64,000 bases of DNA from Amoeboaphelidium protococcarum X5 (Eukaryota > Fungi > Aphelidiomycota): assembly GCA_023515725.1 (NCBI GenBank), contig JALDTO010000251.1:558001-622000 (forward strand), written 5' to 3'. Of this stretch, positions 1-64,000 are shown piece after piece. Position 1 is the first letter of the stretch. Every line of letters begins with the position of its first letter. The notes below the pieces were generated by a model, which saw only the letters and a list, made by a program, of their open reading frames with translations, was not told the DNA's origin and searched no databases. Both the position numbers and the translations under genes were made by a program.

Positions 1-165
1 TCTTTAGTCATTCAGTACTGTACAGGACAAAGTGAAAGTTTATGCTGAGATAAGGTGAAACGGAAACACGCGCGTTATCGCCTTAGAAACGAGTTCTGCA
101 TACTGTAGAAAGAAGTACTGTACGTAACTGACGTATTATATACAACTGTTATCACGGTAGGGACT

Positions 166-549
166 TCACATAAACAATTTGGGATACTTTTCAATTGCTG
201 TCACCAAGTCTTGATTGTACAGCTTCAGATCTACACATTATAAGACGGTTGCATAAGTTCAATGTTGCAACCCACGATTTATATAAATACCAAAGTTGTC
301 AGAGAATGGAGTAATGACCATTTCCTGGACAGAGAAATCTGGCTTCACCTGCCCCAGTACTTCAATAATAGCATTATCCGCGCAGTTGTATGGATTCTGC
401 AGATTTATCTTCATCTGGCCATTGTTTGCGTCTTCTAATTACAAATTGAGTTGTGAATTCTAATTGCTTACCACTCTGCCAACTACTCTTACACGCTAGT
501 TGACATAGTTGCGCACGTTAGAGGTGGTTATTCTAGGTGTTTTCTCCAT
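166..549 (-). CDS. RPA3: Replication protein A 14 kDa subunit; one 60-nt intron (231-290)
   Basis: Table-6 translation MEKTPRITTSNVRNYVNQRVRVVGRV...IIEVLGQVKPDFSV...SDNF|DLKLYNQDLVTAIEKYPKLFM* fits the RPA14 OB fold. Removing the GT..TGTAG intron removes an in-frame TGA. Not present in the ORF track. Confidence 0.85.
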
Positions 550-909
550 TTCAAATGATGTCTTTGAGAATTATAGTGGAAGAACAAGAGAGTTTCGCTG
601 AATGAGCTAGAAAAAAGACGAAAGATCTCTGCAGGTTGTTTTACAAGTCTTACGCGTGTTTGAAAAGATCTAAGAATTCACTATGTATTGAAGTTTTTCA
701 TTGCTTAATGTTCTAGATGGTGTACATAACTGGCAGACAACTCATGTCCAGTCACGACAAACTGACTAAGATTGATTGACACATCAGCGCGTGTTGATGG
801 CAGTGATGAGTCTGAAGCGATACATCATTCTGCTTAAAAGCTCAAAATATTGATATATGTTCTTCATTCTCAACATTTTGATAACTGAAATCAATCATAA
901 TTTTTAAAC

Positions 910-1773
910 ATGAAAGTCTTGTTGAATTTTCTAATCGGTGGGTGCGCAGCTTCATTCTTCAAAGGTGGCTTTGACATGTTTGGGAAGGAGCGCGATGAAG
1001 TCGACTTTTCAAGATTCTGCTCCTCTGGTGTCCTTGAAGTGAACTACTGGCACAGAGAGCGTCAACGTGATTCTCTGTCTTTTGAGGAATATGAAGGTGA
1101 ATAGCGTGAATTCTCAGCTGCAGTTGAAGATGACATCCAGGTGGAGACTTTATCCAGAATGGGATTCAGTAAAGTGAAAAATGGTAATCGTTTCAAGATG
1201 GATTTGTATCCGCTGAGTGATCTGGAGGATACTCCAGACTCTGATCTCCTTGCGCAAGGTCGTCGCCATTTGAGAATTGCTCCTATGGTAGTCATTGGAC
1301 ACGACAAGGACGTGTTTGTTCTGGAAGAAGGTGTGTTACAGCGCGGCAAGGGTGATCAAAGACGTCAGTTGGTCAAATGCACCAGATATCGACAAGAACC
1401 TCAGAAAAAGATTGAACTTGGCCGTTCACGCCTTCATGGTTTAACTTTCGAAAATAATAGGCTTTGTTTGAAGTACAGCGACGTCCTGCCTCACCGCTCA
1501 AAGAACGACAAATGTCAAATCCGGGAGAGTGACCTCTACATGGACCCATTCACCAAGCATGTCATGGAAATGTCTGCTCTGGGACGCGTCTACTCTTGTA
1601 ACTTTGCAATGTCTGCCGTATTTCATGAGTGGTCCTGGGACGTGTCTAATAAGCATGATTAAATGAAGTTACGCCTGCCGCATGATGTGTCTGAACTGTG
1701 TCGTGAGGGAAATCTGGCAGATGAAAGTAATCGCCATCACGCCGTTGTTGTTTAAATGGCCCAGATGGTGTGA
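910..1773 (+). CDS. Hypothetical 287-aa protein, possible N-terminal signal peptide
   Basis: Track ORFs 910-1104 and 1141-1662 are in one frame, joined through TAG/TAA, with TGA at 1771-1773. N-terminus MKVLLNFLIGGCAAS is hydrophobic. No family recognised. Confidence 0.55.
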
Positions 1774-2179
1774 TAAGGACCGCTGTATCATTGCTGGTAT
1801 TGTCTCATTGCTTCCAAGACTTAATGATTGATTAATGTATGAATAAAAGTTTTGCATTTTACTATATTAATCGTTAAATGCTCTCTCTTCTGCTGTTATA
1901 CTGAAAGTGCGGCAGTTGTCCGATGTATCGTCTAGTGCTAAGCCAAATAAGAAAGGCAAATTATCATGAAATAATCTCTTCAGTAGCAATTTAACGGTGT
2001 TAGTAACTTTTCTGATCAAATTAGAAACTTGTCTACGAATTTCTAAGACTCTTTGCTAGTAATCTTACGCCTTATCTAAAGTTGCTTAGAACATCGAAAC
2101 ACAGTACAGTATTCACGCATTTTGCCTTACACCTTGTCGAAACGTTGTTAGCATACGAGACGCGCTCTAACTATGCTTC

Positions 2180-3057
2180 CATGCACCTTTAATGCGTAAA
2201 TATTGACTTTTTAATCTGCTCAGACTCACAACAGAAACCGAGGTGTTTGGCATGCTTGTACTTCAGCAACATGTCAAACCATTTTCTCCATGTTGATAGT
2301 GATATGATTTTGACATTTTACGCTATGCTACCTCGCCATATTAAATGTTAGTTTTCCCAAGCCTGCACCATCTTCCATCGCAACGCAGGAGGGCGACAGG
2401 CTGAATAGATAGCAGATTCGATTAATGTCGATATTCCTGCAATTTTTAGTGGCAAACTAAACGAGCCAGACTCTGGAGCAATGATAATCCAGCCCTTGGG
2501 AATTTCAGGATAATTGATGACACTATCCTCAAAGTTTACAACAATCAACACGTCAGCCGCCGACAAACTTTAACTGAGTATTCATTGATTGTCGCGTCTC
2601 TGACAGGCTTTCCAGAATGAAGGCGGTTGGAATTGATAGCCGATACAGCTTGAAAGAACTGGCGAATGAGGCCTTGACCAAAGCGCAAATCAGGGATTTC
2701 ACAGCCTTACTCTAACATCCAGATGACGTCGCAATATTGAGGAATCTACTGGCCTCGCAATGAATGTCAGTACATCTGGCCACAGAATCCATAATGATAA
2801 GACTCAACTCCTGATGTAACCAATGTGGCAACAAACCGCATGTTTACAGTGCTTGTCCTGGTCTATTGGTGATGAAGTGGATCAGGACCATCCCGCATGT
2901 ATTTCAAACGCGGCTTATACAGAGGACATTTCTTGCTTGATATCCTTTAATGATCAGTGCCGCCGCACTTGCATCTCAGCGGAGATCCAGTTCTCTTGAT
3001 ATTGAAGGATGGATTTGCATTTGTGCTCTTTTAAGAGGACTCAGTAACACACCGCAT
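2180..3057 (-). pseudogene. Frameshifted N-terminal relic of a Fanzor1 (eukaryotic TnpB)-like protein
   Basis: Across several frameshifts it reads CKCGGTDHQRISSKKCPLY...STV/CGLLPHWLHQELSLIIMDSVARCTDIHCEASRFLN/VIWMLEQGCEIPDLRFGQGLIRQFFQAVS...YSACRP/DGAGLGKLTFNMARQHSVKCQNHITINMEK. This resembles the Fanzor1 WED/REC region as I recall it. No RuvC half is present. Confidence 0.6.
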
Positions 3058-4110
3058 GATTCTAGGCGCACATTGTTGCGCAGTTAGGCTGAAACAACTT
3101 GACGCGTTGCAAAGTAGATCCAAGTAGTTTATATCATCAGCCTACTAAACTAAATATCGCAGATTAGATAAAAGGACTAACTGCACCATCTTTTTACAAA
3201 CTACAGTATATATGACATGGGAAGAGAGAGAGAGATAGACGTAAAGATAGATCTCCTAGCACCTCTTTACGTCTTTCTACATAAATTCATCCCACGAACC
3301 GATGGATTAAGGTGATGCTATTGCTTGCTTGAGCTCACCTCTTGTAAGCATCGGAGGTAGCTGGCTCAGCACCATTTCCATCTCCCATATGGCGTCCGGC
3401 AAGTATACATCAATATTAGCATTGCTAGTAATCGCTGCCTAAAACAAATATATTCTGGCCTAACATCTTACTATAAAGGATTACGGGAGGCTTAGACTTG
3501 CCACTCCAGCTGCTTGTCTGCCTCCATAGCAAAGTTCTTAATTGGCTTGTCCAGCTTCAACCTGCGCACAAATGGTGGGTAAACAAACTCTATCCCAATG
3601 TCTGAGGGCATTACCACCTTTTGCAACTTCAGTGCTGCTTAGTACTGCTCACTTTCCTTCCACCGTACTTTTCAGCTGTCTCCGTGCTGCTTCATTGTTA
3701 GTCTGGATTACCTCAGCGTTTTTACAGTCGAAAACAACGAGTTTCTAGACAACACCATTGGACGACGTTTGTTTACGTGAGCGGCTCGTACAAACAGTAC
3801 GTGCAGAGACACGGGAACTCTTTTTCCAGAGATACTTTATTCAAATGCTTAAATTTACTTACTACACAAGAAAACCGTGGCGGCTTCGACGCGGACTCGT
3901 TCGCCAACGTGACGCCTCAATCTCCAGAACATGCGAACCCGGCAGGCCATCAAACATAAATAAGACAACCTCCCTAACCATTAAAGATAATCAATAAGCT
4001 AATTAAACTTGTTACGATTAGAATAAGTTGTACAGTATGACATTTACAATTGCAAGTGAGCATCGCTAAGATGTATGCTTTAAATTCACTGTAAATCTAT
4101 TCATTCAAAT

Positions 4111-5007
4111 TCAAAACATCAAAGCCAGGAGAGCAACTAGAGACATTGAGGCCCATGCAGCTAGCAGGTGACGTTAAGCACTGCTCGTCACACTGTTTGG
4201 TCCTTACACGCCATTTCCACCGGATGTTGGTGGTGGAGATCCAGAGCCACCTCCGTTAACACCATTGCTCTTGCGATAAGCATCTGCTGACAGACACATG
4301 TCCAAGCGAACAATATTGTACTAATAGTTCTTGATGTACTTGACAGTCTCGACCACGTTGGTAGCGTTGGAGTAGAACTGTGACAAGTCGTGATGCAAAG
4401 AGACATAACGACCAAGACCCGGACCAACCTGACTAAACTGCTCGCTGTATGCACCGATCATCTGCGACAGGCCAGTAGCTGGGTCCAAATTATAATCGTT
4501 AGTATCCACGTTCCACTCGGTAACAATCATACCCAGAGTGTTGGCAATCTTGACGTGATTAGCATTATACTGACCAGCAGGCAGACGCAAATACTTTGGA
4601 TAAGCCTGAATAACAGTAAACAACTTGTTAGATTCAGTCAACAGCGTGGCCTAGAATGCACTCTCGGACATTGCTGACGGATCCATCGTGGTTGGGAAGC
4701 GCAAACCAATCAAGTGACCATTTCTGTAAGCAGTTTGGATGTTAGTTACAGAAGCAACATTATCCAAATACTTGGTCACGACGTGGAAAGTCACAGAGAT
4801 GTTGACTTGAGCCAGAGCTTGCAAGACAGATGGAGTGAGAGGAGAGGGGCCTTCATCAAAAGTCAATGACACCAGACCAGCCTTGGTGCAATAGTTGGGT
4901 GCCAGAGCTTGACGTCTCATGCGATTGACAACTTCAGGATCATTGATCAGGAAGTAGCCAAACGCTATCAAAGTAAACGCGACAGTTGCACGAAAGTAGT
5001 TGAACAT
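4111..5007 (-). CDS. Polysaccharide deacetylase (CE4/NodB) domain protein, probably inactive, with GPI-anchor-like C-terminus
   Basis: TFDEGP motif 1, GHLIGLRF in place of H(S/T)xxH, LRLPAG, EWNVDTNDY and LHHD. N-terminal hydrophobic segment, G/S/P linker and hydrophobic tail. TGA at 4111-4113. Confidence 0.85.
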
Positions 5008-5217
5008 TTGTATTTTACTTCACTACTACTAATACGACTACTAACTTGAAATTCGTTATCGTTAAGATGAAAAGAAGTTGTTCAAACCGGCAACTAAAGG
5101 CATTAAACTTTGCAATGCTCTTTTGTGATTGGTTGACAATCCCGCCGTAATATCTGCAATTAGTTGGCATTAGCGACCAAGTTGAGTAAAATGATACCCC
5201 GAGTTAATATAAAGGAC

Positions 5218-7524
5218 TCATTATAGCTGTTCATAAAACATCATTCTCCATAGTCTGCCAGTTTAATCCCCCATCACAAGTTGAAAATCATCAAACTCCA
5301 TGCTGGTGGCCATTACAGGAAGATTTCGTTTGTCAAACGCTCGGTACTCTTACGGCATCATCGTCTACCACAAATCCTTGAGTGATCGACCATCTTTTGA
5401 TACATGTTTGACTACACGTTAATTTACATAAAAAATCAGAACAAATATTTTACAAAGACAGTATATAGATTACCAATAATTTTGCCAGAGAAAGTTGTGT
5501 AGACCAAACGATGCGAACTCAAAGCCTTGATCCATTGCATTTGAGCACATTTAATTACATGTCCATCTGATACAGTGTAAACGCACGTTCCATCCTAAAT
5601 ACTCCAAACTACAATACCCATTCATGGCATGTAATATACAGTACCGACATTTATAAAATATTTTACCTTTCAAAGTTTTATCCATGGATGTGCTAACCAA
5701 GAGTTAATCATTTGACACACTAAGGGAGACGATAGTATCGCAGTGTCCAGAGAACGTCCGCAAGCACTTCATAGTGTTCAAATCATACATCTAAATTACA
5801 TTCTAAGATCCACCGACAAATGCAAACTTATCGCAGCATTCGAGACTGAATACTCCTTACTTCTACGCAAGGATATCAAACTACTTAACAATCTACATCA
5901 ATTAAGGATTCTATTAAAATTCTGTCGCTTTCCCACTCCTCATTATGGACCATTTCACAACACGTCCATCGAATCCACAAGTAATAAATCGCGGACATCT
6001 CGCCATAATATCTCCATTCCCATCCAAAGTTTCATTGGATTCTGAATGACATCGAATAAATTACAAACAGCTCACACCATCTATATGAACCCTTTCCTTG
6101 TATGCCAGCTACTTACCGTGCAGACAAGAGTAAATACCTACATCGCCATTACGAAAGCCGGCAACTATTAGATTATCCATCACATCGAAAACATACACAG
6201 CACTAAGAATCTCTTAATCAGAAAATTGATTCTCTTGATCAACATTCCATGCTCGTTCAAAGGGTGCACTAATTTCGAATTGTGTGGTTTTATCATCCAA
6301 CTGCCAAAGACGTAACTTACCGCCGCGACAAGAGGTGTAACAATATTCTCCATCCAATTTCAGGTGATGGATTACATATCTATGAGCGGGATCAGTCTTG
6401 ACCAGTTCCACCATTTTATGTGTCTCTTGAGTCTGCGATTATAGAAAAGCCTGTGCACCGGAAGATAATTTAACGACTGAGGAACTTCGATGACGCGGAC
6501 GAGGTAGACCAGCACGGCCACCAAGACCCAGACTGCCTTCTCGCCGATGTTGGGATGATTATCTTTCATGAGATGACTGCTAAGAAGACTGTTACTAAAG
6601 CGATTACTATTATTAGAGAGGCATATGTGCAGACTTGGACTATTCATGACCCGGCTGAGGTGCTCTAACCAGAGTCTCATGTCCAATTTAAGTCATTCGG
6701 AACTGGCCTATCATCCACAACTTGTTTGCTTTATAATGCGCTGCGTAGATATTCTTCCACAGTAATCTTCCGCTACTCTCGCTACCTAATGCGCTGGCAT
6801 CAATATCTGAACTTTGAAAATCATTAGTAACATGTTTAGGTAGATAAGCTATCGAGTGCCAGCCTTAACTGACGCAGCGATCAAACCATAAAGCATTATC
6901 ATTTGCCAGCTGATGATAATTCAAAGATACTTGTGATAAAGCGCAAAGAGATTTGTCATCCAAATGGTTGAGTATCAATCGCGTCAAACCAACAGGTAAT
7001 AACGTGAGAATAGATGGGACTGGTGGTGACGGGTATTATAATCGCGCAGTCAGCTTTCTACCAGCGCAACTCGTCAACAAAGGTTAAGATTGCGTAGAGT
7101 TGGACGACTAAATATCTGTTATCTGCCTCTGATCCAGCGAAACATCTTTAGATCGAGATAAGGAATTAGCTTTAGTTCTATCTCTCCCTGCACCGGATCC
7201 AACAGTTCTATTCAGCGTTTTCCTAATCCTGTCTGATAGAGTTCTTTGCGACTAGTAAGCATCTCCTTCTTGCTACTCCTTGGGTTCTTCAATAGAATAT
7301 TGGCTATTCGAATTGATCAGATTACTAGTTGCAGCGGATTCATACTTGAGTGCATTAATGATACTATTGTTATCCTGAGTTAAGCGAGGCTTGATATGAT
7401 TTTAACCTTCACGTTGACTATTCGACTTTTGAGATGATGTTACCGGCAACGGTGGAAGCGATTTATATTTCAAATCTTAAGATACTCTTCTGTCCATATT
7501 ATCGACAATCTGTTAACTTGACAT
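5218..7524 (-). CDS. F-box/WD40-repeat protein; introns 5609-5666 and 5412-5473
   Basis: F-box ILTLLPVGLTRLILNHLDDKSLCALSQVSLNYHQLANDNALW. WD40 repeat RTFSGHCDTIVSL...STSMDKTLK|VWSI is restored by splicing. Confidence 0.8.
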
Positions 7525-7849
7525 TATTCTTGAAAATTATCAATTGTAAAGACGCAGAATAGAAAGACAATGCGGAGTGAAACAGAGGGAAAATTGTTTC
7601 AGGACTTAAAACTGAGCACTGGCCGCGTCAGATCTGAAACAACATTATGAGCAAAGTCAGAAAAACATCACCCTTGCAAATGGTAAGCTTAGATTGAGTG
7701 AGCGCGATCCGTGTTGATGAACAATTGAAGCGATGAACGATAAGCTTCGATTGGAAAATGCATCAAAACCACTCCCTTCCTTATCTGTAAATTGTTGAGG
7801 AAGAAATAACTCAAAAAAATATAAACTATCGACGTCCGATTGATACAAA

Positions 7850-8779
7850 ATGGCTGAAGCAGTGCACAGGTAGATGGAGTTTATGGTCCCAGAGATGAGG
7901 GAGTTCTAAGAAAAGGGCCTATTCAGTGAAGATGAAGTGCAGATGATCGTGTAGAAGCGACGCGACTTTGAGTACTCCATCGCGAAAACTTCCGTTTCTA
8001 GACTGGATTTTCTGAATTATATCGAGTTTGAAATCAATCTGGAGAAGCTGAGATTGAAAAGAAAGTCGCGTCTCAATATCAAAGGGAAGAAGAGTCTCAC
8101 GGATTACAGTATAATCACTCATGTGCAGCGATTATTTGAAAAAGCGTGTCTCCGATTTCCTCATGATATCTCAATGTGGCTATCATATATTGAATTTTGT
8201 AAATGGAGCAAAAGCTACCACGTACTGAGTCGTGCATTTGCTAAAGCTATTCAATTTAATCCTCGCTGCCATCTCGTGTGGATCGCTGCTGCAAAGCATG
8301 AATGGGATTACATGTCTAATATTACGGCTTGTCGAATTATATTCCTCAGAGCCTTGAGACTTTGTGCACACGAGTCTCTTCTTTGGTCAGAATACTTTCG
8401 CATGGAGTTGTTGTTCTATGTAAAGTTGCAGCAGAGAAAACGCGTCTTGTTCTCCACTGGTGATGTCGAATTGTCACCTTCCAGTCAGCAGGTTGATAAT
8501 CAAGCTCAGGGAGTAGACTTGAATCAACTTCCTGGTGGATAAGTACAATAATAGGAAACTGAGAATGAGGATGATGCCAGATATTTTAGCGGCGATCTAT
8601 TCGAGATTATCATTAATAATGCCCACAATCAGGTTGTCGGAGATAAGCTCAAACTCTAGCAAAGTCTTTAAGATATAGTCGATTCTGTGGTGAACAAGTT
8701 TTAGTTTCTGCGCGATGATCCGGCTTTTATGAAGATTAATGCTTTGCTGTAACAGAAAATTAAAGAAAATGACAGCTGA
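7850..8779 (+). CDS. UTP6: U3 snoRNA-associated protein 6 (HAT repeats)
   Basis: MAEAVHRQMEFMVPEM...GLFSEDEVQMIVQKRRDFEY...FLNYIEFEINLEKLR, followed by HAT repeats (WIAAAKHEW, LWSEYFRMEL). Confidence 0.9.
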
Positions 8780-9016
8780 AATAAATATGCCTTTGTTCTC
8801 CTCTACTGTGCAGGTGTTTAGTGTTGTGTTTCATTCTCTCTCTCTGACGCGTTCTCGCTTTATCGAGTTTTAAGAGCCGCGCGGCTAAAATTCGTTTCAT
8901 CCCGGTCATTTCAGTGTCAACTCTTGACTATTGTTGCTCAATCATTTATTACAAGACAGCTTTTGGTCCTTATATTCCATTAAATTAAATAAATTGCATA
9001 TTGTTGATTTAGTTAA

Positions 9017-12000
9017 ATGCCTGGCCTGGAATTTATGTCTCTTCCGCAAGAGGCATAGGATGAGTTTAATATTTTGGGTAAGTTGCAACTGTCTGGCCTT
9101 ATTAAATTCCATTTTCATTTCATTATTACAGAGTGTAGAGGTGGAACTGGCCGAAGGAGACATCACATAGAAAGGTTATGAAAAGAAAAAGTAGTCATTG
9201 ATAAGTAAATATGGTTTGGACTCTGTGAAATAGGATTAGAGTCCTTCTCTGGGTGAGAGAAGAATGTCATCAATCCTTGAATTGAAGGCTGGAAGCTTGG
9301 CCAGTGTTGAACATGTGATGAAAGCATTTGAAACGTCGATAACACCTCCACCTGCTATCACTAATAGTTAGGCTAAGATGGTTAAAGATGATTCTCAAGC
9401 ACGTATTGGTGAGTAGCCATTGCAATAGAACACTGTTCCGGAGAAGCCTGCCAAGTTGAAGAAGAAGCAGTTTAATGATAAAACGTTGATGGTTAGAAGT
9501 TTACTACCTAAATAATCAGTTACTGGTAATAGTAGTAATAATAAGGAGGAACATATTGAATGGCCGCAGAGAAGAGCTAAACTTCCAGAAAGTATGCAGA
9601 AGCATTAAGATGATTTTGAGGATATGAATCTACAGTAGATGCAAAGCTCTCTTTCTCAAATATATTCTAGGCCTACTGCATATAATATCTTTGGAGGTAG
9701 CTCTTATTCACTCAAGTCTGTCTAGTCTTTTAGTGCTCCCGAGACTCCTACTAACGGTGAAGCTCAGTAGAGTCTATCAGTAAAATTACCCGCTCCATCT
9801 CCGTTGGCATCTAAAGGTGGAAGTATTGTATCATCCTCATCTCATCATTCTCTGGATGCTGATCAGCGTTCACCGTCGATCTCCTCCATCGAGTAGTTGG
9901 ATAAAGCTGCTTCCGGGAGCTCTCATGGTGATTAATTGGTCTAGTTTGTAAATAAATCAGAAGTATAGCATCGAAAGTTTGATCAGTTTGGAACCATCAG
10001 TCGTAAGTTGGTCAACATTATGGCGAATAAAGCTCCAAAGTAACAAGTTTAAAAGTAGAGATTATAGCCTCTATCTTAGCCTGCGTCTCCGGTTGATGCA
10101 TCATCGTTCGTCGACAACAGGAAAGTTGCTGTAAAGAGTAAGGATGCTAACATTGATCAAGATCTGTCATCTTTTAAAAGTTTGGCTCAGATATTGAGGG
10201 CGAGATCAATGTCAGATGGTAAGTAGGTTGCATTTGCTTACGTTGATCACAAAGGCAAAGAGCATAATCAGCTCACGTTTGAAAAGCTTTATGGTCGTGT
10301 GTTGAAAGTTGCAAGTGTGCTTACGGAAAAGTATTAGTTAAAGAGGCAGGAGAAGGTTGCCCTGCTTTTCCGAAAAGGTGAGCTAGCAGAGTTTGTAGTG
10401 TCCATGGCAGCTTGTTCAGCAATTAATGTCGTGGCAGTGCCTATTGTGTCTAATCCGTATTCCGACCAAGTGGTTGAGCTCTTGTCTATAATGAAAGAGA
10501 ATGATTGCAAAGTCATGTTAACCACCGACTCTGATTATCGTATATTGTCAAAAGAACTTGCACATAGGAAGCTGAAATTTCCGAGTAGTATTTATGTAAT
10601 GAAGACCAACGAATATGGTAGTATTACTGGCAAGAAGGCCTAGTAGTTCATTATTGACCTGCCTCAATAGGATGATATATTCTACATTGAGTATGGTGTA
10701 TCCGCCTTTGGTAATTTAAATGGAGTATTGATTCCTCATAAGACTATAATGTGGTAGACTCTAATGCTAAAGGCATAGAATTAGTTACAGCCTAAGGATG
10801 TTTTCATTAATTATCTTGATTATCGTTAAGGTCCTGGAATGATTATGGGTATATTTCTACCCGTATTTTGTGGCTCTGCTTCTTTTTCAGTGTCAGCGTC
10901 CCTTGATGAAGCCAGTGAACTGCTTTTGATGTAGCTTTGCAAGAAGCATCATGGAACTGTAGTCTTGTGTAATAGTGTTTATTTAGAACATCTTTTGGTA
11001 TTACTGGACAGTTAGACTGCTGATAAACTAAAGAGAATTTCAAAGGCCGACCTGGCGAAGTCGTTAAACTCTGTTAAATTGCTGGCTATCTGCGACCCAT
11101 CTCCATATGTTAGGCCAAATGTCAATCTTCAAAAGAATGTTGTCAAAGCATTTGGATAGTTTTAGTTTCCAAAGGACGCAAACTTGACGCCTGTGAGTTC
11201 TATTAGTGAAATCGGAGGCTTAGTGGTGGCGATGAAATCTGTTGAGGATAAGAGTGTGGATTCTACTCCTCTTGGTATTGCTTTAAGTAGTCTTGATTTC
11301 GATATTATCAAGTATTATGATGGATCTGACTGCATTAAAGTTGCTGATTCTGGATGTATTCTGCCCGGTTTGCGGTGTGCCATAGTCGATACGTCGGAAG
11401 ATTGCAACAAAGTGGTGTCAGAAATGCGAGTGGGAGAGCTGTGGGTCAGCGGTGATTGTCTCCCGTTTGCATTTTATAAGAACTCTGTCGCCACAACTCA
11501 CACCTTCAATGCCCAAATGGCTTTGTCGGGTGCAGAAGGCCTCTTTACTCGTACAGGTTTGTATGGTTTCATGAAAGATGGTAAATTCTACAGTATCGGA
11601 TGTGTTGGTGAAAGACTGGAGCTTATGGATTCGGATGGAGCGCCTCGTCATCATTATAGTTTTGATATTAATCAGGCAGTGGTGAAGAGTTTTGGAGTTG
11701 TTGAATAGTGTGTATCATTTCCTATTTATTTAAATGATGAAGAGTTGTGTGTTATCGTCTGCGAAGTTTCCCCTCATACTGGTAAGATTGAACTGTAAAA
11801 TTACGGTACAAAGATTGCTGACTTTCTGCGATAATAATGCAATATCAATGTTTATCTGGTTGTCTTTTGTGCATAAAAGTCACTCCCTTGCAATGTTGAT
11901 AAGAGTGTTAATGTTCATCAGACTCGTAAAATGATCGATGTTGGTCTGCTTGATATCATTGTATTTCATTTGAATCTGGAGAATTCTGTTTAGCGTTTAC

Positions 12001-14093
12001 CAAAGTTTTTAGGCTAATTTGGTGATGACGATGATGAAGATTAGCTTGCGATAGAAGTAGATAATCCTCAGTTACGACTTGGCAAAGTTATGCAAAGTCG
12101 ATTTGCTAGTAGTAGTTAGTATCAAGTGTGCGATGGCAATGCGGCCGGCAGTATTGGAAAAGGGAAAGGCACATTGGACGTTGAGAGTGGACAAGATTTA
12201 TTGGAATTTGAGTCTATTTCGAGGCTCTTGATTTGGCGCATTGAAAAGTAGCCCAAGTCTATAGCTTTCCAACTTGTCGATCACAAAGGAAAAGAAATCA
12301 AATCTATTACGTATTAGAAGATTAGTGAGAAAGTTGCTAGAATTGCAGCGCTTTTCGAGAAGAAGAACTTTAACGGAGATACCAAACTTTTGCTATTTTA
12401 TTAGCCTGGATTGGATTTTGCCATAGCTCTACACGCTTGTCTTTATTATGGAGTTGTTCCAGTTGTAATTACTGTGCCTGCGCAAGTTGATCGATTATTA
12501 CAGATTGTTCCTTTGATTATTGATGTTCTCAAATCGTATAACGTTGCAGGTATTCTCTCTAATGATGAAGGTATTGATACGATTAAAAGTCGTGCGTTCT
12601 AACAATGCCTGAAATCCAACTTTGGTAGTCTGGGAGAGAAGGATTCTTTTCAGTTGCCAGAGCTCATCAATACTTCTTAATGCCCAAAAGTTCTCAAGAC
12701 TATGGATGCTGCGTATCATCGCAACGCTGCCTATGCGTTATCTGAAAAGCAGTTTGCTCTACTTCATATCTAGATTGTAGATGATACGTCGTACAATGCA
12801 ACAGGGCTTAGTCACGATACCATTATGGCTTAATGTACTATACTGAAAGAGTTCCTAAATCTCAAGGCTAATGAAGTCATTTGCTGTTCGACAGAGTTGA
12901 ACGATACTCTGAGTTTCCTGTACAGTTCTCTTGCAGGTATTTACGTTGGTTACGTGACTTCTTACTATCCGCTGAAGGACTTTGCATAGAATCCGTAGTC
13001 CTGGCTTGAGCTGTAGCATAAAATGTCTTCTACTAATGCATTTCTTACACAGCCAATGTTGAGGAAGCTGCAGAAATCGTGCATCTAAGTCAAAATGAAT
13101 ACTAAACCAGTTGAGATGTACAATCTACGCAACATCCAGACTATACTGAACGACCGCGCTCCTTTAACCTCCAATTCCCAGTCATCTCAGAGTCTGAGAC
13201 CTTTTGAGCTTGATATGGATGCTGTCGCCTCTACTCTGGTGGATTGCGTCAATCCCTTCCTGGCAAGTAGAAGTTTTATCAATGCCGATCAGCAATAACT
13301 TTATTTGAGAATGAAGTCCTTGGCAGATGGGAGATTGGAGTTTGGTTAACATGGAGAATATGATTGTATCTAACTCTTGGATGTTGGAAGAGTGTTGCCT
13401 TGCTCTGCTGTAACTGTATGCACTATAGGCACACAGGAACTTTGCTTGCCCGGTACGTTTGGAGAAGTTTATATCCAGAGTCCCGCGAATGCTGATGTGG
13501 TTTATAAACATTATCTACTGGATAGTGGCGAGTCCAAAGATACTCTTCATTCCGATGTTACATTGAATCTTCCCAGTCAGTTTGGTTTGGAAGGGGAGGG
13601 GTTCATGAACACTGGCTTCATTGGTTTTCTGCAGCCTGCATCTATTCCCTGTTTCAAGACTTCGGCTATCACTTTAATCGACAGTCATGTGTTGGTGATC
13701 ATTGGACGAGCTGATGATATGATTGCTCTAGACGTCATTGATCATGGCAGGTAGGCTACTCGGTATTACTTTCCCCGTGATTTGGAACTGTCTGTGGAAA
13801 GAAGTCATCACTGTATCAAACAAGCTGTTGTAATCTCTAGTCAATTCCTTTCTAAGCCTGTAATTGTGGTTGAACTGGAGAATGCGGACAAATATGGCCC
13901 TGGATGTGTTCCTGTTATAGTTAACGCGTTGCTTGACGACTTCTAGTTGGTACCTAGTAAGATTGTCTTCGTCGCCGTTGACTCCATACCCAAGAATCGC
14001 AACGGATCAGACAAGGATCGTAATAAAGTAAAAGAACTTTTCGAATCTGGTGGACTTGTTTATCACTCCACCCACACTATAACCAATGAATGA
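9017..14093 (+). CDS. DIP2: DIP2/Cmr2 family protein (DMAP1-binding domain plus two adenylate-forming domains); intron 9078-9138
   Basis: LPQEAQDEFNIL|EVELAEGDITQKGYEKK is the DMAP1-binding motif. Two FAAL-like domains follow (VGELWVSG...FTRTGLYGF; FGEVYIQSP...FMNTGFIGF). One frame to TGA at 14091-14093. Confidence 0.9.
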
Positions 14094-14388
14094 TGATACT
14101 GTCAATGATATTATATTGATTTATTTTGTTTAAACTTAATTTAATTCTCTTCACTTAGAGTGTTACGTATCGACAAGAGGCCTGACTGTCACCGCGTTGT
14201 TAAAAAGTTCCAACGCGATCCTTCGATTTCGATCAGTTTTCATGAGATTTTGCTCTTTCAACACAGCGCGGCCTCCTTTTAAACAAACCCCACTCTTTAA
14301 TCATTAGAAGCTGTCGATTATTTGAAAGATCTAATTTACTCTCTGAATAAAGTATAGAAATTTACGAATAATTTTACTGATGACTAGA

Positions 14389-15627
14389 ATGCCTAAAGAA
14401 ACTAAATTATATGACTTGCTGGAGGTGAAGCCGGATGCCTCTGATGCAGACTTGAAGAAAAGCTACAGAAAATTGGCACTGCGTTATCATCCAGACAAAA
14501 ATCCAGATGCTGGAGATTAATTCAAAGAGATCAGTCATGCGTATGAAGTGCTCTCTGACCCGCAGAAGCGTGAGATTTATGACCGTTACGGTGAAGAGGG
14601 ACTGAATGGACAGGGCGGTATGGGTGGTGGGATGAATGCCGAGGATTTGTTCTCCAACATCTTTGGCGGAAGTTTCTTCGGCGGCGCGGGCAGAGGAGGC
14701 CGATCAAGCGGGCCGAAGCGCGGCAAAGACATGATCCATCAGTTGCGCGTCTCTCTGGAGGATCTGTACAAGGGAAAGACTGCCAAGTTGGCCTTGTAGA
14801 AGAATGTTTTGTGCTCCGACTGTAACGGCAGGGGTGGCAAGGAGGGCGCCGTCTCCGATTGTGGTGGTTGTCGCGGTACTGGTGTCAAGGTGACTCTTCG
14901 CCAGTTTGGTCCAATGGTTCAGTAGATGCAACAAGTGTGTAATGAGTGTAATGGTGAGGGATAGGTGATTAGGGAGAAGGATAGGTGTAAGACTTGTGCT
15001 GGTAAAAAGATTCGCGGCGACAAGAAGGTGCTTGAAGTACACATTGAACGCGGTATGAAGGATGGCCAGAAGATTGTATTCAACGGTGAAGGTGATCAGC
15101 AGCCAGGTGTACAGCCAGGTGATGTTGTTATTGTACTTGATGAGAAGGAGCATCCAAAGTTTTCTAGAAAGAATGATGATTTAATTTATAAAGCTGAGAT
15201 TGATCTTCTCACTGCTCTGGCAGGTGGTAAGATGGCTATTGAGCATTTGGATGGCCACATTGCTCTAGTCACTATCGTACCTGGAGAAGTTATCAAGCCT
15301 GGAGATTTGAAGACTATCCCTGGTGAGGGAATGCCGATTTACAAGCGTTCATAAGATTATGGCGATCTTTATATTTAGTTTGACATCAAGTTCCCTGCTC
15401 CGAACTCTTTGACTCCTGCACAGCTCAAATCATTGGAGAAGATACTTCCGGCACGTCCTGCTCTTCCAGATTTGACTTCTAAAGATGTGGATGAATACGT
15501 GCTCAGTAATGTTGAGAATGGAAAGAAATTTGGTGGAAGTGGAAGTCGCGGTGGTGCCTATGCTAATAGTGATGATATGGATGAAGATCACGATCACGGT
15601 CCACAAGTTTAGTGTGCATAACAGTGA
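14389..15627 (+). CDS. YDJ1: Type I DnaJ/Hsp40 (Ydj1/Mas5/DNAJA)
   Basis: J domain with YHPDKN, G/F region, four CxxCxGxx motifs and C-terminal CaaX box VQCAQQ* (two Gln encoded by TAG and TAA). Confidence 0.95.
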
Positions 15628-15881
15628 TCTTCCGCTTCTCTTCTCTCCGATTGAAAGCATCGTAAATACACTTAAAATTATCATAGTTTTTCCGTTTATT
15701 TATAGTCTCTTTTATTCGATCATTAGAAGTTCACATAGCCCTTTAGAATTATCACTTGATGAGTCATCTGGCAGTGATGATTTTTCACGGGCGCAAACGT
15801 GTGAAAGTTCAACAGGATTGATTGTTAGTCTTGAAGCTTAAATTTTAAACTTTGCACCACACCAGCTGTAATAGTTCAAAT

Positions 15882-17093
15882 ATGGCAGCAACGACAAATA
15901 AGGCTACACTCGGCAACAATTAAAGTCAGTCCTTGTGGTGGGTCAACGGAGCTTTCATAGTGTTTGTTCATCTGGTGTCCCTGGTCGGAGTTTACATGTA
16001 CCCTCCATCAACTGTCCACCGCTCCACTTTATGGCTCACCTATGCTGTATGGTAGATTGCCACGCTTGGAATTACTATGGGCTACCATAGACTCTGGTCT
16101 CATAAAGCGTACAAGGCGTCAACTCCGCTCAAGTTATTGCTAGCTTTTGCAGGAACTCTTGGCTTTTAGGGTAGTATCAGATGGTGGGTGATGCGTCATC
16201 GTTTACATCATCGCTACACGGACACTGAGAACGATCCGTACAACGCTAAAAGAGGATTTTGGTTCTCTCATATTACTTGGACTTTCCAGAATCCTCAGTA
16301 TCAATTGGCAAAGATGGTTGATATGTCGGATCTTGACTCGGATGCGATTGTTGTGTTCCAGCATCGTTACTATGTACCTCTTGCTCTGACGTGCGGAATC
16401 GCGTTACCTACCGTGTTAGCAGGTTCGCTGTGGGGCGATTATTTTGGTGGATTCCTTTATGCTGGATACGTGTCGCGTCTTTTGATATGGCATGCGACAT
16501 TTTGCATCAATAGCTTTGCTCACATGCTAGGTGACCAGCCGTTCTCGCACGACAATACTTCGCGCGGTAATCTTCTGCTCGCTTTTGTCACCAATGGAGA
16601 GGCGCACCACAACTTTCATCATGAATTTCCGCAAGACTACCGGAATGGTATAAACTGGCTTGACTGGGATCCCACTAAATGGCTTATTGCCGGATTGAGC
16701 ATACTGCCATTGGGTGTTGGAGCGTATGATCTGAAACAGACTCCTGATCGGATGATTCAACTCGCCAGAACGGTCACAATGGAGAAGGATCTGCTGGGCA
16801 AGTCTGAAGAGGATATATTTGACGATGCCAAGCTCCCTCTGGTGTCAAAGGCTAGTATTAAGAACAGAGAATGCATTTCCAACTGCACATAGTGGATAGT
16901 CATTGATCAGTGCGTGGTTGATGTTTCTGAAATTGTAAAACTTCATCCCGGCGGTGAGACGTTGATCGAAAAATTCATGTTCCAAGACGCGACTTCAGCG
17001 TTCTATGGCGGCAGATTTAACATTCACACTCAGAATGCTCGCAACTGGATGAAGACGTCCAGGATTGCTAGAATTGCTACTGATTCTGAATGA
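15882..17093 (+). CDS. OLE1: Delta-9 acyl-CoA desaturase with C-terminal cytochrome b5 domain
   Basis: His boxes HRLWSH, HRLHH and HNFHH, plus fused b5 HPGG motif. This is the fungal Ole1 architecture. Confidence 0.95.
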
Positions 17094-17169
17094 TAATTTT
17101 TGAATTGAAATATAACTTTGAATAGTGCGAGCTTTCAACGAATTTTATAAAGTTATTAATAAGGTGCGA

Positions 17170-17330
17170 AAATGTGAGTGCTCTAATAGGATTACAGCCA
17201 TAGAAATACAAGACAGAATCTCGGCTAGAGCACTCAAAATGGCAATCAATGTAGCCGCGTATAAGAACGAAAACGTCTGTGGTGATCAACACTCATTAAA
17301 TACAATGCGATCAACTACACACGCGGCATT
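17170..17330 (-). ncRNA. Candidate two-hairpin H/ACA-like snoRNA
   Basis: Stems GCCGCGT/ACGCGGC (17254-17260, 17321-17327) and GAGTGCTCTA/TAGAGCACTC (17176-17185, 17226-17235). On the minus strand each hairpin is followed by ACA. Confidence 0.4.
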
Positions 17331-17434
17331 CCACAATCATCTCTCAATGCAAAGTATAAGTATTAAATTTCAACCATTTAAATACGCGTATAAAGTCGAT
17401 GTATTTATATATATAAAATTCATGTATAGATAAA

Positions 17435-17893
17435 TCAAGCGACCAAGACACACGCACCTCCGGCAGCCTTAATCTTGAGCTCAGCCTATCTGCTGAAATA
17501 CCTAGCCTTCACAACAAGAGGCACCTGAGGAAGCTTTCCATTGCCGAGAACCTTTCCATAGCCAGCTTTGAGCGTGTCAATGATTGGAACATTGCTGTCG
17601 CTTGGCTTTGCACCAGCGGACACGTACTTATCGCGAGCATCAGCAGGGACCAGGCTCCACAACTTATCCAGATTGATTGTATCGCACCAGTACTGGTTGT
17701 TAGTCTTGTGGAAGTAACGCATACCAACCTTACCAAAGTAACCCGGGTGAAATTTATCCATGTTAGTACGCTCATGGTGCATACCACCAGCCAGACCACG
17801 ACCGCCCGGATGCTTTCTGTGCTTACCCACACGACCATGGCCGGCGCTGACGTGTCCACGCTTCTTTCTGTTCTTTTTTAAATGAGTGACCAT
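17435..17893 (-). CDS. RPL28: 60S ribosomal protein uL15 (L27a/L28)
   Basis: [25 protein letters not shown]...[14 protein letters not shown], reading through TAG to [13 protein letters not shown]. Confidence 0.97.
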
Positions 17894-18206
17894 TTTTAAT
17901 AATTGATTTATATATTATTTTGTGCTTAGGACGAATGGAAGACGCGTTGACGGCGATTAATTGATGGAAGCTCAAAAGAAAATTTTCAGCCTAAGGTTGA
18001 TCGTTCTCACTCGCGCTCTCTCTCTCTCTCGCGTGCTCTCAGTGAGAGCCAGGCTTGAGTAGAGCCGATTTGTGAAAGGGATGGATGATGCCTCGCAATA
18101 AAGTGACAAAACTAGGAAAAGATCTCTTAGAAAGAAAAAGATCTCTTAGAAAAAGTAGTAAAATTGATCAAAAACGTTTCACAACATCAGCGAATATATA
18201 AATATA

Positions 18207-18791
18207 ATGAGACCATTAACTGAATAGGAAACACGATCTCTATTTGAAAAACTGGCCAAGTACATTGGAAAGAATATCGTGCACTTGATTGAGAGTAAAG
18301 ATGGACAAGAGCCACACTGCTTCCGACTACATAAGGACAAGATTTACTATGTGCCACAGAATATCATGCTCAGAGCCACCAATGTCGGCAGGAAAGAACT
18401 GATGTCACTTGGTACATGCATGGGAAAACTATCGCCAAAGACTGGTAAATTCAATATGCAGATCGGTGCTCTGTAAGTAATTGCTCCACACGCACTCCAT
18501 CGAGTATGGCTCAAGGTGCAGGGTGAAATGCCATTTCTGTATGGAAATCACGTGATAAAAGCACATCTATAAAAGATTACTAGCGGTGGAGGTAATGGTG
18601 GTAGTGCATCTGCAGAGATACCATAAGGGTCTGGTGTTGTGATTTACGCTCATGATGGAGAAACTCCATTAGGATTCGGAGTCTTTGCCAAGTCGTCCAT
18701 TGATTGTCAACGCGTCGATCCCACTGGTATTGTGGTCTTCCACTAGGCTGATGTTGGTGAATATCTACGTGAAGAGGAAACTCTATTCTGA
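18207..18791 (+). CDS. NIP7: 60S ribosome biogenesis protein Nip7
   Basis: [21 protein letters not shown]...[10 protein letters not shown]...[12 protein letters not shown]...[16 protein letters not shown]. Confidence 0.95.
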
Positions 18792-18956
18792 ATTAAAAAT
18801 TTTACTTCATAATATTGATTTTACTTTGGAATTTCGTTTATGATCGATCTTGACCACTTCATTTTATCTCTGAGTTATGTCGCTAAATTAAATCCAGTCT
18901 GAGCTTAATTTTATTCACTCATTGCACTCAAAAGATTAAACTTATAATAATAATTT

Positions 18957-20453
18957 ATGGAAAGCGTTATTCAACTTGTGAGTTCCAATTTGTCAATAAG
19001 TTCGCTCCAGCTTGCCACTGCTAATCGTCTGAAAGAACTTGATGGAGCGTCTCTGAATGAACTAAAGTTATAATGCTAACGTCTGGTATCGGAGAGTGTC
19101 GGCGAGATTGTACAGAATGCCAAGTAGAGTGCTCGTAATAGCTTCGAACTGAGTCTGTAGTTATAAGCATTAGAATCTCAGCTTAAAGATCTTTAAATCG
19201 ATTTGGAATGTATTGCTCAGTTAAAGTAAGAATTAGACTAGGTGTTACAGTGTGATTGCACCCCGATTGTGACTATGGTTAAAGAGTACGTTGGCAAGTA
19301 CAGCGCCGATCTTGTATAACCACCTTCGTCTGTAATAGTAGATAGCAATAATAATAATAAGGTGGTGGAGCGATGTAAAGTGTCTAAAGCAGCGTTTTTG
19401 GTCATGGAAAGACTATTATAGATAGATGGTGATAATAGTAGCACTGCCATGTTGGAATGGAGAGTTGCCATTGACGCGTTCTGCTTACTTATGCCACAAT
19501 AATTGAAAAAGTTGAAGTTGTATGATTTACCTGCTGGTAAACTACAATTATATAATGATTTGCTTTGTATTACTCATAATCTTCCACCTGCTCTTAAGCT
19601 ACATGATTATGAGACGAAATTGCTCAATTTAGCTGTCAGCTTGTGGGAAGATGTGGTATCAATGTAGCAATAAGAATTGAACTCTGTCTTAGTAGAATTA
19701 TTCAGTGTACAAGATGTTGATATTACCAGAATGGATTAGGAAGAGGAGGTATTGATGGATGTTGAACGGGCGCTGAAGTAATAGTTGCATCTGCTTAAAT
19801 CCTTTTGCAGAGCTATCAAGTCCATTCTATCTCCATCCATGTACCTGTTGACTCTGAGCAAGATGATTAGCATTGTATCTGAATCTGTAAATGAGCATAT
19901 TGTGTAGCGTCTGCTTGAAGAGAATGGTGGTGACTTGACTTCTTCATAGTGTGAAGTATTACATTTCCTCTTACTGCTCCCGGATAATGACAGCGATTAA
20001 CAAGATTAAAGTGATATTTCAATGATAAGTAGTAGCAGCTTTGGATATTTGGACAAGTTGCAAAAGTTGGTGCAAGATGAATTGTAGAATTTGTAAAGAG
20101 TTGAGTAATCTCTGTCTCTACTATCTGCGCCTAAATCCGGATCAATTGATGTCAATTAGTCTAAATAATCCGTTGAAAGCAAAACTACTCTATAGATGCT
20201 CACAGTTGATGATATACTTCCTCATTAGTTTTATAAGTTGAAAGAAATCGCGTCAATTTTAAACTGGTCCTTGTCCACGATTGAGTAACATTTCGATAAT
20301 AATGCCAACCGTGAAAGTCATTTAGAACCATAAGAACTTGTACAATGGGTCCGCTCTATATTCTCAGATACTGACAAGAGAAGCAGACTAATAATCAAAA
20401 TAGAAAAGTAACAGTCAAGTGACAGTATTGTAAATAATGATCACTTGATTTGA
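18957..20453 (+). CDS. ZW10/Dsl1-like tethering protein (short, ~498 aa)
   Basis: ERCKVS...LYNDLLCITH and C-terminal KLKEIASILNWSLSTIEQ...ELVQWVRSIFSDTDKR resemble the ZW10 C-terminal domain. Confidence 0.65.
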
Positions 20454-20551
20454 ATAGTACGTAACATGTGTGTATATAATGAACAAGGGTGATCATTTCT
20501 TAAAGCTTTTACCATCAATTCAACTTATGCATTTTTTAATACAGTGAGTAA

Positions 20552-22945
20552 TCAAGGCTTAGTACTAAATTCATATTCTTCAATCTACTAGTACTATTAA
20601 CTCTTTCTCCATCTGTTTCTATTTACAACTACAGCTATAATGGCAGCAGCTACTGAAGCTACCAGGACGAATGATAAGATTATTTGCAAAGCTCCTGGAT
20701 TCGATCCTCCACCAGAAGTGACACCAGTATCTTTCAGGGAAGTGTTATTATTCGATGCAGATTTTAATCCACAAAATGAATCACTAGGCAGTTACAAACC
20801 ATCCTACCATTAAAGCATCTCCAGCTCACCATCATAGCTGAACCATCCGGGTAATGTGTGATTTCGATTTTCCCATTTACTGAATCGTCTCAAGTAATCC
20901 AACACCACACCATTGGTCCATCCAAATCCATCTTGCACTACATACTCGCCACCTATGCCAGGCACTCCGATCCGAGTGACATCGTACTTTTCATACATGC
21001 CAGGCATAGACGAATATGATGATGACGGTTGGGCATTCGATGAGTTTCCTTTACTAGTATTAGAATGCTACGACTGACCAGAGGAAGGTGATGATAATAA
21101 GCCCAAATCTCGCTTAACCAGAGTCTGGACGTATTCATCATGAGTGGGAACGTGCTTGCGCGGATTAGCCAGCCTCCATCCACAATAGGTTGTATTTATC
21201 CACTGCTATACGATGAGAGGAACGTATTTCTGGGCCAAATGATTCGCTCGACTGGTAGTACTATTATTATAATTACTTACAACAGAAGAGGAAGAAGAAG
21301 ACGGTGGTAGATTTAACAAGCCTTCAGTCAAAATCCAGACCAGGGGAGGCCATGCATTAGGCAGATCCCACTGCTCGCCACTCTGCACCAGTGTTGACGG
21401 TATACCACCAGGATACTTGAGGTAGTCTTAAAGTGCACGCTCGACAGACTTTTCAATAAGATCAACCTGCGCAGTGTCTGATTAATTGTACACCTATAGC
21501 CAGAGTGGGTAGAATACTGAGAGGTACTAGGAATATGGATACACTTTCTATGAGCCAGTGTTCAAGTCCAAATCGAAAAATTCGCCCGTCTGAGAGTTGA
21601 ACATTTTCTCATTAATGTATCTACTCCTCTGCCTCAACTATTGCGAATAATACGAGCGAAATTTATTCCACTTTCTAGAAGTGTCCGTTTCTTGAATCTA
21701 AGATCCAGTCTTGTTAGAGTACTGATACTGCTCAACCACAGAGTCCAGAGCTTGACCACGATGCAGATTATCCACAATGAATTAGTCATAGATCTTCTGA
21801 CATTACTCACCAGGTAACTACAACTCTAAGCATTCAAGTAATAAATGAAATCGAGCGAGATAACGTTCATTGGCAAGCATGATAGAATTCAAATCTATAG
21901 GAACGACAGACTATGGATTAGAAGAGGCAAGTTTGATATCCAACTTGTCATACATTGTCGAATCGAACCATCTAGAAGAAAAGTCCCATCCAGATTCAGC
22001 CACTGAGGCGATTGAAGAATATAAACTGGATGATGATCGTATACCACTACTATTAATCTACTTCCACAGATGCAAATCCTCTTTATACGATTCTGGTCTA
22101 GGATCATAATTACTAACATTATAGACATTGACATTGACTTTAGCAATACTATCAGTAGTAGACATGTTATGAGATCTATAATTCATCCACCATTGATACT
22201 CTTTATCTAATGCTTCAATCATTTCGCGTAGTAGCTGAATGGCTTAATCAAATTATAATCGCTTCATCTCATCCACAACCATGAGAGTAAGTAGTGGCGG
22301 CTAAGATCTATTAAGATAATAAATTCTATTACCATTTGGTACAAATCCATGCTGCAACACAAACTACTTCATATTCAGTAGAATTCCACGTCGCACCTAA
22401 TCTCCCACCAAGAGCTAATCCAGTCCAGCACGATGTGGCAATACCAGCCCTTTCAGCATCCAGAACGTGTCCCAGTAATACGCCTCTGTGAATCTACCGC
22501 CAGGCACTACGTAAGGATACTCTGTCTTTATCAGAGAATCGGTAATACATCGCCGCTCCCCATCAGATACCAGCTTGGGATGTCTCAACAGTAGGCGATA
22601 CACTTTAAATAGAAATTTGGACCAGTCATGGAAGGGCGATGATGCTGCGGGCAGAGCAGGTTCAACCATACTCTGTTCATCCTAGCTGCCATAATCAACG
22701 ATAGAGAGAGCATGAGGAGCATACGATTCATGCGGAGGCTTGAAATACTTGTTGTACAATTCATGCAGAGTGGTGTTAGAGTCATCGCTGCTACCATTGC
22801 GCTGAAAATACTCTTACAAGAGGATAGCATGAAACTGAGCAGGTTCAACCACCAAACAGCTGTCCACAAACACCTTGGAATCTTTAAAGAGGCCACCAAA
22901 GATCTCCAAAATTGTTTAATTAGTGTAGATCGAATGCTAATCCAT
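20552..22945 (-). CDS. GH37 trehalase with C-terminal transmembrane segment
   Basis: [51 protein letters not shown] and [13 protein letters not shown]. Start codon is uncertain. Confidence 0.9.
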
Positions 22946-23279
22946 CTTCTTGAACAGAGCGGTGCTATTTATTTTGTTATAATAAACACCAGAAAGTAGT
23001 AGATCACGTAAACGTATCAACGTTGAGTAACACCTTGTCAGTCAGGAGCAGAAAGAGATAGAAAAAAAGTTCCCGCGAGAAACGTCAATTCCGACGCGGA
23101 TCTATCTGATCGTGGGAACAAAATGATGTTGTTGACTATTCACTCACCAGTTGAAATTGTACAGATCAAGTTAAAATTGATTAAACTCTCTATTGATGAT
23201 TTTAAATTATGAGTAAAGCAAATTTACATTTATATATCATCATCATCCATGTTTGCATTGATATACTAGCGGAACTTGG

Positions 23280-24773
23280 TCATAAAGGTAGATAGCTCTA
23301 CTTGGATGCGGATTACTATGACTAAAGTGGACTGCAAAAGAACAACCTAAGATTGCCAATAACTCCAGCATCATGAGGATTATTATTAGATCGGAAGACT
23401 TGCAATTAATATTCCAACGTTGTCATATTGATCGCTATAAAATACAGCTAGAAAATCAAGAGCAGACCACACATTACCGCGAGCAGTATCATAAAATAGA
23501 ATTCAGCATAAAACGATCTACTCACTCCCCCCGCGTAGACTCTAAAGAACTGCGAATACAACTATAGTAAAGTGATACATCCACCCACAAGACCAGCTAA
23601 GAAGTAGATAAAATATCGATGATTCTAAAGACCAATAGAATTGTATGTCCATGGACACCAGTGATCGAATCGCTGCACACAACGGTGTGAATGATTATCA
23701 TGGTACATTCGATCACTCTTCACAGCGAGACATTTTGTACAAATATTCCATTCATTATCAGCAGTTTCTATTAGATTTAATTCACCCTAATTAGATGGAA
23801 GTTGACTGCGACCGGGATCAGTGATGACAGTTCGATAAAGAGACCAAGAAGTGAGGGCGAATAGCAGTGAGGGAACGCATACAATCCACAGAGCATATGT
23901 AAGTGATACTTCTGCGTATATTGAAGAGACAATGTATACATATTAGACAAAGAGTACGGCCAGTTGAGATATGACAAAAGAAATGGATGCGTTAGTATTG
24001 GATAATACTTGCATTGACGGCAACTTGTAATACCACACGTAAAGCCATAGGGAGGCAAATATCAACATCCATATCACAGCATACAGTATGAATACATTAA
24101 CCTTTTCTATAAGCAATATAAGTATCAGAGTAAGCGCAACAGGAATGGCGAATGAGACTAACTTGTTGCCAGGATAACTTCGATCGATAGCCTTGAGATT
24201 ATAAGGAGCTGAAGCATCACGGAGACTCTCAGACGCAGAAATTGATCTACCTTATTATTATATATTTAAATGTTAATAATCACTCTGCGTGTATCCCCGC
24301 GAATCCTAGTTATTCGATGTTAGAAGGTGCCTTACCAGAGGAGGAACTTGATGTGGATTTATCGGCAGAGATTATTAGTGCATAGCTTGTAGTAAAACCA
24401 AAAGAATTGGAATGTTATCATATGCCATATCCAATGCAGTCTTGTCAAAAATGTCCTTTCGCTGTAGATCAATAGCACCAACTTATCTCACAAGGAACTT
24501 GACAGCATGAAAACTCTTATTATTCACAGCGAAATGAAGCGGAGTAATATCAGAGTCTGTATTCAGTAGCAGAGGCATCTAGGATTAATCAATTCTAATG
24601 CAACAGTCTGTAAGCATTTTCATAATCAAGACATTGTTATTGTGCGCTGCATAGTGCATCGCTGAGCATTAATGTTCGTCTTTATGCAGAAGAATGTCCA
24701 TCTAATCGATATTTGCAATATATTATCGCACATCTTAAGCATTATTCTTCTTAACTAAATCTATAAGGTCCAT
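23280..24773 (-). CDS. Ankyrin-repeat DHHC-type palmitoyltransferase (Akr1-like, DHWC variant)
   Basis: N-terminal ankyrin repeats (SAMHYAAHNN), TM helices, TDPG, CTKC...[21 protein letters not shown] and NPHDAGVIGN. Confidence 0.85.
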
Positions 24774-25102
24774 CTCTAAATATTACAGATTTTAAATGAT
24801 TAATCGGAGTACGAACTGATCAATTAATGCGAAATTGAAAAGTCACTCCAAAGATCGGAAAAAGGGAAGGTTTTAGCCATCGCTTTAACGGTTGAACTTT
24901 ATGAACATTCGCTGTTGACTATTTACGGCGAATCTGGTTAGAGTCATTATAGAAAGTTAAATTTTACTCGAAAACGGCGCATTCGTTCAACAAGTATACA
25001 TATTACCGCACTAAAAATTGGGCCTTGAAAGAGGATTTCTAATCAATGAGAGGATTAAAAAATCACGTAAAGAAACTGAAAACCAAGTCATAGTGGACCA
25101 AC

Positions 25103-25963
25103 TCACAATTTAGCTTACTCATTGCGAAGTAGCCATTATGTATATGGTACCCATAGAGCCTCCTTGTTAGTGTCATAGAAAAAGCCCATATGATCTACGC
25201 GTTTCAGCCCGACATCAGCGGGAGTCAAGTATCGTAACTGAGGCTTTCTACCTGGCTAGTCACTGAATAAGTCCACCCAGGATTTAAATGCTTTGTAATG
25301 GCATAGATGATCATCTGAAAAGCACAAACTGAGACTTTCAACACGGAATGCCTTGTATGCAGCATTAATCTCCGGATCCACTGTGCAATACTCTTTAAAG
25401 CGAGACCACCTTGACCAATCATATCCTATACCGCTAGGGAGATCGTCACATAAGTTAATTTTACTCGCTGGGAAATAGCCGAGTAGTTTAGTAGTCGCTG
25501 CAACATAATAAGGAAATGCCAATAATGACATTCTAGATCGAGCATATCGCCAGTGTGCAGAGTTGGCGCCCACAAATAAGACACGTCGAACTTTGTTAAT
25601 ATACGGATTCATTGGAGTAATATGGCAACCTACAGAGTGACAAACCATATAAAGAGGTGTTGACGGATATCGGTCAATTAAGAACTTGGTCACCGCTCCT
25701 TAATCTATGACAGCCCACGACGTTCTGATGTCAGCATGAATTGCAGTAAGCCCATTATCCGGTATAGAATCTCCCACGCCGCGATAATCATATATAAGTA
25801 CAGCGCAACCTTACTCCATCAGGTACTAAGCATATCGTCTGTAAAATAATCGCTTAACTCCAGTCGCAGATTAAATTAACACTACTGCTTTTAATGCATT
25901 ATCAGGTTCAAACAGTGTCGCCGATAAAGGAAATCCGGCAGCATCAATTGTAAGATGTTTCAT
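25103..25963 (-). CDS. Predicted alpha/beta hydrolase of bacterial COG4757 type with C-terminal AKL (PTS1)
   Basis: SATGVKRLFYRRYA, YDYRGVGDS, nucleophile elbow CHSVG, DLPSG..DWSRW and VDHMGFF. Ends EQAKL*. Confidence 0.8.
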
Positions 25964-26299
25964 TGCTCTATTTTACAGTAAACTATGAATTACTTAACAA
26001 TTCACTTTAATCGCTGTTGAAATCTAAATGGTGGATATGAGATTACGCAGCTACAAAGTAGTTAAAAGAACGCTTGAAACTGATTACTAAATCTCGTAGG
26101 CAAGACGCGCTCGGCTTCTACTGCTGAATCGAGGCGTGAAAATCAGTTAGGTACAGCTCCAAGTCGAATTGACAAACCGAAGAAAATCAGTCAAATTTAG
26201 CTCAAGAATATATAAGCCGCGTCGCTTCAACTCTCTCTCTCTTCTTCTCCTTTCAATAAGATCCATCCTTTGTGGTGAAAAATCATGAAATGATTTGAT

Positions 26300-26505
26300 G
26301 TACTAGTTCAGAAATTATACGCGCCTCTCATCTTTGTGAGAGTTGAGCGCGATAATATGCTGAAAGGAGCAGCCACCTTGTTACATTTGGCTCCCAAGAA
26401 TCATGATCATGGCCGTGAGATTCAGTACTTACCTATTAGGTGTTGAATCTCATGTGGGTATCGTTGATCTCATCTATAGTATAGTGGATGAGGTTGTTTA
26501 CATAA
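26300..26505 (+). ncRNA. Candidate multi-hairpin structured RNA ending in ACA
   Basis: Consecutive stems TTCAG..CGCGC..CTCTCA/TGAGAG..GCGCG..CTGAA, GGAGC/GCTCC, TGAGATTCA/TGAATCTCA and CTCATCTA/TGGATGAG, then ACA at 26500-26502. No long ORF seen. Confidence 0.4.
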
Positions 26506-26506
26506 A

Positions 26507-26611
26507 GATTGAAATGATGATTTGAATGGTATATAGATCTCCGATCGACAATGACGAGATTACCGACGTGGAGTCGCTGCTCCACAATGGAAAGCCAGAG
26601 AAATCTGATCT
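26507..26611 (+). ncRNA. Candidate box C/D snoRNA
   Basis: Box C ATGATGA (26514-26520), D' CCGA (26541-26544), C' ATGACGA (26551-26557), box D CTGA (26605-26608) and a short terminal AGAT/ATCT stem. Confidence 0.55.
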
Positions 26612-26732
26612 ACTCTTTTCAAAGTTTCTTCTACATTTCCACCCATTCTAGTTGATTAATACAACGCGTGCATTTAACCACTTTCAGGTTCGTTTTCAGC
26701 TTAAGAAACTCCCGTTTATCCATACTTTAGTA

Positions 26733-27299
26733 ATGAAAGTTGGATTTCTTGGCCCGCGGGGTACATATTCTTAGCAAGCTGCGTTGGAGCTGTTTAGAGA
26801 CAGATAGGATGTATAGTTTGAAGAGGCTCAGTCTATTCAGGACGTGTTTCGACTAGTGCTTTACGGCGAAGTTGATCAAGGCGTAGTTCCGTATTACAAC
26901 TCCCAGATTGGTGACATTGAAATAACAAGGAGATTACTGGAGTAATTTAAAGATGAATTGGTTATTGGTGGAAGCAAAGTGACGATCGCCATTAATCATT
27001 GCTTACTGAGCCAGCTTAAAGATGCTACTGAGATCACCTCAGTCTACTCCCATCCAGAAGCTTTTAAGTAGTGTCATAGATTTCTGGCGTCGCATTCCGA
27101 ATGGAACGTTGTTGAATGCTCAAGCACTGCACAGGCTGCTCTCAAAGCCAGCGAGACGCGTAACTCTGCTGCGATATGTAATAAAATATGTTTGGACATT
27201 TATCCATCGCTTTAGCTGATTAGTGAAGGCATTCAAGATGATGGCAATAACAGAACCACGTTTATAATTATTTCAAAGCAAATTATTGTAAGCACGTGA
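26733..27299 (+). CDS. Prephenate dehydratase catalytic domain only (no ACT domain), divergent motifs
   Basis: MKVGFLGPRGTYSQQAA...GVVPYYNSQIG...INHCLL...VYSHPEAFKQC...STAQAA...IQDDGNNRTTFIIISK. Confidence 0.85.
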
Positions 27300-27332
27300 A
27301 TATGTAATGTAATACACAATCCGTTCACAATA

Positions 27333-29594
27333 TCATTTCATCTCAGTCTTACGCTTTGACTTAAAGAATCTAGTAAGAGTGATCATTGATTCGCCAAAAG
27401 TCTCTGGTCGATGCATGTTCGTCGTCATCCAGTGAGGCAACTTTTTAACAATCTTTTCGTTATCATACCTTTAATCAACCAGGACTATGGCAGCATAATC
27501 ATTTTTATGTCTAATGGCTCTCCCTATTGACTGATTGACGGCTTTCATACACAGATTCTCATAATACTCTTTGCCACTGATGCCTCGAGGATTGGAACGC
27601 TTCTGATTATCCAAGTATGCCATTTTGACTTGAATTTCCACACTAGCAATAGAAGGATACGGTAGTCCAACCATCTATACACAACGACATAGTTCATCTT
27701 TAAAATTGATGCCTTCCGACATTTTGCCACCAACCACACTAAATAAGATTGCGCCTTTCTAAGACAATGCAGATTCTCCATATGATTTAAACACGCTATC
27801 GAGGTCCTACTGCAACTTTGGCTCTGTAAAGATATTCTTCTTTCTGCTCAGTCTATCCATAAACTTGTCTTTAGTCCAAGACGCCAAAATACTGTCCATA
27901 GTGCTGTAAGACGGGAAGAAGACTACAAGGCCATTAGGGACTACACTTGTCAGATTGTACAGTGTGACAAAGAGCTCCTTAATCATTGCCTCATTACTAC
28001 GATTTTCATACGTGAAATTTAGTTGCTACTTACTAGGACCTTGTTTCAGAGATATCAAGCACAGATTATCAGGAGGGATAATGTGATCGCAGGAGAACCT
28101 GAAAATGTCATCATGAAACTCTGGAGGGATGATGCTCAAGTACTCATCCACAGGCTCCATAGTACCGCCAGCCAAGATGACACAGCGTGCCTCTCTCACC
28201 ACGTCTGCAAAGAGCTCTGATGGATTAAGAAGACAAAATTTAAACGAGTCCTCAGTCTTTATTACACGACCACTAGCAGATGGATAGGTGAGAGATTGCA
28301 AAAATCTAGATATCAGATGAAGCGGAGACTGATACTTGGAAGTATAAGCGTTCAGTCGCGCATCCAAATCTTGAGCCTGAGATTATTCCTAAAACTAGAG
28401 CACCTTAAAAGGCAATTTACTCTTCTCCAAGTACTCAATAATTCGATGTAGATTTAAATCTTCTAGCTTGTATGTCGACAGGAAATCTTCAATCTGGAAT
28501 ACTTTCTCTGTAGAAGAAGAACTAACACCATCAAACTCTTTCAGAAACTTGATCAGTTACTTTATATACACCGTATTGACACCTTATAATCGGGAGTGAT
28601 ACTTGGCAAGATACAATGCAAGAGACTACAAAGCAGCCGAAATATCAGTAAACTTGACTGGGCACTCTACAGTTTATGTTATAGCATCCAAAACATTATG
28701 CGCCTCGTCGATTACTATAATCTAATCTTTAATGTTGAGACCAGCTGCATCTCGAGACTACTTGGACAGAAGAAAATTATAAGGCATGGTGATGACTGTG
28801 GATGAAAAAATGGCCTTCTAACTTCCGTAATATGGACAGACGTGAATTCGCTTGCCATACTGAACCAATTCCTCGATATCTAATGGCTCACTCAGATCAG
28901 CATATTGCTAAAGTAATGTCTCATCATAGTATGAGCACTGCTCTTTCTAAATCAAATCTTTACACGCATCGTTCAGACGCAAAACATCATTAAACTTATT
29001 AACTTGCGGGTGGATGCAATAATTTTTTCTACTGGCCAGCGTCACACCTTTGACATTGTATCCAGTGCCGCGTAACTCATGTACGATCTAATTCAATTAC
29101 GAATGAGTCCTGGAGCAGAAAATCAATCTGATTTAATTTGAATCATCAGCAGGTTCAGGTTCATCTAGCAACTCATAGAGACGTCTAGCGCGCGCCAGAG
29201 AACTTTCTTCATAGTCTTCAGGCAGCAAATCATCATCATCTCCGACCAAAGTGTTATTTTCAACTTTCTTTACGCGCTTGATCGCATGTCTCAACTCGTT
29301 ACTTTGATTCTATGAAGTTGAAAGCTTTTGTTGTATAGCCAGCTTCTTTCGCTTTAGATGCTCAACTACCCAATCTTTCTCCCCTTGTAAATGCTCAGGT
29401 ATGGATCCCTATTCATCCATTATCCATTACAGGGTACCACAGAGCAGAGAGGAACTTTTGCCCGTTCCTGTGGGCGAGGCAAACAGGCCAACCTTGTGCT
29501 TGCCAATGCACTCATACAAAGCGTCCATCATTTTGACTTAAATATCATACGGCTCATACTATGTTTTATACAGTCTTTAAACAGTTACAGTCAT
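27333..29594 (-). CDS. CHL1: Fe-S DNA helicase Chl1/DDX11
   Basis: YEPYDIQ...[40 protein letters not shown] and [20 protein letters not shown]. Confidence 0.93.
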
Positions 29595-29798
29595 TCCTAA
29601 TTATTAAGCGAATATTATAGCGGATGGCAAGTTTTGTCGATATAAAATTGTTGGGAAAATTGAAGCGAATCACGAATCACAAAACATTTGAACAATCAAC
29701 TTAAATCTAACAGTCATCAATTTTAAATCGAAATATAAAGTTGAAATGTCCAAAAATAATATATACATCATTTATATTTTGAATATGACCAAAAAAGA

Positions 29799-29870
29799 CG
29801 CGTCATCACAGACTCGAACTGTGAACCATTTGATTAGAAGTCAAGTACGCTACCATTGCGCCAATGACGT
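29799..29870 (-). tRNA. tRNA-Arg(UCU)
   Basis: ACGTCATTGGCGCAATGGTAGCGTACTTGACTTCTAATCAAATGGTTCACAGTTCGAGTCTGTGATGACGCG folds as a cloverleaf with anticodon TCT. A1-C72 mismatch. Oligo-T terminator downstream. Confidence 0.85.
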
Positions 29871-29959
29871 TGCGCCATTTGTAGACAAATGCAATTTTCC
29901 AAGGAGTATTATAAAACAAGGCTAGATTAGCCCCTGATTTTGCACTTCAAAATGGTATC

Positions 29960-32020
29960 AAATACCACTATTTGGTATTATATTGTCCTCATCATATCCT
30001 GACATGTAACGATACCTAGCAGAGCCGAAAAATAGAAATCTTACTTGTTGTGGCCTTGGTCCAGCTCCAGACAGACTAGCCAGAACACCAGTTGCTTTAA
30101 TAATGAGTTCTACATCCGAGGCACACGCGTATCTATTACAATAGGTCCGAGAAGTAGAAAGTCTAAGTTGGCAGTTTTCTACCAAGGCAGATCAATCTTC
30201 AAGGACATATCCTCACATTGAATGGCGTTCAATGCCATGCCTTTAAACAATTCCAAGATCTCTGCGCAGCCTTTTAGAAGCCCCAGAGCTTGCCCGCTGT
30301 AAAGCTGGAATAGCCAGTTTGTTTGTTATTTCCTTTCAACTTTTGTCGTATAAAGCTGATTCTTATTCTAAGCGGCGCAGTCTACAAACTCTCCAAAAGT
30401 CAGCATGCCCATCGCTGACTTGGGGCTGCAGCCAACAACTTCGCATAAGCTTCGCAAAATCTTATGCAAGTCTCTCTAAAGCTGACCATTCTTGCCAGCT
30501 GACTTCTTTGAAGCGTTGTCGCATGAATAGCACCTAGTTGTAGGCAGATATACACCGCTTTGGGACTTTCTGTAGGCTCCAAAACAATCTGCATCGAATA
30601 TTGCCACCTATCCCTGGCTTACAATGGTTTTCTGCTTCCTAAATATACAGGAAAGTTCCTTGATCCAATGCTCGCCCATGGAAAGATTTCTAGGTCCAAC
30701 GCATTCTTTCGAATGAAGATTGTTGATGGACACCACCTTTGTCTAGTCCGCTGGCTTGGATATATTTGGTATTGTCTTCACAACCACCTCATTAGAGCCT
30801 TCTAATGCGAATCCAAGCATGTGGCCTTTAATAAACAGGTTTAAACTGCGCATCACAATCGAGATGCCACTCACAAAACTTCTCCATATTCCAACTGATA
30901 TCGCGTAGCACATGGTAAAATTGGCATTGACCATACTTTTAAATTTCAGCAAAGTAACTAAAAGCAACTCTATTCTAATACGGACTCGGATGATGCAAAT
31001 ATTTCATAGACGCGATGTAAAGCTACGATAACTCCTAACTCAAGCCAATTAGAGCAATCTTTCACGAATTTTTCAAGAAGAGAAGTATGACATTATACTT
31101 GAACAAATGATACGCCTCATTTCTTAACAGCAACACGTCATGAGCAGGTAACGCATCGCATTCTTGTTGTAATCAGTGAGACATTATTCTTGTTGTTAAA
31201 CTTGTGATTAAATTTCACTGATCAAATCTGTTTACATTGTAACTGGTGCCAACTACCACTACATCGCCATTCTATTGTAGCAGCCAAGCCATGTTAGGAG
31301 ATATTCAGGATATATATTACAATTTCTAATCGTTGTCTGTGTTGAATTAAAATTTCCAGTCACTAGTCACCTGCTTCTACTTCAAAAATGTCAAAATATC
31401 TAATGGCGACTCTTATATCCAGCAGGCGCGAACTTCTTCCTTTTGTAGTTAATCTACTAGTAACTTGCTTTGCATTGAATGTCAGCCTATGACAACTTAG
31501 TATTGACTACCTCCGTAATGTCCTTGGTGCTCAAACCAGCTTTAGATAGCAAGGCGACTTCTTCGTTAGTGCAGAATGTACTCGAATTACGCTTAGCCTG
31601 ATGACTAACATTATATACAGTGGATGTGACTCAATATCTCAGGAGGAATAGAAGTCATGATTATGCGAGCCTTGAACGATCGCAATTGAAAAATCATCCT
31701 CCGAAATGCACATTGCGAATGGATATTCCGTTAATTTCGTCTCTTTCTGGACATCACGAACTCCTATCTTCAACACCGGCTAACGTACACTGGGAAACTC
31801 GAATACAACTTTTTCTAATTCTACCAGACTCTTGCTATCTTAATAGCCATTCTTCTTAAGTAGTATGCCTCTAATTCCAGCATCATATTTGAATAGAACA
31901 TCGAAGAGCCTAGTGTTAAAGGAGGCCCTGTCCAGTCAGATATGAAGCAAAAAGGCATTGTTCTTGCTGGGATATCTCAAGATTGCTCTTTTATAAATCT
32001 TCCTGCAAAGGCGCCCATTA
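29960..32020 (-). mobile_element. Decayed Mutator-like (MULE) transposase
   Basis: FAR1/WRKY-like segment TKLTEYPF...IVQGSHNHD and MULE-like segment ISPNMAWLLQQNGDVVVVGTSYNVNRF (compare DxTYxxN). Many frameshifts and TGA stops. Confidence 0.6.
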
Positions 32021-32071
32021 AAAATTCTTGTGTGGTTTAGGTAGAAATCCAGCCTTGTGATGCAATTACAA

Positions 32072-32936
32072 TTTTTATCCTCCAATCACGAGAAAACAAG
32101 CGTAAAATATTGTGCGTATTTTACGCTTCTTTGTTTCACATTTTCGTTTCAGACGGGACGCGGTTAGAAACACATCGTGAGTAGAATGATAGTCTTGCTT
32201 TCCATTCTCTTTTACCATCCAACAGACTACTGACGGTCAATATACAATATGCAATAGTCAAGGTACGTGTTCCAAGAAGTGACTGGCGAAGATATGCTTA
32301 CTTTATTAGAGAAGGGCATTCCTAACAACACGAAAAGGCAAATGAGACTTGGTACAAAAGGTATAAGACTTGACCATGATAACCGTTGATCATAATACTC
32401 CATGGTTTGAAACATCTGTTAGCAAGAAATTACTGTCCATATCTTTGCAGAAGTTTGCTGTTGCTCAAAGAAAATAAAGGGGGCAAGAATACAAGGCTTT
32501 TCCCTTTGCCGTAGCAGTTCAGTTAACTGAGTATTAAAAGACGGAGTCTCGGATATCAAATAGTATGATGGCTCCGATTCTATCTAGAAAGCACATTATT
32601 ATGGGAACTTCTGCTGGCAGGGCTTGCTTAATGGCTACTCGTGATGAACTTTGCATAACAACAAAGTGACAGGGGGTCGTGTATTATTTCGGATGCGAGT
32701 CACGTGACGATGAATTAGCAAATGCACAATCAAAATCATGACAACTTCAGCGACAAAGTGATCCTAGCCGGAGACAGAAGTACCTATGATCTGACACTAA
32801 ACTTTAACTATTGAGACCCTGCATCTGAACTCCTTTAGAAACAATGAAAATGAAACTGTTTTTACTCAAGATAACACATATTTTACTTCCTTGTTTTCTC
32901 GTGCTTCGATTTGGGACGACAAATTTTTTATCCTCC
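32072..32936 (+). mobile_element. Crypton-like (tyrosine recombinase) relic with terminal direct and subterminal inverted repeats
   Basis: Internal ORF relic YVFQEVTGEDMLTLLEKGIPNNTKRQ...LSISLQKFAVAQRKQ(R)GQEY resembles the CryptonA/DUF3504 N-terminus. ~28-bp inverted repeat at 32087-32114 and 32875-32903. TTTTTATCCTCC direct repeat at 32072-32083 and 32925-32936. Confidence 0.55.
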
Positions 32937-33184
32937 TTATGCGCGGTGATAAATGTAAAACACAACAGCACGCGTGCAGTTTGATATTTATACTCACAAG
33001 TTCGTCTAAATATTTACCAATACTTTACTCACTGTGTTCATAAAGTATATTTTTCTATTTACCTCGCGTTGCTCGTCAAATAACGGACAGTTACGACACT
33101 CACTTCGTTCGTTCCGTAACTGGTTTCAGAAAAGTGCGCGAGCGTGGTGTTATACATTTATCCTCCGCTACCGCGTAGGATAAA
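32927..33184. repeat. ~260-bp foldback unit bounded by two TTTATCCTCC-spacer-GATAAA palindromes
   Basis: TTTATCCTCC ttatgcgc GGTGATAAA (32927-32953) and TTTATCCTCC gctaccgc GTAGGATAAA (33157-33184). Imperfect inverted repeat at 32948-32982 and 33130-33162. Confidence 0.6.
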
Positions 33185-33592
33185 CCATACAAATTGTTTC
33201 TTTCTTGTTGCTTGTTGAAGAAGGAAGAGGCACTCGATCAGCCGAACATTCAGCTGAGGCTGCCAAATTGAAAAATGCAGAGAATTTTGATTGAAACGGT
33301 TTTGACAAGTTGAGGATAAAAAAATGCTCTTATAGATTTGATATATTATTGCCTTTTATTTCTCTCAACACTTATCAAAGTTATTGAATTTCAACCCATC
33401 TACAAATGATTGATATTACTCCCATTCAATGACAAAGACTCTTGTGACCTTAGTCCTTCTTAGTATTAGTTCCAACGTATCATCAGCTAAGAGGCATCTA
33501 TATCACTAATGCCAGTGTCAGATGCAGTAACAGATTCAGAAGACGTGTTGGTAGACATAAGCACTTATAAAGTGGACCAAAAATATAGAATA

Positions 33593-33664
33593 CGCGCATG
33601 CACAGACTCGAACTGTGAACCTTCCCTTTAGGAGAGGGACTCGCTTCCATTGCGACACATGCGC
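33593..33664 (-). tRNA. tRNA-Arg(CCU)
   Basis: GCGCATGTGTCGCAATGGAAGCGAGTCCCTCTCCTAAAGGGAAGGTTCACAGTTCGAGTCTGTGCATGCGCG has a perfect acceptor stem and anticodon CCT. Confidence 0.9.
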
Positions 33665-33846
33665 CCGCGTTATTAATACTTGATCCAGGAGGACAGGCTA
33701 TATATACAATAGAAATAGAGTGGAAGCTAAATACAAAGACTAAGAGTCAAATAGAGACACCAACAGAAGTATAATAGATACAGATATGCTAATATGATGA
33801 ATACTCTATTAATACTTTTAAGTGGAAGAATTCAATGTTCATGAAC

Positions 33847-34014
33847 GGCGCGCACTTGAAACAATGTTGATCATCTAGGCCCCATAGAGTCTTCTGTTGA
33901 TACTTGATCGACGCGTGTGCTAACACAATTTGAATATTGCTCGTAGTCTAAGTGTCAACAGTTGGCCTTTGAGAGGCTTAAAAGATCAACACTATCAACT
34001 TTAAAAAGCGCGCC
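33847..34014. repeat. Long imperfect hairpin (~170 nt)
   Basis: Nested pairs GGCGCGC/GCGCGCC, TGTTGATC/GATCAACA, AGGCC/GGCCT and CTGTTGATACTT/AAGTGTCAACAG. Confidence 0.6.
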
Positions 34015-34199
34015 TCTCTCGCTAATTTCATTCCGAATAGGCAAGTACATGCAGTATATAGGCGCGCCTCTTATATCTATTAACTTCTTTCTATAAACTT
34101 GTTAGATATTGTTTTAGCCTACATACACGTATTTATATTCTCGTAGAAAAAAGATGGTATGAGCAATCTTACTGAACTTTAGTATGGAGACAAATCCTT

Positions 34200-36000
34200 T
34201 TTGCGGTAACCTCGTTTCCTTTATACTGTACATATATGACGGAAGGGGGTATTTAGTCATATGGAAGCTCCCCATTTAGATTATCAAAAAGATGAAAACA
34301 CATGTTCAGGTCAGTCGTTATATTTAATCCTGGAAAGAATTCACCTCCACCCAGGTGGCGTGACGCTGTCATACGTCAATCCACTCAAGCTTAAAAAGAT
34401 CTGTGCTTCGAATTTTCTCACGCTGAATGGCTTGAATCGCGTCCTGATGTTCCATTTGCGTTGATGCGCGGCAACTATGGTGGCTATGTTGACAACATTG
34501 CTGAGTCCTATCTAAGGCATTGTTGGGTGCAAGTTATGATGAACGTTTAGAATCGCGTCAAGGAGTACCTGGTCAATGAACTCTCGAAAGTGCCGGCTTT
34601 TCGCATCCTGAAACGCGCTAGAGTGGTGAATATTTGGATCGAGGCAATCGATAATAAGGTGCTCAGAGTCCTCGACTTGAATGATATGGTTTAATTGGTA
34701 AATATCGGCGACAGGCATCGTATCACGCAAGGATTCTGTGACTCTGTCAACAGAATCTACTCCGAGTTTTATCCTAGAGTGGCCAATCTACCTGGGACGC
34801 GTATTCTGACTGGTAGAAACGGTCACTTTTAACCTAACTGGCACAGGTGCTTGCGTCTGATGCATTTCCTTTAGTAATACAATTATGCGAACGGCCTTGT
34901 ACATTTTAACGTTGTCCCCGACGTGAAACTAAGGCCGTTCCATATCAAGTTGACGAAGGATCTAAGTCGCTCTAGCCGCCTCTTTGGTCCTACTGCACCT
35001 GAAAGCGTTGAAAGATTTCACAACATCTTGACTGTCCCTTAGTATATTTAAAATCGTGTCGAAACGACTAGATTCACGGATCTTTAAGTAGTGTCTCCAT
35101 CATGGCATGTTACCTCTCTTCTATACTGTCTGTTGTGCATATGGTTTGTCCTCAAGTCAGTGAAACTTAACACCTTCAATTAAGATGTCTACCATCTCAC
35201 TAATTCTTCCGTTGACATATTATCAGTTGCTGCTGATTAATAACTAGTTGAGAATCTAAATGTAGCGCCAATGGTATCAGACGCGACCAATTTATGGTCA
35301 GATTCATTAAGTTTCAGCCTTACTGTCTTGGTTTGGCGTTTCATTATATATCTTGACCAGCACGATGGATCTGTATCGGTGCTCGGTTCCTTTGTAAATC
35401 AGTGTCAACTGATGTTTGATATACATTCAATCGTCTTTGCCACGGACGATATCAAGATTAACACTATCGAATCACTCCTCACCTAGAAAGCTAGCAAGTA
35501 CTGTAGTATGATTCTATAATTGGAAATTCCTCTTAAGAAGTGCTGAAGTCTTTCAAAACTTTTATTGCTTGTTTCAAGGAGTGACTGTGTTCGGCTAGCT
35601 AAAGAGACTGCGTTGAGAAAACTGTAGGTAAGGCTCGATGACTTCCGCTTATACGGCAGAGTTTAGATATCTATCGTCTGCCTATGGGTGGAATGACCTT
35701 CTTTTGAAGTCTAAGAGTCTAAAAACTGATGTGCGTATCCTGATCTTGTCGGCTGATGAGCCTGATACTCTTCATAAGATGGTAAAGTTGCTTTTTACAG
35801 ACTCGACCGCGTTACACTGAGATAAAGACGTTGGATGTGTGTGAGTAGTCGTCATTTAAGAAGTGGTATTCATCTGCCGGATCTCTTCTGCCTCATCTGT
35901 CTTGGCTTTTATAGACTCTTCCTCCACTTCAGCTTGTCGTGATCCTCAGCCCGACATTATGGATATTGGCTATTTGAAGCGTGGGCCACTGTTTCCAGAA
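34200..36000 (+). pseudogene. Decayed, near full-length Fanzor1-like gene
   Basis: APHLD..HMFRSV...WLESRPDVPFA...YVDNIAESY...NVQNRVKEYL...NWHRCLRLMHFLQQY...FNVVPDVKLRPFHIKL, HDGSVSVL, RuvC-II-like LSADEPDT (35746-35769), CLIC (35889-35900) and RuvC-III-like RD/SADIMDIG across a frameshift (35938-35971). RuvC-I (DPG) not found. Confidence 0.55.
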
Positions 36001-36374
36001 GAACGTCACTGCCTGTTGGTCTAAAGACTGCGATTACACAGTCAATGCTCTGCACTTATCAAAAGTTAATTGCTCATTATCTTTAAGTAGTAGTTGATGA
36101 TAAGCACCTGAAGAGATTAATAATAAAAGTGCACTCTCTCCCCTTATACTCACTCGTCTGTCATAAAACTCAAATTTTTTGGGCCTGTAATTAAAGAAAT
36201 CGACGTACATTAGTCTCTCATTACTATGAGGCAACTCAAACTTGTACATAAGGTGATATCTTAAGTAGAGATAAGTCATAAAATCGGCTCAACAAAGATA
36301 AGAAAGAGGGAAGGCGCCAAATTAAAGTGAACCGTTATAATAGCAACTTACATAAGTGGAACACACCACAAGGG

Positions 36375-37799
36375 TCATTCAATGTCCATAGTATCGTCAA
36401 GCAAATCGCCATACTCATTCATCAGCGCCGCATCCTTAACCTTCTTGTCCTCTTTAACAGACTTGACACTAGATGAATCGACACCATCACCATTCTTAAA
36501 CGACTACACATCTCGCCTGTCATCCCCCTCATCCTCAGAGTCGGAAAACTCATCATCTCTCACCACTCGTTTGTCACTATCCAAAATGGAAATCCTCTCA
36601 TCAGCATTACGTTCACGAGCCTCTGCAATCTCCTCCAACGCGTCATTGTAACTGTCGGCAACTAGTGGCTGCAACTGCACAGATGGAGCATGTGGAATGT
36701 GCCTCAAATTCTCCAGTATAATGTTCTTGGTCTTTTCCAAATATTCTCGAGTATTCAGATTGTCCATATTGTTCGACGGCACATCCAGTACAAAGTCCGG
36801 ACCAAAGTACTCAAAGTAATCATTATACGGCAGCTCTTATGGCAATTTAGTGTCAATAGCCAGACCAGTCTCATACGCCCACACTCTAGACACATTTCGT
36901 ATAGTGTATCCACCACCACCTAATAACATCACGGGAACTCCAAACTTTTTCACAAATTCTACACACTGCGAATGTCCCTTCATAGACAGATTAAAGCAGC
37001 CGAGTCTATCACCAGCCAGGGAATCAGCACCACACTGCAGTACAATAGCTGTCGGTCTATACCAGTCCATGATTGCCTGAATAACCGGCTCAAATATAGA
37101 CTTGTAAGACTGGTCATCAATACCATCTCTGAGTGGGAAATTGACAGAGTAATTCTTACCGCGACCATGTCCAATGTCGCGCAGGTCACCAGTACCAGGG
37201 AAGTACTCGCCAAACTTGTGAAAGGATGCCGTCATAACTCTGTCCGTAGTGTAGAAAGCCTCCTCCACACCGTCTCCGTGATGAATGTCAATGTCAATGT
37301 ACAAGACGCGCTAATGATACTTTAACAGCTCCAGAATAGCTAGCACAATGTCGTTCACATAACAAAAGCCACTGGCCTCATTTCGCTTGGCATGATGCAA
37401 TCCACCAGCCCAATTGATAGCCACATCACAGTCTCCCCTGTTGAGTCGCTGAGCACCTTGTATAGAACCACCAGCACTAATCGATGAAAACTCAAAAATA
37501 CCATCAAACACCGGGCAATCTTCTCCCACATTATACTTGTGCTAGTCCTTGACAAACTGATTCTAAGTCTCCGGAGTCACGCGATACAGAAAGTCAATGT
37601 ACTCGTCAGAATGGAATCTGGTCATCTCCTTCACGGTGGCCTTGCGCGGGCGTATAATATCCAGCTTCTGATAGAGACCATAGTTGAGCAGGAGCGAGTG
37701 TGTCATTCGAATACGGTGCGGCTTCATTGGATGCCACGGACCATAATGATAATTTCCCACCTCGACATCATAAAAGTATGAAACTTTGGACTTGGTCAT
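36375..37799 (-). CDS. RPD3: Class I histone deacetylase Rpd3/HDAC1
   Basis: [55 protein letters not shown] and C-terminal [10 protein letters not shown]. Confidence 0.97.
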
Positions 37800-38088
37800 T
37801 TTGTTACTGATGATTTTCTACTGTGTTTTTTCCAGAAGTATATTGCTTGAACTGATTCGCTGATGAAAGAGCTGCAGAGATGAAGACTGAGAGAAAAGCG
37901 AGCGACGCCGAACGGGAAACGGCAAACGAACATCTCAATGTAACACATTGCAAACATACTGTATTAACTCAAGTCAACTATCTCATCCTCAACATTAATC
38001 TAATCATCATCATCAATTTCTTGACTCTGATCTTCGCTGCCTTTCTACTCTTCTGCAAGTTAATTATGTTACACGTAAATTAATGACT

Positions 38089-39016
38089 TCATTATTCATC
38101 ATCTTCATCATCATTATCATCATCTGTAGAGCCGATGCTCTCGTCATCCTTAAACGCTAAATATTCACATGCTTCCTTCAAATGATACTCAATATTGCTA
38201 CTTCCCACTAATTTCCAACAATCGGGGCAACAATCGGCCTTTCTACTTCTGGCAAGCTCGTTATGAATTTAGATTAGTTCCGCTGACGGTCTCGTCGCAG
38301 GGTCGGAAGATAAAGTCAACTGCTTAATAGAATTCCGATAAATCCAATGCTCATACAAAACAATCACGCGTCCGTCAGCCTCAAACATCCACTGAAACAA
38401 ATCATAACTTTCCCCCAAATCTTTCCTCAGCAGAATACCATTCTGAGGTGAATAAAGCTGTTCAAGTGGTATCCTCTATGATTAGTTCAGAGGGACGATG
38501 TGTGCAGCCGTTAAATTTATATGATTTTGCTCTCCAGTAGCAACACAACATTTGTCTCGTCGCAGAAGTGCTTACCTCATCTTCTTCATTGAATTTTTAA
38601 GCCGCTTGACATGCCTGCCAGATGCGCAAATCCCACTACTTTTCGCCCGTGAGCGACACGAATCGTACGATGCTATTGAAAAGTCCAAAGCTTCTACAAA
38701 AATAGGTGACAGATGAATAATTAGAATACCCAAAATCAATAGAATACGTACCGTTGGATATAGACGCCGGTTTGCTTAAAAGAACAATCTTCTTTTCCAT
38801 CAATCTGTCCTACTTTTTGTACAGGCTGGTGAGCTAAGCAGTGGCCGATTCCAAAATGCACCTGGGGGCGGCTCTGACATCTGCGGGTTGTCCTTCCTCA
38901 ATAGCCTACTTTAGTCGCAGACTTGCTTCCTCCACCTTCTGTTATGCTATATTAATTTCTTGTTGAATAGCTGCAATTGCTGCCTTGGATTCATCGATTT
39001 GCTCTTGGACATTCAT
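38089..39016 (-). CDS. Coiled-coil plus HNH_2-type endonuclease domain protein (Crinkler/toxin-like); intron 38694-38751
   Basis: Heptad-rich N-terminus, then LRRDKCCVATG...TAAHIVP...SPQNGILLRKDLGESYD, a CPDC..H..C finger and an acidic tail. 289 aa after splicing. Confidence 0.75.
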
Positions 39017-39289
39017 TGTCTATCATGTAGAAAACAAAATTTAGCCATTTTTATAGCTCTTTGATTTCGATAACGCCAATCAGACTAAGTATACTGTCTG
39101 GCAGCTATATTAGCTTCTCCTACTACCGTTAATGTCTCTATAAAACTATGAAATATGTATTTATCTTTCTTTTCTTACTAAATAAATATATACCAAGTAA
39201 TGCTAATGTCTGTAAGATATCCTTGGTATTGCTAGCCAGATAGTTAAAAGGCGTTCTAATCCATTGTTTGACTTTGTCAGTCTATGAAA

Positions 39290-40445
39290 GCCACCACAAT
39301 GACCGAATTCTTTTGCCCCTTCTGCAACAAAGTCCACCAAGATTATAAAGTACAAGTTTGTCCATCATCTTACTAGTAGGTACGCGGTTAATATCAGTTC
39401 TATGCTTGTTTATAATAAAAGATCGAGAAGTGGCTTCGATGGTTGGTGAGATGGTCAAGTTAGCTCATGTACGAACGAGACTTCTAAAAGTCTCCGTGAC
39501 GCGAAATATATGGTATCCGAACTGACAGGCACATTTGATTCCGCGAGCACTGCCTGCAAAGCTTAAAGATTCTTCTGTTATATGGCTGTTTGTCAATGCG
39601 GATAATCCAGAGAAGCTAGTTATGTACTTTCCGCGTTTAGGTATGAAGGCTGGTGAGACTAAACTACAAGATTTTCAGCCATCTATGCCGTGATTTGTCA
39701 GTTGTCAATTGTTGAAGATAATAGATCAAAATCTGTCACTTGGCAACCTAGTTTAAGTGAACTGGTGTTATAATTAGATTGGATCATTGAAGAAGGCCTT
39801 ATCTTAGGATTAGATAGTGAATGTCAGATATTGATATTTAGATATATATAATTTGATACTGTGTTAAATGCAATGACACGTAGTAACACCTCTAGTTAGA
39901 AATTCCGTCAATGTTCCAATCCACAGACTGGCACTTTTCTGTAATGCAAGGCAAGGCAAGGCTTAGAGTCGGTATCTTGTACTAGTAAATTGTCTTAGGC
40001 TGCACGAAAGGATAAGAACGATTCCAAGTCTCGACAACACTTGGCATCATATGGCAAGTAAATTCCTACTACAGATTATGAACATCTTGGTGTTATTGCA
40101 TTGGATCAGACAAGTCACTATCAAGCACTGACAGTCTTCAACATAGAAGAGTGTTAGACGCGTCTGCTCCTTGCAATGATGCTGAATGGCCCATGCTATC
40201 GCTTTGGTGAGTGGATGCAGATGATCCTTGGTAGGACAGAGGTTAATGGTAACACTATAAACATTGTAGTTCCCACCACCAAGAACACACTTAGGAAAGG
40301 ATAGTCTGCCATACTCAAGATCCCCTTTGCTTGTGTGCCTCAAATTATGAAGCTGGTACCTTTCCTGCGTGATAATAATCATGATCTGATATTGTGTGAT
40401 CGTGCAGCCGACTGATTTGGGAGGCGCGAACTCTTGGTACATAAA
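39290..40445 (+). pseudogene. Tyrosine recombinase-like gene 1 (Zn finger plus N-terminal half of catalytic domain), truncated and frameshifted
   Basis: MTEFFCPFCNK...; LLLAMMLNGPCYRFGEW (R at 40200-40202)...IVVPTTKN aligns with the downstream paralog. Confidence 0.6.
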
Positions 40446-42290
40446 AGCGTATTTACGTGTCCGTTCTGCGGTAGTGCCTAATAACATGAAAAATCGCGTT
40501 ATGTACGTAACCATTTTCAAACATGCCTGCTGACCCACTGCCATTATCCGAATCGCTTGATAAGGGTGTATGTTCACTATCTGTTTTAGCGCCAGAGTGG
40601 TCCTGGTAATCACCTCCTCGTTTTGCTTGCCCGCTGCAATGCTAGACAGACATTGGTCTATCAATCTAATGATCTAGAAGCGCCATTTGTGATAATGACA
40701 CGTGAAGCTCTGGTTGATAGTGTACCTGGGAGAGTGTCCACGCGTCTTTTACGTCCTTTCCCTGTTTAATATCCACTGGCGGACCATCTACGTGCTTAAT
40801 TTGCTGCGTCCCATCGTCTCCTTTAGAATCTGTTTGGTACACAGAGTGATGCTTGCTTCATTTGTGATTAGGAAATTGCTCCGGGAGATATTCCTCAGTC
40901 CTAGCCGTAGAATGAGCGCTATTAATCATTTGCTAATGCGCAGGCTCATACTGGTAGACGCGTCTCTGATGCTGCTGAGAATAACGCCGGCGTGTCCTCT
41001 GCTGATGACAATTAGAATCGTCCTAATAGTAACTCCTAATCTCGTGGACGTAGTGCATATGGCTAGAACAGCACTCCAATACTTCAAGTAACAGCGTATT
41101 TCAGACGATTATGCCGTCGACATATACCAGGAGTATCAGCATTGGAAACCTATTTAAGGCTTTAGGGTCTGAGTGCGCGTGTTGGTGACAACTACACAAA
41201 TCGAAAGGTTACAACCTTCTTCTAGATGCTGCGTTTCCAACTTGGCCATAATCCTCGCGTATCTGCTGTGAGTAATGTCAGATCTATTGCTGCCTTCTTT
41301 TGTAACGATGACAACTTCCATCCGATGACAAATCATCTCTTGAGCTTGCCCAATTCTACCTGTTCCACCAAGGCTGCCGATTTGCGCGCTATATACCAGT
41401 ACTTTGAGACAGTTCCTATACCTCCGCTCTTTGAACGTATTTTGAGACGATGCCTACAACGCCTGCGTGCGATTGATCTCACTGGCGATCTGGTCGCCTG
41501 GCAAGAGTAGAGACCACGAATAACAAGACTCGACGAGCATTGCAGTAGAATGGCCAATATATAGACTGTCTGTAATTTACACGGCTTGGTGAATGGCTTG
41601 CTCATTAGCGTCTGCGTCCTTTCGGTAATGACGACAACTCAGCATCAGTATATATGGAATCCTCATTTGCTCCATGATGACTAAAGGTTACTGTTACCGC
41701 TCTCATGAATACCTATCAATGACTGTTGACAATATTGTGCTTGATGGAGACACCTGGAAGGCTCTAATACCATACAATAAAAACTCGTCTAGGTAAGGTC
41801 GTGTTAGAGTGCTAGTGTTTCCAAATCAGCTGCGGGTTGTAATTCAGAGATATGTCGACTGGCGTCGTGGCGTGTCGCCTAACGGTCCTCTCCTGATAAT
41901 AAATTCTTAGTTGCCTGTGCTTCCTGCTACAGATACTTGGTTAACACGCACCACCAGGAAGATTTGTATTGCTCGTCATCCCAAATTCACCGCTGCTACT
42001 CCAATGCTGTTGAGATTCCTCCAGAGCGTGTTTATATGGAACAAGTACAAATTTAGTAAGATTTCTTATGATGAGAGATGAGATGCAGCTACTGTGTCGC
42101 ATCTGTGGTAGAAGTCTGGAGACGTGGCAAGAATCCTACTCGTTTGCAGATGATCTTTATGACATTTAGACTAAACTCCGTGTCTATGGCCTTGGAATCT
42201 GGGGGGCTTATTTGATGTCGATGAATTCTTGCATAAGCTGTTGACTCGATACTTAGAGAGAATACTTGAGAATGATGGGTAAACTTAATA
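40445..42290 (+). pseudogene. Tyrosine recombinase-like gene 2 (Zn finger, core-binding domain, catalytic domain), at least two frameshifts
   Basis: FTCPFCG, core-binding-like LETYLRLQGLSARVGDNY...STCSTKAADLRAIYQYF, and catalytic ICSMMTKGYCYRSHEY...IPYNKN...IQRYVDWR...TPMLLRF...CGRSLETWQESY. Confidence 0.7.
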
Positions 42291-42337
42291 AAGTGGTAAA
42301 CATATATACATATAAAATTTAAATTTCTATTCAATTT

Positions 42338-44090
42338 TCATTCATCATCATCATCATCGTCACTTTCGAAAATCAGATTACCAATGTGATCGCGGATTGG
42401 CATCAAACTACTATATTCCAACACCTGCTCCAAGATTGCTCTGTTGAGAATCACACCAGGCTGAGCGGGCAACGCCTGCGCTTATCCAGCAAATCACTCA
42501 TTCTACTTGGAGATACGCTCGTACAATTTTTCGCCTGGCTCCATTCGAGCTTTACCCTTGAGCGCACTCTTGTATGACGAACCAGCACTGTAAATATTGG
42601 CGACTGGATCAGTCCTGCCAGCAGCCACCATTGACTTGCCTTAGGCCTAAACTCGGAACATGAGAGGAGCTAGGTATTTTGCAAATTCACCCATGACATG
42701 AGATTTGGCGGTAGCCACCGATGAGGCAGTGAATTTCAGATTTTTGCAGCAATCCATCACGTCCACCACGTCGTGTTAAATAGCAGTCGCTAGCACGAAA
42801 AACGGAGCGTACTCAAACTTGCCAACATCGACTCGGCATAGACTACCAAAACCCCAGGCCATCTCAGATTCGGCAGTGCTATGTCTTATAAAGATAATCT
42901 AATCGTCCACTCGCCTTTGCGCCAGCCGTAGGACGCGTTACTCCTCCCTTCGGAGTTTCACGCTTTCTCTCTCGCTCTCTTCGTCAGAGTCGACGGCCAG
43001 AGATTGTAATGTCTACTGTACAGGAGAAGTATGCCCAGCTGTAGATGGTTGATTTTGTGGACGCAAAGGAGTCTGTACAACCAGCAGTGAGCTTGCGGAT
43101 GGCTGATGTTACTCATCTGCCATTGATTCGACTTACTCCATCTGCCGTTATTCCTATAGCAGCTACTCAAATCCTGACTGGTCGCTGGAATCATCACTAC
43201 TTTAGAAGGTATCTTCATCAGAAGAGGACTAATCCACCTCCATAAGGCTGTGAGAATCTTCCACCTGGTCCTGTAGCTACGCTTACTGCTGCTGTTGAGT
43301 TTATTCACCGCCCTCAAGGCCTTGCGAACTAGTTTAATGTGCAGCAGTAGTATCCGCAACACCAAAATCGGAAGGCTTCCTTGCCCTTCCCCAGTTCCGC
43401 CTGTGAGTCTGGCCCTCATCATCGTCTGGATCTGGGAGGGCATCATCGATTGGATCTCTTGCCTAACCAGACGGTCTTTCCTGCTACCATGCCACGTCTA
43501 TTCCCAGCCTTTAAGCGAGCAAGCTAGTGTTGTACAGACGAGTATGATCAGCTGCAGTGGGAGGATCTAATGGTCTACCATTAAACTATGGGTAGATATT
43601 CCATACACTATCCACCCAGGCACCAGCGCGCTATTGGATAGAGGCGACTTCACTTCTGCTAAAATGCTGCAGTGGAGTGCCAATGATTTATGCCATTGTT
43701 GATTTAGAAGGATCATCCAAGAGACAGAAGATTCCAATGCGATTTAAATCGTTGCTGCCAAAAAGGTGAATTCTCCTGCGTGCCTCTGTCCTAGCCTTAT
43801 CTTTTAGGTCTAGATCTGTCCGACAGGGATGGAAATACTCTCTGAAATATGCTCTTATTCTAGACCATGAGGTGCCATTAAGAATCATTCCAGTTACCAG
43901 GGCTTAGAACTCTTGATCGCTAAACACTGCACGTTATCTATTCCGACTGTAAACATCGATGGCATTGATCCTATTGCTAACGAGGAGAATAGTTATTATC
44001 GTATTCGCGACAATAGATTATCCAGAAACCAGATCAAATAGTAGAAAAGCGTCAATGTCTTATAATTCTTTTTCTATTACAAGACATGTT
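42338..44090 (-). pseudogene. Telobox/TRF-like Myb domain protein with acidic linker and unknown C-terminal domain; one internal TGA (42494-42496), start uncertain
   Basis: RQRAVFSDQEFQALVTGMILNGTSWSRIRAYF...RTDLDLKDKART has the telobox LKDKxR signature. The frame is open for >500 codons under table 6. Confidence 0.65.
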
Positions 44091-44457
44091 AATTCTATTA
44101 TCACTTTATTAATCTACCGATAAGGAGTGTGATATGATTGATATTCATTGATTCCTAACTCTCTCTGTTACTATGAAGTCTATTTATATACACTTTTCTA
44201 TAACCTTGGTTTCTACGATTTCGTACAAACGTTTCCAAGGGAAGGCATTACTATAGCTAATACGTGTAGGTAATTGCATTCGTCAGTGCGATTGCCGGAA
44301 ATATTCGCTGTTGTCAATTCATTGCACGAGATCTACAATAAATCTTACTAATGTATATGCGACGAAATATACATTTACGGCTATACCTGTAAGTAAAGAG
44401 TAACGAAAGACGCAGTACGAATATATTTCACTACTGAGAAGAAATTATAGTTCAGAG

Positions 44458-45200
44458 TCAAGAGCTTTTATGGAGCTTTTGGATCTTAATTGCCGATATT
44501 ACTTGATAATGATAATACCAGAGATCACCAACCAATTAATCCTTCGGCCGAGCAACCACTATTAACTTTTACTTCTTCGATAAGCGCTGCGGTTTGATAT
44601 CTTTTATGACTGAATTCTTTTCACGACAGTCTTAGTAGATTGCTTCAGTCTTCTGTGCTTACAATACCATAACCCCGTGCACTACATTATGAATACTTCT
44701 CAGGTAGTATCGGCGATTTCCGGGCACTACAGCCCCAAAACGCTCAACATACCGACGGAAATTGCCTAGCTACACCGACGGATTAAGATCTATAAACACC
44801 AGAGGAGCTCCCTCATTCTCCTCTGCCGCCTATACATCTATTCTAGGTTTTTTGCCGCCGCGCTATCTCTTTGGCAAGTCACGCTGCGGACGGCTTTTGA
44901 AGGAGGGTCCCTTGACTTCTTGTCCGAGGACCTTTTTGACCAGAAGTGCTCTGCTTTTTAGCTCTTTGAGTTTACTATCTACCACGAATTTGATCAATAA
45001 TAAATTAGATACTTTATCGAGAATATAGCATTACATTCGCGTTAGATGTGATCGCGTCGCTGTCGTCCTCGGAGTCTTCTACAAGCGTTTACTAAGAGGT
45101 CTGTGCGCCAAGAGGAATTACGACTGCAGGAGTGGACAGATTCTGCTTCTGGACTACTTCTCTTATATCAGTAAAATGAGGGCAAGAGACTAAGTGATAA
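44458..45200 (-). CDS. Hypothetical basic protein, probably spliced; 5' end unresolved
   Basis: Open frame ...SKLKELKSRALLVKKVLGQEVKGPSFK...PLVFIDLNPSVQLGNFRRYVERFG...HKSS*. No family recognised. Confidence 0.35.
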
Positions 45201-45563
45201 TCTCCCTTTAATAATATTGATCAAAAACTTCTAAACAGAAAAAGCGGCGTTACTTAACGTTCCAGCCCCTTGATTACATGATTTACCCAAGAGCCAAGAC
45301 TTGATAGTTTGGTTTGATTACGACATCTACGGTGTCCGTTGTTGATATTAATTCAGACGTTATTGTAGAGCAAGTAGAAAGAGATATAAGCCAATTACTA
45401 TTTATTTTATTCCTTTCATCGCGAGATAAAAATAATTCATTCGATATTCCCAAATTTATTGTTAGTTGATGCCATCACTTCAGGTTTTGTCAACCATCGT
45501 CTAGCGTACAACCAGATTGTTACTTTGCCGAGACACTATAGATTTGGACTACCAAAAAAAGTA

Positions 45564-45635
45564 CGACCGAGGCCGGACTTGAACCGACAACCTTAAGCTC
45601 CGAAGACTTACGCGCTTCGATTGCGCCACTCGGCA
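45564..45635 (-). tRNA. tRNA-Arg(UCG), possibly degenerate
   Basis: TGCCGAGTGGCGCAATCGAAGCGCGTAAGTCTTCGGAGCTTAAGGTTGTCGGTTCAAGTCCGGCCTCGGTCG has anticodon TCG, a 1-72 mismatch and D-loop GG changed to CG. Followed by T7. Confidence 0.75.
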
Positions 45636-46669
45636 AGTCAAAACCACAAAAATTTTTCTCACAGCCATACTATATACTCAGCGAGGAGTGTACTTGTTAC
45701 GTAAAATAGAGGCGAAAGGTGCAACCGGTTTAAGCACCTCATTTACGCCCATTGTAGGCCTTCTTGGAATAGCACACGCGCATTGCGGTATTACCCACAA
45801 ATTTTGTCGTGATTGTCCCGCGCGGTCCATGCACTCTCATGAGTGTTTAGGCACCTTTGATCACTAAGGATACTATAAACGGTACACTAGACTTTATTCA
45901 CCCTTTCGGTCCTATTAAGGAACGGATCGATTGCTCTAGCTTTAGAAAAGTTTAGTGGGCGAGTGTCAAAGCTGTGTCCTATTGATAGCTGCACTGACCT
46001 TCTTGCCTTTCATCAACTAGAGGACTGGTTTACCACTCCATGGAAATTTAGGAAATTATCATTGATTAACTAGAGGATGCTTACGTGTATTCTGTCAAAA
46101 TGATCGCGATAGACGACTAGAGCAACTCAACTCAACGACACGATAGTCGAGTTTTGTTGTACGGTAAGCGCAGCTTGTTTGTGCGCCTCATCATTAATTT
46201 TATCGGTGGAAAGAAGCTGTTTTAAAAAGCTGTAATAGAATACTCATAAAGTACAAGTGTGATTTTGTCATGGTTTAGTAGTGAGAGTTGGGAACGTGTG
46301 ATAAATGGGTCAATGGTCATGGGGGATTAGGTTGAATAATATCGTGTCAATTGAATACAGTAGGCGGAGAATTTAATCACATCTATCCTCACAGCATTCG
46401 TGCGAAAAGTATTTTGTGTCGACAAAGTCTAATCGGTTACTACAGTATACTATAAATATTCATCCAAAGCTCTATCCTGGCGAATCACTTTGTGTTCTCG
46501 TTGCTTGAGCAAACACTCGATTTAATTGAACCATTATGGTGTATTGAGAACTGGGTTATTAACACTACAAATACAGGTTCTGGCAAGAACTACTAGAAAA
46601 TATTAAATAAAATATGCTAGCTTGGTGTTGCAAAATTAATGAAATTCTGAATTGACTTGACACATAGTG

Positions 46670-47800
46670 CCTCTAAAGATAAATTTGCTCCATACACAAG
46701 ATTATAAACAAACTTGAGTTGAACTGCTAAACCATAATTGTCAAAGATTGACAACGTGAATAGAATTTACAGAGAAGATTTATTTAATTTCTGCTATGAG
46801 ATGTGGAGATTGAATGCTTGATGGAAATGCCATGCTTAAGCTGTATTGGTACAAGTTTTTTGAATCTAATCACGATATCCATAGTGTCCCCCATTTGAAT
46901 TTAACTACTATAGCTCATATCTTTCAATCTGCTGCCATCTTAACTGATTTGCAATCGCAATTCGATTAGGCGCCGGGGGCCAAAAGGTTGAGGAAGGAAA
47001 TTAGCTGCATAGTGTCGTAAAACAGCTGTGGATCAATGCTCGTGGTGCTAGAGTTCCTTTTGCGCGTCTGCCTGCTTGATACAACGCTTATGTCCTTCAT
47101 TTATGTGCCAATAAGATCTAAGTGATTAATATTTAGTTAAATTCTAATCCAAAAAATCGTTCAATAAGATTATTTTAAGCATGTAATCCGGAAAGTTCAT
47201 ATCTCATAAAGTTGATTATGTCAAGTTTACAAAGATCGACGCCTGTTAGATCCTCGACTCTAATCAGCTGATCTAAGGCATGTTTAACTCCTTGGACCTG
47301 CTGTTGATGTTTTCATTTGATAACAATAATCTATCGGCAAAAATGAAGAAGAAGAGCAATGCAGTGTTATCCTCCGAGTAAATGCAAGATCTGCAGGCTG
47401 TTTATGAGAGAATCTTTAACGCGTGCATGCTAATCAAAAAGGTTTCACTGGTCTCCTCAAAGATAACAGAGAATTGGAATGAGTATACGCGTCTGTTGTA
47501 TACAATCTAGCAGTATTTTTTTCATCAGAATAGCCTTCAACTATTCAATATAGTTCCTACATTGAAATTGCAGCCATTCTACATCACTTTGAATGCAATT
47601 AATGCTATGAAGTCTAGAATATTTGGTGAGACGTAGAGACTAAAGTACTTCCAACTTTAAAACCGCATTCAAGTATGACTAGAGTTTCAAGTATAAAGAA
47701 TTCTATACTGACTTGTATTCTGTTCGCATTTCTTACGAATCTGGTTTCAGAGAAGAGTTATAAAAGCGCAAGCCACAGATCTAGGCGCCTGGAGTCTAAT
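46670..47800 (+). pseudogene. Fanzor1-like relic paralogous to 34200-36000; no recognisable RuvC
   Basis: VPHLNLTTIAHIFQSAAI...WINARGARVPFA...YNAYV...NWNEYTRLLYTIQQY...FNIVPTLKLQPFYITL...SRIFG...FYTDLYSVRISYE aligns motif by motif with the 34-kb copy. Confidence 0.55.
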
Positions 47801-48524
47801 TGACGCGCGATGTTGAGAAGCAATCAGGATATAAACCTTTTGCGTAGCCAGCTGTACGGAAACCACCATGAAAGAAGTTGAAAACGAAACCCATATCTCT
47901 GTCGCCCAACAAAATGCGCTCAAAGAGTCAGTTTGGATTACCATAAACCGGATTGGAGCCAAAGTCAGTGGTGTATGAGTTCAAACCAGAAGATTAAGTC
48001 GTCGAGGAAGCTGCGAAATTTAGTGAGCAAGTGGACGTGAATTGCGACGAGGAGGACCAAAGGCTGAGATGGCAGAAGAGCAGGATGATACCAATCGTCA
48101 TAGTTAATCGCCGAAAACGCTGGACTTAAGTACTAATCTTTAATTTGTCGCAAATGTAAGCAACTTTTTGAGATTGATACTATGCATAGTACTCCAAACC
48201 AATGTAAAACATTTTCTTTGCAATTAAATTTCAACCGATGGTTAACAAACGCGAGATATATCAACTTTCAGGCAATTGCATACCCACCCCTCCGAGAGGT
48301 AATAATATGACGCAGATCCGTACTCATAAAGGGCGCCGATCGGGAACGGCAGAGATTGAAACATGAAAACGAATGAAAAATATGCTCGCGGCAGATCTCA
48401 AAAATTTCTTTTCTCGTTATGCTAGTGCGTCAACGCTCCCTTAATAATAGTAAAATCCATTCCATTACAACGAAAAATTTCATTATATAATATATACCCC
48501 GTCTATTTAATAACCTTTAAAAAG

Positions 48525-51500
48525 ATGGACATTACGCAGGAAAATTGTTGGCAGGTTATTTCATCATTCTTTGAGGAGAAGGGGCTGGTGAGATAGCAGC
48601 TGGATTCTTTCGACTCATTCATTTAGAACACTATGCAGGAATTGGTTGATGAGCACTCACAACTGGTGCTGCAAAGTAATAGTCAGTTCTCTGGGCAGGA
48701 GGGCGATGTTACTCGCCGTCACGTTATCCAGTTTGGATAAGTGTATTTGAGTAAGCCGCTGCATACGGAGAAGGATGGGATGTCCACGCCATTGTTGCCT
48801 AGTATGGCGAGATTGCGAAATCTAACGTATGCTGCGCCTCTGTACATTGATATCAAAAAGACTACGTACGTGGCGGATCCAAATCATGAATTGAACCAGG
48901 GAATTGTAAATGTTAATGAAATGCACCTGGAGTAGGAGGATGAGGTTATGTATGAGAGAATCTTCTTGGGCAAAGTGCCGCTGATGGTAAAGTCATCGTA
49001 TTGCGCCCTCAGCTCTTCGTCGAATCATGAATTGATGGGCATGGGTGAGTGTCCGTATGATTAAGGTGGATACTTTATCATTAATGGTTCTGAGAAGGTG
49101 TTGATTGCCCAAGAGCGTATGGCTAATAATTAAGTGTACGTATTTGCCAAGAGTCCCCCTAGTCCATACTCTTACACGGCCGAGATTAGATCTGCAGTGG
49201 AACGTGGAGGTAAGAATGCATCAGCCGTCTTTGTCAAAATGTTGTCCAGACTGGCTGACAAAGGCACTTCTGGACAGTATATTCGCTGTCAGATTCCATA
49301 CATTAAATAGGATATCCCAATTGGAATTGTGTTCAGAGCATTGGGTGTTGTCGCGGATAAGGATATTCTGTCTCACATTGTCTATGATCCTGAGGATACG
49401 CAAATGCTTGATCTACTTAAGCCGTGCATTGAAGAGGCTTTCACCATTCAAGATTAGAATGTAGCGTTGGATTTCATAGGCAAACGTGGAACTACGGTCG
49501 GTGTGAGGAGAGAGTAGCGTATAAAGTATGCGCGCGAAATTCTATAGAAGGAGTTTCTGCCTCATGTAGGAGTGGAGGAGCATTCAGAGAGTAAGAAGGC
49601 CTTCTTCTTTGGCTATATGATTAATCGTCTGCTGTAATGTGCTCTTGAGAGAAGAGAGCTGGATGATCGTGATCACTTTGCAAAGAAGAGATTGGATTTG
49701 GCTGGTCCTCTGTTGGGCGGCTTGTTTAGAATGTTGTTCCGCAAGTTGACCACCGATGTGGGCAAGTACTTGTAAAAGTGCATCAATGAAGGTAGAGAGT
49801 TTAATTTGCCGTTAGCTGTCAAGCACTAGATCATTACTAGCGGCCTCAAGTACTCTATCGCAACTGGTAATTGGGGCGATTAGTCCAAAGCCATGTCAAC
49901 GAGAGCCGGTGTTAGTCAGGTGTTGAATCGTTACACTTATATTAGTACTCTGAGTCATTTGAGAAGATGTAACGCACCTATTGGTAGAGAGGGTAAGTTG
50001 GCCAAGCCGAGACAGTTGCACAATTCCTAGTTCGGTATGGTGTGTCCGGCAGAGAGTCCTGAAGGTTAGGCGTGTGGACTTGTAAAGAATTTGGCTCTGA
50101 TGGCGTACGTCTCCGTGGGATCCCCAACATCTCCCGTCTTGGAGTTTCTAGAAGAGTGGGCCATGGAGAATCTGGCCGATGTGAATCCATCCTTCATTGG
50201 TGGTGCGACCAAAGTGTTTGTGAATGGTGTCTGGGTGGGTATACACCGTGATCCGGATATGCTTGCAGAGAATTTGAAGTAGCTGAGACGTAGTCTGGAT
50301 CTCTCACAGGAGGTGTCGATTGTACGTGATTACAGAGACCGAGAGTTGAGACTGTACACTGATAGTGGGCGTGTTTGTCGTCCATTATTTATTGTTAAAG
50401 ATGGCGCTCTGGTGCTTACCAAGAACCATGTGAGTTTATTGGAGAAGAAGGAGATTGGGTGGAATCAGTTACTTGCTGATGGTGTGGTGGAGTATATCGA
50501 TACTGAGGAAGAGGAAACGGCACTGATCAGTATGACGCCTGAGGATCTAGTCGAGTCAAAGATGAGAGCAATGAATGGACAACCTGATTTGAAGAAATGG
50601 ACTCATTGTGAGCTGCATCCATCTCTAATGTTTGGTGTATCTGCATCCACTATTCCATTCCCCGACCATAATCAGTCTCCTAGAAATTGTTATTCTGCCA
50701 GTCAGTCCAAGTAGACAATTGGTGTGTATCTGACAAACTTTCAGCAGCGTATGGACACTCTGTCATCTGTTCTATTCTATCCTTAGAAGCCACTAGTGAC
50801 GACTCGCGCTATGGAGCATTTGCATTATCGTGAACTTCCTGCTGGGTAGAATGCTATTGTCGCCATTGCTTGTCATGGTGGATACAACCAAGAAGATTCC
50901 ATCCTTATGAGCTAGAGTGCCATTGACCGTGGACTGTTCAGATCCTTCTTCTTCCGTACATATACTGAGTAGGTGAAGAAGGTTGGTGCCCTGGAGTTGG
51001 AAGAGATTGAGAAGCCTAATCCTCGCGATACTCTGATTAGACGTGGAAATAATTACGAAAAGTTGGACGCGGACGGTCTAGTTCCTCCTGGCACTAGAGT
51101 GAGTGGAGACGATATCCTCGTGGGAAAGACTGTACCTATTCCTGTAGACTCTGAAGAGCTGGGTCAGCGTACGGCACGTCACGTTAAGCGTGATAGCTCC
51201 GCTACCATGCGCTCCACGGAATATGGCGTTGTGGACCAAGTACTCCTGACCACTAATGACCTAGATCTTAAAATGTCCAAGACTAGGGTCAGGAGTGTCA
51301 AAATTCCGTAGGTGGGAGACAAGCATTGCTCTCGCCACGGATAAAAGGGAGTACTTGGTATGCTGTATAGGTAAGAAGACTTGCCTTATACAGCTGATGG
51401 CATCGTCCCCGATGTCATCATAAATCCACACGCCATTCCTTCGCGGATGACTATTGGTCATCTGATCGAATGTCTGCTGAGCAAAGTGTCTGCGCTGACT

Positions 51501-52049
51501 GGGGATGAGGGAGATGGAACACCGTTTACTGATGTGACTGTGGAAGATATTAGTAATGCGCTGGCCAAGTGTGGATATCAGAAGAGAGGATTCGAGGTGC
51601 TGTACAATGGATAGACTGGTCAAAAGTTGGCTGCCAACATCTTCATTGGACCTACTTTCTACCAGAGACTGAAGCATATGGTTGATGACAAGATTCATGC
51701 TCGTGCTCGTGGTCCTGTCCAGATTCTGACTCGTCAACCGGTAGAGGGACGTTCTCGTGATGGTGGTCTTCGTTTTGGTGAGATGGAGCACGATGTGATT
51801 GTTGCGCATGGAGCAGCAATGTTCCTGAAGGAGCGCCTATTTGACGTATCTGATGCATTCCGCGTCCATGTCTGTGATCTATGTGGACTAATGTGCATTG
51901 CCAACCTGTCCAAGAATTCGTATGAGTGTCGTATTTGCCACAACAAGACTCAGATTAGTCAAATCCACCTGCCTTATGCCACCAAGTTGTTATTCCAAGA
52001 GCTGATGTCTATGAACATTGCACCTCGCATTGTAGTTGACGAGCAATGA
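48525..52049 (+). CDS. RPB2: RNA polymerase II second-largest subunit, with unusual substitutions in conserved motifs
   Basis: One intronless frame of 1174 aa: [68 protein letters not shown] and C-terminal Zn ribbon. Confidence 0.97.
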
Positions 52050-52280
52050 TTACAGTATAGTGCAAGTATGAAGGATTGAAAGTGGAGTTGCGTTAAGAGA
52101 TACGTTACAGTATATTCGCAATACTATTGATAATAATGATAAATAAAAGCGGTATTTGTTAAACTAAGGGCAACTTTCATACAAAATATTCAGTCATTGT
52201 TCTTTCTTTTCACTCTTACACAGACACAAGTTTTGAAAAGCACCGTAATCTTTGACTGATACAACAACACCAAGAAGCAA

Positions 52281-53492
52281 TCACATGTTGACCACTCTGG
52301 ACAACTTTTGCACACGATTCAGGACTAAATCTCCTTACTTAATCACCTAGGTGTACAAATGGTTGCGAGTATCATTCTTCCTGTTCAGCACCAAGTTGGA
52401 CACCTTGTCAATCACGCAATTCAATCTTCCTAGAGCGATAAACTTGCTAATGTCACGGTCAATAAAATCCTCACTCACACCAAAAGTCTTGGCCAGCTGA
52501 GAGAGTGAGAGGGAAGAGTAAGAGTCCAACAGCTGACGATAAGCCAAGATTCTCACCTCCTTCACGTACCAACGATAATGACTGCTCAAATACTTGTCCT
52601 GGTACATCATCTACTCAACATTGCACAGACTCTGGAACAGTACATCATACTTGCAGTCATACAAAGACGACACGAATACCTGCAAGTCGGGAATCTTGTG
52701 AATAACCTCCAACACCTCACTCGAGTCGATAATCTTCTTCTTCAACTCGGCACGTGGAAGAGTCAGCAGACCACACACCAGAGTGTAAGCAACATACTCT
52801 TAGTAGGATAACAACTCAGTAGCAGTGAACGTACTTAAACCATCCAGTAGTAACTCAATCGCACCTTTAAAGTCTCTGATTGACATTTTGTACACACCTT
52901 CATACACCTTCAATCTATTCTTCTTATCCCAGTCACCACCCTGGCTAATAAGATCTTGAGCGCGGACAAGGTTGCGAGTAATCAAGTCATGATCATTGAA
53001 GAAGAGTCCAATACGCAGGAGGGAAAAGATAATGTCCAGCCTGGCACCACTTCCAACAGCCTTATCATAAGCGATATGGTACGCAGTCTCAGCCTTCTCC
53101 CTATCTCCGATAAGCGCAAAGTAGTTGGCAGTATCGATCAACACTTCATACACTTCACTTTCACCATAATTCTTCTCAGCATCGGACAGCTTATCTTTGA
53201 ACGTGGCGATTTGCTCTTCATTCACCTTTACCATCTTCTCATACAGAGTCTAGTCATACTTGCCAATTAGTTGCTACTTCTACGCTGACTGACCTAATTT
53301 CTGGTAAAGAGGAGCCATATTATACAGCTGAATCTATTTCAAAAGTTCTTACTGGGCAGCAACCTTCTTTGCATCCAGACCGTCAACGCCTTACTTGTCC
53401 AACGTCAGCACATGAACGTATTGAGACAACTGCATAATTGGAGCATCCACAACTTCCTTTTTCTTATTTTATTAAGTCTCTGTACTAACCAT
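52281..53492 (-). CDS. RPN7: 26S proteasome lid subunit Rpn7
   Basis: DAEKNYGESEV, GGDWDKKNRLKVYEG, STFTATELLSY and PCI domain YRQLLDSYSSL...RLNCVIDKV. Confidence 0.95.
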
Positions 53493-54290
53493 ATTGTTTC
53501 TCTAATAATTACTAATATTGTTATATCGAGATACAAAAGTTTAGAAGAATAATAGTGCTTGAAGTAAAGATGAATTAAGCTGACGAGTTTGAATTCTACA
53601 GCAGGAACGGAACGGGAAAGTTCAAAGCGGCCCCAAAATAGAATTTGATGAGGAAGAGCGAGGGAAAAGAATTGGAATGAAGATGTACAGTACTGTAGAG
53701 AGGAGAATGAACGCGCGTAGGAGATAAGAAAGCTTTTCTCGTGTTCCGTTACTGTCGAGTACAGAGGGAGTGCTTATATAGTCCATTATGACAGGCTGCT
53801 TTGTTGCGCATGTGCTAAAGGCCTGATTCGGTGTGAGCGTAACTCTCCTCACACATTGCTAGTTGAAGGTATTATCATAAAACTCTTCTAATTTACGGTA
53901 ATGCCCATGAGTTGAAATAATCCAAAACGGCTTGATGAAACATCATGGGTAAAAAAATAGCTTTAGACACGTAGCAAATTAATGACTAGTTGATTAGAAT
54001 CTGATAAAGTCAAAGTTTTAAATTGTTGAAACAATATTGCTAAAGTACTATTAAGCCTACGCTGCAATAAACCAGTAACTAATGTACGTACAGTATACTT
54101 TTTATATAGAATTGTCAAGTAAATTATCACATGTTTACGCGTAAAGAAGCATCAACATCAAAAGTGACTCATTGTTTGAAGTTTAGAGTCATGGCCTTGT
54201 AAACTGCAATGATTTAAATATGACGGATGTATCACACTAGCTCTCTTTTTCACACTAATAACAACTATCAGGACTATTAAACTTAAAAAG

Positions 54291-55592
54291 ATGGTATTGG
54301 AAGAGACTGTGGGATATCAAAGACAATGCGTGACTGCCTCTTAGCCGCTGTGGAGCAAGACTGAAAAGATGAAGGCTCTCGTCTACAAGGGCAAGAAGAG
54401 GGTTGAAGTGAACACTGTGCCACGTCCAATGATCACAGAGCCAAGGGATGCTATAGTGCACATTGAAGTGTCCACCATCTGTGGTTCTGATCTGCACTTG
54501 TATCATGGTGTGGTTTCTGAGACTGAGAAGAGTGATATTCTTGGTCATGAAGCGTGTGGCCGTGTCGTCGAAGTTGGCTCTCAGGTATCCAACGTCAAGG
54601 TTGGTGATCGAGTGTCTATCAGTGCTGTGATTGCGTGTGGTCAGTGTGACTTTTGCAAAATGGGACGTTTCAGCAACTGCGATTGTACTAATCCATCTAA
54701 AGTGCAGGATAGCATGTACGGTGGTGCTACTGCTGCTTTGTTTGGATATTCGCACATGACTGGTGGCTACCCAGGACTATAATCTGAATATGCTCGCGTT
54801 CCTCTGGCTGATGTGAATCTGTTGAAACTGCCAGAGTCTAAGGTTGAGGCTGACGGTGGTTTGAGTGATGAATAGGCAATCATGTTATCTGATGTTGCTC
54901 CGACCGCGTATCAGGCAGCATTATTTTCTGATATTGGCAGCGATGAGTGGCACAAGACTTTGGTGGTATACGGGTGTGGTCCTATTGGTTTGGCAGCTGG
55001 ATACTTTGCAAAGACTCTGTTCAAGGCTGAGAAAGTGGTGATGGTTGATCGCGTACCTGATCGCTTGAAACTGGTTCATGATCATCCTTCATTAAAGGAC
55101 TTGGACTTTATGACTGTTGATGCAAGCTAGGAGAGAAATCCTCTGTAGAAGTGTAAAGAACTATTGGGTGGAAAGGCGCCAGATTGCGTGATTGATGCCA
55201 CAGGATTTGATTATTCCAAGACGTTCACTCACTTCATTGAGTAGAGTCTGGGAATTGAGACTGATTCCATTGACGCGCTGACTGATTGTATCAAGTTGGT
55301 GCGTAAGAGTGGCACGGTGTCAATCATTGGAGTGTACATTGGATACGCAAATCATTTCCCAATTGGCGCCATCATGGAAAAAGGACTTGTGCTGAAGTCA
55401 GGTCAATTACACTGCTAGAAGCATTGGGCAATGCTGTTGGAAAAGATGTTGAGCAAGGAAATTGACTTGAAGTGGTTGGTGTCTCATGTCGAGAGTTTTG
55501 ACAAGATTGGCGAGAGCTACCGCGTCTTTGATGAGAAGAGACATGGTATGATAAAGCCAATTTTTAAGACTTCTGAGCCTGTTGGTGTTTGA
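54291..55592 (+). CDS. Zn-dependent medium-chain dehydrogenase (formaldehyde dehydrogenase-like/YbdR type)
   Basis: ICGSDLHLYHG, LGHE, CGQCDFC..CDC, LFGYSHMTGGYPGLQSEYARVP, LSDVAPT and GCGPIG. Confidence 0.9.
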
Positions 55593-55758
55593 ATGTATGT
55601 GTTTATGCTAATGAATATATATGAAAATGCTTGAATGTGTAAATAGTTTGAAAGAAAAATGCCTGGAATATAATCTTAAGTTGCAGAGAAGATTCTTTAG
55701 TTTTCTCTCTTTATTATTTTTCGATCTTGAAAAAGTATAAAACCGCTCACTAAATAGT

Positions 55759-57276
55759 ATGAAGGACAAATTTTTTATCAGTGCATAAGGCTCTAGTTCA
55801 CAAAAGAGGGCCAGAAACTCTAGATATCCTGATAAAGATAAAGCGGCGAATGATAATGAATATGCTGATGTTGGCGGTGATATTGAGGATGTGTTTTCTG
55901 ATATCGATAAGGTTGACGATGTGAGTGTCAGCGAAAGTGAAAGTGATGAAGAAACTGCTCAGTAGAAACGCGTCAGATTAGCGAAATCTTATATCAACTC
56001 TCTGGCTTAGTAATCTTAATTAAATGATGGTGAATTTGATGCTGCTGAGATTGACCGTGAATTGATCATATCTCGACTTAAATCGGACGCGTTAGAGAAG
56101 AAGGGCAAGCTGATCACGCCTATAGCGGATTCAATTTAGCCAGTTATTGTGGCGTAGAAGGCTCTTAGTAAGCCTGTCAATGCCGTCGGCATATTTTCGG
56201 ATGCTCAATTTATTTATGTTGCAACTAAAGGCAAGTATATCCTTAAATTTGATGTATCCTCTATGAAGTAGTTAGCTTCCATCGAAACATCTGGTCCAAT
56301 TTTCGCGTTGGCTCTATCGCATGATGATAAATATCTAGCCTTCGGTGGTCAGGATAAGCTGGTTTACGTGTATGATACCTCATCTGATTAGTTGGCCATG
56401 AAGTTTAATTAGCATAGAGATTTCGTGACTGCTCTGGCTTTCAAATCTGATCAGCACATGCTATACTCTGCCTCTGCAGATCGTGCTGTGAAAGTGTTCA
56501 ATGTGACTGAGAAGACTTACGTGGAGACTCTGTTTGGTCATCAAGATCAAGTCATGGATTTAGACTCTATCGGTAGTCGGGAGCGATGTATTAGTGTCGG
56601 CAGCCGTGATAAGACTGTGCGTCTGTGGAAAATTGTTGAAGAATCGCAATTGATTTTTAGAGCATCTAGCCATAGAATTACGAAAACTTTGAGCGAAGAT
56701 CTTGTGTCTTTGAAGTGCGATGAAGTTAGTAAATTAGCTGTGGATGAGACTGGATCCGTGGATGTGTTGGCATGTCTAGATGAAGAGTATTGGGTCACTG
56801 GCAGCGATTCCGGGTCCCTGTGCTTATGGAACACTCAAAAGAAGAAACCAGTCTTTACTTTGCCTCACGCACATGGACGCTCTATCGCGGTTTAAAACGC
56901 TGATGGAGTCTCTTTAGAAGTTTAGCTAAACAGAGACAATGCTCTGGAGGTTAGCGAGTAACTGAAATAGTATGTTTATTGCATGTCAAAGCCAAATTGG
57001 ATATCTGCTGTTGCATGCGCGCGATATTCCGATCTGATCATCAGTGGTAGTTGCGATGGTCATCTTCGAATATTTCAAGTGGACAGAGAAGCTAAGCGAC
57101 TTACTTAGATCAAGACTATCCCTATCGCTGGATGGATCAATAGCATCAAGATTAATAAAAATGCCACTCATGCTGTGGTGGGTGTATCCAAAGAGTAAAA
57201 GTTTGGCCGATGGGATCCCGTTAAAGGCAGTAAGAACAAAGTGATCATAGTTGATCTGCGGGTGAACAATGAGTGA
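55759..57276 (+). CDS. RRP9: U3 snoRNP WD40 protein Rrp9/U3-55K
   Basis: EETAQQKRVRLAKSYI, YVETLFGHQD, RLWKIVEESQLIF, KKKPVF and GVSKEQKFGRW. Confidence 0.92.
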
Positions 57277-57412
57277 ATGAAGCGGTTGATCGCTAGTAAG
57301 TCTCAATAGATACTTTAGGCATATCAATTTATAAAGAGTGCATATTTATTTTCATGAGAACTATTCATTATTCAAATCTAGTCAGAGAGATCTCACAAAG
57401 TAAAATACACGC

Positions 57413-57730
57413 TCAGTACAACATGACACGGACAGAGGCACCCATAGACTTTGGAGGAAGGTTCTTTCTGAATTTAGCTTTGACGACGCCAGAATTTCCG
57501 TGTGGGCGCATAATCTTTCCAAAGATAACTCTGACTCTAGATCCATTTATCTCCTTCTTGGCCTTGTATACAAATGCAACGTGCTTGCCCATGTAGAAGC
57601 GTGTGTCCTCAATGCTGCGCACACCATCCACCTAGATCAGTGAGGTGTTCTCCCTCTAATTTCTCTTTGCACGCTTAAATCCAAGAACTCTTCCCTTGAC
57701 GTGTAAACGAGGTCCAGAAAGTAATGCCAT
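57413..57730 (-). CDS. RPL33: 60S ribosomal protein eL33 (L35a)
   Basis: [30 protein letters not shown]...FYMGKHVAFVYKA...HGNSGVVKAKF...VRVMLY*. Confidence 0.95.
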
Positions 57731-58124
57731 TTTATTATTTCTTTTATTTTATTTATCAGAGAATACTCCACCACGTTATCTACTTCACTAAAAGAATTAA
57801 CGTTGAGATTAACGGCCAGAAAGAATTTCGCTTTTCGGTTAATCTAAGGTTGAAAATGCTGGACTCTTTTAGCGCGCTTAGACTTTTCGCGAAAACGCGA
57901 CAAATTAACTCAACGATGCAATTCTGATGAGGAAAAATATATAGATCGAGCCGAGCCCCTGAAACGAACCGTCGCGCCAATGTCCGATTGATTGTTTGAT
58001 CATCTGGGCCGAGACGAAACAATCGGTTAGCAGTGTGTGAGAATGTTGGCTGATATCTTTGGTAACTATGCAGTATGGGGTCATTCATGTTATTTCCCGC
58101 GCATAAGCTGGCACCGCAATAAAT

Positions 58125-59363
58125 ATGTTCTGGAGAGGGAGTAAAGAAAGCGTCGAGTCTGGGAGTAGTGTAGAGCCTTAAGAACCTAGTGTGGATGGAT
58201 ACAAATCAGTGAGACTTCCGGTGCCGATTAACGGTGTGCGTAAACCCAAAGATTAGTATCAATCCAAAGATCTTCTCACAGTCCTACAACCGCATTAGAT
58301 GAACTGGACACATCATGCCGGTGGTGCTGAGAGTTAGACTTTTTACTGCACTATCTACAGCGGCGATGGTCCTGCGAAAGAAGTTACTGGATTTGTCCTG
58401 CTGTAGATTGCATATTCCTCTGTTGTCTCTTCTTCAGTTCAAGTGACTTTTAAATATGTTGATATTAAGTCTGGTTAGAAAGTGTTCTAATCTGCATCAT
58501 TCAATGGTGGATAGTTTTAGTTTACTGGCAGTAATAACAATTGCAGCTTCGTGCTTGATGAGAAGATCCAAGTGGCTTAGATGGTGTCTAATGATGGCAA
58601 GTTTCTTGGTTATAACGTTGTTTGTAAATTGCAATCTACTGTATTCAGCATTCAAGCTTCAGCATGTCCGTAGTTATAAGGAAATTGTCCTCCGCTAGTA
58701 TAAATCGGTGATGGTAAAACATATGTTGGCTCCAACGTCTTTATCACTCACAAATGGGCGCCGTATATGCAATTCAGCGGTCAAATGGTTCAGGATGGTA
58801 AATCTATGGCATTGTCCGGTGTCTGCGCCATGGTACATTAGTTGTAATCTTCCAAGCCTCATTTATGCGCTGTACGCTGGGACTTCGCGTCCATATAACG
58901 CCCTTTAGACTCGGCGGATTCTGATGCGGCTCTGGGTACACTATTTATGCGCTTCGTAGCGCCGGGCAGTAATGGTACATCTCCTGTCGCTGTCTGCTAG
59001 TCTTTAGTGACTACCCATAAAGGAGTTTATGTTTCTTTGGCGTCCAAGTATGTTGAAGGCGGTCAGTGCGTGGAGGACGACAAAAGCAAGTATCAGTTGG
59101 CTACAGAATGCTCTGCGTCCGTGCCTAGATCAGAAAGCTCTCAATTGAACATCAAGTTTATTAACAACTTAAACAAAGCTCTGGACAAAGTGGATATTCT
59201 GGCAGAGCTTCCGTATCTAATACGCAAATTGCTGCAAACTCTTGTTGCGAAACCATTTTGCTTCATGTTTTTCGATCAGGTGGAGGTGTCACACGTTGGT
59301 GGTAATGGACCGCCTTCTTAGTGTTTCGCGTACCATGAGACTACAATTGTGAAGGAAGATTGA
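58125..59363 (+). CDS. SVF1: Svf1 family (survival factor 1) protein
   Basis: WTHHAGGAESQTFY...LQIAYS and C-terminal LDKVDILAELPYLIRKLLQTLVAKPF. Confidence 0.8.
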
Positions 59364-59714
59364 TTGAGTTGAGAATTACAAAGGAGTAAAATAGATAAGA
59401 TAGATTTAAAAATATACTACAGCTCTTTTTCTTTTTTGCAACAACAATCTCAATCGGATGGGCTGATGAGCTTTGCTTTGCGTTGACATTCAATGTTGAC
59501 GCGTTCACTAGCATATTTGATCTACTCCCTATCTGTTTTAGACTATGGAGTTAATTCACGCTCATATTTAGTTATTGAGAAGATATTAAAAATGCAGTAT
59601 CATAGTACTTGATAACATCTACCTTTGATTTCAGGTCTCCATTTCTGCGACATTTTGTTTCCGGATCTATCATTAATAATAATAATACAAAAAGTTGTTA
59701 ATACATCATGTAAG

Positions 59715-60599
59715 TCATATTTACAATCTCTGCATAGTGTCTTCTATCTAACGCGTCTATATCGAGCTGCCGCGTTCTTGAGCAGTGGATTGCTACTTCC
59801 TTTGCTTTCTAGCCTTCTTCTTATCGCGCTTTGTTGGTTTTGCTGGTCTTCGGGGACTCTTACTTTCTACAGTTGCGCTCTCCTTTACTACTGATGCTCC
59901 AACTTGCGGTACTTATTCGATATCCGCCGATTCAGTCAGTAATGTTTCTATGACCTTATCTACGTTATAACTGTGCTGCATCAATAGATTCCTTATGGTA
60001 TCTTCATCGCCATTACCCGAGACTTGAGGCACAGATGAAACCACCACTTTCACGAGAGATTTTAGTTTATCACTGTCAAAAGTAGGCGTTTGAACATGCT
60101 ACTAGCCGTACCTTTAAGTTAAAAGATCAATTGCAGGATTCAATGAATGAACTGAGGAGTAATGTTCATACGAATGATACGCGATCCTTAGTATCTTTGA
60201 AGAAGCTCCAGCAGAGGATATTTAATACACGCGTTCGCTCTAATAAATCCATATTTCTGCAACCATTGACCGACTGAATGCCACCAATTCAATGTTGCCA
60301 CCATATGTCCCATTTTACCTCATCTTGGCCACGTATTCCTCAATGTCTGTATTGCCATCATCCTCTTCAAGAAGAAATGGGACAAAGTCATCACGATGTT
60401 TATCGATATAATCACACACCATCTATCTGATCTCAACGTGCCTATCCTCAGAGCCGTGCAACTAATCAGATAATGCTCTAAATAGGCAGTTGCCGTCTCC
60501 TTTAATTTATTACAATCGTAAACCATTCTTTTATAGCGCAGACTCTAGTTCACCTTCGTTGAATATCTCCTTCCGATGTCCACGCCGTTTTCCGCCCAT
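59715..60599 (-). CDS. OTU-domain deubiquitinase (OTUD3-like)
   Basis: IKGDGNCLFRALSDQL...GTYGGNIELVAFS...IAYHSYEHYSSV and a basic C-terminal tail. Not visible in the standard-code track. Confidence 0.88.
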
Positions 60600-60817
60600 T
60601 GCCAAGTCGTTTCAGCAGAAATAACACACTCACATTCACAATAATCGACCATTCAACATTGATCATGTCGCGTTAGAAAATGCCACATAATTCAGGAAAA
60701 GCAATTGAATACATGGAAAACAAACATGTATCAAATTAAACATAAGAAATATGTAATCAAGCAATTAAGCAATTAAGTTATTTAAAGTCAATATTATTGT
60801 TTTCATAGACACAAGAC

Positions 60818-62149
60818 TCATTCATCATCTTAGTATTGTTGGATGTGCTCAGATTCTCTGTATGAGTCGTTCTGATTTCCTTCGTATATTTGACTTCCGT
60901 GTACTGGGTAGCTGTTATCCCCAAAGAACGAACTATTGCCCTTCTGTCCGTAAATACCAGATCTAGTCGCACTACGCCGTGAGTCTCTTTTATCAAGACT
61001 GCCGCTATTGTACGTGGACACAGACTCGATATTAGGCAAAAAGTCCGATGCACGCTAACCACTGTACTGGTCCTCAACATGATGCTATTATCCTATAAAG
61101 ACTTGACCAAAGACGAGAGCAATAATGGCCAAAAGCATCAGGGTGATACATGCATAAAGAACATCAAACAACTTGTAGTAAACGGCACCATATATTGAGT
61201 TGGCAATGGCCAAGATGAAAACGACGCGTCCCAACCACCAGTGAACCTGATCATGCCAAGGCACATATTTGCGTAGAGGATCGAACAGACGATCAATCAC
61301 AACACCCCAGATGGATTGAACCAACATCAAAGCAATGATAAAAAAGCCCAAAATAGGATGCGCGCCTTCAGCCAAAGTTTCACCGCTACTAGATTTTAAT
61401 GCCATAATAATTAGAATCAACCCAATGATGACAAATATCACAGCAGAGCTCATCAAAATAGCATGCAATCTGAACCACCATACACCGAGAGCAGATTTCA
61501 GAAATCTAGCAATAAAGATACCGGCAGGCACAAACACAAACCATGCTACTATCATCATGGCCGCATGAGCCAGCACCAACTATGTGGCATCAGGCCCGGC
61601 TGCCACAGACTGTTCACTAAATAGATTAGCTCGGATCACACCTTTGGACGCGTGTATTCCCAAAGTACTAAATTCGCCATCAATCGCAGCATCACTATAA
61701 GCCCAGATCATTGAGGTTTCACCATTCGGAATATTCTTCATCCCCGGCTGATCTGCCTTAATCGGACGCTGAAACACAAACGTGTAGAGCCCATTGTTAG
61801 CAGTAGATCCAGTGAGCATTTACGCGTATTGCTACTCATACGGCACGGGAAGTTGACGCTGAGATGAATACGCAGACACCACAGTCAACCGCTTTCCATT
61901 CGCAAATGTCATCATGATATCTGCATCAGACATTGACTGTCCAAGTCCAATAGCACACCAACCTTGTACTTTCGATGTGATGACGAAAGTCATATTAGGT
62001 GAATTGTTAGCAACTGGCTTTGTGGACACGCACATTTTCCCATCTGGAGTGCAGTAATTAAAAGCTTCCACTTGTGCAGTTGATAATACTAATAAGCTGA
62101 TCACTGTTAAGATTAATCCTCGACAATAGTTGTTATAAAACAGCAGCAT
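60818..62149 (-). CDS. DOMON plus cytochrome b561 membrane protein
   Basis: Signal peptide, DOMON (GWCAIGLGQSMSDADI, MIWAYS..H) and b561 with conserved His (AHAAMM, WWFRLHA, HPILG, QVHWWLGR). Confidence 0.88.
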
Positions 62150-62626
62150 TTTCTTTACCTGATACAATATAAATAAATGTGATTCAAAATCAAGATAAGA
62201 AAGTTAGAAGTAATAATGGTCACACAGACTAGATTGTTGAGTGTATCGAGATCAACCAGTCCTAGAGCTAGTTGGACTGGATTATCCAGCTTCTGATTGG
62301 TGGATCGTTTCGACACGTCACATCACTTGACTCCATTCCGGTGTAATATTAGTAACACTGTTCTTTCAGATTTTGTGACCCTCTGAACCTTGATTATAAA
62401 TCATTATAGTGCACATGTTTATCAGATCTTTACTCGTGTTATTATATCGCAGTGACTTTAAACTTTTATTAAACCATCCTAAACAATCAATCACAGTTAT
62501 ATCGTTTCATCTTCAGAAAACTTTCTTCATCTCACAGAGCAGAAAAGGCTCGTTTTACAACTCGAACTATTTCTGAGCTCTTCTCTCTGCGCGCCCCCAA
62601 CTATTATTTATATTGAGTACGCCATT

Positions 62627-64000
62627 ATGCTTAGTGAGAGTATGAAGACTCATTTAAGTGGGCTGGATATAAAATAATTGCTGTGTATGAACTGTCTTAA
62701 TTTGATGACTTCATCGAGGTCTCCAAAACTTTTAAACTGTGGTCATTCATTTTGTCAGTAATGTATCGATTAAATGCCGGTATTTAACTATCAAGAGCTG
62801 GAAACAAAAACTACCCATTAGACTAAATCTTTCGGTGTTTAATAAAATGGTGTGAAAAAGTTGGATACCGTGTTTAGTTTTTTGAGTATTTTTGGAGTGA
62901 ATTTAAATAATGAAGTGGCGAATGATCTTAGTTCTCAATTGGAATCCCCTCATACCTACACTCAGAAGCATGGATTTGGTGGTAATCTGATTTGCACCGT
63001 CTGCAATGCGGAAACTGTTCTAAGTGCTGATGGGAAGACTGGTCTGGAGAGCAGTGAATTTCTGGCCGCTGTTTGCGACAATGTATTCTAGCATATATCA
63101 CTTTGCGGTAATTTACATATTGTTTCTTTATCTGTATTTTAAAGTGAATTCAATGATTTTAATATCGTAACTTTGTGTAGCTGACTGTACAACTAATCAA
63201 GTCTAGAGTTATTGCTCCGATTGCAATTTATTTCTGTGCTTGCAGTGTAATCAGCGCCTACATTCTGGTTCGTAGACTAAATTTCATCACGTTGCTCAAG
63301 CCTGTGGAGGTCAAGGTGATGATACTCTGACATTATTAGCTGAGAAGTTTAAGGTAACTAAATATCTTACATCTCTTTTATGGTAACATATCATGATTAA
63401 CATACGCGAACATAAGTGTTGTAGATTTGTAAAGATCACCCTGGAGAAAAGGCCATGCTTTTCTGTGAGTAGTGTGAGTAGATGGTCTGTTTTATGTGTA
63501 TTTATAGCAAGCATGATAAACATAAAAAGATCTTACTTACTGAAGCTGCTGGTGTTCAAAAGCAAAAGTTAATCAACAGCGCAGATCTCATTGCGTAAAA
63601 GAGTGATTCTATTAGACTGACTCGAGACTCTATACAGAACGGATTATCTTTAATTGATTAAAATTCCTTCAACTCCCGTCAAACTATTTAAAAGACTATA
63701 TCAAGTGCTGTGAATGAATTGAAGATTTTAGAGAAGGAGCTTTTAGATGAAATTAACGATCAGGCTCATAACAAGAAACTGCTCCTCTAGAAGCAGTAGA
63801 ATGATTTGTAATCTAGGTAAGCTGATTTGGAATTGAGACACTAAACAATCAAAAAGTTGACGAAAAGCAACAATGACTACTTAATCACTCAATTCTCAGA
63901 GCCTGTAACCTCCACTATGAATCAACTGCTTTAATCTCTTCCTAGTTTGGCACTATAATCAGATTCCTCGGTTGATTGTGACACTAAATAGATTGCATCG
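62627..64000 (+). CDS. TRIM/RBCC protein (RING, B-box1, B-box2, coiled coil), runs off the window; introns 63108-63180 and 63354-63424
   Basis: CMNC...CGHSFCQQC...CTVC; C|ADC...YCSDCNLFLCLQCNQRLH...FHH; |ICKDHPGEKAMLFCEQCEQMVCFMCIYSKHDKH; then heptad repeats. Confidence 0.85.

Follow-up and report, generated by a model that had tools for sequence, protein, structure and literature searches.

What kind of element, if any, left two recombinase-like genes in a row, facing a Myb-like gene on the opposite strand, beside a tRNA gene in Amoeboaphelidium protococcarum X5? A preliminary description of the window (the whole stretch of 64,000 nucleotides that was analyzed) had seen here an unclassified element of two tandem zinc-finger tyrosine recombinase genes and a convergent telobox-Myb gene, with a tRNA-Arg at its edge. 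The features of the locus as we now read them are collected in Table 1. Code 6, in which TAA and TAG stand for Gln, is the reading code of the window, the proteins of which match A. protococcarum records; the standard code and a TAG-only code were discarded because host genes are fully open in table 6 only. The recombinase genes use TAA and TAG for Gln as the host genes do.

Table 1. Features of the locus, with positions counted from the first letter of the window.
Feature	Position	Strand	Support
Gene 1, 5′ portion: from an ATG through a finger-like CPFC motif (39314) into sequence broken by stops and frame changes	39299–39962	+	CPFC segment versus family finger, z 5.0
Gene 1, part resembling recombinases, with box-I Arg at 40200 and Lys at 40281	39963–40346	+	Family HMM positions 343–470, E 1.4e-13
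Gene 2, a finger-recombinase pseudogene that lacks a Ulp1 domain	40347–42244	+	Family HMM, E 1.7e-35; orthologue P0001
Convergent gene: telobox-like Myb domain (~43775–43940), acidic middle, conserved C-terminal region	42338–44279	-	PDB matches, P0014–P0016
ORF4, basic protein of unassigned kind	44458–45474	-	338-codon frame; no Pfam match
tRNA-Arg(TCG), intact, T-run terminator; neighbor of the locus	45563–45636	-	

Two interrupted genes and their junction

Both genes carry the finger-like motif that had been noted at their starts, FFCPFC in gene 1 and FTCPFC in gene 2 (CPFC at 40458). In gene 1 some 650 bases separate the motif from the recombinase-like part downstream, which is read in another frame, and the DNA between the two has no significant match to the family. 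The alignment of gene 1 to the family covers 39963–40316 and the gene ends after the catalytic Lys, so that only R and K are present and the second Arg and the Tyr are absent. Was the remainder still to be found behind a frameshift, as QPTDLGGANSWYIK, which the preliminary description had offered as the continuation of gene 1? Shuffling did not bear this out (p=0.065, with p=0.55 and 0.47 for neighboring gene-1 readings; seven tests in all), and an extension in frame +1 to the second-Arg helix was discarded (p=0.47). Judged by its sequence, gene 1, the orthologue of which in the other strain is P0003 (MP228_011749, 97%), is a real but broken member of the tyrosine-recombinase-like family.

Gene 2 retains the catalytic order given for it earlier, R 41698, K 41779, TPMLLR 42004–42013, CGRS 42110 and Y 42137, and it is in four pieces, a condition unnoticed in the first reading, with frame breaks near 41485, 41600–41655 and 42076 and an in-frame TGA at 40413. 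Its catalytic positions (R, K, M, R, R, Y) are spread across broken frames, and the frame of the Tyr is not that of the Arg and Lys. The breaks at 41485 and 42076 are also read in the orthologue of the other strain, P0001 (MP228_011748, 94%), residues 165–481 of which fall near Phage_integrase clusters in the ESM Atlas (0.96, 0.95); in the strain analyzed the gene is annotated as a fused model, P0002 (MIR68_010803). The present copy could yield a complete recombinase only by way of hypothetical splicing or frameshifting. Contigs of run X6 cover 40411–41638 (gap-free), 41689–42306 and 42651–43792. The run looks RNA-like (a poly-T end, and a CT..AC joint in a neighboring gene), but its record does not give its type and genes cannot be ranked by the depth of contigs, so we do not count these contigs as proof of expression.

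The blocks MMxxGxCYRxxE and IxxxKN are indeed common to both genes (gene 1 versus the gene-2 orthologue, 17 of 54 residues identical, E 3e-8). Over the catalytic region the genes are 27% identical, as distant from each other as each is from metagenome relatives, and self-BLAST found no DNA similarity between them. Gene 1 runs in frame into the probable start of gene 2. The join had been placed near 40445; because 40347–40457 scores as the N-terminus of gene 2 itself (shuffle p=0.0025, among the same seven tests), it is nearer 40320–40346. No promoter or element-end sequence was found between gene 1 and the probable gene 2 ATG, and since a simple insertion would leave such sequence at the junction, an extra deletion must be assumed. 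The second strain has the same three-gene order under consecutive locus tags (MP228_011747–011749), and the identical arrangement means only that it is older than the strain split.

A predicted recombinase family with a C-terminal peptidase

A search among 1.84 billion representatives gave 12 matches: eight metagenome proteins that belong to the family (P0005, P0007–P0013), three from aphelids and P0004, a low-complexity repeat that we set aside. Each full-length metagenome member, of 827–930 aa, combines in a single protein an N-terminal CCHC-type finger, a single predicted tyrosine-recombinase domain (core-binding plus catalytic) and, at its C-terminus, a Ulp1 peptidase, with Peptidase_C48 matched in six of nine family rows. 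These members lie on contigs of 2.9–5.7 kb, three of which measure 4,522–4,595 bases. Searches of Pfam, PHROGs, NCBIfam and PDB sequences returned no recombinase match for the window genes or the family. In the predicted structure of P0008, residues 233–577 resemble XerH, XerA and Cre (Z 12.2–13.9; rmsd 3.6 over 177 against the Cre catalytic domain), and residues 711–893 resemble Ulp1/SENP (Z up to 17.9). The window genes thus belong, by prediction, to the tyrosine recombinase superfamily, the fold coming from the model of this full-length relative and the window genes being tied to it by the family HMM.

The canonical catalytic set of tyrosine recombinases is R-K-H-R-H/W-Y. With sites assigned by motif order, the metagenome rows keep the first R (seven of seven spanning rows) and the K, second R and Y (9/9), while the first His is found in none of nine and the His/Trp site is R in eight and H in one. 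In a tree confined to family members the branches are long, and the positions of gene 1 and gene 2 are not settled by it. Searches of bacterial and archaeal genomes, of plasmids and of phages yielded no relatives, and scans for neighboring DNA confirmed no family locus in viral contigs, metagenome contigs or prokaryote genomes.

The Myb gene, ORF4 and the edges of the locus

On the opposite strand both reported reading frames are present, one of 676 codons (42494–44524) and the 338-codon ORF4. That the longer one encodes a telobox-like Myb is probable: six of the eight PDB sequence matches to its Myb domain are TRF/TBF1 Myb domains, each weak (E 0.15–0.36), and the domain model has three helices at a pLDDT of about 50. 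The telobox pattern had no match in 100 shuffles, a result of little weight given that the pattern was drawn up after the sequence had been viewed. Neither the Myb ORF nor ORF4 matches Pfam, the model of the whole Myb ORF is unusable (mean pLDDT 34; no Foldseek match), and its C-terminal region has no usable ESM Atlas match. The gene has a candidate start at 44279, an AT-rich insert or intron at ~43971–44226 (GC 0.30, with candidate GT-AG joins) and an in-frame TGA at 42494 that removes the last ~50 codons, a position through which P0015 and P0016 read. Its homologues among the best 7,993 candidates scored, P0014, P0015 (94%) and P0016 (50%), all come from A. protococcarum, and the annotated models P0014 and P0015 join part of ORF4 to the Myb ORF.

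Does the tRNA mark the end of an element? The tRNA gene itself was correctly recognized, but it is intact, has its own T-run and its 3′ end is unduplicated, so that any role as boundary or att site is hypothetical: in a search of the window for copies of that end with up to three mismatches the one match is the tRNA itself, and self-BLAST was negative. No terminal inverted or direct repeats and no target duplication were detected at the locus; the candidate end zones share only repeats of chance length (7–9 bp). None of the joints listed (15 of 30) is an empty-site joint. Mobility is accordingly putative. Its signs are that relatives of the gene 2 N-terminal domain occur at two other annotated loci per strain, that a paralogue of the Myb gene is present on another contig, and that the depth over the recombinase genes is that of a single haplotype (90 in X1 versus 184 on the HDAC contig; 47 versus 88 in X8).

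A related locus on a contig of run X5, X5 record 8, bears on the original layout. It matches 40007–40309 and then, after 1,430 unaligned letters, the Myb gene at 42348–42477 and 42695–43032. The family tail beyond the point where its gene-1 match ends measures 1,149–1,326 bases, and no fewer than 2,200 would be taken up by gene 2 together with the tail of gene 1, so the 1,430 bases give space for one recombinase-peptidase tail and not for two recombinases, though they may be something else.

Origin of the locus and its relation to known systems

How, then, did the locus arise? The account that we favor, with some reserve, is a decayed composite of two Crypton-like transposon lineages from an unnamed predicted tyrosine-recombinase family, each probably with a single recombinase gene, at least one of the merged elements having, on our best reading, carried a convergent telobox-like Myb partner. 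The original unit would have been a gene-1-type recombinase, probably with its peptidase, facing the Myb gene over ~4.5 kb in total, and its 3′ half would have been replaced by a gene-2-type recombinase, via recombination or insertion and then deletion. Intact elements, if they behave as is expected from tyrosine recombinases and from the Crypton model, would be cut out as circles and inserted again wherever a short sequence is shared, and the Myb protein might assist them as a DNA-binding helper. Among the points against the composite are the His-less sites, which leave the catalytic activity of the family putative, the lack of a Ulp1 domain in gene 2 itself, and the fact that the missing junction sequence would be explained just as well by a deletion within a pair that was tandem from the start.

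That alternative, a true two-recombinase element laid out like RIT or Tn554, with genes 1 and 2 and the Myb gene facing them, in which a single deletion removed the end of gene 1 together with the intergenic DNA before decay set in, would account for gene 1 directly entering the probable gene 2 start, for a 27% identity of the depth expected of subfunctionalized partners and for the order shared by both strains. We nevertheless think it unlikely, for both genes are broken, each full-length relative has a single recombinase domain and lies on a contig that hardly fits a second such gene, the space between gene-1 relative and Myb gene in X5 record 8 is too small for two genes, and prokaryotic relatives were not found; the tandem pair, which the preliminary description took for the design of the element, is probably accidental. 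The same record, by physically joining the Myb gene to a gene-1 relative, also argues against a reading to which we give still less credence, that the Myb gene and ORF4 belong to the host or were domesticated long ago, and that two unrelated recombinase remnants were inserted near them in an insertion-prone, tRNA-rich region. Other decayed-looking genes do adjoin tRNAs of the window, ORF4 is near two-copy depth in X8 (77–88 versus 47), and an X1 contig with a diverged copy of the Myb gene also joins 44098–44241 and flank near 47106, as a rearranged homeologue might; the Myb gene, however, is at single-copy depth in X8, no second homologue comes from that strain, and its three homologues among the candidates scored all come from one species.

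Tyrosine recombinases and Ulp1-like proteases are both encoded by large DNA viruses. Such viral proteins are among the structural matches and the relatives are long uninterrupted ORFs, which would suit a locus left behind by an integrated virus, or by a Polinton-like element, that had the recombinase as its integrase. We regard this origin as the most improbable of all, given that the viral structure matches are 8–28% identical and without the fused architecture, that the scanned viral contigs held no confirmed relative, that the recombinase genes are host-like in their Gln codons and that Pfam and PHROGs recognized neither a capsid nor a packaging ATPase nor a polymerase. The earlier statement that reverse transcriptase, capsid and polB are lacking agrees with these scans of the region's ORFs. 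Of the earlier suggestion of an undescribed eukaryotic transposon or virus-like element, then, the part that survives is that of recombinase-like mobile-element genes unnamed by library models; no viral link was found. We found no paper on an aphelid tyrosine-recombinase transposon, on transposable elements in the A. protococcarum genome, or on a eukaryotic transposon with a tyrosine recombinase and a SUMO protease, and "undescribed" holds only within the literature searched, with Repbase entries and subscription papers outside its scope.

A further proposal, more tentative than the composite origin, is an undescribed eukaryotic group of ~4.5 kb elements in which a finger-recombinase-Ulp1 protein with a His-less R-K-x-R-R-Y site would face a telobox-Myb partner with a guiding or regulatory role in recombination, making a small Starship-like pair assembled independently. 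The contigs of 4,522–4,595 bases would have room for a recombinase gene of 2.7 kb and a partner of 1.7 kb. If mobile, the family would be a deeply diverged eukaryotic tyrosine-recombinase lineage unrecognized by Pfam, PHROGs and NCBIfam. Because the mechanism of Crypton transposition is reported (PMC13565253) as lacking experimental demonstration, it would be useful to have as a test case a compact system in which one protein bears an unusual active site and a SUMO-type peptidase, with perhaps a Myb protein as partner. The present copy is dead and its value is that of a pointer to the family, of which the intact natural members P0005, P0008–P0010 and P0012 are open to direct testing; the part worth following is the recombinase family and its possible Myb partner.

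Among known systems, bacterial RIT elements and Tn554 have recombinase genes in tandem, a superficial likeness, since both genes here are broken, prokaryotic relatives were not found and the tandem layout is unseen elsewhere. No DIRS-type RT/RNase H gene was present in the scanned ORFs of 39–48 kb. The convergent gene has a motif like the telobox of TRF/TBF1 proteins, W-x2-I...RT-x2-D-L-K-D-K-A-R, and its best PDB matches are with these proteins, weak as the matches are individually; its Myb domain is N-terminal. No family member matches GCR1_C in Pfam at E up to 1 or 10, and neither DUF3504 nor DUF3435 is matched. Starships (PMC12256816 and PMC11162782) have a DUF3435 captain at one edge and, at the other, a MYB/SANT gene of opposite sense, and their recombinases are reported absent outside Dikarya. 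The locus resembles them in having a recombinase at one end and an opposite-strand Myb-domain gene at the other, and differs in lacking a DUF3435 match, in being cargo-free and in a length of ~5 kb instead of hundreds. Cryptons, as described in the sections of Kojima and Jurka (2011, PMC3212892) used here, have terminal direct repeats of 5–6 bp, and one of them, CryptonF-2_PS, combines a YR and C48 in one element. No Crypton protein came up among the matches to the family, which is set apart from Cryptons by description, not by sequence comparison: it has an N-terminal CCHC-type finger and neither GCR1_C nor DUF3504, lacks the first catalytic His, has Arg at the His/Trp site and is accompanied here by a convergent telobox-like Myb gene. 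In common with CryptonF-2_PS and CryptonS it is small, RT-less and built around a tyrosine recombinase with a co-encoded C48/Ulp1 peptidase, in a eukaryotic host near fungi.

Remnants of a recombinase-peptidase family

The locus holds real remnants of an unnamed, Crypton-like recombinase family. Queried with P0002 (MIR68_010803), the public model in which genes 1 and 2 are fused, a set of 1.84 billion representatives returned 12 hits: three aphelid proteins, eight unnamed metagenome proteins and one low-complexity artefact, which was discarded. Five of the eight metagenome relatives are full length (827-930 aa), and the longest contigs for the eight are 1.2-5.7 kb. Common to the family are an N-terminal C-x2-C...H-x4-C, a recombinase-like middle and a C-terminal Ulp1 peptidase (Peptidase_C48 matched in 6/9 rows; Ulp1 E 3.6e-10), with the peptidase His, Asp and Cys present in all eight rows that reach that region. 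Scans of prokaryote genomes, plasmids, phages and viral contigs turned up no confirmed relatives.

In the AlphaFold model of P0008, a full-length metagenome relative (mean pLDDT 67), residues 233-577 resemble XerH, XerA and Cre (Z 12.2-13.9), with an rmsd of 3.6 over 177 residues of the Cre catalytic domain and a high rmsd across both domains, and residues 711-893 resemble SENP/Ulp1 (Z up to 17.9). Independently of these structural matches, the ESM Atlas places residues 165-481 of P0001 (MP228_011748, from a second strain) near Phage_integrase clusters (0.96 and 0.95), ranked after two clusters without a family. No family member matched a Pfam, PHROGs or NCBIfam recombinase model, nor DUF3435, DUF3504 or GCR1_C. 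The catalytic residues of canonical tyrosine recombinases include a first His and a His/Trp site; by motif order the predicted active site here is R-K-x-R-R-Y, the first His is present in none of nine rows, and eight of nine have Arg where His/Trp would stand.

The motifs listed in the preliminary description were found where it placed them, but neither recombinase gene is unbroken. Against a family profile built from nine metagenome relatives, gene 2 gives four separate matches (E 6.3e-12, 0.071, 1.7e-35 and 4.5e-9), scores that are not fully independent because the relatives came from the P0002 search. Frameshift-aware alignment puts breaks in gene 2 near 41485, 41600-41655 and 42076, and P0001 also has those near 41485 and 42076. 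Gene 1 is matched at profile positions 343-470 only (39963-40316, E 1.4e-13); it retains the first Arg and Lys, after which its frame enters the probable ATG of gene 2. Its CPFC motif is similar to the family finger (z 5.0), and the 650 bases between this motif and the recombinase-like part gave no significant family match. A continuation of gene 1 after a frameshift, as the preliminary description had it, is not supported in this region in any of three readings (p=0.55, 0.065 and 0.47), whereas against six relatives the stretch 40347-40457 scores as the gene 2 N-terminus (p=0.0025). Its TGA at 40413 falls roughly at the relatives' Trp position.

P0002 and P0014 (MIR68_010804), both from Amoeboaphelidium protococcarum, are identical to the window letter for letter. 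Together with P0015, a Myb-gene homologue, these models bypass the breaks by splicing, merge gene 1 with gene 2 and ORF4 with the Myb gene, and omit a portion of the Myb domain; they are likely to be artefacts of annotation. In the second strain the orthologues (MP228_011749, 011748 and 011747) lie on one contig with consecutive tags. Host genes, the histone deacetylase gene among them, are fully open only with TAA and TAG read as Gln. The recombinase-locus genes use these codons just as freely, so they have long resided in a code-6 host.

One recombinase gene or two

Does the tandem pair belong to the element, or only to this locus? Genes 1 and 2 share 27% identity where their catalytic regions align, similar to what each shares with the metagenome proteins (21-30%); the pair is no recent duplication, and the family tree did not place either gene. 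Contig depth over the recombinase genes is 90 in run X1 and 47 in run X8, against 184 and 88 for the contig carrying the histone deacetylase gene. The recombinase genes are therefore at single-haplotype depth, and the other haplotype either lacks them or carries versions less than 80% alike.

An X5 contig of 2,815 bases (record 8) aligns with gene 1 over 40007-40309 (42 of 303 positions differ), runs on for 1,430 unaligned letters and then aligns with the end of the Myb gene. From that point in gene 1 the family tail is 1,149-1,326 bases, whereas the gene 1 tail needs at least 320 bases to reach the Tyr and gene 2 another 1,900; by length alone the stretch has room for a single complete recombinase-peptidase gene and is too short for a gene 1 tail followed by gene 2. 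We consider it fairly probable that the pair is an accident of this locus and unlikely that the element truly carries two recombinases. Against this reading stands the absence of any end sequence between genes 1 and 2, for which a deletion inside a tandem pair would account equally well. Record 8 has a depth of 144.7, the other X5 records listed 9-15; the excess could come from many copies or from a carrier of higher abundance, and gives no copy number. Also against it, an X1 contig connects the flank near 47106 with a diverged copy of the Myb gene, as would suit a resident host gene. Neither terminal repeats nor a tRNA duplication were found in the window, and no empty site among the 15 of 30 joints examined. 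Dispersed family relatives are present in the same genomes.

The convergent gene and its neighbours

For RQRAVFSDQEF...RTDLDLKDKAR of the convergent gene, six of eight PDB matches are telobox Myb domains, each weak (E 0.15-0.36), and a Pfam scan gave no Myb match; a telobox Myb is likely, not proven. Among the 7,993 best-ranked candidates that were scored, its homologues were the orthologue in the second strain and, on a different contig, a paralogue with 50% identity; neither stops where the window has its stop at 42494. Ahead of the Myb domain, about 250 AT-rich bases (GC 0.30) could be spliced out in frame from a candidate ATG at 44279. At 43970 the loose end of an X5 contig encodes AFP-x3-L-x-EI, the peptide found upstream of the AT-rich insert, running directly into the Myb frame (hand translation, adjacency assumed), which suggests that the insert is secondary. 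Directly upstream of the Myb gene, 44263-44376 is a strain-specific insertion of 114 bases, in place of which runs X5, X6 and X8 have three letters; several other contigs cover the adjoining 44377-44504.

Three intact tRNA-Arg genes, the tRNA-Arg(TCG) beside the locus included, lie within 16 kb. Two of them are immediately preceded by segments (33771-33925 and about 45766-45991) with high summed depth and numerous loose ends, which suggest short dispersed repeats. Two diverged paralogous ORFs, each 0.6-1.5 kb upstream of a tRNA-Arg gene, share FN(V/I)VP-x2-KL-x-PF-x-I-x-L, which we take to resemble the N-terminal half of eukaryotic TnpB/Fanzor1; neither matched Pfam or PDB. Run X6 shows an intron-like joint of 58 bases (38693-38752) in the HNH_2 gene. 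Run X1 yields two contig sets of similar depth, one matching the window exactly and the other about 12% different (33900-36000 and elsewhere), consistent with two diverged subgenomes.

Features of the locus and its surroundings in window coordinates
Feature	Coordinates	Strand	Remark
tRNA-Arg(TCT)	29799-29870	-	
tRNA-Arg(CCT)	33593-33664	-	
Paralogous ORF	34296-35156	+	21-24% identical to the ORF at 47106-47675, E 1e-8
Histone deacetylase	36375-37934		
Coiled-coil and HNH_2 endonuclease gene	38089-39016	-	E 8e-10; adjoins the locus on the left
Gene 1	39299-40346	+	broken
Gene 2	40347-42244	+	broken
Convergent (likely Myb) gene, candidate start at 44279	42338-44279	-	
ORF4	44458-45474	-	
tRNA-Arg(TCG)	45563-45636	-	
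Paralogous ORF	47106-47675	+	see 34296-35156

Comparison with Cryptons and Starships

Intact members of the family would be Crypton-like DNA transposons, excised as circles and re-integrated at short shared sequences, a cycle that PMC13565253 presents for Cryptons as a proposed and experimentally undemonstrated model. The recombinase may locate DNA with the aid of the Myb protein; PMC12256816 hypothesises such a role for the MYB/SANT genes of Starships, with Harbinger as the analogy. The peptidase may aid the element by stripping SUMO-type marks. According to PMC3212892, some CryptonS elements carry a C48 peptidase as an extra protein, and CryptonF-2_PS and its relatives encode one besides the recombinase, as do the full-length members of the family described here.
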